NCBI GenBank assembly: GCA_016906335.1
Contig: JADEYG010000009.1
Coordinates: 930,001 to 994,000, forward strand
DNA length: 64,000 nt
Origin: Novakomyces olei
Lineage: Eukaryota
Direction: 5' to 3'
This document shows positions 1-64,000 of the stretch, one piece after another (the first letter of the stretch is position 1; each line of letters starts with the position of its first letter). The position numbers and the translations under genes were made by a program. The notes under the pieces are model-generated. The model was not told where the DNA came from. It saw only the letters and a list, made by a program, of their open reading frames with translations, and searched no databases.

Positions 1-116
1 GGCGATCCACCGCCAATTAGCTCTGACGTCGCGGTATTATTGGCCTGCGTCATACTTGCCGAATGCGTTAAATCGTCCGAAACATCTAGCGCGAATTCCG
101 TAGCAAATATAGACAT
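1..116 (-). CDS. 5' end of an unidentified gene running off the left edge (MSIFATEFALDVSDDLTHSASMTQANNTATSELIGGGS...)
   Basis: ATG at 116, stop-free to the window edge, GC content like local coding DNA; AT-rich promoter-like DNA upstream. Confidence 0.4.
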   Translation of the reverse strand, partial: MSIFATEFALDVSDDLTHSASMTQANNTATSELIGGGS

Positions 117-400
117 GTAGGTGGTAGAGAAAACCCTGAGAAGCGACGACGGATTGACGGAGGTGGCGGACACGTGAAAACCCCGCGACTGTTACTTGTG
201 CTATTATATATGTATCATAACTATGATGAAATACAATGATATCAGGTAGCAATTAAAGGCGACAGCAATTTTAAATCTTCACTCCCTACACTTCCTATTC
301 TATCTTTTGGCTAGTTTTCGAATTTGCAAATGACATAGCGGCCAGCGGAGAGCCAAAGTATTCGAGCCAAAATGTTCGTCGCCGCGGGAATTGAATATGG

Positions 401-680
401 ATAATGTTTCCCATAGTTATAACAATATCTATTGTACTCGTAGAGATGAGATCATAGGACGCGTCACCAACCTAATTTCTTTGCCGTTTGCCTCATTGCC
501 AAATAAAATTACTTCAGAATATTAATTACTCTGCACCTGTTCATATTTTTAATCCTCATAATAATCATAATACTGAATGGGAATAATGTTCCCCGTTACA
601 GTAATATCTATTGTACTCGTCAAAGAGATGAGATCATTGGAAGAGTCCCCCAAATCCAATTCTTTGCTACTTGCTCATAT
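401..680. repeat. Diverged direct duplication of a ~97-nt unit (401-497 and 583-680)
   Basis: Both copies share AATATCTATTGTACTCGT...AGAGATGAGATCAT and similar flanks (ATAATGTT...TTCTTTGC...CTCAT). Confidence 0.8.
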
Positions 681-1128
681 TCGAATTAATAATATAGTCG
701 CTAATTTAGTCGCTTGCTCCTCACTATTGTAGCGGGTTTGAAAATTGCGTCGGCAACGTTACATCTATATGATATACCGCTGTATGCGTTCCAGGCACAT
801 TTGTCCGCACTACATTATGCAATGTCCTCATCAATTCACACGGGCGCGTGTATATATTGATTGACATTAAATTGTCAGGATTGAGATTATTGGGTGTTGA
901 CGCCTAATTTTGTTTACGCATTGCTAGCCCTAACTAACCCTAATTATCTCGCAAGTATTGCACCCATATCTGTTCTTAACAATATCGTCTTGTTCGATAC
1001 TCTCATTCTTTGTTTTGCTACAGATTACCCGTCTGTTTGTAATAGTAACTAAATCAAGTCATAGTAGCTATGGGACAACAAAGACGGACTAGCATGATTT
1101 TTACTGTTAAACTAAATATATGTACACA

Positions 1129-4100
1129 TCAATTGCCCTGCTGCTGCAGCTCTTCCAACTCTAAAGTCATTGTATCGTCAGGAATTCCAGCTCCAGCGTA
1201 GAGGTAATATGCGGGTCTTCTAGCTCCGCGACTCGAGCGAGACTGCATCATTTGTGCTACTCGTTGAAACATGACTTGAAGCACTTGCTGACGTCTTTGT
1301 AACTGATCTTCCCTCCGCTGATAAGTACGCACAAGATTGTGAAGGTAGCTTTCTCTGTACTGAACAGTATTTTCATCGGCCTGTTTTTGCAGACGCTCTA
1401 CTTGTTCTTTGAGAGCCATGTTTTCAGCTGCTATACTGCTCACATTCGCACAAGACTGTTGATACATTGTCCTTATAAACTCAAGCTCTTCTTTTTGCGA
1501 TTGAGTTTGGGACTTGAGACGTTCATTTTCTTGCTTTAAATGCTCATTCTCAAGAACCAAGTTCTCTTCTGGCTTCGTTTGTTTGCTGTCTGCTTGGCTT
1601 TTATCCGTTTCTACAGTCTTAGTCCGAACGCTTGCTAAATCTGCGACTGCAGGTGCACCACTTTGCTTAACTTCATTTCTATTCTCGTTTTTAGCGGCTT
1701 TGAGTTCTCGCAAAGATTCGCGCACAGACACAAGTTTCCCGTTCAATCGTTCAATCCGTTTCTTGTCAGACTCCTGAGCCTTTGCGAGAGCAGAATTACG
1801 CTGCATTTCCACGTCTAATTCCTGTCGGAGCCGATGGAGACGGTTGAATAATCGAAAATATAGAAGTTTGCCTTCTTCCGAGTCTATGCCCATCTCTACC
1901 AAGGAAGCTCCTTCTTCTTGGCCGACGAAGAAATCTTCCCTGGGCGTTAAACGCTCAGGAGGAGCTGGCTCTGTCTCGCCATGATCGGGCTCTGTGTCAT
2001 GCATGACCGTATCAAAAGCCACATCCGTGTCCCAGACTTTGGGAGGTTCAACTATAGCCGTGCTTTGACCAGTGGCCGGCATTTGCTTCATATGAGGATC
2101 ACTAGACTTGTCTTTCAAAATATTAGCCGAATCTCCCTCTGAAACTTCCGTAGGCTTTGGCTTTTCAGCACTTTCAGTGGCAGGCTCTTTAGCGTCAGTG
2201 GCACTTTCTTTTGCCGGCTTTTGTCCAATATCCTCCAGATTTTGCCCTGGATTTTGCACTAGATCTTCTGCCAAGTTCGAGGGCACATTAGCCTTTTTCT
2301 CCCCGGATTCAGTCCTATTTTCTTGCAACTTATCGGCAACCTTAGCTTGCGGCTGATCTGCCTGACGATCCTGCACCAGACTCTCTTCACTCACATCTGC
2401 CTCTTTTCTCGTCTCATCAGCTGCTCTATCAGTGTGAATGCTTTTTTCTGCACTATTTGGCTCAGACTGTCCTGCCGCCCTTTCGTTATACGTTTGCTCA
2501 ATCTCGTTATGGTCCAACGCCTCCTTTTCTCTTCCAATGGCGGCGGCTTTATCGTCCTGAACAATCTCACGCTTTACGCCTATCTCATTTGCTGTTGAAG
2601 GCAATTCTTCCCGCCCATCAACTGTCTTTTCATCCTCATCGATAGCTATAACCTGTGAAAGATTTTGATTCGTTTCGACCGCTTTACCGTCATTGGGCGG
2701 TAGTATTTCGGGAGACTTTCCGGGAAAAGGTTTCTCGACATCTTTTCCCACAGATTTGGAGAACTCTCTCTCATTCTTTGGTTCAACAGAGCCTACCTTG
2801 TTCACAAAATGAAAATCCTGCGACGGTGCCTGTTCATTTGCGGAACTTGAGACAGGCTCAATAGCCTGAGTTTTCACGGGACCTGCTGCTTTGGCTATAA
2901 CAACTGGCTCATCAAGGACAATGACCTGTTCAGAGCCTTGAGCCTTTTCTGCCGATCCATTATTGGTAGAGGCCTTGGCATCGGGTTCACCGATAAAATC
3001 ACCACTTTCATTCGGTCTTTTGCCTTCAATTTCGCTATTACCCGCATCTTGTTCAGGCTCGTCTGTTCCCCAACCTGCTCCCTGTGAATCTGACTGCGCG
3101 TAACGCGGATCTGAAAATCCCCAATCTTTATCGACCGGCTCTTGTGCTTCTTTTTGCAATTCTTTCCCACCCAACGCGATTGCATTCGCACCGGAAGCAA
3201 CCTTTTCGGGATCTTTGGGAACGTTACCATTTTCTTTTGCCTTTTCACCATCATTTGCCATTGCATTAGACCCAAGCTTACCTGCAGCTCGCATTGCCAT
3301 TCCGGCTTTATTTGCTAATTCAATGCTTTTCAGTATTTCCAACTCTTCGAGCTCAGCCTTTCTCCTAGTTCTCACTAGTTTTCTGTGCAAAACTCCGTTC
3401 ATTTTGGCGCGTGGTCGAGGCTTGTAGTATTGGGATTTATCTGCATCGGAAAGCTTTTGCTTTATTTCAACAACCGGCTGTGTCAGCTTTCTGTTTTCTG
3501 TCGTATTATTACTAGAATTTTGTTGTTTTTCTGGAGTAGTAGCGACACGATTGCTTTCTTGCACGAAGCTTTGAGAGCCTAAAGCGTCTTTTTGCAAATC
3601 TGTATCGTTCACTGTTTGCAAATCAATTTCTTTTGCCACATACTTCTCTTTCTGCAAGTTCTCCTCTGGCAAGCGTTCCTGTGGCAAATTTTTCTTTGAC
3701 AAATTGTTTTGTGGAAAATTATGTTTTGACAAACTTTCACTTGGCAAATTCGATTCTTCTTGCAAATTCTTTTCCGACTGCAAATCTTGTTCACTCTGAG
3801 CGTCATTCTCGCTCTGGGTATCAGTCTCCGACGACACATTCTTCTCCTTTTGCTCGTCCCTTTTCAAATTGGAGTCTATTCTCGCTCTGCTTGCGATTTT
3901 GCCCGCCATTTTACCGCGCAAAACACTCTGTATCGAAGACGTAGCTTGCAATTCCATCGGGTCTTTGGCAAGTAACTTTGAGAGCCGCTCGCGGGAGGAC
4001 TTGCTGGCGCTCTTGCTCGTCTCTGATCGGTTGAAAATTGGGTTTCCCGTGGAAATCTTTGAATAATCAATATGCCGAGCGGGTCTGGAATTAACCGCTC

Positions 4101-6870
4101 GTTCTCCAGTATTGGATCCTGCCAGTGCAGGAGAAGCAGGCGTTGTCAAGGAGGCAGAAGAAGAAGGTAGACTCAAAAACGCAGAGGCCGGTGTAGGTGT
4201 GGCACTAGTCATGTTCTTGTGCCCAATCGCATTTGAATCGTTATCAGAGGATACAGTGATAATTGTATCGTTTGAAGATTTTGAGGTGGAGCTTTGGCCC
4301 ACAGAAAGGGATATCGTAGGCAAAACATCGCTCTCGAGGCTGCTGGCATCAGGCTGAGTATCGAAGAGTCTAGACTTTTTGTCCGGGGACAGTGGAGTCG
4401 CTGTTGTTCCCGACCCTATTTCGCCATGTTGACGTTTTCTGGACGTGGGAATTCTATCGCGTTCTCCGCCAGACGAGGCCACTGTTGATCGGGCGTCTGT
4501 CGTCCGAGAACTATCTGTGCCCTGAGAAGGCAGGACGACGTTTGCGAGTTCGGGCACATTAAACTCCGCCGCTGGAATATAAGCGATTTTGTCCCAGAGA
4601 AAAGGCCGAGGTGGCAGAAAAGTAGGAGAGGCATCTCTCATTGCATTCAAACAGCTTTGCACCCAAAGCGTTAGCCTTCTAGCTTGTTTTAATCGGTTTT
4701 CTTCGTCAGCAATTTGAACATTTTCCAGCGAATTAAAGGAACCTAGAGCTATTTGTAGCAGATCAACCCAGCGGAGGGAAGACACTGCAATTTCGTCCTC
4801 ACCCCGAGCACGAGAAAGGGAAAGCAGGAAATGGTCAGCGCCATAAGGCGTATAAAATTCTATCACTGGAACATTTGATTTTTTCTTCCCCCGAAGCGCT
4901 CTAATACCAAGGAGAGAGCTCATAGACAGGACAAAATCGGCTCCTTCAACATTTAGAATGCCGTCGGTAGGAATAGTCTTGTAGGCAATAAAGCACTTAG
5001 ATTTTGGCTGAAATAGAACCTCGTTTTTTGCATATTTGAATCCTAAATATTGCAGAGCCCATCGGGCAATCGTGTCAAACGTTTCATCAGAATCAACAAA
5101 AATGATTTTACATTTATTTTGAGCTAATCGTTCAATCAGATCTAGAACAATTGATAATCGCGGCGATGCGTCTTGCATGAAAAAATTCCTTTCTGCCCGC
5201 GGCATAGCATGTATACTGGACCCGTTTATATCATAGGTTTCAAACAGCTCACCCTCTGCTTCCTGTGGGTAGACAGCAAGCCGTAAAAGATCTTTAACGA
5301 GCCGCTCCAACTGGTTTTGGTCTCGTTCAGTCGGCTCTGTATCCGATCCCATCTCACCGAGGGCCTTCAAGTTTGTGTAGAGCAGCTTCTGCATTAAGAG
5401 CTTTTGAGTTTGAGAAAGGCCGATGGGTACACTGAGAATATTGACTGACTCTAATTTTCTTAGTGCCTTGTAATGGGGGCGCGGTGGGGGAGTTTTAATA
5501 TCGAGCTGAGTAGCCAAAACATTGAGCTGAGGTTCTTGTGCATTTTTCAACGGTGTAGCCATTACTTGTGACTTTGCTGATGAGGATTCTGAGGTTGGTA
5601 CTGCTTTCACAGTTTTTTCGTTTTCGTTTTCTTTTTCGTTTCCTCTTTCTATTTCTGAATTTGCCCAACCAAAAGGCTCAAATGCCGTTGATGACCGAGG
5701 TTTTTGAGAAGCTAAACTGCTAAACCAGCCTTGGCCTCCTGAAGAGCGATTGGAACTTGAATTACCGCTGTTCTTTGACGCAGAGCTACTAAGCCATCCA
5801 CCTCTACTGCCTTCTCGCTCAGTCACTGGCTGATGCGCTCTAGGGTGTTCCGGCGGCCGGCTCCGCGGATCTTCCCTCACATCAGAGCGGCGCTCAGATG
5901 ATTCCCAACTCTTTGTTTCCCTGGCCGATTCCACACTGCGATCTCTTCTCGAAGACGATAAGCTCTGTCCTCGCCTTCGCTCTTGGCTACGGCTCCTTTT
6001 CGAGTCTGACGAATATGGTTTGGCCGTGTCCACACTGCGATCAGATTTCAGACTTGCCCATCCATCTTTTCTGGAACTTGCTGCATTGCTATCAGATCGT
6101 GCACTCCATCCGTCGGATTTTGTTTGATTTTGGTTACCAGCATCCCAGCCGTTGCTTCTAGATCCATCTTGAGCCGGCTTTCCCCACTCTGATCTAGATC
6201 CTTCTGCAGGCAGAGCCGAAGAGGACGATGATGAAGCTGATTCTCCATGACTCGATCTTGCTGCCGCCTCATTGTTATCCTGATTGAGCCAGCCAGTTTT
6301 GTTATTGCTGCTTGCATCACGTCTATTCTCATCCAGAGCAATCTTGCTCTCTGGTCTCTGAGCATCATTGCGACCCGAGCTCCAGGCATCCCCGCGAATA
6401 GGTACACTGTCCCATCCTCTTGAGCCTGAATCGCTACCCGAGTCCTTATCCAGCCAGCTATAAACCTGAGCCGTTTTGCGTTCACTACTACCCTGTCCCG
6501 GATTACTTTCTTTTGTTTCCGCAGGTGATACTTGCAAATCCGTACTTTGCTGTATAGATCCATTATCCGTAACAGACGCTTGCACTTGTTCAGGCTGATC
6601 TTTTCCGCGTTTCTTTACCGACCAGCCACTGGGTAGGTTCAATTTGTTACCTTGATTCGCAGTCACGGCTGCATCATTGCTTTCTGGGTTGTTTGTCAGT
6701 TTCTCATCGGTAAACGGAGCGAATCGGCTTCGACGAAGTAAAGTCTGCGCTTGACTGTACATTAACGTGTCCTCATCCGTTTCCTCGTTTTGCTTTGTAG
6801 CATTATCAGAATCAGCCGCTAAAACAGGTGCATCCCGCCCGCCATTTGCTCCATTGGAGGCAGCCGACAT
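1129..6870 (-). CDS. Large single-exon protein (1913 aa): GW/WG-rich disordered N-terminus, central HDA2/3-like (Ccq1-like) globular domain, long acidic linker, C-terminal coiled coil
   Basis: 5.7-kb stop-free ORF, first ATG at 6870. Globular segment at about 4580-5440 (ILSVPIGLSQTQK...SPRLSIVLDLIERL...KIIFVD) resembles the HDA1 complex subunit 2/3 fold. The coiled coil LEFIRTMYQQS...ENMALKEQVERLQKQADEN resembles fungal Ccq1-like proteins (from memory). ORF is certain; family call is tentative. Confidence 0.6.
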   Translation of the reverse strand: MSAASNGANGGRDAPVLAADSDNATKQNEETDEDTLMYSQAQTLLRRSRFAPFTDEKLTNNPESNDAAVTANQGNKLNLPSGWSVKKRGKDQPEQVQASVTDNGSIQQSTDLQVSPAETKESNPGQGSSERKTAQVYSWLDKDSGSDSGSRGWDSVPIRGDAWSSGRNDAQRPESKIALDENRRDASSNNKTGWLNQDNNEAAARSSHGESASSSSSSALPAEGSRSEWGKPAQDGSRSNGWDAGNQNQTKSDGWSARSDSNAASSRKDGWASLKSDRSVDTAKPYSSDSKRSRSQERRRGQSLSSSRRDRSVESARETKSWESSERRSDVREDPRSRPPEHPRAHQPVTEREGSRGGWLSSSASKNSGNSSSNRSSGGQGWFSSLASQKPRSSTAFEPFGWANSEIERGNEKENENEKTVKAVPTSESSSAKSQVMATPLKNAQEPQLNVLATQLDIKTPPPRPHYKALRKLESVNILSVPIGLSQTQKLLMQKLLYTNLKALGEMGSDTEPTERDQNQLERLVKDLLRLAVYPQEAEGELFETYDINGSSIHAMPRAERNFFMQDASPRLSIVLDLIERLAQNKCKIIFVDSDETFDTIARWALQYLGFKYAKNEVLFQPKSKCFIAYKTIPTDGILNVEGADFVLSMSSLLGIRALRGKKKSNVPVIEFYTPYGADHFLLSLSRARGEDEIAVSSLRWVDLLQIALGSFNSLENVQIADEENRLKQARRLTLWVQSCLNAMRDASPTFLPPRPFLWDKIAYIPAAEFNVPELANVVLPSQGTDSSRTTDARSTVASSGGERDRIPTSRKRQHGEIGSGTTATPLSPDKKSRLFDTQPDASSLESDVLPTISLSVGQSSTSKSSNDTIITVSSDNDSNAIGHKNMTSATPTPASAFLSLPSSSASLTTPASPALAGSNTGERAVNSRPARHIDYSKISTGNPIFNRSETSKSASKSSRERLSKLLAKDPMELQATSSIQSVLRGKMAGKIASRARIDSNLKRDEQKEKNVSSETDTQSENDAQSEQDLQSEKNLQEESNLPSESLSKHNFPQNNLSKKNLPQERLPEENLQKEKYVAKEIDLQTVNDTDLQKDALGSQSFVQESNRVATTPEKQQNSSNNTTENRKLTQPVVEIKQKLSDADKSQYYKPRPRAKMNGVLHRKLVRTRRKAELEELEILKSIELANKAGMAMRAAGKLGSNAMANDGEKAKENGNVPKDPEKVASGANAIALGGKELQKEAQEPVDKDWGFSDPRYAQSDSQGAGWGTDEPEQDAGNSEIEGKRPNESGDFIGEPDAKASTNNGSAEKAQGSEQVIVLDEPVVIAKAAGPVKTQAIEPVSSSANEQAPSQDFHFVNKVGSVEPKNEREFSKSVGKDVEKPFPGKSPEILPPNDGKAVETNQNLSQVIAIDEDEKTVDGREELPSTANEIGVKREIVQDDKAAAIGREKEALDHNEIEQTYNERAAGQSEPNSAEKSIHTDRAADETRKEADVSEESLVQDRQADQPQAKVADKLQENRTESGEKKANVPSNLAEDLVQNPGQNLEDIGQKPAKESATDAKEPATESAEKPKPTEVSEGDSANILKDKSSDPHMKQMPATGQSTAIVEPPKVWDTDVAFDTVMHDTEPDHGETEPAPPERLTPREDFFVGQEEGASLVEMGIDSEEGKLLYFRLFNRLHRLRQELDVEMQRNSALAKAQESDKKRIERLNGKLVSVRESLRELKAAKNENRNEVKQSGAPAVADLASVRTKTVETDKSQADSKQTKPEENLVLENEHLKQENERLKSQTQSQKEELEFIRTMYQQSCANVSSIAAENMALKEQVERLQKQADENTVQYRESYLHNLVRTYQRREDQLQRRQQVLQVMFQRVAQMMQSRSSRGARRPAYYLYAGAGIPDDTMTLELEELQQQGN

Positions 6871-7122
6871 AGCCTTTTTATTGAAATGCTTCACGAACCT
6901 TTACGGCGCGTAGAATCAAAGTGGCTTTTCGGGAGCGACACCGTTAATTTTGTTAATTCATAGCAAAATCAACGTTTCTGAATTACACCAAAGATGAGCT
7001 GATTGTAGATCGGTGGATGATTGTGACAAGACGTTACTAAAGAACTGCACGCGTTCCTTTAACACTTTGATCTCGCCTGTGGGTCTTCTATGCGAATGTT
7101 CTTGGTATGTAGTTTATAATAT

Positions 7123-7206
7123 AAACCCTAACTAACCATGAAAATGTACAGATAATATTCCAGTCGAATACAAGACTCGTTACGGTCATGCCTCTTAGGG
7201 TTAGGG
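7123..7206. promoter_or_regulatory. Telomere-like boxes (AAACCCTAACTAACC 7123-7137; TTAGGGTTAGGG 7195-7206) in the divergent promoter of the ccq1-like gene and SRP54
   Basis: Seen directly; match the binding consensus of Myb-domain factors Tbf1/Teb1/Tay1. Confidence 0.55.
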
Positions 7207-7416
7207 CCACGTCTTCATACTTCAATACGGTGTTACCATAGCCGAATAATCGACTGCTAGTATCCACTTATATTAATGTTTGAAGAATCGACTATAGAAT
7301 AATTATATTTCGTTTGGGCTTCGTAAATATACACGAATCACTAAGAGATCGAGGATCTTACTCGAGCAAAAGTACCTGGGCATTATTTAATTTAAAAATT
7401 GAATTAAGCGGCCGCC

Positions 7417-9492
<2,076 letters not shown>

Positions 9493-10255
9493 GATCTTTT
9501 GTTTTAATATTCCCTTTTCTAGATATCGCCAGTGCCTTTTTATGGTACAGCTTTTAATGCTTAATTATACATATTCATGCATGGACCAGTCTTCACTGTC
9601 TTTTTGTACGTGCAAAATCTATCTTGATAGAATAAAAATATATGTCAAGTTTAAAATAAGCATACCAGCCGCCTATGCCTTAGAGAAGCTATTTGTAGTA
9701 GTCGTGATAAATAGAATGGCACGACACAAACAAGTCCAAAGCGTCTCAACCAAAGAATGACTTCAAATCTCGTTGCATTGAGCCGTTCGTATAAAGTATG
9801 TTGTCATTTGAGCGCGTTGTCCGTTTCGTCCAAAAGGGTGCTGTACGATTGGTATTAACCCTAACCCTAATATTGCCCATCTTCAATATTTTGTAAAAAT
9901 ATGGCAATATTATCCAGTCAAAATTAATGACGTCCGATGTAAACAATAATATTTGTTCATCGCAATTGAACAGAGATAAAGCCATGTATATCGTAATTAT
10001 GGCCGTGATCTCAAGACGCTCTCTGTTTTAGGTGCAAGCTAAAATTTTAACCCTTTTTCAGGCTCAAAACCAATATCTCGTTCGTTTTACTCTGATTGGT
10101 GTTTCAGAGAAATCGTCGTAAACGGCGCAGGTACTGGCTCGAAATTTACAAAAAATTAATTCAACCTCGTTGTTTGGAAGAAATGAAAGAATAAGTAGGC
10201 CAGCTAGTCAAGTTTGCACGTTTGAATTTATTCCATCGTCCAATTCAATGAATGA

Positions 10256-11615
10256 ATGGCGGACGCAAACCTGCAAGGCTTGCAAGAAGCATTGATCAAA
10301 TCAATAGATCAAACCTGGACTGGCGCAGAAGAATATATTAAAGGCGAAGTCACAGTTAAGTGGCCTCTTGATAGAGCGACAAATTCTGTATCATTAATTC
10401 TCGCAAGTCCGCGTCTGCAGGACCGACTAAGCCCTAATGGAAAATTAAAACTAACTTTTCATGGCGAGGCGGCCACGTTTGCGAAGGCTAATATACTCTC
10501 TGGTCAGACTATAGGCATTTTGGGGCTATTGAATGTATCTGCGAACACTTCGCATCCGGAGGACGCAGAGTATGAAGTTGTTTATCCGGAAAATGTTTGG
10601 ATTCAGGTTTGGGCCAATGGTGAATTGCTCCATGAAACGCAGATCTCCTCGAGGCCCGCTCAGCTAACAAATGAATCTTCAATACAGAATTTGTCTATTC
10701 AACCTAGCACTTCAACGAGTTCGGGCCGCTTTTCTTTAACGAATGATAATTCTGGTAATCATATTTTTAAAAGCGGCGAGCAAAGTGAGAGCGTAAAGTT
10801 TTTCACCCAAAGTCAAGACGAGATTTTGGATGGAAGTGCTTCGTCTTTAATCCCTAGCCAGCTAACATTCGCCAACAAAAACGGGGACCAGGATCGGGCT
10901 TTACTTCAAAATGTTGATTTACTGGATGATGCTCTGCCTTTGGCTTTGAGCGGCCCTCAACGAATACAAGACATGCAAAATGCGCTGGAAGTATCGGCAC
11001 AGAAACAAGCATCGTTGTTGTTTGAGCAAGAGGTCGAACTGGAATTTCAAGACGAATTAATTACACCTTTATCTTTTTACCCTTCAATAAGCATGCTTCG
11101 TCCTAATCTGACTGTGGATATTATGGGTGTAGTCGTGTCGCTGAGCAATATTATTCATGCCCCCAAGGGACCACGTAAGTCGATTTAAATGCAAACAGCA
11201 GATTATCTGATAGTTTTTATTCTTATCCTGACAATCATTTAAATTCATTATTATTTTATGGCTTGCCTTCTTTTAATACTTACATATAGGCGACTTTTAC
11301 ATTGCCTTTGAAATAATTGACCCAACAAGGCCTTCAAGAGAGACTGGCTTAGAATGCTTTATATTTCGGCCTTCAGCAAAAGCTTTGCCCGATCTTTCTG
11401 TTGGCTCCGCTATTTTATTAAGATCGTTCCGTGTTAGAAGGCAGAACCATAGGCTGATGGCTTCCTCAACGGAAGAAAGTGCTTGGGGTGTTTGGCAGAC
11501 GGGATCCCGGCTTCAAGTCTTGGGTCCTCCTCTCGAATGGGGCGAAATGGAGTATGAGCGATTATCGCTTTTGAATTTATGGTATAGCAATTCCATTGCA
11601 AGTGACAGGGGATAA
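10256..11615 (+). CDS. POT1-related two-OB-fold protein (N-terminal OB plus C-terminal Telo_bind/POT1-type OB), 414 aa, 2 exons
   Basis: Exons 10256-11174 and 11290-11615 join in frame (1245 nt). C-terminus VDIMGVVVS...KGPRDFYIAFEIIDPT...FIFRPSAKALPDLSVGSAILLRSFRV is a POT1 OB1-like pattern. N-terminus IKGEVTVKWP...LKLTFHG is OB-like. Confidence 0.75.
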
Positions 11616-12415
11616 TCGAATGTATATGATATTTGCGAAAAATAAGATAAGGGTTTCATGTAGTTTTGCAACAATTGGGGAGTTATGCGTTACATTATTT
11701 GTTTTTGAATGCATAATTTCAAATCTTTGTAATCTGAATTTGTTGCGATTACTTTGGTCTATGAAACTAGATTTATTATGCTTTGTATGATTTGTCAATC
11801 TTTAATCTTTAACCGTTAGGCAAAGCAGTGCTTTAAGATTAATAAAGCCTACATGTATCAAAATGATGCTCGTATAAAATTTTAGATGTACAGACAGGCC
11901 TTTCGAACAAGCAAGAAGAAAATAAACCAGACCCATTTTAAAATGAAAGCGTTTTAGTGTTCAGAGCTTTTATATAATTATGGGCAAGAAAATCATACAA
12001 ACATTCTGTACAGCATTTATCAAATGGAACAAAACTTTACTTCGGATTCGAATTGGCAATAATGCAATTCAAAACTAGACTGACTCAATGCTAATTCATG
12101 TCCAACTTCGGCCGTCTAATGGCTCATGAGAGAATCGATTGACGCATAAACGACAATAGTAATTTTCTGAACGCTAAAGCAAATGAGTTTAGAGGGCGTC
12201 AATAAGAATATAGATGGAGCCAAGCAAATAGTATAGCCAATGATGTTGCAAATGCAGCGGTTAGACAAACCCTAAATTATTCTTTACAAGCAAACAATAC
12301 GGTATAATGTAAAAGCTGCAATACAATAAATTCAAGTGCGATTAACAAAAATATTACATAGAAGTTGCTCGCTTTTCTGCGTATGGCCCGACTTCTTGTT
12401 CTATCTGTCTGTCCG

Positions 12416-12460
12416 ATCTGATAAATTTTCGTCGGACCATATTTTTGAAAGATCAGATAA
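12416..12460 (+). promoter_or_regulatory. Two perfect ATCWGATAA iron-repressor GATA sites upstream of hapX
   Basis: ATCTGATAA 12416-12424 and ATCAGATAA 12452-12460; the consensus of SreA/Fep1-type GATA repressors. Confidence 0.8.
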
Positions 12461-12572
12461 GATTTAACGAACGGCGGCGCGTACGCAAAGTCTGCCGAAC
12501 GAACGAGTTCGTTAGCATAGCAGCAAAGTGAATGCACCTGTGATTACCGAGCACCCAATCGGTATCATTCCA

Positions 12573-14091
12573 ATGGCATTACCGGCAACTGAGTCTCCGA
12601 CGGAAATTCCGAACAATTCTCGGTCCCGGCCCACTGTGCTGAAGGCAAAGCCGGCAGCTCAGGATGCGGATGACACCAACGGGTCCATGTCGATTGGACC
12701 CAGTCGTGAATGGGTGATCCCACCCCGACCAAAGCCAGGACGTAAACCTAACACCGAGTGCCCTGCTGTAAGAAATACCCTCCCCCCTCATATTTTTTGC
12801 ACTAATTTTCGATCTGCCCCGGACCTTTTATTTATTTATTCGTAATCTTTTTTGTTTTAATAAGATCAATTTCTTTCAATTCCTACATCTATAATCCACT
12901 CGATCAATTTACAATCAATGTTTAGCAATTTGGCTAATGGCCCAGCGCAAACAGCAAAACCGGGAATCACAGAAAGCATTTCGACAGCGTAAAGCGTGTC
13001 GTATCACAGAGCTGGAAGATGAGCTGGGCGGGATAGCAGGAAAAGCTGCAAAACGTGAGCAAGCATTGCAGTGCAAAATTGCTGGCCTGGAGCAGGAAAA
13101 TTTAAGACTACAATCAGAGATGGAGAAGATGAAAGCGACCTTGGCTTCGTCTACAAACGACGAGACACCTACGGCGGGGCCCAAGGTGGGGGCCAAGGTG
13201 GGGGCCAAAGCGACGGCTGTTTCACCACCAACGGTGCAGCTGCACAGCCCTGTCTCATCACCCGAACATTCCGTTTTAGGAGAAATGGCAGAAGTGACAG
13301 TAGTGGGCCGATCAATACCGATCTCTCGGCAATGCCGACGGGGAAAGACAGCCCACGAGGCACGCGGGCATGCACACGACGCGCTTGGGCACGGTGGTAA
13401 ACGTGAGTCGGCCATGCAGGAGCTGGCAAATGCAGCGGCTAAGCGCAGCAGATACGACACAAGCTCTAAGCCTGATGATTTTTATACCCGGGATTATGGC
13501 TTTATATCCGGCGCTTCAGCATCGGAAGTTGTAGATGGTGATTGCGGCTTTTGTACAGGCGACACAGTGTGCGTGTGCCGAAATACTTCTGCCGCGCTTT
13601 CACGCGACAGTGAAGATTACGTAAAAGCAGAGGAGGATTATTTATCCCTTCCGCCGATCGCAGCGGATGTATTGAAGCTGCCAATAGAAGTAACGGGCAA
13701 CTTGTCGCCGGCCAAGTTAGAGACATTGGAGCCACCTCGCTTCAGCTTGGTACATTTAAAGGAATCCCAAACGCCCAAAGTACGGGAGCCGGGGACTTGT
13801 CCACAGTGCCAAGTGGATCCACAGCGAAGGCAGTTTTGTACTTCACTAGCTTCAGAGGTTAAAAGTGAGAAGCAGGCAGTGGGAAAGGGCCGGGAAAAGG
13901 CAGTTGAAGAAGGGTATTTGGCTTGTGATCAAGTATACATGACTTTGAGTCAGCATGAAGGCTTTGATAAGCAGAGTATGGCATCGATTATTCGTGAATT
14001 GGCCACGGGGTCCCGCGGTATGGAGATAGAGGTTCATAAAGTAGAAAATGCTCTACGAATACTCGATCGGGGTTTAGGAAAGGGGTTTTGA
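12573..14091 (+). CDS. HAPX: HapX/Hap43/Php4-type iron-responsive bZIP factor, 2 exons
   Basis: Hap4-like motif SREWVIPPRPKPGRKP, bZIP RKQQNRESQKAFRQRK, Cys-rich regions CGFCTGDTVCVC, PGTCPQC...FC and LACDQVY. Intron 12768-12945 (GTAAGA...GCTAAT...CAG). Confidence 0.93.
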
Positions 14092-14521
14092 TTCGGCAGG
14101 GGTTTAAAAATAATGGGCGTCTGCTCGTACGATCGGTTTATATACATAGCGTTGTAAGGTTATTTGCTATTGCTTCTTCTTTTTTTTTTAAATCGTTTTG
14201 TTTGATCTGCTTTGACCTAGATTTTGTAATACATTTCAATTATAGAGCGATATCTACCAGGTTTTGTGATTTAAAAATAGGTTTGCAAAACTCATGTTCA
14301 GCATTGGATAGAAAGTTGTCTTCATGTACAAGCGCGTCTATAAGGTGCACTCTATTTGCTCAAATCAATCATAGTCGGACTTTGTTGACCTGGATTTGTG
14401 TTCAAGTCAAAATCAATTACGTGGCTACTATATCATACTTCGTTCAGCTTTATCCGTATACAGGGCGGAGGTAAAATAAAATGGATGATATGAAACCTTG
14501 TATTATTGCTAGTAGTCACAG

Positions 14522-15915
14522 CTACCAGCTTGGATTCAAATCATACACTAGATCGTCGGGCGTACAAGCACAATCACTGGCAATCACTCCCGATTTTTTC
14601 AAAATATCAAGGCATTTGCTAATGTTTGCCCGGTCAATGGTAAACGTCGAGTTTGGGTATTTAACAGTATGCGACCAAGCCTCCGCGTCTTCCGCACTGT
14701 AGTCTAGATTTTCGGAGATATGGAAAATAGCACGATCATGATGATTGTGGAAAAGATTGATTCCGGCGTTCACAACAGAGAGAAATGAAGCCAGAACTCC
14801 AGGCCGTTCCTGAAGCACCTGACTTCTTGCTGCAATCATCCATGAAGACCAAGGCGTGTAGATTTCTCCAATAGGACGAATTTCACCGGAATCGTAGTAC
14901 CGTTTGGACGTAAAGTATTCCCACATGAAAGCTGCTGTTTCACTACTAGAGGTTTCAATTAACAAACAAACAAATAAAAAATCCAATAAAAATCATTTAT
15001 GAAAATTTTAATTTCATCAACGTTGAAGTCTGTTCGCAAATGTGAATTCATAACGTGAAAAGTCACAGTCATGGATCAATAGAGTCAAAAATTAAAACAT
15101 TAAACCACTATACAAAAGCAACAACCACTTACCTGTTGACTGAATCACGAAGGTGTGCAAAAGTACTCTTTACAACAAAATCAAACTGCTCGTGAGGCTG
15201 TCCATCAGCCAACCAACCCTTTTCGTCGGCCAGTACATACGGCATTATGTGTGATCCACTGTATATCTAAGCATGAAATTGAAGACGATGTCTTATCTAC
15301 CTTCCAAGACGACTGATCCCAATTTTCTGGTATCGCAAAGCATCGATGCCATTGAAGGAGCTAGACTTGCCCGTACTCACACTCCAGCCTGCTGTATTAA
15401 ACTGTGAATTATCAAACAATACATACGCAAGGGCGATTCGACTAAAGATTGTCAGCAAACAATAATACAAGCGACTAGTGATTCAAATAAACTCAAGAGC
15501 AGAAAACGAAAAGAGTTTCAAATTGCCCATTCAACTTGTAACTCGCGCTAGAGGGAAACAGTCAACCTGTATCAAATAAAATTAAATTGTTGCTTAAAAT
15601 CAACTGGAACAGTAACAAAGTTTAATCAAAAATAAAGCCAATATGAAACAAAAGCGTAAAAATGGGACAAATCCTACCAAATGTTCCAACAATCTTAAAC
15701 TGTGGATCCAATTTACAAAGTCGTGCAATCCATCCTTCCGTCAAACCAAGCGCAACATCGACCTCTCCAGTTTCCAGTAATTGGCTCATGTAGCCGGTGC
15801 CCATAGGGCACGGCACGAATTCTACGTCCAATTCAATTTCGCGGAAAAGTCCTTCATTTTCCGCGAGAAACAGCGGAGTACTAAAGTGCTCCGGCACGTA
15901 TGCGACCCTAAGCAT
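14522..15915 (-). CDS. NMT1/THI5-like (Ca3427-type) periplasmic-binding-fold protein, 5 exons
   Basis: LRVAYVPEHFSTPL, GTG, GLTEGW, GISRLGSGSHIM, FMWEYFTSK, IYTPWSSW motifs; includes a 15-nt microexon at 15427-15441. Confidence 0.85.
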
Positions 15916-16022
15916 TGTTCTAATTAGCTCAAGAGCGTTGGATATGGTAACGCTAGCAGCCCTGGATAAATGGCGATATATCGCTATGTTTTATAGATTA
16001 CATACATTATTGCTGATATAGG

Positions 16023-16439
16023 ATTATGATACAAATAATTATGATACAAATAATTATTGCCGGGATAAAGTTAGTCTACTCATAGCAGCAGTAAGCCAGA
16101 ATCAGTTAGGGTTAGGGTTATTGTATCTTTTCCTAACACTAAATGTTATAAATTAATATATCTTTTAGCAAGAAGCATCCATTTTACGCAACAATTATCA
16201 TACAAATAATTATTGTTGAAATATGAATCCATTGTCCCCTTATAATAATACACTCGCCGACTCAGACTTAAGCTTTACAGGACCTCACTCAACAATACAT
16301 AGCTATATATATACGGCTCAAGCGAACCCTCATATCCTTCGGGGTATTCAGCTAAAGCTATCGAGAGTTTCCAATTCATTTAATTTACCATAAGAACAAA
16401 CCCCAGCCTAATATCTTCAACAATTATCATACAAATAAT
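16023..16439. repeat. Four copies of ATTATSATACAAATA(AT) plus a TTAGGGTTAGGGTTA box (16106-16120) in a divergent promoter
   Basis: Copies at 16023, 16038, about 16194 and about 16423. Confidence 0.7.
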
Positions 16440-16646
16440 ATTACAGATCAATCGGTTAGTCTCTTTTATTGTGTGGATTAACCCCGTTTCGATAACTTGT
16501 GATATACGCGACCGCATTAGTCACATACAAAATACAAGCACGTGACGCTGTTTATCCTATCACATACAATAATGAAAGAGCCAAGAATACAGTATAAACT
16601 GTGAATAATAATTTAAAGACAAATCCTTAAACCCATATGGCCAACA

Positions 16647-17824
<1,178 letters not shown>

Positions 17825-18397
17825 CAGCAAACGCTAAACAGTTTTGTATTTTACAAATTAAAGACTCTAATGTACATACTATTGTTTTACTGCTCGTTCA
17901 TATAATTTAATGTTTATTTCATTATTGCACTCGTCTATTTGTTTGTTTATTTGTGCGTTTTAGTTTTTTTTTTAATTTATTTTACTATATAGTTTAAATT
18001 TTTATTAACGGTTTTGATTTCGTTCGCGGGCGAATAAAACGGTGTTGGAAATATACTTGTATTGAAATAATCGAAATGCAATTGCCATTATCTCGTTCAT
18101 AACGTTTCAACAATGTAATCCTAGTATAACCTTCTTCCAAAAAATAATTAAAAGTCTATAATAATGATGCCCAACGCTGCTCGGGTATTATATATTAACA
18201 GATATTTGTATCGCCGTCGTTTTTGTCTATAAGTATGGTTTGCCTTACCCCTTTCCTCTTTTTGCGCAAACTAAATAAGAATAAAAATTGAAGGGAGTTG
18301 AGATATAAGCAGAAGCTCAACTTCTCTTCCTCTTCTTCCTTTATCAAAGAGTCTAATTTTGCAGTGAAAAATAAATAAACCGAATTTTCCCTGTGAT

Positions 18398-19679
18398 TCA
18401 AGTATACGATCCAAACCCACCGGCCCGATAAATAGCATCATTAAGAGACTCATGAGAGTCGTTGTCATCATCGATAGTAGCGTCCGATAACAGCCGAGGT
18501 CTAAAAGGCCAAGAATGGAAGACACTGGCAATTTTAAACCACTCTTCGATCGACAGCTGCCAAACTCGTTTATCCAAATCAAGCTTATCCTTGAGCATAG
18601 GCACCAGGTTCTCTGCGCCAGAGCCTAGCATGCTAATATTTTCTGTAACACGGCCAGTATAAGCAGAAATCATGTTGCGCAAAACATAATCAAAAGTATC
18701 GAAATCAAATCCATAATCTTCAAGATCAAGCGGTTTTCTTACTGTCTCCAACAACACCATTGATTTGCCCTTATGCAAGAAATCATTACTGCTTGCAACT
18801 TCAAGAGCAGGGAACCGTAGTGGCGAGTCCGACGTATTTAATAGCTCTTCTGTCCCTACAATAACTCGAACATCGGCAATAGAATGAAGTTCTAAAGGCA
18901 GTTTGCTGCACTTTTCTGTTCCGGGAAGGTTTATCAAACGAGCCGCTGATTTCGCCGGCATCCAGGTCAAAGTACGCAATCGACCTGTAGAGTGTAAATA
19001 CTCTCGAAATCCCATCATGTGAACGTGGTGTTTAATGTACTTGTCGGCCTCTGTACTTGCGTAATCACAGTTGCAGATTACAAGAGCCTTTTTGGAGACG
19101 TCCAAGTCGGTGTACCTGACTGATCGCGGTAGCCGTTCAGGCATGAAAAAAGATTTTGTTCGTGGGATAAGTAGATTTTCCCGTCTCCAAAAAAATGTAC
19201 CCGGAAGCTTTTGCACAACAAAAGAGGGCACTCGCTCATACGGCAGCATTCGTTTCAAGTCACTCTCCCTTTCCTCCATGACTAAATGAGTTCGCGGTCT
19301 CACTCTGTTGTATATTTGTATAGTGAGAGCGTTGATGCCGGGATTTCCATCCTGAATAAGGCCCTCTGAATAGTCCTGCAAGTGCAGAAAGTCGATCAAG
19401 CGATCTGTGCAATTAATAAAAAATCCAACCGCTGCGGAAATTTGATAAAAAAAAGGATAAACATGTCTCTCATATCGGAGAATGAAGCGATATCACAGCC
19501 AAAGGTCGAAGGATATCAGCAAATGCAGATCACCTAAACATATACACCACAGATGATTATTCCACCTTACCTGCCAGCTCATTGTTTGTTAAATAATTTA
19601 GTCTATTTTTGCGCTCTTTCAGCTGTTTCGTTAGGCCATTCGTGTTCAAACACGGCCAAACAGGACGCACCTGAGCCAT
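18398..19679 (-). CDS. MTF1: Mitochondrial transcription factor Mtf1 (rRNA dimethylase-like fold)
   Basis: Exons 19679-19571 and 19404-18398 join in frame (1116 nt). Motifs GNPGI...RPRTHLVME, GRLRTLTWMP, LGSGAE, C-terminal WPFRP. Confidence 0.8.
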
Positions 19680-20063
19680 TTGTAACGGCCAGTCTACGTT
19701 GGAGATGCGCGTGCGCTTTTTGTAAGAATAATTTTTTGTACCGATTTTGCTTAGGGTTTGCTAGGGTTAATATCTAAAATATAAAACAATGTGTATTTCA
19801 GCTACCAAGTAATATTGGAACGTGCTCCTAATACAATACTATATTAAAGCCACGGGTTGGAAAATATGTGATCCCAAAGAATCAAAAGACGATAAATAAA
19901 TGAAAAATGAAATAATTGAACTAACATTTGAACGAGCATAGGTATACACAGACAGTATCTACGTATCGTGAATAACATTTCAAGTCCCAATCAAAGGTAG
20001 CAGTAGTAGTTAAAAAGCAATTGGTATCTCAATCTCGTGACATTAAAGCTATACAAAATTCAC

Positions 20064-21305
20064 TTAACTATGCAAAATCTGGCAAGCAACAATCAAGATC
20101 ATACAAACCCATTTTGGCCGCAGGTTTGAAGAGTCACTCTTTAAGCATGGACAAGGAGATCCATCGTGGCAATGACACGTGCAGTCTTGACCTGGAGGAC
20201 AGACCTCAGCTGCGCCTTGACGATTCGCTTCTTGAGGGTGGGCACCATTTTCAGGAGGAGCGCCATAGCTTATAGGTGCACTCTGAGCAATTGGCGTATA
20301 GTAGTAAATCAAAGAGTCTGCTGCCGAAGAAGTCTGAGCGGGCTGCTGAATCGACTGAGCTTCAGATGATGTCTTGTTGACAGGCTCATTACTGAAAATT
20401 GCAGCATTCTCCTCGTTTTTGGTTCCGTTTGGTTTGAGGATTCGGCTACTAGTCAGATCAATTGACTCTGTCTCTTTTTCCTCTGACATTTTACTCGCAA
20501 CTTGGCCGTTCTCTTCCTCACCATCTATGTCGCTGGTACCGCTCTTCTCTCGTTGAACATTTTCCTTTTCTCCATGTTTGTTTGTACCATCACTTGAGCC
20601 ATTCAAATCAGTTGAATTGCCAATATCGACAGCTGATCCGCTTCTGCTCGATTCCATTGAAATAAGTAGGTCCTCTTCCTGCCCAGCTGTTGCACCGTTG
20701 CCAGTCTTGTCGTCATATTCTTCCTCCAAATCTATGTAATAATCTTCTTCTTCATTTCCCCCAATCCTTGGCTGAATCTCATCGGCTTCAGCTTGATTAT
20801 TACTGGTTTTTTCGCTGGTCACCATTTCTCCAGCTTCATTAATTTCGCCAGCTTTGTTCACTTTGTCAGTTTCATTCTGTACCCGATCTTGCTCAGACAC
20901 ACTAGACGGATCTCTATTCTCGCCCGGACCAGCTTCATGCTCCGACAAGTCTCCACTTTCACGTTCGTTTGCTGCTTCATTCGCACCGGCCTCTGTCTCG
21001 CGATCGTCTCCAGGCGCGTTTCCAAATGTGCCCTCTGGGCTTCCCCCTTCGTCGTCACAAGTGCAGACGCTTATAGGAACATTTTCAGGAAATCCGCTGT
21101 CCAGCGAAAGAGTGGCAATATTGACTTCTTCGGCTGTCAATTCGCGCCATCCACAAGCACAGCTGCAGCATTCGCTGGTGCCGCCTAAATGCCTCCACAG
21201 AAAGTCTTCGTCTTTTATTACTGTATCGTTGCCAATTGGCTTTATGTCACAAACAGCCACACTAAACAGCAGCAGCTGCGCGTAGATTGCAAGCCAGCAC
21301 GCCAT
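20064..21305 (-). CDS. Secreted, probably GPI-anchored acidic protein with Cys-rich ends, 413 aa
   Basis: Signal peptide, ECCSCACGW and VCTC, E/N/S-rich spacer with NxS/T sites, CPPGQDCTCHCHDGSPCPC, then small residues and a hydrophobic tail. Confidence 0.75.
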   Translation of the reverse strand: MACWLAIYAQLLLFSVAVCDIKPIGNDTVIKDEDFLWRHLGGTSECCSCACGWRELTAEEVNIATLSLDSGFPENVPISVCTCDDEGGSPEGTFGNAPGDDRETEAGANEAANERESGDLSEHEAGPGENRDPSSVSEQDRVQNETDKVNKAGEINEAGEMVTSEKTSNNQAEADEIQPRIGGNEEEDYYIDLEEEYDDKTGNGATAGQEEDLLISMESSRSGSAVDIGNSTDLNGSSDGTNKHGEKENVQREKSGTSDIDGEEENGQVASKMSEEKETESIDLTSSRILKPNGTKNEENAAIFSNEPVNKTSSEAQSIQQPAQTSSAADSLIYYYTPIAQSAPISYGAPPENGAHPQEANRQGAAEVCPPGQDCTCHCHDGSPCPCLKSDSSNLRPKWVCMILIVACQILHS

Positions 21306-21903
21306 TTGAGGGATAGACGCTTCACTGTCTGTCGCACGAGATTAGTTGTGTCTGCAAAAGCGTGTCACATGATTCGGTTTCAGTCTCCGTCGCTGTCAGA
21401 GCCAAATAAGAAAAGCTTTAGTTGCTCCATTGCTCTTTTCTTCAAACTTGTGAGTTTTCATTGCAGCAAATGTTATTACGGTATTGTTAAAGCATTGCCT
21501 ATCAACTCGCTGCGAGACCGATCTGTAAAGTTCGCCTTTTCAGTAGCTCCAATGCCATATTGCGATAGTGATTAATATAATTAATTAATTATACGAGTAG
21601 ACAAAATAAAATAGATAATAATATAAGCTATAAAGGAAAGTTCATGGAAATCAAAATCGTCTTATCAAAGTCTAGTATTAATATCGTCAGAATAAAAGTA
21701 AAAGATATATTGATTGCTTTATTATTTTCAATTATTATTTTCAATTATTATTTTCAATAAAAAGTTTAATAATTTAAAATAATATACTAGAAGACAAATA
21801 TATAATAACTAATTGTCTTATCTGCCATTACTGATTGATTGCTATCGCGCTGGTCGGCTGTTGTTCTGCATTGTAAGATTATCACTTTTGTAGAGATAAT
21901 CAA

Positions 21904-22078
21904 AAAATAAAATAAAATAAAATAAAATAAAATAAAATAAAATAAAATAAAATAAAATAAAATAAAATAAAATAAAATAAAATAAAATAAAATAAAATAA
22001 AATAAAATAAAATAAAATAAAATAAAATAAAATAAAATAAAATAAAATAAAATAAAATAAAATAAAATAAAATAAAAT
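21904..22078. repeat. (AAAAT)35 perfect microsatellite
   Basis: 175 nt seen directly; ends 31 nt before the qtr2 ATG. Confidence 0.97.
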
Positions 22079-22109
22079 GAAAAATAATTTATTACAAAGT
22101 CAAGTGTAG

Positions 22110-23746
22110 ATGGTGGACCGGCACGCGCTCGGTGCGGGCGCCGTAGAGCTTCCATGTTGCATATTTCCCAGCTCGCGTGGCTCAATTCCGCATTTAACGC
22201 CAGACCATATCGAAAAATTACCCATTGAAGTGGTATATATTGGACTCGAGGATTTGTAAGTCTTCGATGCAGACACATCAATTCATTTCCAATTAATTTA
22301 ATTTATTTCTCATCTGAGGCTTTACTAATTCTAGTGTTGAAAAGCTCCCAAACGTAGCACTCGAGTCCATGAACATGAATATTTCAGAGTTTATGTGCCT
22401 TCCTCAAAATTGCAAGACTGTAATAGGACCGCGGAAAACTAATTCTCAAATGTTTAAATACACCACAACTGCTACGGACGAGGCAGTCGCAGTGCGAACA
22501 GTTGACGGCTACGCTTTTTTGCCTAATAAAGACTACTTGCGCCTTATTCGCACCTTTGCTCCTTCGGCTTTTGTTACACTTGTGGATTTGCCTAACGAGC
22601 CGGTAGGAAAGAAACGTGCTCTCAAAGTTGCCCGGCGAAGTTCCACATGGGCCAACGAGGGATTAGAGGTAAGCAGTTTGTGATTATAAATTGCTAATAT
22701 CAGAACTCAATGGTAGGTGAACGTGTGCTTTGCGTTGAAATGCTTATATACGACAATACTCTGTATTGTCATATTTTTTCTAATTTAATTTAATTTAATT
22801 TAATACCAGGGTTCATCTCTTCTTTTCTGCAGACTATAATCTGCCAGCAAAGCTTCGTTTAAGTTTCTGGTGCATTTTCCATTCTTGATTCATTATTTTG
22901 TTTCGGTTTAATGCAGATTTTAATTGGTTGTCAAGACGGATCAGACTTGTATCGTTAGTGTTCCACGCGTGGACACATTTCAGTTTCTAGAGTCAATTAC
23001 TCACACTGCTCATATGCTTGCTTTATATGCCCGTGAGCAGGTCGAAGACCTTCCGGACAAACTCCGATCAGTTCCAAAGTTACTGCTTGCACCCATGAAA
23101 TCGCCACACGAAGTTTTGGATGCGATTGAGGATTTTGATCTTTTGCCAGTGGACTTTTGCTACGATGCCACGGAGAGCGGGCTTGCACTGTGCTTTGACT
23201 TTATTACAGAGCCTGAAGAGGGTCAGGACTCTAAAGATAATACCCCAGTCGGCAAATTGCCGCTTGCTATAGATATGTGGAATAAAGATTATGCAAGAGA
23301 CCTTTCTCTGCTCACGGATTCGTCTGCCGAATTGTACAGTTGTACAAAGGCGTATGTGCACCATTTGCTGCAGGCTCGAGAATTGCTAGCGTATGTTGTA
23401 CTTCAATGGTAATCTGTCCCGGTTTTTCTTTTTTTATTTTTAAAAACTCGCTTAAAATACTTTTGAGCATTTATTTGTTTAATCAAAACAACTTTCATAT
23501 TGTTTATCACAATGCTATGCATTATTTCCAATTATCCGTACTTTGCTGTTTGTTTTCATCTTCTAACCCATTTCTAGTCACAATGTGTATGTTGTAGCAA
23601 AATTCTTTGCGGATATTAAAAGTTCCCTTAAATCAAGTGACTTTGAAGAGAGATCTAGAAAATTCAAAGAGCGGTACGCTGAAGCGCTGCCAACGACGTT
23701 AGGATTGGGTTCGCGTAAACGAGGGTACCAAAGGGACGACGAGTGA
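22110..23746 (+). CDS. QTR2: Queuine tRNA-ribosyltransferase accessory subunit (QTRT2), 5 exons
   Basis: PSSRGSIPHLTPD...LEDF, DLP...GKKRALK..RRS..W, SPHEVL, ATESGLALCF, AYVHHLLQARELLA..LQCHN, RGYQ; 9-nt microexon 22704-22712. Confidence 0.88.
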
Positions 23747-24033
23747 TGGTGGCAGGAAAAGGGCTATGAACAAAATGGTAAACGCCGTGGCTTAATCATT
23801 GATTCTGCAACTAGAAGATTTAGATATTTTATAAGTGATTTTTGTTTTATAATAATTCATAATTCAATTTCTCACCTTTTTCTTGTTGCTATTGAAGCCT
23901 CCTACTTGAATCTTTTAAGCACAGCTTGAAGTGTTAAATTATACATGTTTATATAACATATATATATACAAATGATAAATAACCAATTTTAATGCTACAT
24001 TTTAAGATTTAAAGTATCCAAAGATTAAAACCC

Positions 24034-27000
24034 TTATTTCTCTTTTCGCCGCTTTGATTCATACTCATGCCAATCTCCATCGATCATTTTTAGTCTAAAT
24101 ATCATTAGCACCAAGCAAAGTATGCACAACTTACGTTTGACACCTTTCTGGTAGTGGTGCAGATTTCAAATAAGGATGCTCAACAACCTCTTTTGCTGTT
24201 GGCCGTGATGCTGGGTCGTACTGTAAAATTTGCTGAACAAAGGCGATGGCCGACTCTGACATTGAACTGTTCATTAGTAACTTTGGCCTCATTGATTATA
24301 TAATTATATATTTGATCTCTGCATTACAAGACCAGTCTGTTCTGTATTCTTTCCTGGCTTGAATTGCTATTCATTATTTATTGTTATTATTCATTCCCAA
24401 TTTTTTAATCGTCTTTAATTTCTAATAATCATTTCTTTCCTCTTTTTATTCTTACCCGTTCAAAACCTGTTCAAGCCGGTTAGGCTGATTCGCTTTCGGC
24501 CGTACTAGCGGGTACCAAGGAAGGTCCATAACTTCAGGCCATCGTTTCTCGTCCGGAGAACCCAGAACGGAGAAAATTTGATGGAGTTCGTTAACTTCAT
24601 CGTGGCCCGGAAAAAGCGCCTTCCTTGTAAACAGCTCTACAACAATACAGCCGGCACTCCACACATCGGCACTCGGTCCGTAGACAGTAGCACCGAGCAA
24701 AAGCTCGGGTGGCCTGTACCACAGGGTTATAACCCTGTTTGTATAGTTCAATTGCCTTTGCAGCTTATCGTAAAACCGGGCCAGTCCAAAGTCTGCCAGT
24801 TTAAGTTCGCCCACATTGTTCAAAAGGATATTTGAGCCCTTTATATCGCGGTGCAAAACGCCTCTTTGATGCAGGAAGTTTAATGCATTAAACAGCTGAA
24901 TCGTCAAATCTTTAACATGACACTCCTCAAATTGAAAGGCTTTGTTCGCTAGAATTCCCGTTAGATCATGGTCCATGTACTCGAGAACCATAAAAATGTG
25001 GTTGCTCTCCACCATCATTTCCATTAGCGATATTATATGAGGATGCCTCAAGGATTGCAACAGCCGAATCTCCCTTATCGCTGTAAAGGGGAACCCTTCA
25101 CGGTCGTTTTCGATTTTTATACGTTTTAATGCTACAACAGCACCTGTCAAAGTGTTTGAGGCCTTGTACACTTTTCCATAAGTGCCCTCTCCAACTTGTA
25201 CTTCCCGATGGTAGATTGGCTGTGAAAGGCCTTTAACAACAACCACCCGGCTCGGAAACGCGGGGTCAGCAACAAGGTTTTTCGTGAAATCAACAGATTC
25301 ATTTTTCAAATCATTTCGCAAATTATTTTTCATATTATTTTTCAGATTGGTTTCCTTATCGCCAACGCTGTCAATGTATCTATTAATATTATTTTTATTT
25401 CCAACTTTTGTGTCATTTTTATGAGCATCATTGATAATCGGCCTGCTTGGAGTGTGCCTGACTGAATCGCCTCCAAATCTGTCTGAAGACTGGTCCTGTC
25501 TTGTACTGATATCGCTGCTATTCATTGCAGACGAGCCCCATTGCTGCTCGTCTTTTTCTTTACTCGGTTTGGTATTGCCCTCTGCAATCCTTAACATCTC
25601 CGCTTCTTGTACCGACACTTTTCGCTCGACTGCATACTGCTTTTCATCAGAGGTCGGATTACTAGAAGGCTCTTGGCCTATTTTCTCCCGTTCAAGCACA
25701 GAGGACTGAGCTAATTTCTGGTTCTTTCCTCCACGATCATCCTCTGGCGGACTGAACCCAAGTGCTTGGATTCGTGCCCGTGAAGGCCGAGAGCCAGGAC
25801 CTAAGGGCGCATCAGCGTACTGCCTTGCTACTGGTAAGTGCTGTGTTTGCTTAAACCCTCTCCCTGCAGAATCAGGCTCTTCGTCAAAGAGATGGTGTCT
25901 GAACCGAGAATTAGGCTTCGAGTCCTGCTGATCATTCTGGCCGTGCTTGAGGGACTCTTGTGACCGAGAACGGGACGAATGGGCCGAGTACCGGCTCGAG
26001 GAACTCGGGTCCCTTTCCCGCCCTCTTTCAGCTGTGGGCGGAAAAGGATCTGTAGGCCTACCCCGACGGTCACGGGAACGATTACGGTTATTCTGAGGAG
26101 CATTTTGGTACCGCGAACTAGGAGACTTGCCATAACCAGCACCGCTCTGTAAACGACGGGCATTCGGCCTTGAACTTGCACGATCGTCATAGGGCTCAGT
26201 CCGCGGATTGACTTGCCGACTACTATCCTGGCGGTACCTGCCCGGTCCAGTGGGGGGGACGAGCTCGGGCTCGATTCTCCGCCTTGCCCGATCTGCGCCT
26301 GTGTCACCAAAATCTTCGTTATAGCGTTTGCGATACCCGTTTGACGGACTGCTGCAGTTAGAATAAACGAAACAGAGACATTGATAATGTTAATATTAAC
26401 AGAGATAATATACAAGTAAAAGTAGAACAATTGATAAAACGTATATGCAAACATATATTCTTTTTCAAAGTTCTTCAAGTTCAAATTCAATTTTTCTCAA
26501 TTTTAGTTTTGTACATTTTAGTCCTTTTTTCTTGTTTTGTTGTTTTATTATTTTAGTATTTTAGTATTTTTTGTTTATTATTTTTTATTATTATTATTTT
26601 TTTTTTTAATATTATTTATTTTCTTTTTTTATTTATTTTCTTTTTTGAACAAGGCACAAAAAATACCAATCTTTAAATTGCAAACTTACGTCTTGTCAAA
26701 ACCTGGTCCATCACGCCCGTACCTCTCAAATCTGTCATTCATATCCCTGCTGTCCGTCGTATAATCATTCTGGCCAGCAGAGCCATTAACTCCTTGATCA
26801 AACCGGCTTCGATGATCAATCTGACGGCGTTCATCAAACCTGCTGCTCTGTTCGAATCGTTCGAATCTATTAAACTTTTCAGGGTTTTCTCCAGCCCTTG
26901 CACGAGGCATTTCCTCTGTTCTGTTAAACCTTTCGAAATTTTTGAAATTTTCTGGTCGTTCGTCATAGCCAGAAAAGGCTGCGTTTTCACGGTCGCCGTT

Positions 27001-27140
27001 CAAGTACTCCTCCTCTGGCCCAAAGCCATGTGCAGACGACTGCGGTCTGCGCACGTCTCTGCCGGCACGAGCCTCGTAGTACGGAGGGTTATGGCTCTGA
27101 TCTGGAGGAGGGTACTCGTGGCCCGCAGGAGACCGAGTCG
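24034..27140 (-). CDS. CTK1: CTD kinase subunit alpha (Ctk1/Lsk1 CDK), 4 exons; start codon unresolved
   Basis: GEGTYGKV, EGFPFTAIREI, HRDIKGSN, YTNRVITLWYRPPELLLG, terminal WHEYESK; long RS/D-rich N-terminus; donors after 26690, after 24456 and at about 24134. Confidence 0.93.
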
Positions 27141-27212
27141 TATATTGGATAATACAATATGGAAATATATTGGATAATACAATATGGAAATATATTGGAT
27201 AATACAATATGG
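27141..27212. repeat. 25-nt tandem repeat, 2.9 copies (TATATTGGATAATACAATATGGAAA)
   Basis: Units 27141-27165, 27166-27190, 27191-27212. Confidence 0.95.
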
Positions 27213-27602
27213 CATTGGAAGAATATATACGGGACAAAATCTGGACCGGTAGTGAATGCTGTTTGGTGGCAGCCGATGCCGCTCTGTAATCCCATATACT
27301 TGCAAGAGACACAACGCGCTAAAAATACAGGAAACTAAAAGTATTTAAAGCACAATTTACTTTATCATTATAAAATTATCATTATACGTATAAGGCTGCT
27401 GAACAATTGGATATTGGTAATTTCAATGACCATCCACGATACATCTTTTAAACCATTAGGCATTTAAACTAGTACGATTATACACATATGCAGATCACAG
27501 TATGATTATACCAGCGTGCTGCATAGAGCATTGACTAAAAATTCGAGCTTTAACCATCAAAAAGACATTGTTCTATAATGATGACGATATCTTTGACCAA
27601 TT

Positions 27603-27855
27603 TCACTTTGATTTGGCATTCTCAACAGCCTCCTTGATGGGCTCTTTGATCGGGTGCTTGTCGTGCTCATGTACATATTCGATATGCTTATCCTCTAGAA
27701 TAAAAAGTTAGTAAATTTGCTCACATTTAGACTTCCGCCAACGTCCGACGGCACAGTAACGTACCCTTGAAAAGAAGGTAGCCAACACCCAAACCAAAAG
27801 TGGCCAGAGCAATAATTGGAACAGTTAATCCGCGAGATTTAGCTACTGGTGCCAT
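27603..27855 (-). CDS. 60-aa single-pass membrane microprotein (MAPVAKSRGLTVPIIALATFGLGVGYLLFKEDKHIEYVHEHDKHPIKEPIKEAVENAKSK)
   Basis: Exons 27855-27765 and 27694-27603 (183 nt); GTACGT donor, TACTAAC branch, TAG acceptor; ACAATGG start context. Confidence 0.85.
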
Positions 27856-28525
27856 TGTAATATATCGATTATGATTGATGGTTGCGTGTATGTAGGTCGT
27901 CGTGGGCTTGGATACACTTATATATCTACATAATCGTACTTATCCAGTCCGGATAAACATGAACCCGCTCAGGATCCGTACACTATTACTCAATCTATCG
28001 TTACTTGTAAATATATATACGTCATAACCGTTCCTCATATGCCGGTCTTGTCGATTAGGAGATAGCTATTACTTGGTACAAATACTTGTAATCTTATTGG
28101 TTATCTCTCGTTGCGTTTATGTTTGGCCATTTGTGTAACTGTGTTCTATGAAAACCGTTCTACACGAGAAATCACGTGGAGTAAAAGTTCAATGAATGAT
28201 GTTTTACTAATCATTTCTGTCAGTGTGAGCTCAGATCACGTCCGTTATGGTATGCCTGTACTCCTGAACCTTGCTCCTTTCAACTGTATATAAAATAAAC
28301 CATTTACTAGGGCAATTCTTTTGTAAAACGTAAGTATATATTCTCAAACTCGATATATGAAATGCCTTCCATGCAAAAACAAGCTCTACCCAAAATCTGA
28401 ACTATTGTATAAATGTTCCGTCTTCCCAAACTCTTGAAAACTCTCTTCAATAACCCACCGAAACAAAAGTATAGTAAACGGATAAAAACAAATAAAAAAG
28501 CATGTAATAAAGAACCTAGGCCTTT

Positions 28526-31476
28526 TTATGGTCCAGAAGACCGAACAGCTGTCGCGGCAGGCGAGGCTTGCGACCGTCCTCGGCCAGTGAAAAAAGAAAA
28601 CATTCGTTTTGTCGAACTTGAGCGCGGTACGCTGCTCGCAGTCGAAACTGATCGTGAATGTTTGGCTTGTGCTTGTTGATTTGAATGCTGATTTTCCTGA
28701 TTTATATTTGAATGTTGATTGGTAGCAGGTCTTGCATCTCTGCGTGCAGCATTTGAAGCTGAGAAAAGGAAAGAAGAAATGCCCGAGATTGTGCTCGACC
28801 TAGAAAATGACGACATTCTATCGGTCTTTGACCTTTTCTGAGGAGCAGTTTCACTTTCTTTCTTCTTCGTGTTATTTTCATAATGTGAGGCTTCTTTGGC
28901 TCTTGCTACGGGAAGACCGCTGAATGAGGAACCGGCTCGTTTATGGTCGAATGAAATGTCTCCACCCATGCTAACGGCTGCCTTTTTATGCTGATACTGA
29001 TTACGATTTGCAGGCGGTAATATTTTTGATTGAACTTGGCCAGTATGCTGAGTTGTTGGAACTTTGAATTGAGGGTCAGTTCCATTATCACCTTGACTCT
29101 TTTGAGATCGGTCGAATCCCGCTTGATCCAGTAAGGGACTGTGCTGCTGCTCTGATCTAACAATTTCACCGGGGGCATGGGTGAACGTGCTGCGAGCCGT
29201 GCTTCCAGTCCGTTGTAGAAAGCTGTTTCGTCTTCTATGCCAGTTTGTTCCTTCAGCAGCATTTGAAGAGGCAATAGAAGAAGAAGTATTACTGCGTGAA
29301 AGATTTTGTGCAGAAAATTGTGAAGCGTTTGTAAGAATCGGAGAGGTTTGCATTGATCCAGAATTCGCTCCTGTACTGTTTGCTGCCAAGGCAGCAAAAG
29401 CAGTAGCAGCATCGCCGGTGCTTCTTACCGTTGAAGCAAATGTCGGAGCTGCAAAGGAGGGATGAAAAGAAGTAGGCCTTGGCTTTGCTGCTGGAGCGGG
29501 GAGTTTGTTTAGCTGCTGATGATTTGGCTGTAGTGGAGCCATTGCCTCTTCTTGTCTTTGAAACGTTTCATACGCAGCATTTTCGTTTTGTTCAAGTCCA
29601 GTGAAGGTTGCACTGCGTTGCATTTTGGTGCTTTGATCAATAACACCACCTCCACTGACAATGCGAATACTAGATTGCACCTTTGCATTTGTGTTCGCAG
29701 AAGTATGAGCGTCCGCAGTAGAACCAGGCACTTGCAATGACGCCTTTGCCACTCTCTCGTCTACCGCATGTCTTTGGCTGTTCCTGTTTGTATTCCTTAC
29801 TGGCAAAGCAAACTCTGTTTGCATAGACAGCCGCTTATCAGCAGGCTGCCTCGGCGGCCTTAAAGGTCCGTTTGAGTGAATCGATGGAGTTGTTAAAACG
29901 GCCGGCGAAGGTGAGGGCCCTCTTTCCGAGACTGATCTCTCCATTCCCATAGACCGCATACCCGAGACTATATCGCTCGTCGCAGTCTCTGTTTTTTTAA
30001 CAGTTGCCGATTTGTTTGTGGTTTCAATTGCTGACTGCCTGGCAGACGTATCATGCTCAACTCTTTCCTGTTGGCTATACAAGATAGAATGAAAAGGATG
30101 AAGGAACGAATGTTGCTTCACCTCTTCCAATCCCACCCTTTTCTGTGGATTCGGCTGTAGAATCTTACGTAGTAAATCCCGTGCTAAAGGGCTCACGTAT
30201 TCTGGAAAAGTTAGAGCTGTTGTAGTGATATATTTGTATAGCAGCCCGATATTATCGCTGTTTGGATTATTCGGATCATCGTCAAACGGGAGGTAGCCAG
30301 CCAGCATACTGTAGAGAATCACCCCGCAGCTCCACACATCTACTTTACGGCCCTCGTAACGTAAATCTGATACTACCAGCTCGGGAGCCGCATAGCATGG
30401 ACTTCCACAGCTTGTCTCCATAAGATCAGCGACTCGCCGACCCGACCGGGTGAAGCAATCCTGCATTTCTATGCGCTCACGCGCATTAAAAACAGTGGCA
30501 AATCCAAAGTCTGTTATTATCATGTTCATATTGCGATCCAGCAATAGGTTTTCCTTGCCAAAGCGTTAGTTTATTTCTTTCAACAAAGCTTTTGAATCAT
30601 TCTTTTCAATAATGCTCTTTGCTTCTTGCTATATTCTGCAGTGGATTCTTTGTCGGTCTTTCCAATCTTTCATCCAATTTTTTTTTCCTTTTCTTCTTTT
30701 TATTCTTTTCTTTTATGCATACCAATTTAAGGTCTCGGTGTACGATTCCCTGGGAATGAAGGTAGCTGACTCCCGAAACAAGCTGAGCGAAAAGTCGCCC
30801 CGCCACTGCATCTTTGAGATACCGATATTTTAAAATATGATCAAATAGCTCGCCACCACTTGCATATTCCAGGACAATGCCGATATGTTTGTCGGACTCG
30901 AGCACATCTAAAAGCCGGACAATGTTCGGGTGCCTTACTCTCCGTAGAATACCAATTTCACGCTGCACTTTTGTCAGTTTTTCCCTTTCATTGGAGACTT
31001 GTTGTTTCCGAATAAGTTTGATAGCCACCTGTCGTTAGAATCAGTCTGAAAGAAATAGACAAAGGTATAGGAAACAACAACTAATCAAACAAAAGCTAAG
31101 CCGTGAATGAAAATAAATTAAATAAAAATTAATGAAAAGTTAAATTAAAAGTTAAATGAACTGAATAATGAATGAAAAAAAAAAATCAATCAGCAAATGT
31201 TCAATAATTCAAAGATTGCAAACAAACCTGAGTATCAAAATTTGTACTGTCACGCCGTTTAGGCCAACCCAGTTTAACTTTGCCGAACTCGCCTTCTCCC
31301 AAGGTACGGCCAAGTACCCAATCGCCAAATCTTATTTCCCTCCTAACTGACCGGGTACTACGTGCACCAGAGACAGAAGGAGGAGGCATTGCCAGTGTCA
31401 AGTTGCTGCTCACTGACGCGGATGAGGGAATAGCGTGTGTGTGCCCAGCACTCGCGGTCCCACCCACCATCACCAT
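28526..31476 (-). CDS. KIN4: Kin4/Ppk1/KfsA-family Ser/Thr kinase, 3 exons
   Basis: [68 protein letters not shown]; long S/T-rich tail. Confidence 0.9.
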
Positions 31477-32426
31477 TTCTAGTGTGGGGGTTTGATTCTA
31501 TTTAAAAAGCAGCTCAAGTATTGTGAAATTCGTTCCGCTTTCTTGTCTTTAGAGCAGTTTGAGGGCAAAATGAAGTGCTGATGGCATCAAAATGCCGTTG
31601 TTTACTGCGCGTTGTTGCGTATTGCCGTAAAGGACCGCGTGAGCGCGTTTAAGTAAGAAATCTAAGAAAACAAACACAATATTATTATTATTTTCATTCA
31701 TTATCATTATTATCATTACTTTGATAAGTATTTATTACTTTCTGTATAAAACAATGTGCCTAATCTTTAGTACTTTTGTAATATGGACAAAATATTGTCC
31801 GAAGCTTAACCCTAACATAGTTGCACGTGTTGTGGACTGTTAATGTATGGGTTAAGACGCGAGATGGTTTACGTACAACATTAATACACTTTTGCGCCAT
31901 AGGTTTACACGAAAATTAAGTCTTGCAAATCCACTCGTCTTGTGTGGTCCAAGTTCATTAGAGTACGCTCAGTTTTGTATTTTTAGACCCCGACTGGCAC
32001 CTGCATGCAGCTCTAACGCAGGAGATTTGTATGCAAAGAGGCTTATGCTCATATTAGTCAACAAGTGTTCGCTGCACTTTAATGCAGATACAAGCCTAGT
32101 AGATAAATGGTGAGCGCTATTACTATATTGAATTAATGGTATCATACTTGGTTATCAGTATCGAGGTTTGTGCGTATCCTTCTTAGCTCCTTGGATCTAT
32201 TCTATTTCATGTCGCATGGAAAGATCGACACCCCTACATAAAAAGGCGTCAATGACTTGCATAGTGTATGAGAGCATCAAGCAGTCTTGCGCATTTGTTT
32301 GCAATAACAATGATTAATTTTTTATTCTTTACAGCTCAAATTGATTAAATGAAAAGTGCATATCGCTCATCGGTGAATGACTTCTTTGATAGTGTCTACA
32401 GAGGTATGCAGATCGCCTAAACCTCT

Positions 32427-32638
32427 TCACTTTTTCTTTGCGTATTTCGCCTGAGCCTCTTTGAGCTTCTTGGCATCCTCCTGCTGTTTCTTTTTGAAGG
32501 CCAGATCTGTTTTATGGTTAACTTGTTTATATTATATCCAAACGAAACAATAAGAAGCTTACCTTCCTCGTCCAAATCCTTTTTTTCTTTTTTCCCCGTC
32601 TTGAGTGGCTTCAACTTTCCACCTTGTCGTCCCGACAT
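32427..32638 (-). CDS. TMA7: Translation machinery-associated protein 7, 2 exons
   Basis: MSGRQGGKLKPLK...LDEEDLAFKKKQQED; one intron; TGA at 32427. Confidence 0.92.
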
Positions 32639-32964
32639 GTCTCTTTTGCCGTTTCCTCCCGCTATTTGCTTTCGGTTCTCAAAGACGTGTACGTATTGCT
32701 AAGAGCTTTTGGCGAATTATGGTAGATTTATATTATAATCCATAAATTTCATGCTACAGTGTTATGTTTATCTTGTGGCAATAGTCTTGTGATAATTTGC
32801 AAATTAGATTAACTTCTAAACCGAAATCTGCTGAGCCATATTGGAAGATATTGCATAAAACTATTATATGTGAACGCGCCTCCATATATTAAAATATGTA
32901 TTCCGACAACCCATTTACCGGACGCTGCTGCCGTTGATTCGCTCAGGACATTAGCCAATTCCCC

Positions 32965-34520
32965 ATGAGCACTCTGCAAAAGCGGCATACCTCGACGAAA
33001 GCAAATAATGCAGCATCTGCTAAATCAAATGCCTCAGCCGACATTAAACAGTCTCTTTTAAGCTTTGAACAATTGCCTGTATGGCTCCAGGTATCGCAAT
33101 CATTGCAATTGTCACCTTTTGTATTTGCTAATTTCAAAAGGATAATCATTACATACGCCATTACTATCGGCCGCCTTCAAATTCATTATGCGCGTCTTTT
33201 GGATCAGTCTTTACGGTTCACAATGAGACAGGTACAAATTAAATAAGGATTCTTTTTATTTTATATTAATTAATTCATTATGTTTTATTTTTTTATTTTT
33301 AATTTTAATTTTTTGGTTTTGTTTTTAATATATAATACTTGAATGCCTTAATGTCGAGAACTTTCCTCATATACCTTTGACTTTTTGCTCCCACAATTCA
33401 AAAAGTTACTAACAAAAAAGTCAACATTTGGACTCACTTGTTAGGGTCTATTGTCGCTCTTGCAGTAGCGACGCTTTTACCGCGACTGTTACTCACTAAA
33501 TACTCTACGACTAATGAGGCCGATATTTTGGTTTTAGGAGCATTTTTGGCTGGAGCCACTATTTGCCTCGCAATGTCTGCCACGTATCATTCTATAAGCA
33601 ACCATTCAGCCCACGTAAATCGTATAGGAAACCAGCTCGATTATGCCGGGATAGTTTTTCTCATTGTCGGCTCGTTTTACGCCCCGATTTATTACGGTCT
33701 CGTTCGTACTCACCCACATTTAATGCGGTTTTATAGTGGGCTAATAACTATCTGTGGAGGGTTCACTCTATGTGTGACATTACATCCGAAGTTCAGGTCA
33801 CCAGCGTGGCGGTGAGTTTAATTTATTTTTTTGTTTATTTATTTAACGAATATTTTTCATAATTTGTCATTTTGTCATTTGATGTATACCAATTGTTAAA
33901 ATATAATCACGTTTTCGGTGTCTTTGAAAGCGAAACTAATTTACAGACCTTATCGAGCAGCACTTTTTGTCCTACTCGGACTTTCTGCCGTTTTCCCTGT
34001 GACCCATGCTCTTCGGCTTTTCCCTGCCGATATTCTTTCATCCTCAATGGGTTTGCCTTGGCTCATTTTACAAGGCATTTGCTACATTACAGGAGCAGTA
34101 ATTTACGCTTGTCGTGTTCCAGAGCGGTCTGCACCCGGCCGATTTGATCTTGTTGTAAGAGATGAGTATCATTTTATTTTTATTCTTATTATAATTATGT
34201 CATAACAATTTTTAATTTTCAGTGATGGCTCCTTGTCATTCATAAATTGCTTATAAACATATTTCCTCAGCTCAAAGCAGTCTTTTAAAAAAAGATTATG
34301 TCTTCGTGCACTACAGCCTTTTTAAAACAAACAAATTTCTAATTTATGAATTCAATTTTTATTATTATTCAATATTCCTATAATCATTCGAATTTTACTA
34401 ACCCTTATTCAGGGCTCTTCACACCAAATATTCCACGTTTTTGTTCTACTTGGCGCCGTCTCGCATTTTATCTGCATCCTGACATCATACCACAGCTACC
34501 ACAAGGCTCTAATACTTTAA
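32965..34520 (+). CDS. PAQR/hemolysin-III family membrane protein (IZH-type), 5 exons
   Basis: LPVWLQDN, HNETVNIWTH, SATYHSISNHS, LDYAGI, RVPER..PGRFD, GSSHQIFHVFV. Confidence 0.93.
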
Positions 34521-34591
34521 GACAAACGACTAAAAAATCAATAAATAGAATTAACCGCATTATAAAAGACAAAAGAATCGAGAAGCTTCAA

Positions 34592-37500
34592 TCACACTTT
34601 TATCTCTCGCCAACGCTCGTTATCTGTCTGTCGAGAGCGAATATATGCTAGCGTCCGCTCAAAGTGTTTCCGAACAAAATCATGATAAACGGCTGATGAA
34701 GTATCGGCCGATGGTTCATATATTGAAGAAGACGAGAGAATGGCGCCTGCATTCGCTCCCTTTCCAGAATCAATATTTCCACCAACAAAATTGGAAGAAG
34801 GCTCCTCCAGGCTCTCTATATTTTGGCGAGTCAGATCGATCAATCCGTTGAGTGCACGGGGAACAATCGTATCAACCTGTCGTTCGTAATAATAAATGTA
34901 CCGATTAAGCACCTCAATGAAAAGCTCAATAGAAACGGCCGGATCCATACAAGCATCTGCAGTTTTCAAGGCCTTTTGCATGCACTCGAGAAGCCTTTTG
35001 CTCTCATGAACCCCTACAGTACGCTCAGCGGAAACAGAATCGTCTGGCTGCCCTGTGCGATTCTCGTCTAACTCCTCAGACTGCTGCCACCACAGATGAC
35101 TGGCAAGGTAAACCATTCGAGTCTGGTCGGGTTTTTTGAGCAATTTTGCACCGTACAGAGCAATCCGTGTAATTAGGGTATCGTAATTGTCACGTGAAAG
35201 GTTCGTACTGGAATAAAGTGCGTTCGCTATAGCGCATATAGATTGAAACTGGGCACGTGACTCGGATATTGCTTCTTCATAGACGGCCAAAGCCTGCGCA
35301 AACAGCTCGTAAGCAGCAGATTCAAGTCCACATTGATCTGCGACTTGAGCGCCAGCAACAAACAGCCGCAAAGACAATTCAGGGACGCCCACTCGATTAT
35401 ATAATCCGGTCACTGTTTGATGGACTTGTTTTAATACTGCATTTGCTGTTTGCTTCCAATCGGTTTCTTCGCTGGCCGTTTCAAAAGAAGCAAGGTAATG
35501 CTGTCGTACAAGTTGAAGCATTTTAAATACTAGGGGCGGCATAATGTATTTTGCATTGTCGTTGCTGCTATCTGCAAAGGATTTCCGAGCAATTTGGAGT
35601 AACTGTCTGTTAGAGGATATAATCAAAAGGGTTTCGAGAACATTCAAAGGAGAACATCAAAGAAGAATATAAAGAAAATGCAAAGAAAGGAACGAGGTTT
35701 TACAGCCAAAGAAGAGGAAGAAGAATATTAAAATATAGAAAAATCGAGGAACCAAAGTTCTTAGAGAGCGCAGACAATAAGGCAAATAAATGTTTCGTTT
35801 CATATGATTGTCATAAATAAGCAAAAACAGGAGGGGAAAAATATATTTAAAATGATTAAAAACAATGACGACAGATAGTAAAAAACAACTAATGAATTGA
35901 AATAAATAAATTAATAAATAAAACTACCTTAAACTGCTCTTCCACGTTATCAGCGTCGAGGTAATGAACAATTTTAGCCATCCAGGTCTGCTCATCCGTA
36001 TTATCCGGAACAGATCGAGCGACAGCACTCATGGCAGATGGAGGCTGGCCGTTTCGCTTATTATTTTTGCTGCCCTCTGTAATTACAATCCTGATAACTC
36101 GGAGAATACCTTCCGCATGATTTTTAGTAGCAATTTTCACATTGTTCCTTAGTACTGCGTGTATTACCGCCACCGCCACGGACTTCCTCGTCGCTGGAGG
36201 CTGCATCTCAAGCAAAGGCAGGTAAGAAGGAAGCCCGAGAAAAGTGAACAGAGATTTGTAAGACGAAATGGGTGCTAAAAGTAAAGAGAGAACGTTTGCT
36301 TGGACATTGGGCGCTTTTAATTCCTCTTCACCAACTGTCTCTAGCTTTTCCCGAGTAAAAGCCAATATCTGATCAACGCTAGCGAATTCATTTGGATAGC
36401 AGCTCAATGACAATTGGCACAGACTTAGAAGCAGGGCAGTAACGTCAGCCAAAGCCAGGTCGGGTCGGGCTGAGATGAGTTCGACAATCTGTGTCCAGAA
36501 TATATTGACCAAGTGGATATTTGATGGAATCGCTGAAGAAACTGCAGAGTTGTCATTCTGCCCAAGGCCTGCTTTACTTTCTCCGTCTCTTCCACTCTCT
36601 TTGGATGGATCTTGCTCAAACGTATTGCTGCCTGAAATATGAGCAGACTGCTGCAGTTTGTTTACCAGAAACTCGTTTACTGCTGCCTCCTCGTTTTGCA
36701 CTTGCTGATCCACAGATACTGGCTTCGCCTCTCGAAGTGCAAAAGAGGATAGTCTATCCATCATGCACACAATAACCTGGCGAGCATTCACGTTAGGATT
36801 AAGCTTAATTGCAGCACCAAGGTACTGGTCCAAAGTTCGCAAATGCAATTCGTCAGAAAATGCTTGTACAATAACCTCCATGAGGTATTCCTGTGCTAAA
36901 ACGTCACGGCACTGAACAATCTGCTCCAAAATAGCGGGTAAAACCTGCTCTGAATAGTACTGCAGGTCTAGGTTCTCCAGCTGACTTAAACGCACAAGAT
37001 TAGTGCCTACTAGCGTCTTTAGTTCGAGCCTCTCGCGCTCGCGTTTAGCACGTTCCCGAGAATGGCCCTGGTGCTGGTACCGAATCCATAGTTTGTTCAT
37101 TTCTACAAAATTTGTCAATATAAAGTTCACCGAGTCTCGCAGGGACCCCTGTGGCGATTCTTCTTGTGACGTGGGCAACGAATTTTTCGTTTGGCCAGAC
37201 AAGTAGTGCCGTAAAAATAGACCCCTGTTTTGTCAATACTCTTGAGGTTTATAAGGCCTTTTCCTGTACAGCAAAAGATAGCTCACCTTATCGGATGCTG
37301 AACCCCACGGGACATTTCCATCATATCAATCATTATTTCACGCACTGGTGCGTCCGGGATACTCATGTACACACTAAACCGTTAGGAAATAGAAAAGATT
37401 GATCAAAACAAAAGCGTAGCATAACCCCAAATTAAGGCACACACAAAAAACCGCAATTGAATCCAATCTCGAAAACAAATAAACGAAGCAAAATCATGCA

Positions 37501-37955
37501 GAGCTAAATTACCTGCCCACGGTAATCATCAGGTATAGTCGTGGAACAACGTTGCCTGCGTATTGTACAAGTTCATACAAGTCGGCCAAGTGATGCCGTC
37601 CGGAAACGTGGGCATCATACAAGTATACGCTCAAGTAACGCAGTGCATCAAAGGCAGCCATGTCTGCAATTCCCGTTAGCTAAAGTCCTTTATCCATCGT
37701 CGTAAACATACAAAGTTCATAGTAATGCTTCGGTCCGAGAGCAGAAGACCGCAGTTCAGCGAGAAGAGTGCTACAGTTCTTGAGCCCATCCATAAGCTTT
37801 TCCTGGTCCAGTGCACGTTTTAAACTGGCAAACTGAGTGTGCACAATCTGTAAAGCATCTGCCAGTTCTTTGGCCTGTTGCTGTTCGTCAGCGATCGAAC
37901 TGGAAGCGGCTGCCACTGAGCCATTGCCGCTCGCAGTCTCGCTGGCCGTGGCCAT
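34592..37955 (-). CDS. VPS35: Retromer subunit Vps35, multi-exon
   Basis: [67 protein letters not shown]. Confidence 0.97.
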
Positions 37956-38424
37956 CAATGTCCGCTGATTTCAAATATATAATAAGCACCGATCCAGCCG
38001 ATGCTCTCTTGAACCCGTGCCGACCCCACGCGAATTGAGCTCCCGTTGGCAGTCGATACTATGTTGTGCGTGCGTATTACTACAGTAGTAAGTACAATAA
38101 ATGTATTGTGTTTTATATACCCCACAAGGTGCACCTCCATCTCCGTATATTACTTACTGTTGTTATATATTGGATCCAATACGAATAAAATATATGTTTT
38201 GGCTCTTATTTTTCCATGTACTAGTTTTATTCAAATAAATACTGTATTCAGCAGTACTATACTATACTTTATTATACTATACTTTATTATACTATGCTTT
38301 AATATACTATACTTGACTCTACTTTATTATACTATACTACCCAATTTCATTATTTTATTCTGTCATTCTTTTGGAGCCGCCATTTTACTTGTCGACACGC
38401 CTTCGAACCGATTGCCGGCCGACA

Positions 38425-39909
38425 ATGTCGATGGCGCGTTTAAGGGACACGGTCGCGCGTTTATGGACGAGTGGTCCGCGTTTTACGCGAGTGAAAACCA
38501 GTGATGGAGCAGAAGATGAGGAAGGCAAAGCCAGTCATTTCTCGACAATTCCGGTGGAAGATAAAGCGCGTGTTTCTCGACCCAAGCGTCATTTACTAAT
38601 AGCCGTCTTGGCATTGCTGCTCTTGGCCGCGTGCAGTGCCCTGCTTTTCCAAAAGAGGCCGCGCACACCGTACTCGATCTCACAGAGACCAGCAAATTTT
38701 GGTTACTTTGGCCGGAGCGTCCCTTTGACCCTCTCTGCGTCTCATATAGTCGATCTTTCCCGGCCGCTGGAGGATCAAGATGGCGGTACGGAGCGCGGCC
38801 ATTCTCTGTCCATTGTCATTAGCGGAGGACGGGCGGGTACTATAAACTTTCTCCCCCCTGACCAAACCGTGCTGCACCCGCCTCGTCGATTCTCAGGCGA
38901 GGAGGAATCCTCAAAGGACGGCAAAGCAGACTCTTCTGACGAGCACAATCCAGAGTCTGATCCGGACTATACGAATTACGATTATCGCCGATTTTGGAAG
39001 CGTGAGAACACTAGGGAAATTGCCTCCATATCCGCCCATATTGGGGGGCGTAGAGACCTGCTGTCACGTGCTCATACCACGTACGGCGAGGGCACGTGGG
39101 AATTGGTGTTGCCCCAGCAACAGCCAGCCCTGTTGAACGGAAGTGCCGCTGATGTTTTCCCCGGTGAGGAGGAGGATTGTTTACAGTACGCTATGGACGT
39201 ACGACTGCCCTACACTTTACGCGAACTCGCAGTCGTGTCCGATGGACCTGTCCACATCGCTCTGGACGAGTACGTGGTTGCCGCTGCTTCTCAGAGAGAC
39301 GCAGCCCTGAAAAGGCTGAGTATTGTCAATAAGCATTTCAAACGGAGTGCAGAGGCGAAGCGAGCTGCTAATCATGTCGAGAGCAGTATTATATTGCTGC
39401 CAGAACTTGCAAATTTACAGGCAGCAACACAAAGCATCGGCAGTAGTCTTTCACTCAAAAGCTTAAATATGGATTTGCAAAACAGCAATTGCATAGTGAA
39501 TGGAAGCGTTGTCGTCACTGACTTTGTGGATTTGCATTCTAATGCGTCGGCGATAGACTTACGTCTGGTTCTGCGATCAAATGAGCAAGATGGCGCGGTT
39601 CGCGTTGCAGCGGATTGCCATTCAGGCCAGACCAACATTGATATTATAAGGCCGAGGCGGCAATCTTGGGTGCCATTGAACGCTACAATAGTAGATGCGG
39701 GAAATGCGGGGTCAATTGCTCTGCAACTCTATGGCGGGCTGTTGGGAACGTACACTGTAGAAGGTCCAAATGCCGCACTAGGGCCGGGACTGGGTGCGGA
39801 GGAGGGCAATATACTTCGAGGGGAGGCCACTGTCGGGCCTGCGCAAGTCGAGGCGAGTGACGTAATCGAGATTAAGAGCAGTACAGCGAGGTTGGATGTA
39901 GAGGAATAG
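38425..39909 (+). CDS. Uncharacterised type II membrane protein with a beta-strand-rich ectodomain, 494 aa, intronless
   Basis: ATG 38425; basic stretch then TM LLIAVLALLLLAACSALLF; C-terminal repeated short beta-like segments. Confidence 0.75.
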   Translation: MSMARLRDTVARLWTSGPRFTRVKTSDGAEDEEGKASHFSTIPVEDKARVSRPKRHLLIAVLALLLLAACSALLFQKRPRTPYSISQRPANFGYFGRSVPLTLSASHIVDLSRPLEDQDGGTERGHSLSIVISGGRAGTINFLPPDQTVLHPPRRFSGEEESSKDGKADSSDEHNPESDPDYTNYDYRRFWKRENTREIASISAHIGGRRDLLSRAHTTYGEGTWELVLPQQQPALLNGSAADVFPGEEEDCLQYAMDVRLPYTLRELAVVSDGPVHIALDEYVVAAASQRDAALKRLSIVNKHFKRSAEAKRAANHVESSIILLPELANLQAATQSIGSSLSLKSLNMDLQNSNCIVNGSVVVTDFVDLHSNASAIDLRLVLRSNEQDGAVRVAADCHSGQTNIDIIRPRRQSWVPLNATIVDAGNAGSIALQLYGGLLGTYTVEGPNAALGPGLGAEEGNILRGEATVGPAQVEASDVIEIKSSTARLDVEE

Positions 39910-40223
39910 ACGATTTGTAGCGGGGTGAACAGTTTGTCGGTTGTCGCGTACACAAGATTTTTTTCTAGAATAGTAATAGTTATATTTTATATATGTTTAT
40001 TTTTGGTCAGCATTTGCATAATTGGCTTGTAGGAAAATGCAGGATAATGCATAGTAGCAACCGTCAAAATATTAAGCAGGCATCTGTCAAAATTACCAGT
40101 TTATGGGCAATAAAGGTTGGTTTAATCTAATACGGACAATATAGCAACGCCAGGTGAACAGCTAGACCTATCTCGACGATTGTCAACAAGTAATAGTGTA
40201 ATCTCTTGACGATTGACCCTGAC

Positions 40224-40260
40224 CCTGTCGAGCCTGCCTGTCGAGCCTGCCTGTCGAGCC
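40224..40260. repeat. 13-nt tandem repeat (CCTGTCGAGCCTG) x2.8
   Basis: Seen directly. Confidence 0.85.
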
Positions 40261-42350
40261 CGTTTCCGTTTCCCTGGGCTGCATTTTCGGTGAATTTATT
40301 ATTCTGTTTACAACGCATCCTTGGTCGCGATGCATTCTACAGGAAACTGGCCTGTGACCTTTTTAGTTACACAAACAGCCGGAAGCCGAATCTGTACACT
40401 CATATACGCTGATCGCACTGATCTGATAAGCGCGACAAATTTCCAGATTCGCGTGTGAGCATCGCACAGGAGGTCAAACTCTGAGGTTATCGCAGTGAAA
40501 GCTTATCGTGCCCCCACAAACTATAATCGTATTTGATTTGATAATCAGGTATTCCTTATATTAAGTCGTATATTTCAAATGTGTTTGTTTATAGAGATTA
40601 TCATGTAGTGCAAACCTCTATGTTTATTACGTAACATGTACATCTACCGGTATTGCTGCTATTGCTTGTTCAATCAGACCTGAGTGCAATGGCACAGGCA
40701 TTTTGGTGGACAACTATTTGTGTTTCGAAAGCAATTTAATATGCACAGTCCTGTCAATGTACGCTTTAAATAAATGCTCGCTATGTAATGTACTACCGCT
40801 TTTCCGTGGTTGGACAAGAGGAAGGAGGAAGAAAAGTAAACATTCTATAGACAAATAAACAAACGGATATAAGACGCACAGGCACGTTCTTGACACATTC
40901 ATTCCAACGGTGACATAAGCTGCAAATAGACCAAGGAGAATGTTTATGGCACACGACCCGTTCCAGCCATGCATGGAGCATACTGATTTCGGCGTCCCTC
41001 TTACATCAACATAATCGCAGCGCCTTAAACACCACTCTTATTGCCGTTCATATATCTCGCTTCTTACGTCACAAGTAAGCATCAATTCCACGTCATAAAG
41101 TGAACTGTGACGTCTCCCTGCATTATGCCCCGTTCAGGAAGTAACGAAAATAGCCCATTTGCCAAGCGTTGTGCTGTCAAAATCATAGCCAGGGTTTTCC
41201 AGGTGAAAAACTGTTGCCACGGATGTGGCGGTGGCAATAGTCGCGTGGCAGAGTTGGCCAAGAATGAATGTAGTGACATTTTCAAGCGTTATGCCTATGA
41301 TTTAGTATTTGTACCCGCAATGTCTCCGGATTCATAAGCCTTAATAATTACTATTGCCACCCCCAATTATTGACGTGTGTTTACAGTTTGTAAGCACATG
41401 CCCCTGTTTACTGCAACGCATTTTGGCATTCATTCCACAACCAGCTGGCTGTACGCGCGTCAGTTTAAGCGCTGACAAGTACACAAAAGGCATTTTGCCC
41501 AATATTATATAGCAGACTTGGAAAGTCCCTAATTATCGCGATCTTGCTTGGTTTTCAAGCCAGAGTACATTTAAACACGAAGTCATCTGAGTAGTGGTAA
41601 TAAATTAATATACGTATAAACATCGATAAACAACCATTATAGCAGAACCAAAAATTATGCATGGACAACGTATCGGTAATAAGCTAAAAAACGAATTCAA
41701 TCCCTATGTGCTTCCTTAATTACTTCATGTCTTCCGCATTCGTTAGCCCTCGGTTCTAACTCGCGCGCAGCCCTACCCTGATTATTTTGTGCTTGCGGCG
41801 ACCAGAGTCCCTAGCGACAGGAAAGCTTTCCTATTGGCCAGCATGAGGGTGCAAAAAAACTATTCTAGTTCTCAAGTGTGCGCTTAACGAGAACGGTCTA
41901 GCCTACAGTAAAGTAATCTTTCCTTGGACGCGAGCCCTCGTAGTGTAAATTACTCCGGAACCTTAAAGAGGCCGCTGCGTTACTTACGCGCCGGCCACCG
42001 GTTCGTAAACCTCGCCAGTGAGATAGGGGCAAGAGCTAATGTATCCAAAGTCGCCACTATTGACAGGTGAACAACGCGCCAAGGGAGCTAATATCCGGTG
42101 GCCATTACAAAAGTTGTAAACACCAACCGATGCTTTAATGTATCATTTTGCACAAGTATTCACATACGCATCCACAAGTATACGCGCATGCAACGCTCGG
42201 CTCAGTTAGATGTAATAAATACATAATGTTTTATCGATAGGACAATAAATATAATCGTGTAAGAATTCAAATATAATAATAATTATGTACATACAAGCCT
42301 GATTATATATATACACACTCCCTCCCGCCCTCTCATCCATCCAAATACTC

Positions 42351-43925
42351 ATGCCGTCCTTTGCTTTAGCTATTGAAACACCGCCGCTGCACGCGCGCAA
42401 AGAGTCAAACGCAGGCTTTGGCTCTTCGTGGTCAAACTCATTTTCTGCTCAGCAAAACTGGCTTCGCGATTTGGCGAGTGCCAACGACCGGTACTTTCAC
42501 ATCCATTGTTTTTATTTATATTTTGGGTCCTCGATTATAATGCATTTCCTTTGACGCATACATCCCCTGGCAAACCCGCCTTTCGTCACTCCCGTTCTCT
42601 GGAGACACGCTTTGCCCTACCTTTACCCTCTTCCACGTCATTTGTCCTCTTTTATTCTCTCATATTGTTTCCTGTGCCGTCCGGCCGTTTATACTGGCTC
42701 ATGAATATACTATTTTGGAACTTTGTAATCGTCTATCTTCTTCTCCATACACATATCATACGGTCGCTATTTAAGCTAAATGCTAATCTCTAGGAACTAT
42801 GACTGTGCTGTTGATGATTACGTACCCACTCATCCTCAAGTAGAATCTACTTTTTGTCGTGATTTTACTTGCTGTAATAGAACCCTACGAGATTTGCATG
42901 ATCTTTTGTCACACTATGAAGAGTGCCATGTCTCTGTTGATATTGGCGATGAACTGGTAAATGCTGCAATGAACGGCAACAGCTCAGCTACTGCTGCAGC
43001 TGCCGCTGCTGCGGCAGCAGCAGCCTCTGAGCAAAATGTTATGAGGCCTGACATTCAGTCAATAAAGCGTCGGGAGCGTGCCCGGATGATGGCCTCTGTA
43101 ATGGAAGTCGAAGACGATGATGTTGCCAGTATACACAGCAACAGCAGCGGCGATAGCCGTCGAGTCCGCCGGTTTTCTCCGGCGACGGCAGTTACCGCGG
43201 CTGAGTCGGAGACTTCGCCCTCTGCGGCAACCCGAGACGTTTTCCCTTTCTCAAGGCCGTCTTCTCCCGAGACTTCCGGTCCGCCGACTCCGACCATTTT
43301 TTCTGGTAGCGAGTTCGATTCTGGAGCAGATTACCATGCTACCGCCAATCAGACTTTAAACGCGAACGCGCACAATGCTCCGCCCATGATGCAAGGCCCG
43401 CCTACCTCAGCTGAGGACTGGATATTTGCACATGACACTCCACCGGCAGCTCCAGCTTTCCGTGAAAAGTCTCAGTTGCTCAATAACGCCTATGGTCCGT
43501 TGACTATTGACTCTCCTGGAAGCAACCTTGTAGTGGTGGACAAGCCTTTTAAATGCCCTGCACCAGGATGTGACAAGGCTTACAAGAACCAGAACGGTCT
43601 TAAGTACCACAGACTTCACGGCCACTGTACCGGATACACAGGAGGATACGACGCTATCAAAGATGAGGAAATGGAGGATGCTGATGAGTCTTCTGCAAGC
43701 ACGAATAATACTACTACTGCCGCTGAAAGTCCCATGTACGCGCCAGCTCAAGGCCAACTGTACAATCCCGTCATTGAGAACAAGCCTTATCGGTGCGAGC
43801 TGTGCAATAAACGTTACAAGAATCTTAATGGATTGAAATATCACCGCGCTCATTCGCATTTACAGATCAGCATGGACCAGGCTCAACGTGAAGTTGAGCT
43901 TCAGTCGTGGTGGTTCAACAATTAG
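42351..43925 (+). CDS. SFP1: Split zinc-finger ribosome-biogenesis regulator Sfp1, 2 exons
   Basis: FCRDFTCC...DLHDLLSHYEECH, KPFKCPAPGCDKAYKNQNGLKYH, KPYRCELCNKRYKNLNGLKYH; intron about 42491-42792. Confidence 0.95.
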
Positions 43926-44791
43926 ACAGCCAAAAATATTTTTGTGTTGAACCTCTGCTTAGTTACAATAGTCCCAATGTCCAACGATCATTTGTCTTGG
44001 CCATTACTGTTGGAAATGATACGCTACATCGGAGTTGGATGTTTCGGGTTTCAGCCTGTACTGTATCACCATTATTCATCACTTTTATGACATCACCTTG
44101 TGTTTTTTGCATGGGTGAATCATGTATTCTTTATGTTTCTCGCTATCAATTTTTTATTTATTTCCCTATTTCAAAATGTTGTCTTTTCATATTTCATTAT
44201 TCGACTTGGTTTATGCTTGGGATTGGGAGCGGTTTGGTTTTAAAATACAAACAAATTCAAGGAATACACGAACCAGGTTGGGCATACTTCAACTTGGTAT
44301 CTATTAATGTTGAAAACAAAAATTAATTGGCACAGACGAGGATTAGTCTTGTTGCCGTAAGCTAAAAGATCAAATTTGATTGGGCGCTTTCTTTTTCACA
44401 CGGAAAGCAGGTTATGGATGTTGTATAGTTTCGAATTTCTCTCCTTTATTGGAGAGGACTAAAAAGTGCTTTTTGTTTTGTCGAGCTAGTTGTTTTCGCG
44501 TCGGGCTGCCGTCAGTATAGCAATTAAAGATATGTTGATGATAAAGCCCCTTTTGGCTATTGATAGTATAAGCTTTGACGTTGATTCTTTTGTAATGTTG
44601 GGTAGCGAATAGGTTTATCTCAAATGCACGACTGATCGGTCGTCTGCCATTCGGCAATTTCGCAATTCATATATTTATCGAGTATGACGTGTAAATAAAT
44701 GAATAAATTAAATTTGTATAAATAAAATAAATATCATTTAAAAATGTATATATTTAACAAAAAGTATATATATGTATAAACATTATTTAAA

Positions 44792-46248
44792 CTAATAATT
44801 CTCTATTAAAATGCCAATCTCATTAGTCTCTGCAACTTCCACCACTAATGTGGCAATTAAAACGTCCAAAAGACCCGTTCCCACAGACTTATACAGGGTA
44901 ATGTCACCACTTCCTCCCCGCATTTCCCTGACTCCGCCTTCAGAATCACAGTAGTCGCCCAGAGCTGGGCATTCTCCCACATTTATTTCGGTCCCTGGCT
45001 GAAGCAGATCCCCCGCCTCTGCAGTACAGCCTTCTATATTATCACAAATAACACGGCCTTTTGCTCTTCGCACAGTGGCCGCATCAACTTCCCGCATATG
45101 CGTGCGAAAACTGCCAATCAGACACAAGTGTGTGCCTGGACTGAGCATATCAGCCGTTATCAAGGGCTCCGTGCTCGAGGTCGCGCACACTATACACTGA
45201 GCGGCCCTCACTGCCTCGCTCACCGCTGACAAATCATCGAGCAGTATTTCCCGCACCTCAAGGGTTGAGCCCCCACTTTTGCCCCCACTATTTTTAGTTT
45301 CTATATCGATTTTACGCAGAACGTCGCCCAACTGGCTCATTCGTTCTCGCGATCTGTTGACAAGCGTAACACGCCGCAATCCGTAGCCTGCTGCCGCAAA
45401 CAGACGTACATGCCACTCTATTTGTGCACCTGCTCCAAAGGCGACCAGATGCTCTATTGAGGACACGCCGGCAGCTTGGGCCGATAGAACGGAGGCAGCA
45501 GCCGTCCGGACAGCCGTTAAAACCCCGGCATTAACGACGGCCTTGACACGACCCGTGGCTGTATCGAATACGGTAGTTGTTGCTGGAAGCCCGCCTGACG
45601 CAGTTTAGCGGGTTATGATTCACGGTGGAACAGCAGACTCATACTCGCCTGTATACAAGGGCAATAAACAAAAGAAGCAACCCCATAAGTAAAACGGCAG
45701 CAGATAAAGGCGGATAAAAAGAACGGACGGGGTCAGAGGATCCAGACTAGGATGAAGGTAAAAGTAAAAGCGTGGAAAAGCCCAAAAGCTGAATTTCATT
45801 GAAATTTAAAGTATTTGAATACTTGCCACAGCGAACCAATAGCAATGGTAACGGGTGTGGTAGAATGGCCATTGTAAACAAACGAGTATGAAACAAATGG
45901 CAATAAAGGCCGACAATGGCAAATGGCAGACACAGAAGGGCACAAGGGTTTGTTGAATATCGAAATGTAATAGCATAGAATCATAATCAATTGATAAAAG
46001 TCCAACTTACTCTTCCCACGAAAAGGAATGCTGACTGTCTTTACGGCGAATGCGTCGGCAACACGCGCCGACATAACGAGGACAGTATGATTATCCGTAC
46101 GTGGAGCAGCACGGAGAGGCGCGTCTACCGCAACAGTTTCGGCCCGAACGGAGTAGAAGAGTAAGGCTGTCTCATGCAAAAGTTTTGGTGGCGATAACGT
46201 TTCAAGGCAGACTTGCACATCTGCCTCGCGCAGGACTCGGAGAGACAT
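44792..46248 (-). CDS. Ornithine cyclodeaminase / mu-crystallin family protein, 2 exons
   Basis: VKTVS, LTAVRTAAAS, FGAGAQ, CATSSTEP, IGSF...MREVD, EAGDL, YKSVG; intron 46010-45595. Confidence 0.92.
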
Positions 46249-46594
46249 GGCAACGCTAGTTAATTGCACTGCACACTAGCTTGTCTCGGACCCGGCGCGT
46301 AATCCTACGTATATTATACTACGGCGATCATCTATATAATATGATTCTTATTCTTACACGCAAATTCTATATGTTTACTAGCGCTATCGTTGACCGCACG
46401 CAATTATCGCCTTATTTTGATAGCGCGGTCAGTTACTTGTCTGATTGGCAGGAGCGAGCCTGCAAGACTGCTTTGACAGATTCTTGTAGTGGGAAAAAGA
46501 ATTTACCTATCCTTTCTGCTCTAATGTTTTCTCATTCACTGGAACGACGAATTTTTAGAGCTGTAATACTAAATGTCAAAAACAAAAAAGATAC

Positions 46595-46675
46595 TGCTGA
46601 GGACGAGATTCGAACTCGCGCGGTTTCCCATACACACCTGAAGCGCACGCCTTAGACCAACTCGGCCACCTCAGC
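46595..46675 (-). tRNA. tRNA-Leu(CAG)
   Basis: Acceptor GCTGAGG/CCTCAGC with A73, D-loop TGGCCGAGTTGGTCTAAGGC, anticodon loop TT-CAG-GT, long variable arm, TTCGAAT; downstream T-run. Confidence 0.95.
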
Positions 46676-47149
46676 ATAAGATTTAATTCGACCATTAGGC
46701 CAAAGTAAGTTAACAAACGCGATATTTGAGAAATATAAAGTCTACATTATATTCTTATTCTTTCTTGTGTTAGTCAAGAAGGCCACCAAGGCCGATTTAG
46801 ACATATAAAGTATGCATTCTGTCGCGGCCATTTTTTTTGACTATTACAGTTGTGATATTTTAGTCGAACAAAGCCTAATTGAAACTTGGCCAGAGTGCAT
46901 TTCACAATAATCTGTCCGAGCTAACAAATCGTCCCTCGTTCTTATGCTGCTTGTAGAGGGCATATCAATGCTCAAATATATTAGTCGGGTCTTATATTGA
47001 AAGGATTAAACCTAAAGTGGGTAATAAATTAGGGTTAGACTTCGGTTTCCATGAACAAAGGTTTTATCGCAATAAAATATATATTACAGTATATATATTT
47101 TAATTTGGGAAATTGTTATCATTAATGACCTAAATGGTCGGTTCAAACA

Positions 47150-47220
47150 TTCTCGATGGTGTAGCGGTAACACCGGCGCCTGTCACGCGCCAACCCCGGG
47201 TTCGACTCCCGGTCGGGAAG
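47150..47220 (+). tRNA. tRNA-Asp(GTC)
   Basis: Acceptor TTCTCGA/TCGGGAA with G73, anticodon stem GGCGC/GCGCC, loop CT-GTC-AC, GTTCGACTC; T7 terminator follows. Confidence 0.96.
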
Positions 47221-47482
47221 ATTTTTTTGCTTTATGATTTTTGCAATGAGACCGGCTACATATTCGAGCTATGCATATGACAACCCCCGTCCTAGAACTG
47301 TCTACTGACTATGCTTTTAAATTCGTGTTTAATAGGTTGGTGGAATCAATATAAAACAAGACACGCATGTGCCAGTCTGAGCAACAAACCGGTGTCAATC
47401 AACATATAATACTGTCAAGTGTAAGAGGAAACTGCCTTTATTGGCCCAAACAGGCCATCGAGGGACAGCTTTGTCAGAACAG

Positions 47483-48448
47483 CTATGAATTGTGTTGTAC
47501 AAACTTGCTCCATGCGACAGACTCCGTAACCGACTCGCTCTCAATCGAAACGAGTCCATCGCCATTGCGACATACATAATGCAAATGTTCAACGCCTAGC
47601 TCCTTTAGCCGCTCCTTTACTTGCAGAAAAGCGAATCCAACCTGCTTTACGCCGTGCGAATCATCACTGAGGCAAAATCGAACGCCCAATCTTTTGGCTA
47701 ATTGTACAATATCGGCATGTGGGTAAGCCTCATTCCAGCCTTTACGAATGGCGGCGCTATTAAATTCCACCAGACCGCCATATTCGGCTATGAAGCGCAA
47801 ATTACGCTCAATATTTGCCCAAACTTTGGGGTATTCACTCTTGAAATTCACCATATTATCAGGCGCCATTAACCGGATCAAATCAAAGTGCCCCACAACT
47901 GTAGGCCTTAAACTAGTGAGCATCTGGTGCTGAGTATCAAAGTAATTGATAAACATAGCCTCCAAACTGCCTCCCGCTGCATGCATTGCTTTTGTCCATA
48001 GAGACCGATCGTAGTCAATAGGGATCCCATGCACGTGGTGCACACTGCCCACAATCAGATCGAGCGAATAACGATCCATTAGTGAGAGAACCAGACGCGT
48101 ATACTCTGCGGGCCTTATAAAATCGGTTTCCATGCCGACCAGCAGTTGAATTTGATCGGCATATTTCTCACGCAGCGATTGTGCAGTATGGTAGAAATGG
48201 TCGTACATCGCAAACAAGTCAGACACTTGTAAATGCTGTTCTTCTGCGTACAGGTCGCAAGCAGCATTGCGCGGCATATGCTCTGTCATTGCAAAAGTGG
48301 AAAACCCTTGCGCAATTGCCTCCTGAACAACATCTTCCAGCTTGTCTTTTGCATGCAGACAAAACCTGGTTGCGTATGGTTTAGCAATTGTAGAGTGCTG
48401 GCTTACAACGACTTACTGTCCGCTATGCGAATGGTGACTTCGAGGCAT
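47483..48448 (-). CDS. HIS2: Histidinol-phosphatase (PHP family), 2 exons
   Basis: SHHSHSGQFCLHA, TEHMPR, VGSVHHV, GHFDLI, LSDDSH; short intron after GGA CA. Confidence 0.95.
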
Positions 48449-48909
48449 GTATTAGCCGACCGCAGCGAGTGAGTTTCATTTAATTGGACAATCGGAAGTA
48501 AAAACGCTCGATATATGAATTTATATAAATTCTTATCTATAATATTATTAAAATTTAATGATAATTATTTCAAGATTAATAAACCCATATTCTAATATGA
48601 TGGATATTTTGTTTGTTTGTATTTAATTTATAATTTTTTCTATATTTGATATGAAGTTAAACATTCATAAAATAAAACATGATATAAAATATTGTATTGA
48701 TATTATTCATATAAACAACATATAATTTGCAACATTTTAGTATCCCTCTATCCTCTATAATTATATACGGATTATCGAAATATCAAGCCCGTCCTAGAAA
48801 AAGATGATTATACATATAAAATAAAATTAGATTGGTGAATAATAAGAAAAAAAGATAGCCGTAGACATTATATTGTTACACTCGTCTGCCGTAGACGAGG
48901 AAGAGTCTG

Positions 48910-49206
48910 ATGCCCGACGCGCTGGAGCATAAAGTGTAAGAAAAGGCAAGCAAGATCATATCGCTCACCCGCAGAAACCTGACTATACCTTTTCCTAATG
49001 AGCGACTTGCAAATATTGCTAAAACGGCGATCGCGGTAGACTCAGAGTTACGGCCTGCAGAGGCACAGAAACAGATCACTGTTCAAGGCCGTTTGCTCCT
49101 CATCATATACGAATGCACGACTGCGCGAGTTGCGCGTATGAGCATTGGCACTGTGCTTGAGAATTTAGCGCTTGTAACAGACGCCATGTCCCTGGACGAC
49201 CTGTAG
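48910..49206 (+). CDS. PCC1: KEOPS/EKC complex subunit Pcc1, 85 aa, 2 exons (missed by ORF track)
   Basis: Exons 48910-48935 and 48975-49206: LEHKVNLTIPFPNERLANIA..AIAVDSELRP...RVARMSI...LENLALV. Confidence 0.92.
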
Positions 49207-49691
49207 ACTTTTGGCTGCTTTTTAGACATGTCAGAGTTGGAAGATTGGTGGAGTACGCTGAAGGAGAGTCGGTACGAATCCTCATACGCGTCAGCAGTTA
49301 CGCCTAACCGTGTCAACGTAAAGGCACAAAGCACAAATTGTCTGGTGTAGAGGCTCTTTTACACAAAAGCCCAGCTAGTACCAAGATCCGAGTGATTGAA
49401 TGCAATGCTACGGAGCACAAAGTTGCGCAAAGCATTAGCGATTTAAGCTTTTTCAAACTTGTGTATACACTTGTTGAGTGCTTGTTTCATTCAAGCCGAA
49501 CTCCTATAAGCTCTCCGGAACGACCTTTCTCAAATTCGGTTTACAAGACTGATATGACACTTTGCCAGCAAATGTACCCTTTTTCTGTAGAAAATAGAGA
49601 CTACAAATTAAATACTACAAATTAAATACAAACAATGCTACTGTCAAAAAGGAACAATGTAGACTGTAAATTGTCTATAACAGTTTCGAGA

Positions 49692-50055
49692 CTAGTACCG
49701 TACTTTGAATTCACCTTCAAAGCCAGAAGCCGGAATTTCCTTGACTTCAACCTGCTCAACAGTAGACGAAGGAGCGCCTCTATTTTCTAGCCATTCTACA
49801 AATGATTGCAGTGAAGCATCATCGCCTTGAGCTTCTCCTATCACAGTACCACTGGCTATGACTGATTAGCGTATGACGTATTACCATGCACGACCTTACC
49901 ATCGTTTTTGCACCAGCCCGTCAATCCGAGTCGTGACGCTTCTCGAGTCGCGTATGAGCGAAAGCCGACCCCTGCAGAATGAGCGGCTATACTTTAAAAG
50001 CTAATGTACCCTGGACCTCGCCCTTTACTTCAAACTCAATCCTTTTAACTCCCAT
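49692..50055 (-). CDS. Acylphosphatase, 93 aa, 3 exons (missed by ORF track)
   Basis: Exons 50055-50010, 49971-49900, 49855-49692 (282 nt): VKGEVQGVGFR, GLTGWCKN, GTVIGEAQG. Confidence 0.95.
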
Positions 50056-50219
50056 GATAGCTTGTGTGATGTGCGATAAGAACTGCGATTTATTAAGCGA
50101 TTTATTTAGTGATTTATTGTTTTGATCTTATGTCATACATTTTCTTGCGAGAACGTATTCCCCATAATTCGTTACTTATAAATAATATTAAGAAATGGAT
50201 CTGCGTTTATTTTATTATA

Positions 50220-50220
<1 letters not shown>

Positions 50221-50260
<40 letters not shown>
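50221..50260. repeat. (TTGA)10 microsatellite
   Basis: Seen directly. Confidence 0.95.
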
Positions 50261-50261
<1 letters not shown>

Positions 50262-50494
50262 ATAAATACATAACAAATTAATTCATTCACAAGTTATTAA
50301 AGTATATTTTTGTTTGTTCCTCTGTGCATCAAATCTGCAAAGCAGTCCAATCAAACAATTTACGAGGCAAAACAGATAGCTACATATCCATTATAGCACT
50401 GGTAGATTCAATAAACGCTATTGTAAACAGAGCAAGTACTAGAAAAGTGCTACTTTATTTTTGACAACTTTATATTTGATAACTCCATTAGCTT

Positions 50495-52782
50495 TCATGG
50501 CTCTTCTCCCACAATCTTGATCCCAAAGCCTTGCCACCTGCGAACGTGCTCTTGCTGAGCAGAACCGATGTTAGGGCTACCGACAACCGGAGCCTGCTTG
50601 GTCACATAATATTCTATCAAGCAGGGCTCACACCACTTTGTATCGCTCGGGCTCAATTCATCAACGCTTGCATTTGCGTCATTTTCAAGGTTACCCCACA
50701 GCTGCGCGAGCCGTTGCCGCAGTCTCATCGCCACTCGTTTAGTTTTCCATAAACTGCTGTTAATAAAAGGAACACGTTTAAAAACATAAGCCAATCCTTA
50801 CTTCATGGGCATGATCGTACGGTCATTTATCAATGCCTCTGCGTTCCGATCGGTAAAGATAACAGGGATTGTTGCCCCATCCAAACCTTCAAAAAGAATC
50901 ATAAACTTCCAGCAATATGGACAATAGGACGCAAGAACACCGCACGAAGCACAACGCTCGCCAATGCTATTACTCAGTATAACTTGGTTAAATGCAGCTG
51001 TATTCTTACAATATATTGCAGGCTCGACAAAAAGGCTGTGCAAAATCCTCTACATTGACGGGGAGAAAGTCCACGGGCCGTGCAAATATACGTAGCAATT
51101 TTGGCTTTGGTTCTTCTTGAATCGGCCGATGTAATATATCTCCAACCACACTGAAAGGCACGTTTTGAAATGCACAGTGGACTTTTAATTAGTTTGAACT
51201 GACAAGGGAAAATCAACTTTATTAAAAAATCAATAAAATATAAAATATAAAAATGCAACACATAAAAACAAAAACTTACCGTTATTATTTAATTTTTCCT
51301 TGGGTAGTTTTGCCCGTAACTCTTCTGTCTCTTTGAGCTTTATTAACCGCTCATGTTCTCGCATATGTGCTTGAAATGCCTCCGTGTACCGCTTCTTACG
51401 CCTGAATGGTTATTTTCGAATATGAAAAAGCAAAAAAAAGTAAAGATTTCCTATAATAATTATTCATTATAGCATTATTTTTTGACCCGCCTATGATGAT
51501 AATTGCCAGCATCACATTCTGGTCAAGGAGCCCAATAAACATTTGAAATAGTCTGTCACAATTTCTTGTCATATAATCTATTTTGCTATCCTTACCCTAT
51601 TAAAGGAGCGACAGCAGCACTCTGTTTCGGCTGTTTTGACAATAATATTTTATCCGGGTACTTTTGATCGCCATGAAGAACCCCCTCCAGGAACCCCGAC
51701 TGGTTAACACGCCCCCGTAAATTTTGCAAAAACAATATATCTCCTGCACGAACGCTTTTACGGCAGTACGTATGGCCAGCATCAAAAACAGAGACTTTCA
51801 ACGTATATTTGCCGTAAGGACCTTGCCAATTAGACCCATACTCCCTTGGCTTGAGTAAAGGATTCTTTGAGTAGTCTGTGACTAGCAGTTCCGTGTAATC
51901 GTTATGATCATAAGACTGCAAAACTTCGGCATAAATAGCATGAAATCTATCGCGTTCCATCTCTTTGATTTTTATAGGCTGCCGTGAAGAACGTGTTAGG
52001 GCCCCAGAAGAAGAGGCTCCAGCAGACCCATTTGGCGCCCCATTCTCACTGCCTTTATCTGCACCACTTTCCACAGCTAATGGAGACGTTTCATACTGCT
52101 GGCGCAGTTTGGCCGCCTCATCATCCGAATCTGCAGTCACTTGCGTCATTGCCCGCGGCCCAGTGGGCGGAAATCGCGAGCCGTCAGTCGCCCACTGGGC
52201 AAAGCGGGTACGGAAATTTGAGAGCAATTGTACGTGGTCATTGTACAGGGTAACTTTAATATTTTTCAGTAACAAAACCTCTCCAACACTGTGGATGTCT
52301 GGCAGCGCTTCTATTGTCGCACCGAAAAACACTACGCGTACCGTGGACGATGAGCCCGCGGACAGGTCGTCGCTAAGTGTAAACGTTACATTGGTTTCTT
52401 TTAATATTAGACACGAAGATAGGTAAATAGGATAATTCAACAAAACAACGGAAAAAACTGTCGAGACAGCTGACGGACAGCTGACGGACAGCTGACGGAC
52501 AGCTGACAGAGATAATTCGAAATAAAAAAAATTATGTTTATATATATCAGACATGAAACAAAGAGCGCGCGCAATCAGAACGTATCTTACCCCCAATCTT
52601 GGTCGGGCCAGGTCGCCGGTGGCTGATAACGAGACCCAAAACGTCTACTGTAACACCAACAAACTGCCGTAGATCGCGTATTGCGATTATTCCAGAATTT
52701 GCCTATTTGCTGTGTCAGTTTAAAGAGGTTTAGCGGCACATACTGAAGTGCCATCTTGATCTTGCGCAATTGTATCTTCCAT
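50495..52782 (-). CDS. POT1: Protection of telomeres protein Pot1, 7 exons
   Basis: OB1 VDVLGLVI...FTLSD...VVFF...LPDIHSVGEVLLL; OB2 ELLVTDYSKNPLL...WQGPYGKYTLKV...LEGVLHGD; OB3 DFLP..VEDF, WKFMILFE, LAQLWGNLE, IEYYV, RRWQGFG. Confidence 0.93.
52465..52507. repeat. 11-nt tandem repeat (GACAGCTGACG) x3.9 in POT1 intron 2
   Basis: Seen directly; each unit contains the E-box palindrome CAGCTG. Confidence 0.9.
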
Positions 52783-53371
52783 TTTGCAGCGATAAGTGCT
52801 GTCGCTCAGGGTACCTCCGCTATTGATAATAATGTATATAAAGCTATGACTGTATATTTATTATACTGTAAAATACACTGAAAACTAAGCTTCTTTCTCG
52901 GCTTTTATTTGTTCAAAAGTCATTAAAAAATAAGGATCTTGGTATAATAATAAATTTATGAGAGTGCCACGAGGTTTCAGGTTTTCGAGGTCTAATAAAG
53001 TCAATGACCTCGAAGCGAAATGGAGAAGAATTTAAAAGATTCATATTGACGATTACACGCTTATGACCGTAATTGTAATAATAATAATAAATAAATTAAT
53101 TATTATTATTATTATTTATTAATTTTATTATTATTATCACAATTACCCGTACTTGATTCTAACAAAAGCTCTTGCATACTACGCAAAGGACATGTAAAAC
53201 GTTAAAAATGTAAAAATTAATCAATTACTTTTTTTTGTATCACGAAAATGGGATCGATATTAACTGCCTAGATAATTGAATCGCACAAGGAAGCAAATGA
53301 CTAAAACTCCATTGTTACGCATCCACAGGCAGGACATGCACTTGATAGCCCATCGAATATCGCGAGTACAC

Positions 53372-54613
53372 TCAAGCACCATTAGGCTGGTCCTCAGCAA
53401 GCTTAGCACTGTCGTCAGCATTGCCAGTGGAAGCCTCAGTAGGAGTACTCTGCTCAGCCTCGCCAGTCTGGGCCTGAGCAACCTTCTCTGGCTTGTCCAT
53501 GGCCTTTTTAACCACCAGGGTTCGGCCTTCGACTACCTTGCCATTCATCTCAGAAACTGCACGCTCCTGCTCCTCCTTAGAGGCAAGAGTAACAAAACCA
53601 AAGCCTCGGTTGTGTCGCGTTTCACCGCGTTCGATCAGCTTCCGCACAAGGAAACGGGGGATTATGCGCAGCGATACTTTTGCAGACTGCACGTCAAAGC
53701 CTGAAAACAGTTCCTTGAGCTGAGAAATTAGTAAACATTTTTATTTTATTTTATTTTATTTTAGTTTTATTTCCAAATTCCAATAGTCTTTATTCGTTTC
53801 TGTTTTTATTATGTATTTTCTTTCCTTTCTTTTTCCGTTACTCATACCTTTGCATCATCAACTTCGGGAGCGATACCAGCCACAAAGATAGAATTGGGGC
53901 TTTCAATACCGTTCTCCGGGGGACCCTTTCGGCGGGGAGCCGCCGTGCGGTTAAAAGGCGGGCGAGGTGTACGCCGCTGCGAGTCCTCAGTTGTCTGTTC
54001 CGCAATAGAATCGCCGTTAGGCTATGATTAGTATAATATTCAATGAAAAGTAGACTTTTAAAAATACAAGACGTCAACAAAGAGCCTAATATACAACAAA
54101 GAAAAGTATAGAGAAAGAGAAAGAAAGCGACAACACTCTTGGCTAGTGCGTACCTTGGTTTCGGTAAACTCCCGGCGAGGACGTGCGAGTGAAATCTGAA
54201 GCGGTCTGCCGAGGAACTCCTTGCCGTTGCTCTCGTCCAGAGCCTTGTTTGCCTGGTCTTGCGACTCGAACGAGATAAAAGCAAAATTTTTGAACCGTTT
54301 GAATGCTTTTATTTTGTGGATAACCACATGCGTACTTTTACCAGTTAGACTTGACTGACTATAAAAAAAACGAGTAAAACAAAGCGAATAAGCTATGCAC
54401 AAAAGCGCAAAGCCCTATCCCAACTTACACTTTGCCAAAAGGCTCAAAGAAAGCTCGTAAATTATGTTCCGTTGACTTGACAGACAGATTGCCCACGTAC
54501 AGCTTGGGCCCGTCTGTCTCCTGCTGCTGCTGTGTAGAAACTTCAGGCGCTCCAGCGGGCACCGCCGGCTGCTCCGAGGAGATAACCGTTTCACTTTCGA
54601 CCGTGTTTGCCAT
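53372..54613 (-). CDS. TCG1: Two-RRM protein, Tcg1/Sbp1-like (S. pombe Tcg1 is annotated as a single-stranded telomeric DNA-binding protein), 4 exons
   Basis: KLYVGNL and NFAFISF (RRM1); GPPENG..SPNSIFVAG; IPRFLVRKL..RGE.R..RGFGFVTL...EMNGK.V..RTLVVK (RRM2 with the family-typical insert). Confidence 0.75.
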
Positions 54614-54933
54614 ATTGTGTACGAGCGGCTCTTTTAACTTGCTGAGTTTGTGTGCTAATGTGTTTTGCTTTTCCTGTGTTGTACTTGAACAACTAGCGCC
54701 AAACGAGATGGGGCGAGATGTAAGAAAGGACTTTGAGCCAACAGTTAGTGTGTGACCAGTGCAGGTTTCGGCAGCACAGTTAGTTCTCTTGTCTTTTTTT
54801 TTTTTTTAATGTGTGGTTAAGTGGAAGGTGTCGCGTATAATAATATAGTACAGACAGACATGTAGATTTTCTCGTAATAATAACATAACCATGTCGAACC
54901 CAAATTTTTCCAGAACATTGTCACGGGACGAGG

Positions 54934-55059
<126 letters not shown>

Positions 55060-55309
55060 ATCATCGACCATCGATGCTATAAATATATAGCGGAGCTCCA
55101 AAATACTCGTATATTCGTATAAAATTATGGGTCCTGTTTGTGTCCCCATATTTGCGCCATACAAGTGTAATGCAAAAGATAGTTCATTTCTATGAATCTG
55201 TAATGGCTAAACACATATGAAATAAAGACAGCGAATGATACGCATCCGGCCATCACCGATATTTTCAGAAGGCAGTAAATTGACTACTCGAGGAAACAAA
55301 CTACTCGAG

Positions 55310-56212
55310 CTAGTCCACCGACTTTTTGAGTCGCTCAAGCATAAAAGTCTCATATTCATCATAAACTTTCAGTTTCTCCTTGCTTGCATCCGTAACCCGT
55401 TTAAAATCTTCGTCAAGCTCGAACCATTCTGAATTGTTGCAGACGTCGTCAGCAAAGATAGCCCAAAACTCAGCCCATGAATTAGCCCAAACGACATGTT
55501 CCTCTAAGTCCCGTCCCGACGTAATGACCTGACCTTCTCGTCCCTTTGGCCCCGGCACGAAATCCAGGCTGATATTGTTCCCGCATCCATCGGTCGTAAG
55601 GGGAATCCATTTAGGATGAGCGTAAAAAGACCCAACAGCATCCGCTGGAACAGATGTAAACTCCATCTCCATCTCGCAATCGTATCCGCACGTTGAACCA
55701 GCTCCAAAATCCCCAAGTGTCTCCATCCAGAGTGTGTGGTAGTATTCTATGCCTTTTGTATCCAGTATCAAATGAAGGTTCAAGAAAGCGTCCGCACCCC
55801 TATCTTGGCCATTGTGCACGGACAAGTACTCGCGTACATCCTGAGGCAGCTTGACACCCACTTTGCTCTCTACCTCGTCCAGCTCTTGCTCAGTAGCACC
55901 CGGGTTTAAAGAGAAGTACGCCAAATCAATCTTCTCACTGTACTTGTCCTTGATCCGCTGCCACGAGTCCGCAACCGCTGGCGGATCTGGCCAGCTTCGT
56001 AGGGGATTGCGTTCAACAAACAATAATTCCCAGCCTGGGTTCCGGGGAAGTTTTGCGCGCAACTCTTCTTGTGCCGAAGAATTGGCCCCTCTTTCGGTTT
56101 TGGAGTTTGCAGTAGATCCCTCATCCGATCCCAGAGGATTGCTGTTGCTTGGTGAATCTTTATTAGAGTCACTCGACGACTGTCCCTCGACCTGGCTTGC
56201 TTTGCCAGACAT
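55310..56212 (-). CDS. SMI1/KNR4-domain protein, 300 aa, intronless (divergent Knr4-like)
   Basis: PPAVADSWQRI, LNPGAT..EL..VE..VGVKLPQDVR..L.VHNGQ, YAHPKWIPL..DGCGNNI.LD..PGPKG..GQVI..GRD. Confidence 0.9.
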   Translation of the reverse strand: MSGKASQVEGQSSSDSNKDSPSNSNPLGSDEGSTANSKTERGANSSAQEELRAKLPRNPGWELLFVERNPLRSWPDPPAVADSWQRIKDKYSEKIDLAYFSLNPGATEQELDEVESKVGVKLPQDVREYLSVHNGQDRGADAFLNLHLILDTKGIEYYHTLWMETLGDFGAGSTCGYDCEMEMEFTSVPADAVGSFYAHPKWIPLTTDGCGNNISLDFVPGPKGREGQVITSGRDLEEHVVWANSWAEFWAIFADDVCNNSEWFELDEDFKRVTDASKEKLKVYDEYETFMLERLKKSVD

Positions 56213-56320
56213 GTTGGTAAAATGGCTCGTCTATATGATTAAACTGACCAATCCTCACCATGACGGGTCTATGACCACGCTCCTTGTACATGACGACCAT
56301 GATGCATGCCATTTCCCATA

Positions 56321-56785
<465 letters not shown>

Positions 56786-56830
56786 AAATTTGCTAAAAAT
56801 TCTACAGGTCGACAATTCTCGAGGGCCATA

Positions 56831-59167
56831 ATGGTACGTGCGAGTCGCGCGGCCGTACTGCCCACGAACCTTCCGCACCTGCAAAATCTGATAAAGAGGG
56901 ATCCGCCATCGTACCGTGAAGAATTCCTTCAGCAATGGCGGTACTATGAAACAACGAGGGACATTTTTCTCGCTCAGCCAGAGCACAGTAACCCTGAATT
57001 TGCAGCGCTCGTGGGCTTCATTGCGCAAGTAGCGCCCTCTTTCCCACAGGAAACTCGCGAGTTTCCTCAGCAGATTGCACAGCTTTTGCTGAGGCTGCAC
57101 GATCAGCTGCCGCCCGATTTGAGAGACAAACTGCTGCACTCGCTGACACTTTTACGCAACAGAGGAATAATAAGCGCTCCAGATTTTGTGCGCTTTTTGT
57201 TCCCATTAATCAGCGGCTCTTGTTCGCGGACACTGCGGGACGCAGTGTACCGTACGCTCGCGCTACTTGTGCGTAACGAAAATGCGAAATCGCGAAACGA
57301 GCGGTTAAATCGGCTCGTGCAGTCTCTGCTCTTTGCACTAGTGGCAGACGAAAATTCTGCCCTCAATGGATCAGGGCATTTTGCTGTCAAACTGACGGCT
57401 GAGCTGTGGCGCAGGCACGTCTGGTCCGGCGACTTGCAGGCCGTGGAGATAGTGCGGCAGGCCTGCCTCCACGGCCGGGACAAAATGCTTCTCGCTGCTC
57501 TCTACTTTTTCCTGGACCGGGACGAGGATGCAGAGGCGGATGGTGAGGGTGAGGGTGGAGCGGGGAACGAAATGGATCTCGTCCGGAAACTACAGCACCA
57601 GTCTACCATCAACAAGTCGTCTAAAGCACGTGAAAAACAGGTCGCTAAAGCCCTGGCTGCGTTTCATAAACGAGAAAAATTACGGAAAAAGAACAGTGTC
57701 CTCGATTTTTCTGCTCTCCAGCTCGTCAATGACCCTCAGGGGTTTAGCGAACTGCTCTTTCACCGCTACTTGACAAACAATAATAATAATAATTTTAATA
57801 ATAATTATAATAACCCTAACCCTAACCCTGGCACTACATTTACCAGACTACCGGCGGCTCAGCGCACAGTTGTGCTGCAGCTCGTCACGCGACTCGTGGG
57901 CCTTCACAAACTCACGCTTCTGCCGCTCTATTCTTTTATGCAAAAATTCCTTTCACCTAAACAGCGCGACGTGACACAGTACTTGGCTTTTGTTGCACAG
58001 AGCACTCACGAATTTGTGCCTCCAGACGCGATTACGCCAGTGCTGTTGAAAATAGCCAACGAGTTTGTTACTGCCGGAGTGGCTTCTGAGGTTGTTACTG
58101 CGGGAATAAACGGCATTAGAGAGATATGTGCTCGCCAGCCGCTGGCGATTACACCCGAGCTACTCCAGGATCTAACAGAGTACAAGGGATCGAGGGACAA
58201 AGGGGTCATGATGGCGGCAAGATCCCTGCTTTCTCTCTACAGGCAAGTTGCTCCAGATATGCTGAAGAGACGGGACCGTGGCCGTAAAGCTGCAATGCTT
58301 CCGCAACAGCAAAAGGGACAGGATAGCGGTAGTGTTGGAGGCAGCTTGGGTGTTCAGTTTGGCGTAGACAGGCACACTGTCCATGGAATCCCAGGCTTAG
58401 ATTTACTGGAAGCTTATACGGCAGAAAATGAGGGCGGAGAACCAGCGTCTGACGATTGGAAGCAGTGGCACGTTGAAGAGGACAAGGACACTGATGATGA
58501 AGGCTGGATCGATGTTGAGCCAGACGGTCCTGATTTGAGCGTGAGTGACTCGGATTCAGATTCAGATTCATATTCAGACTCAGATTCAGATTCAGATTCT
58601 GGTTCAGATTCTGGTTCAGATTCTGGTTCAGATTCATATTCAGGTTCAGATTCTGGTTCAGGTTCAGGTTCAGATTCAGTTGCAGACTCACAGTCTAAAC
58701 CAACTCTTGTCCGCGGAAAAGATGGTGACGAGTTACAAGCATTCAGTTCAATCGCCACCCGGAAGATTCTTACTCCAGCAGACCTGAAAAAGCTGCAGGA
58801 GCTTCGGCAGAAAGCCGCCGAACAAAGCACGACAGTCCACAAACGTACAAGCAGTATTAATGTTGAAGAAGAGCAAGATGGAAGTGTGGACGCGGCAGTT
58901 ATTGAAGGACCGCGTAAACGCGCTAAACAGGATCGCGAGGCCCGATTGGCTACGGTAATGGCGGGCCGAGAAGGCCGAGGCAAATTTGGGTCTGCCAAAG
59001 GCGAGAAAAAGCAAGGAAAATCCACAACAAATAAGGAAAAATCTAGAAAAAAGGCGTTTATGATGACGATACACAAGCGTGGCCGAGGCACAAAGGGCCG
59101 AAGTCTTGTGGACACGCAGAAACGGATGCGTGATCATGTAAATAAGCAAAGGAAGATGAAGAGGTAG
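56831..59167 (+). CDS. SDA1: Ribosome biogenesis protein Sda1, intronless
   Basis: LPTNLPHLQNLIKRDPPSYREEF, QRDVT, KIANEFV, GINGIREIC.RQPL, KGVMMAARSL, ILTPAD, STTNKEK.RKK.FMM. Confidence 0.97.
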   Translation: MVRASRAAVLPTNLPHLQNLIKRDPPSYREEFLQQWRYYETTRDIFLAQPEHSNPEFAALVGFIAQVAPSFPQETREFPQQIAQLLLRLHDQLPPDLRDKLLHSLTLLRNRGIISAPDFVRFLFPLISGSCSRTLRDAVYRTLALLVRNENAKSRNERLNRLVQSLLFALVADENSALNGSGHFAVKLTAELWRRHVWSGDLQAVEIVRQACLHGRDKMLLAALYFFLDRDEDAEADGEGEGGAGNEMDLVRKLQHQSTINKSSKAREKQVAKALAAFHKREKLRKKNSVLDFSALQLVNDPQGFSELLFHRYLTNNNNNNFNNNYNNPNPNPGTTFTRLPAAQRTVVLQLVTRLVGLHKLTLLPLYSFMQKFLSPKQRDVTQYLAFVAQSTHEFVPPDAITPVLLKIANEFVTAGVASEVVTAGINGIREICARQPLAITPELLQDLTEYKGSRDKGVMMAARSLLSLYRQVAPDMLKRRDRGRKAAMLPQQQKGQDSGSVGGSLGVQFGVDRHTVHGIPGLDLLEAYTAENEGGEPASDDWKQWHVEEDKDTDDEGWIDVEPDGPDLSVSDSDSDSDSYSDSDSDSDSGSDSGSDSGSDSYSGSDSGSGSGSDSVADSQSKPTLVRGKDGDELQAFSSIATRKILTPADLKKLQELRQKAAEQSTTVHKRTSSINVEEEQDGSVDAAVIEGPRKRAKQDREARLATVMAGREGRGKFGSAKGEKKQGKSTTNKEKSRKKAFMMTIHKRGRGTKGRSLVDTQKRMRDHVNKQRKMKR

Positions 59168-59918
59168 ATTTAGAGAATGAAGAAATAAATAAATAAATAA
59201 ATAAATAATATATTTGTATATACATATATATATACATATTAGCTGTGCACTAATTGCTACTTAAAGGCGTTTTAATTATGTGAAAATTATATTATTTTAT
59301 CGATATTACTAAGCCCAATACCATTGTACGCGCACGTGCTGGTAAGAAGCTGCTTTTCGCGTGATTAAACGCACATGGAACGCGTCAAACTCAAGTTTAT
59401 ATTTCCATAAACCTCAATCTGATAAAAATAACGCTCTGCACAAAATTAGACAAACGCGATACTGATCAGGATAAAAACACGGCAAAAATTTGTGCACACG
59501 CACATGCTGCTCGCTTTAAAATTCGAAGAGCGATTAGTCCACCACCGGAAATGAAGAAAACAAAGATAAAAAAACTAAATAACAACGCAGAACTAAAAAA
59601 AAAAGGAGTATTATTTTGGTGGGCCGCTTGCATTTCATAAATTGAATCCCTTGTTCAAACGCGTTGCAGAAAAAATTTCAAGCTCACATTATATGGTCTC
59701 AAAGTCGCCTCAAAAACAATAAAACGGCCATCCGAGAGGAATACCATGATACACAAGACAAAACAGACAATAAAATTCAACTAAAACAAAAAATGGCAGG
59801 AAAATTATTCAGATACAAAACAGTATTACAACTAGGAGACTCAAGAGACAGCAGCAAAACATTACAGAGCCAAAGCACCGCACTAGAACAAGAAACATCC
59901 ACCTGATTCAGATTCCAC

Positions 59919-61618
59919 TCATCGCGGCCGATTAGCACCGTGGCGCTGGCTATTTACCTCCTCGTCCTCTGAAGCGCGATGGTGGAGATCATCATCAGGG
60001 TTAGTAACCCTAAAAACTTTGCGCGAGTAATCCTCCTCGTCGCGTAAAGAAGTCCGTGAATAGTTGCTGTCAAACCGCATCATTAGACTGCGAGGATCGA
60101 CCCGCTGGTCCACGACCAAAGCTCCCTGGCCATAAGGATCATTGTCAAACTGGCCCAAAGGCGGTGAAGAGCCGTCGTGGGCCGAATTGTTATGAGGAGC
60201 CCAGTGATGATGGTGAGCAGCTGTAGAGTTTGTATGAGACGCACTAGACGTTAAGCCAGTACGGCTGTTTGTACGGGCATGGCGGCCGCCAAAGATTCCA
60301 GCCAGACTCGTTATTATAGAGGACCCACTTCCATCAATGGCTCCGTCCGCATCGTGCCGAGATTTCATCTCGGGACTTGCATCAAAGACCATATCCGCCT
60401 CGCGATTACGTCGCCATCTTTGATAGATTAAGAACCCTAACAGGAACAAAAGTGCTGCCGCGACGAGGCCCACAACGACAAATACACCTGCTACTTTGCC
60501 AGAACTCCTAAAGAAAGCATTGCCGCCTCCACTGCCATTAGACGCAGACGAGTGTTCCTCAGCCGTACTTGCAGTCGACGAGGGCCTTGAAGGTGTGGAG
60601 GAAGGTGTGGGTGCCAATGAGGACGAAAAGGCCGAGCTGGACAAAGTAGAACTTGAGCTAGAGGCCAAAGTAGTACTAGTACTGGTACTAGTAGTACTAG
60701 TACTGGTACTAGTAGTACTGGTACTAGTGCTTGTACTGGATGGACTAGTAGAGCTAGATGAACTACTAGTGCTAGTAGTACTGCTCGAAGCCTGTTTGTT
60801 AGAAAAAGAAACGTGGCTCACTTACTATTGAGGGCGTCACAAAGACGGTCATGATTGACGGAGCTTGAGACGATGCAGAAGAGGACGCAGGCGAGGAGGA
60901 GGAGGGGGAAGAAGAAGGCTGTGAAGGGGTATTTGAAATAAAAACTGTAGTAACCTCAGGCGCAATGCTCGACTGAGGGCTGGAAGACGAAGGTGAAGAA
61001 GAAGAGGCAGCGAGTGTAGACGAAGGCTGGCCCAATTGGTAGTAAATGTATAACCCATTATCTTGACTTCCACAATCATTGTCGCCGTACCCGGGACATG
61101 GATCGTTGCAGTTGCCCAAGTCCGTTGTCTCGCCCGGTCTTACATTACTGCACCAACATTGGAAATTGAGAACAACAGCGTAAGCGTAACCCGCACACTG
61201 GTCCGAACATGAGCCCATTGATTGGAACTGATTGTATACTAGAACCGTTAGATTTGTAGTCTTTATGTATACCTGGAAATTGGCATTGTTGTCATCGTTG
61301 AATGTCCACTTTTTGTTTTATTCTTTTTGCTTTATTCATTTTGTTTATTATTATTATTTTTTTGGTTTGTTTTTTGGTTATTTTTTTTTATTCGCGTTGC
61401 TTTATTCTTTGATCGATTTCTGTCTGTTTATCTTTTCTCTAATTGATCTCTGTAGATTGCTGTTTTCTTTCCACGTCTTCCACCTTACCTGGATCGTAAT
61501 CGGACCCCGTGTTTTGAGACGAGCATAGTGACTGTGCTCGCACGAGTGCAGGTACGAGGAGAGATAGAATCAGAGTCGGGAATGACACGTGCCGCCGGCG
61601 GGCCGTGTGACATTTCAT
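59919..61618 (-). CDS. WSC1: WSC-domain cell-wall stress sensor, 3 exons
   Basis: Signal peptide, CSSQNT...FQSMGSCSDQC...CWCSN...CPGY..CG WSC domain, S/T stalk, TM VAGVFVVVGL, tail DQR.DP...SLRDEEDYSRKV.RVTNPD; 34-nt intron 60825-60792. Confidence 0.93.
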
Positions 61619-62693
61619 TGATCTCAAGTTATATGACTGCTTGAATTTTACTGTGCTACCCTCCGCTTATTCAGCGTTGGTACGGTCCTTTTCTTCCGCG
61701 GGTACGTATGTCCAATCCGTCGCTTAACTTTCCCAGTGTGAGGCGGTGCCGCTCGAGCTGCAGAGCCTTCTTTTTCTGTGCAGGCAAAAGAATGTACAAA
61801 AGGACAAAACGAGAGGAGAGAAAGAGTGCTGGAGCGACCGGCTTTACAAAGAGCCTTTAGTAATTAAACACAAAAGTGCCGCCAAAGACTTACAGACTGC
61901 TCTCTCACTTTAAGTGCATAGGGCCCTGCGCATTGGCACTGATCGGCGTAACAATAAACAAATAAAAGGTACAAGAACGCCGAGTTTTCATGGATGATCA
62001 TAATGTACTGGCTTTATTTTTAGTAGAATTACTTGCTTGTATTGTATTGCACATTAAAAGCTGTGGCCGCTTATAATTATTGTTCATTATATTCTATATT
62101 TATGCTCGCTTTACCATTAATGTTTGGCTGAAAATTATTATATATAGTAATTATATATAGAAATACACATTCGCCATCCTGTGTGAATACGCTTTTATAT
62201 AGGGCGCTACTTTTATTTATGGCGCTTTTGTTATATCCCGTGCACCCGTGTACATGATTAGGTTACATTTTTGTGCCAATCGAGACGTGGATCCCGAATG
62301 GCTACAAGCACGGAATTTCTATTACTGGGTCGGAAAAGACGGGTTGTCTTGTCCGTCCAAAATACCTGATTTTATCAGATTCAAATGGCTTTCGATCAGC
62401 AGATTTAATCAATCGTATCGCTTTTTTTATTCAAACTAATTAAACTAATTATATTAAATTGTTTACTTTTCAATTTATCTAATTTCAATTTAATTCAAGT
62501 TTGAAAAATTCACTTTTATTGAACTGTCTCATATACAGTCGAGCGCTTAATAATAGGGAAAAACATAATAAAGAACAAATTAATTAAAAAAAAATAAATA
62601 AATAAATAAATAAAGAAAAGCAATGCTTGTCAGTATCGATTGCTTCCAAAATTCAAATTTTAAACTATTCTATCCTTATTATCGACCACTGTA

Positions 62694-64000
62694 TCAGCTC
62701 CGGACAGGCTCAAACTTGTCGACTGTCTGGGTAAAAGTGCCGTGGCCTCGAGTCAGACTCTGCAGTACACGGTTGTACCCCACCATATTCACCAAGGGCA
62801 CACGTGCCCGAATGACTTGAGTCCGCTGGGGCTGTTGCAGGGCGAGCGCCTCGTGCATTGTAGGATCGGGTGGAGCATAGACTCGGCCCTGTTCGTGCTG
62901 GGCAGAGACAGAATCAAGCGTACTCGTCTCATACACATCCCCATTACGAACGCCAGCAATATCGTTTGCCACTGCTCCAACGTACTGTTCCTCCACGGTA
63001 ATGGCAACGTCCATTACTGGCTGCAAAAGGCAAACGTCTCCCATAGCTGCCGCGTTTATACACTGGGAAAGGGCCTGTCTGACTGCGGCAATCAGAGCAT
63101 GAGCGTTTGTTGCTCCTGCTGTAGCATCGACCTGGTCTAATGACACAGTAACATTGATTAGAGGATGGCCTTGGATACGGCCGCGTACAAGCCCAGCCTC
63201 TGCACCTTGCACTAGTGCAGTCTGGACTTGCTGCCGCGACAAGTCAGCAGCCTTGGCAACCTGCTCAAGGACAGTACGGGGACAAGTTATAAAGTTACTC
63301 TGGCCGACTGCAAATGTTTCCCGCTTGCCCTGCTTACCGTCTGGATTAGTGCCCTTTCTTTCCCAACTTTTTGCCTTTGCACTCCGCTCTTGCGTGCTTT
63401 GCCTGCATGCATCAGCATCGCTCTGCTCTGCCGGTCTAACTTGCAAAGTTACTCCTGCCACTAACGTCTTTGCACCTACTTGCTGCTCATACGCATGTGC
63501 CACAGAAGGCAGTGGCCGGGTTACTGATTCCTTGTAATTGATCTCCAACGGTCCCATCTCCATTCGAGCCTTGAAATGATCACGCAGCCTTTTAGCCCCA
63601 ATATCCAGATGAAGTTCGCCCATCCCGGCCAGCAGTAACTGGCCAGTGGCCTCGTTTACACTGACAGAGAAGCTTGGATCTTCTTGCACAAGCGAGGCCA
63701 GAGCTTGCTCTAGCGGTTTTTGCTCGCCTACTGAAGCTGGCTCCAGGCTGGCCATATAAACAGGCGGAGGCACACTAATAGGCAGCAATTGCAGTGTCTT
63801 TTTGGAGTCTCGCTGCGCAATTAAAGTGTCCCCAGTACGAATGGCTTTAGCACCTGCAATCACACAAATGTTGCCCGCTGGGACAGAGGCAACTTGCCTA
63901 AGGTCGTCGGCAAAGGCGTACATAACTTTGGAAACCCGCTCTGTGCTCTGCGTCCGAGTATTGAATACTGTGGCCCCAGAGTGTAAGGTGCCAGAGTACA
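62694..64000 (-). CDS. MEF2: Mitochondrial ribosome-recycling factor EF-G2, C-terminal part (5' end outside the window)
   Basis: AGNICVI.G...RTGDTL, PPPV...LEP, EDPS, GQ.LL.GMGELHLDI, PVMDV.I, YAPPD, VP...MVGY...L.SLT.G.GTF. Confidence 0.9.
   Translation of the reverse strand, partial: YSGTLHSGATVFNTRTQSTERVSKVMYAFADDLRQVASVPAGNICVIAGAKAIRTGDTLIAQRDSKKTLQLLPISVPPPVYMASLEPASVGEQKPLEQALASLVQEDPSFSVSVNEATGQLLLAGMGELHLDIGAKRLRDHFKARMEMGPLEINYKESVTRPLPSVAHAYEQQVGAKTLVAGVTLQVRPAEQSDADACRQSTQERSAKAKSWERKGTNPDGKQGKRETFAVGQSNFITCPRTVLEQVAKAADLSRQQVQTALVQGAEAGLVRGRIQGHPLINVTVSLDQVDATAGATNAHALIAAVRQALSQCINAAAMGDVCLLQPVMDVAITVEEQYVGAVANDIAGVRNGDVYETSTLDSVSAQHEQGRVYAPPDPTMHEALALQQPQRTQVIRARVPLVNMVGYNRVLQSLTRGHGTFTQTVDKFEPVRS

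Follow-up and report, generated by a model that had tools for sequence, protein, structure and literature searches.

The question raised by this locus is whether a single polypeptide can carry both a tryptophan-based Argonaute hook and a scaffold of the kind found in histone deacetylase (HDAC) complexes. If so, RNA interference would be wired to chromatin in a new manner, with the Argonaute hook sitting directly on an HDAC-complex-type scaffold, and the encoded protein (P0001) would offer a compact test object for combinations of GW platforms and effectors outside plants, animals, and fission yeast. If this reading is wrong, P0001 would still be an unusually Trp-rich orphan disordered protein. 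Caution is needed with fast-evolving disordered scaffolds, which are invisible to homology annotation and can be read only via motif statistics and weak fold signals.

The window, meaning the whole 64-kb stretch of DNA that was analyzed, contains a 5.7-kb open frame (Table 1) that lies in DNA with a GC content of 42%–47%. The frame extends from stop to stop up to position 6900, and its first ATG lies at 6870. A loose regex scan of P0001 found no convincing intron, and the same scan missed the known SRP54 introns. Four DNA sequencing runs compared with the P0001 DNA contained the identical sequence only and no diverged relative, the pieces in runs X2 and X3 having 0 differing letters and run X1 being a possible origin of the sequence, and none of the runs matched to this DNA is listed as RNA. 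Low-likeness matches in run X4 and two further short pieces were considered as relatives and set aside as unrelated. Piwi and PAZ domains are absent from the 18 long frames scanned within the window. A Pot1 of the S. pombe type, with a Pot1pC domain, is encoded 45 kb from the P0001 gene.

Table 1. Positions in the window and residue numbers of the features of P0001.
Feature	Position	Strand	Residues	Remarks
Whole ORF (P0001)	1129-6870	minus	1913 aa + stop	apparently one exon
GW/WG array	5665-6627	minus	aa 82-402	13 Trp, 10 Gly-adjacent (9 GW, 1 WG)
Arg/Ser-rich (RS-like) stretch inside the array	5836-6015	minus	aa 286-345	from translation and composition
Globular segment	4501-5430	minus	aa 481-790	~310 residues, 35.5% hydrophobic
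Stretch aligning to SNF2 lobe 2, motifs IV to VI	4750-5172	minus	aa 567-707	from HMM, hhalign, and ESM Atlas
Low-hydrophobicity linker	1951-4500	minus	aa 791-1640	~850 residues
Two more Gly-adjacent Trp	3067-3123	minus	W1250, W1267	DWGF (W1250, 3121-3123), AGWG (W1267, 3070-3072)
Heptad-patterned, Pro-free stretches	1240-1794	minus	aa 1693-1736 and 1778-1877	putative coiled coil

The tryptophan array is the most distinctive part of the protein. The initial annotation had described ten GW or WG contexts among 13 Trp residues of the N-terminal region, and a full listing of the Trp residues recovered each of these exactly (SGWS, RGWD, TGWL, EWGK, NGWD, DGWS, DGWA, GGWL, QGWF, and FGWA), gave the same count of 10 of 13 for aa 1–440, and fixed the ends of the claimed span, 5665–6627, at Gly82 and Trp402. 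The two additional motifs that it had placed near 3067–3123 are present as well. The N-terminal Trp residues occupy positions 83, 139, 153, 163, 194, 229, 242, 255, 271, 322, 359, 382, and 402, with 10–56 residues from one Trp to the next. Against the 10 Gly-adjacent Trp residues observed in aa 1–440, shuffled sequences gave a mean of 1.88, and 0 of 100,000 shuffles reached 10. In the parts of P0001 with low hydrophobicity, 12 of 16 Trp residues adjoin Gly, whereas the window's 23 remaining stop-to-stop frames of at least 200 aa show this for 5 of 68 (Fisher p 7.6e-8); within the globular segment of P0001 the figure is 0 of 4. As a motif count over chance, the array and its non-randomness are thus observed directly. 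Judging from the DNA, the GW motifs are not recent duplications, because no tandem or direct DNA repeats lie beneath them and the Gly codons and flanking sequences vary between individual motifs.

The composition of the region allows more than one view of what the array binds. In aa 81–410 the main residues are S (22.7%), R (10.3%), G (8.8%), A (7.9%), D (7.0%), and W (3.9%), together with E (6.7%) and N (5.2%), with little F (0.9%), H (0.9%), and Y (0.6%) and with C and M at 0. This agrees with how WG/GW Argonaute-binding domains have been described: rich in G, S, and W, next in E, D, and N, and poor in C, F, H, M, and Y (PMC2910046). The Arg content is above what is mentioned there. That P0001 is an adaptor from Argonaute to an HDAC is plausible but unproven. 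The array could instead be a generic aromatic "sticker" or a dock for some other protein with Trp pockets, Argonaute not being involved, and acting with the RS-like stretch it might promote condensation or the binding of RNA; we regard this as a serious if tentative alternative. Trp pockets are found in other settings, such as CCR4-NOT-type pockets, adaptor ears, and Atg8. The even spacing of Trp in a Ser/Gly/Arg-rich stretch, the RS-like block at aa 286–345, and two array motifs (GWDSV and GWASL) that also fit the pattern W-x-x-[LV] would all suit such a sticker. Moreover, SR-type and G/S-rich low-complexity proteins are named among the known false positives of WG/GW predictors in the same paper (PMC2910046), and a 2025 survey describes fungal Argonautes as variable in their Trp-binding pockets (PMC12477606). 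However, a generic sticker does not require Gly directly before Trp, which is strongly favored here (9 GW), and the composition suits the Argonaute-binding class (PMC2910046).

The globular segment differs from its surroundings in its content of V, I, L, M, F, Y, and W, which is 35.5% in aa 481–790 as against 12%–19% in aa 81–410 and aa 791–1150. A mixed helix/strand pattern appears in low-confidence AF2 models only, and the single-sequence models are unusable (pLDDT 38.6 for aa 440–800 and 42.5 for aa 556–770). In the ESM Atlas, the first match scored 0.91 and belongs to a cluster with PF11496 (HDA2-3) on 69% of its members, and the remaining named matches are all Helicase_C/SNF2 clusters; the first match shares 159 of 256 features, below the 170 usual within the same family, and one third of shuffled proteins obtain ten same-clan matches. 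An HMM built from 27 bacterial SNF2 second lobes matched the central-domain query (P0002) with 6.7 bits, where 500 shuffles gave at most 2.8, and the match was placed at the expected start of lobe 2 ("SGK...KvliFsqf"). An earlier profile of 6 lobes gave 0.9 bits, under the best shuffles at 4.7. With hhalign, 140 columns aligned collinearly with the 27-lobe profile across motifs IV–VI (P 0.0068 and 0.002; probability 5.6%–14%), the score of 26.7 lying next to a best shuffle of 25.6, with 0 of 163 shuffles as good. In a manual reading, 7 of 19 invariant or near-invariant lobe columns are identical (F39, F79, L99, N100, V107, R125, and R128), and the W-N-P and G-Q positions of SNF2 lobe 2 are not kept. 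When the SNF2-lobe profile was compared with the PDB, the best 60 of 345 matches were all active SNF2 enzymes.

Neither a Walker A motif (G-x4-GK[ST]) nor a DEAH-type motif (DE[AH][HDQ]) occurs in the 1913 aa, and on its motif content P0001 cannot be an ATPase. Pfam HDA2-3, whose model cut-off is 27 bits, did not match P0001 at E<=1 or P0002 at E<=10, and Helicase_C did not match P0002 even at E<=10. The PF11496 model also found no match in one bacterial genome and 14 control genomes. Several matches were taken as chance: Glyco_hydro_1 on P0001 (E 0.22) and RMI1_N_N (0.0097) and a transporter domain (0.13) on P0002, all under their cut-offs, and FtsZ, the sole PDB match by phmmer (E 0.14). The label "HDA2/3-like" given to this segment by the initial annotation has weak and indirect support: the first Atlas match, the weak collinear hhalign alignment, and the lack of any lobe 1 motif agree with it, whereas the family model PF11496 does not recognize the segment. 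We consider aa 567–707 a putative, weakly supported degenerate pseudo-helicase core of the HDA2/3 type. We rate as rather unlikely a reading in which the central domain has nothing of a helicase, its likeness to SNF2 lobe 2 being due to chance, and P0001 is an orphan with some unrelated function. Every similarity measure does fall under conventional significance, the best shuffle comes near the real hhalign score, and the AF2 models give no help. On the other hand, Atlas, HMM, and hhalign, in whose alignment 7 of the 19 key columns are identical, are three partly independent weak signals that converge on the same fold and register.

Homologue searches, which covered protein lengths up to 3348 aa, returned no relative. 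For aa 440–800 there was none at E<=0.001 among 4755 candidates of near length, for aa 470–780 none at E<=10 among 5841 candidates of shorter length, and for aa 1630–1913 none at E<=0.1 among 3228 candidates of near length. A phmmer search with P0002 against 1.84 billion representative proteins gave 0 matches, nothing similar was found among 5.8 billion clusters, and P0001 was absent from the protein collection in an exact look-up. Metagenome scans yielded 187 pattern matches with P0002 and 596 with P0001, with 0 confirmed in either case. As P0001 has no detectable relatives, a link between RNA silencing and chromatin stays a proposal. P0001 is nonetheless a real and unusual orphan scaffold protein, large and by its composition probably mostly disordered. 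The best explanation of the gene is that it is a real, fast-evolving, and lineage-restricted gene of a fungus-like eukaryote, which we hold only tentatively as part of the whole reading set out below.

Between the globular segment and the C-terminus lies a linker that is acidic in its second half (aa 1231–1640, net -42) and that includes two SIM-like motifs, IITV+SSDNDS at aa 870 and VIAIDEDE at aa 1407. The terminal heptad stretches were called by a simple in-house heuristic, and generic coiled-coil clusters are the sole neighbors of the C-terminus in the ESM Atlas. A predicted complex of two copies of aa 1640–1913 scored 0.18, the mark being 0.32. Composition and the heptad heuristic together bear out the layout first proposed for this protein, namely an S/G/D/R-rich GW array, a globular segment, and a terminal region resembling a coiled coil.

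We propose, as a tentative reading, that P0001 is a large, probably nuclear, mostly disordered scaffold in which a Trp platform, a dead helicase lobe, and a coiled coil would together bridge Argonaute to chromatin silencing. Residues 82–402 would form a multivalent Trp platform in which small or polar Gly/Ser surroundings frame each Trp. This platform most likely docks into the Trp-binding pockets of a partner, for which Argonaute is the leading candidate. The central domain is probably a catalytically dead SNF2-type second lobe lacking a first lobe. In fold and arrangement it may correspond to the N-terminal domains seen in Hda2, Hda3, and Ccq1, and it would act as a module that binds DNA or a partner. 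The putative C-terminal coiled coil may serve in self-association or in the retention of an effector, by analogy with the Hda2 and Hda3 coiled coils, which hold Hda1, and with that of Ccq1, which holds Clr3 (PMC5778466). The whole protein would thereby connect a Trp-pocket protein, such as small-RNA-loaded Argonaute, with a chromatin-silencing assembly. The more specific idea that one chain fuses an Argonaute hook with an Hda2/Hda3/Ccq1-type scaffold holding a class II HDAC or a shelterin-like complex is distinctly unlikely in our judgment; small RNAs would then direct deacetylation with no RITS-like intermediary. Our literature search found no paper that describes such a fusion, turned up no GW array in Hda2/Hda3, and found "Ccq1" and "Ago hook" together in no paper.

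The proposed scaffold can be set beside known Argonaute-hook proteins. Tas3, Gwo1, plant NRPE1/SPT5L, and animal GW182/TNRC6 share with P0001 a repeated GW/WG motif in a similarly biased disordered region, but no sequence homology between P0001 and any of them was detected. The partner domains of known hook proteins include a Chp1-binding/TAM module, a polymerase, a KOW domain, and a silencing domain, and P0001 would have a putative dead helicase lobe and coiled coil instead. Within the fungi, Tas3 of the S. pombe RITS complex is the GW-domain protein joining Ago1 to chromatin (PMC8466458), and Gwo1 of Cryptococcus is a partner of Ago1 (PMC6643885).

With SNF2 remodeller ATPases, P0001 shares a weak alignment to the second lobe in which both motif VI arginines are kept; unlike them, it has no first lobe and no Walker A or DEAH motif, and W-N-P and G-Q are lost. 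Hda2 and Hda3, non-catalytic subunits of the yeast class II HDAC complex that are widespread among fungi, are about one third as long as P0001, which differs also by its ~440-residue GW-rich N-terminus. Their N-terminal domain resembles an SF2 second lobe devoid of ATP motifs, and the coiled coil at their C-terminus acts as the scaffold of the HDAC complex (PMC7793584). This order is common to P0001, where both elements are putative. It could be argued from this order, from the first Atlas match, and from the weak SNF2 lobe 2 alignment that P0001 simply is the Hda2 or Hda3 of the organism, swollen by lineage-specific disordered insertions and with GW motifs that have no role in RNA silencing. 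We consider this unlikely: PF11496 gives no match, none of the homology searches retrieved a fungal Hda2 or Hda3, and the non-random GW pattern would be left needing explanation.

Ccq1 is the other obvious comparison. It is a structural homologue of HDA2/3 with a coiled coil at aa 500–735 that dimerizes and binds Clr3 (PMC5778466), and P0001 is 2.6 times its length of 735 aa. The coiled coil follows closely behind the globular domain in Hda2/3 and Ccq1, whereas the two lie ~900 residues apart in P0001. That P0001 is the Ccq1 orthologue, a shelterin accessory recruiting telomerase and SHREC, is very unlikely in our view. The structural kinship of Ccq1 with HDA2/3, its C-terminal coiled coil, and the presence in the organism of an S. 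pombe-type Pot1 with Pot1pC would fit, though the location of the Pot1 gene 45 kb away is no evidence for such an identity. The proposed likeness to Ccq1 fails at the level of sequence, as no relation to Ccq1 or to anything else was detectable in the PDB, the 1.84 billion representatives, or the 5.8 billion clusters, and the protein is far longer. As an arrangement, the bridging scaffold that we tentatively favor for P0001 would recall Ccq1, through which shelterin, as a targeting system, is connected with SHREC and ClrC (PMC8466458). RNAi and Ccq1/shelterin are described as separate and redundant routes to subtelomeric heterochromatin in S. pombe (PMC8466458); in P0001 both would share one chain.

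The initial annotation described ten GW/WG motifs at 5665–6627, and this observation was confirmed: the sequence contexts are all as named, and the array runs from Gly82 to Trp402 of P0001, the product of the first frame in the table below. Because this frame stays open for 5.7 kb in DNA of 42%–47% GC, it cannot be explained by chance. P0001 contains 20 tryptophans in total, of which 13 fall within aa 83–402, and 10 of these 13 adjoin glycine; a full tryptophan listing also located the two further glycine-adjacent motifs proposed at 3067–3123. When aa 1–440 were shuffled 100,000 times, glycine-adjacent tryptophans averaged 1.88 and a count of 10 was never reached. Such adjacency was seen for 12 of 16 tryptophans in the low-hydrophobicity parts of P0001 versus 5 of 68 across the window's 23 remaining long frames (Fisher p = 7.6e-8), and for none of the four in the globular segment (aa 481–790). 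Tryptophan-to-tryptophan spacing in the array is 10–56 residues. Tandem or direct DNA repeats underlying the motifs were looked for and none was found, and the glycine codons and flanks vary between motifs; thus, the pattern is not a recent duplication of one unit.

Features of P0001 and of its surroundings in the window (the long open frames listed encode 300–530 aa and have no Pfam match at E ≤ 0.001)
Feature	Position	Strand	Remarks
Uninterrupted ORF, P0001	1129–6870	-	1913 aa; stop-to-stop extent up to 6900; first ATG 6870
SUMO-interaction-like motif VIAIDEDE	~2629–2652	-	aa 1407; long linker; hydrophobic core plus acidic/Ser
SUMO-interaction-like motif IITV-SSDNDS	~4240–4263	-	aa 870; long linker; hydrophobic core plus acidic/Ser
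Imperfect hexamer microsatellite	5614–5656		TTTTCG/TTTTTC on plus strand
Arg/Ser-rich block (SKRSRSQERRRGQSLSSSRRDRS...)	5836–6015	-	aa 286–345, inside GW array; resembles RS domains of splicing-related proteins
Divergent intergenic region, P0001/SRP54	6871–7417		common to both genes, ~550 bp
SRP54 gene	ATG at 7418	divergent from P0001	first exons split by short GT...AG introns
Long open frame	10256–11188	+	
Long open frame	20064–21341	-	
Long open frame	38317–39909	+	
Pot1-type telomere end-binding fragment	51592–52644	-	Pfam POT1 E 3.7e-12, Pot1pC E 2.9e-23
Long open frame	59919–60821	-	

The composition of aa 81–410 (S 22.7%, R 10.3%, G 8.8%, W 3.9%; D, E and N 5%–7% each; F, H and Y each ≤0.9%; C and M absent) matches the description of WG/GW Argonaute-binding domains in the relevant passages of PMC2910046, although the P0001 array is higher in arginine and carries in addition the RS-like block, which may hint at a link with RNA-processing bodies instead of chromatin. 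The same passages name G/S-rich low-complexity proteins among the false positives of WG/GW predictors. GW proteins that partner Argonaute are known from fungi, with Tas3 in RITS (PMC8466458) and Gwo1 in Cryptococcus (PMC6643885) as examples. A 2025 survey, in its part on fungal Argonautes, reports that the three tryptophan-binding pockets are variable and that only pocket 3 is distinctly conserved (PMC12477606), thereby somewhat lowering the prior for Argonaute docking. With the same modest likelihood as the scaffold reading proposed below, the array may instead serve as a tryptophan-sticker or docking region for a non-Argonaute partner. Directly after the array, the hexamer microsatellite encodes an NEKENENEK run. 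In X1, a sequencing run that is a possible source of the window DNA, several short extra contigs break off at this microsatellite, their loose ends carrying a variant of the repeat, which suggests that the repeat varies in length within the sample.

The proposed order of GW array, globular segment, long linker and putative terminal coiled coil is correct, since hydrophobic content and heptad patterns agree on it, and the architecture as originally described largely holds. Hydrophobic content is 12.4% in aa 81–410, 35.5% in aa 481–790, 18%–19% in aa 791–1150 and aa 1231–1640 (the latter with a net charge of -42), and 26.7% in aa 1641–1913, while Pro-free heptad-patterned stretches, as scored by a simple heuristic of our own, occur only at aa 1693–1736 and 1778–1877. 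A third SUMO-interaction-like string, VIVLDEP near aa 1320, falls under the motif filter.

The HDA2/3-like identity first given to the central domain is not borne out by direct tests but is weakly favored by indirect ones. The Pfam families HDA2-3 and Helicase_C gave no match to P0001 at E ≤ 1 or to aa 440–800 (P0002) at E ≤ 10, phmmer against the PDB returned nothing but FtsZ (E 0.14), and phmmer against 1.84 billion representative proteins returned 0 matches. Word-seeded homologue searches with aa 440–800, aa 470–780 and aa 1630–1913 gave no match, and single-sequence AF2 models were unusable (pLDDT 38.6 and 42.5, n = 2). On the other side, the best ESM Atlas feature match, which according to the tool's notes counts as a lead only, was a eukaryotic cluster with PF11496 in 69% of its members (0.91, 159/256 features), and every other named neighbor was a Helicase_C/SNF2 cluster. 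A profile of second helicase lobes from bacterial SNF2 proteins (n = 27) scored P0002 at 6.7 bits, whereas the highest of 500 shuffled sequences reached 2.8; the match sits on the canonical lobe 2 start, and none of the window's other long frames exceeded -0.5; an earlier 6-sequence profile had given P0002 0.9 bits, under its shuffles. With hhalign, 140 columns were collinear with SNF2 lobe 2 across motifs IV–VI (P 0.0068, probability 5.6%; P 0.002, probability 14% with A1, an alignment of bacterial SNF2 second lobes), and 0 of 163 shuffles reached the real score of 26.7 (best shuffle, 25.6). Seven of 19 conserved lobe columns are identical in P0001, including the motif V L-N and both motif VI arginines; those of W-N-P and G-Q have been lost. 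In line with the HDA2/3 description, P0001 has neither a Walker A nor a DEAH motif. The HDA2/3 fold assignment is weakly supported; we consider it somewhat more likely than not that the globular segment has a helicase-lobe fold, and membership of the PF11496 family is putative. That the central domain has no helicase character, as the Pfam, PDB and phmmer results could be read, seems unlikely beside the profile and hhalign scores.

No P0001 orthologue was found in any search of protein collections or metagenomes. Runs X2 and X3, from a study other than that of X1, contain pieces of the gene at low depth with 0 differing letters, so the same organism occurs in other samples; no diverged strain of the gene was found in the runs examined, only identical DNA. 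Other genes of the window (a bZIP protein, kinases, Vps35, SDA1 and a mitochondrial-type EF-G) are all ordinary eukaryotic ones, and the gene content suggests a fungus-like organism. PDB matches of the Pot1 fragment are solely "Protection of telomeres protein 1" chains (7cuh, E 2.7e-23) and, given its POT1 and Pot1pC domains, a fission-yeast-style single-strand telomere binder appears to be present in this organism. That this fragment and the GW gene lie 45 kb apart is probably a coincidence.

From these sequence features, we tentatively propose that P0001 could be a disordered three-part scaffold. The GW platform would dock a Trp-pocket protein, most likely Argonaute, the putative dead helicase lobe would bind DNA or partners, and the coiled coil would bind an effector or self-associate; jointly, the three parts would link the small-RNA machinery with a silencing assembly. 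In PMC7793584, Hda2 and Hda3 are described as consisting of a degenerate SNF2 second lobe that stands alone and has a coiled coil behind it; P0001 could be a plain but swollen subunit of this kind, although we think this improbable. Ccq1, a structural homologue of Hda2/Hda3 whose coiled coil mediates both dimerisation and Clr3 binding (PMC5778466), offers a similar plan, and P0001 being its orthologue is very unlikely. The likelihoods of these readings need not sum to one because the rivals overlap with each other and with the scaffold reading. No paper was found in the literature searched that pairs "Ccq1" with "Ago hook" or "HDA2-3" with "tryptophan", nor any report of a GW array joined to Hda2/Hda3/Ccq1. 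The ARB2 ("Argonaute-binding protein 2") domain of fungal Hda1 has, in the portion of PMC7793584 dealing with it, an Argonaute link in name only. Two routes lead to subtelomeric heterochromatin in S. pombe, one through RNAi and one through Ccq1/shelterin, and PMC8466458 presents them as separate and redundant. A single-protein fusion would therefore be a new variant and, if the scaffold reading is true, a GW array on an Hda2/Hda3/Ccq1-type scaffold would unite two routes that are separate in S. pombe.
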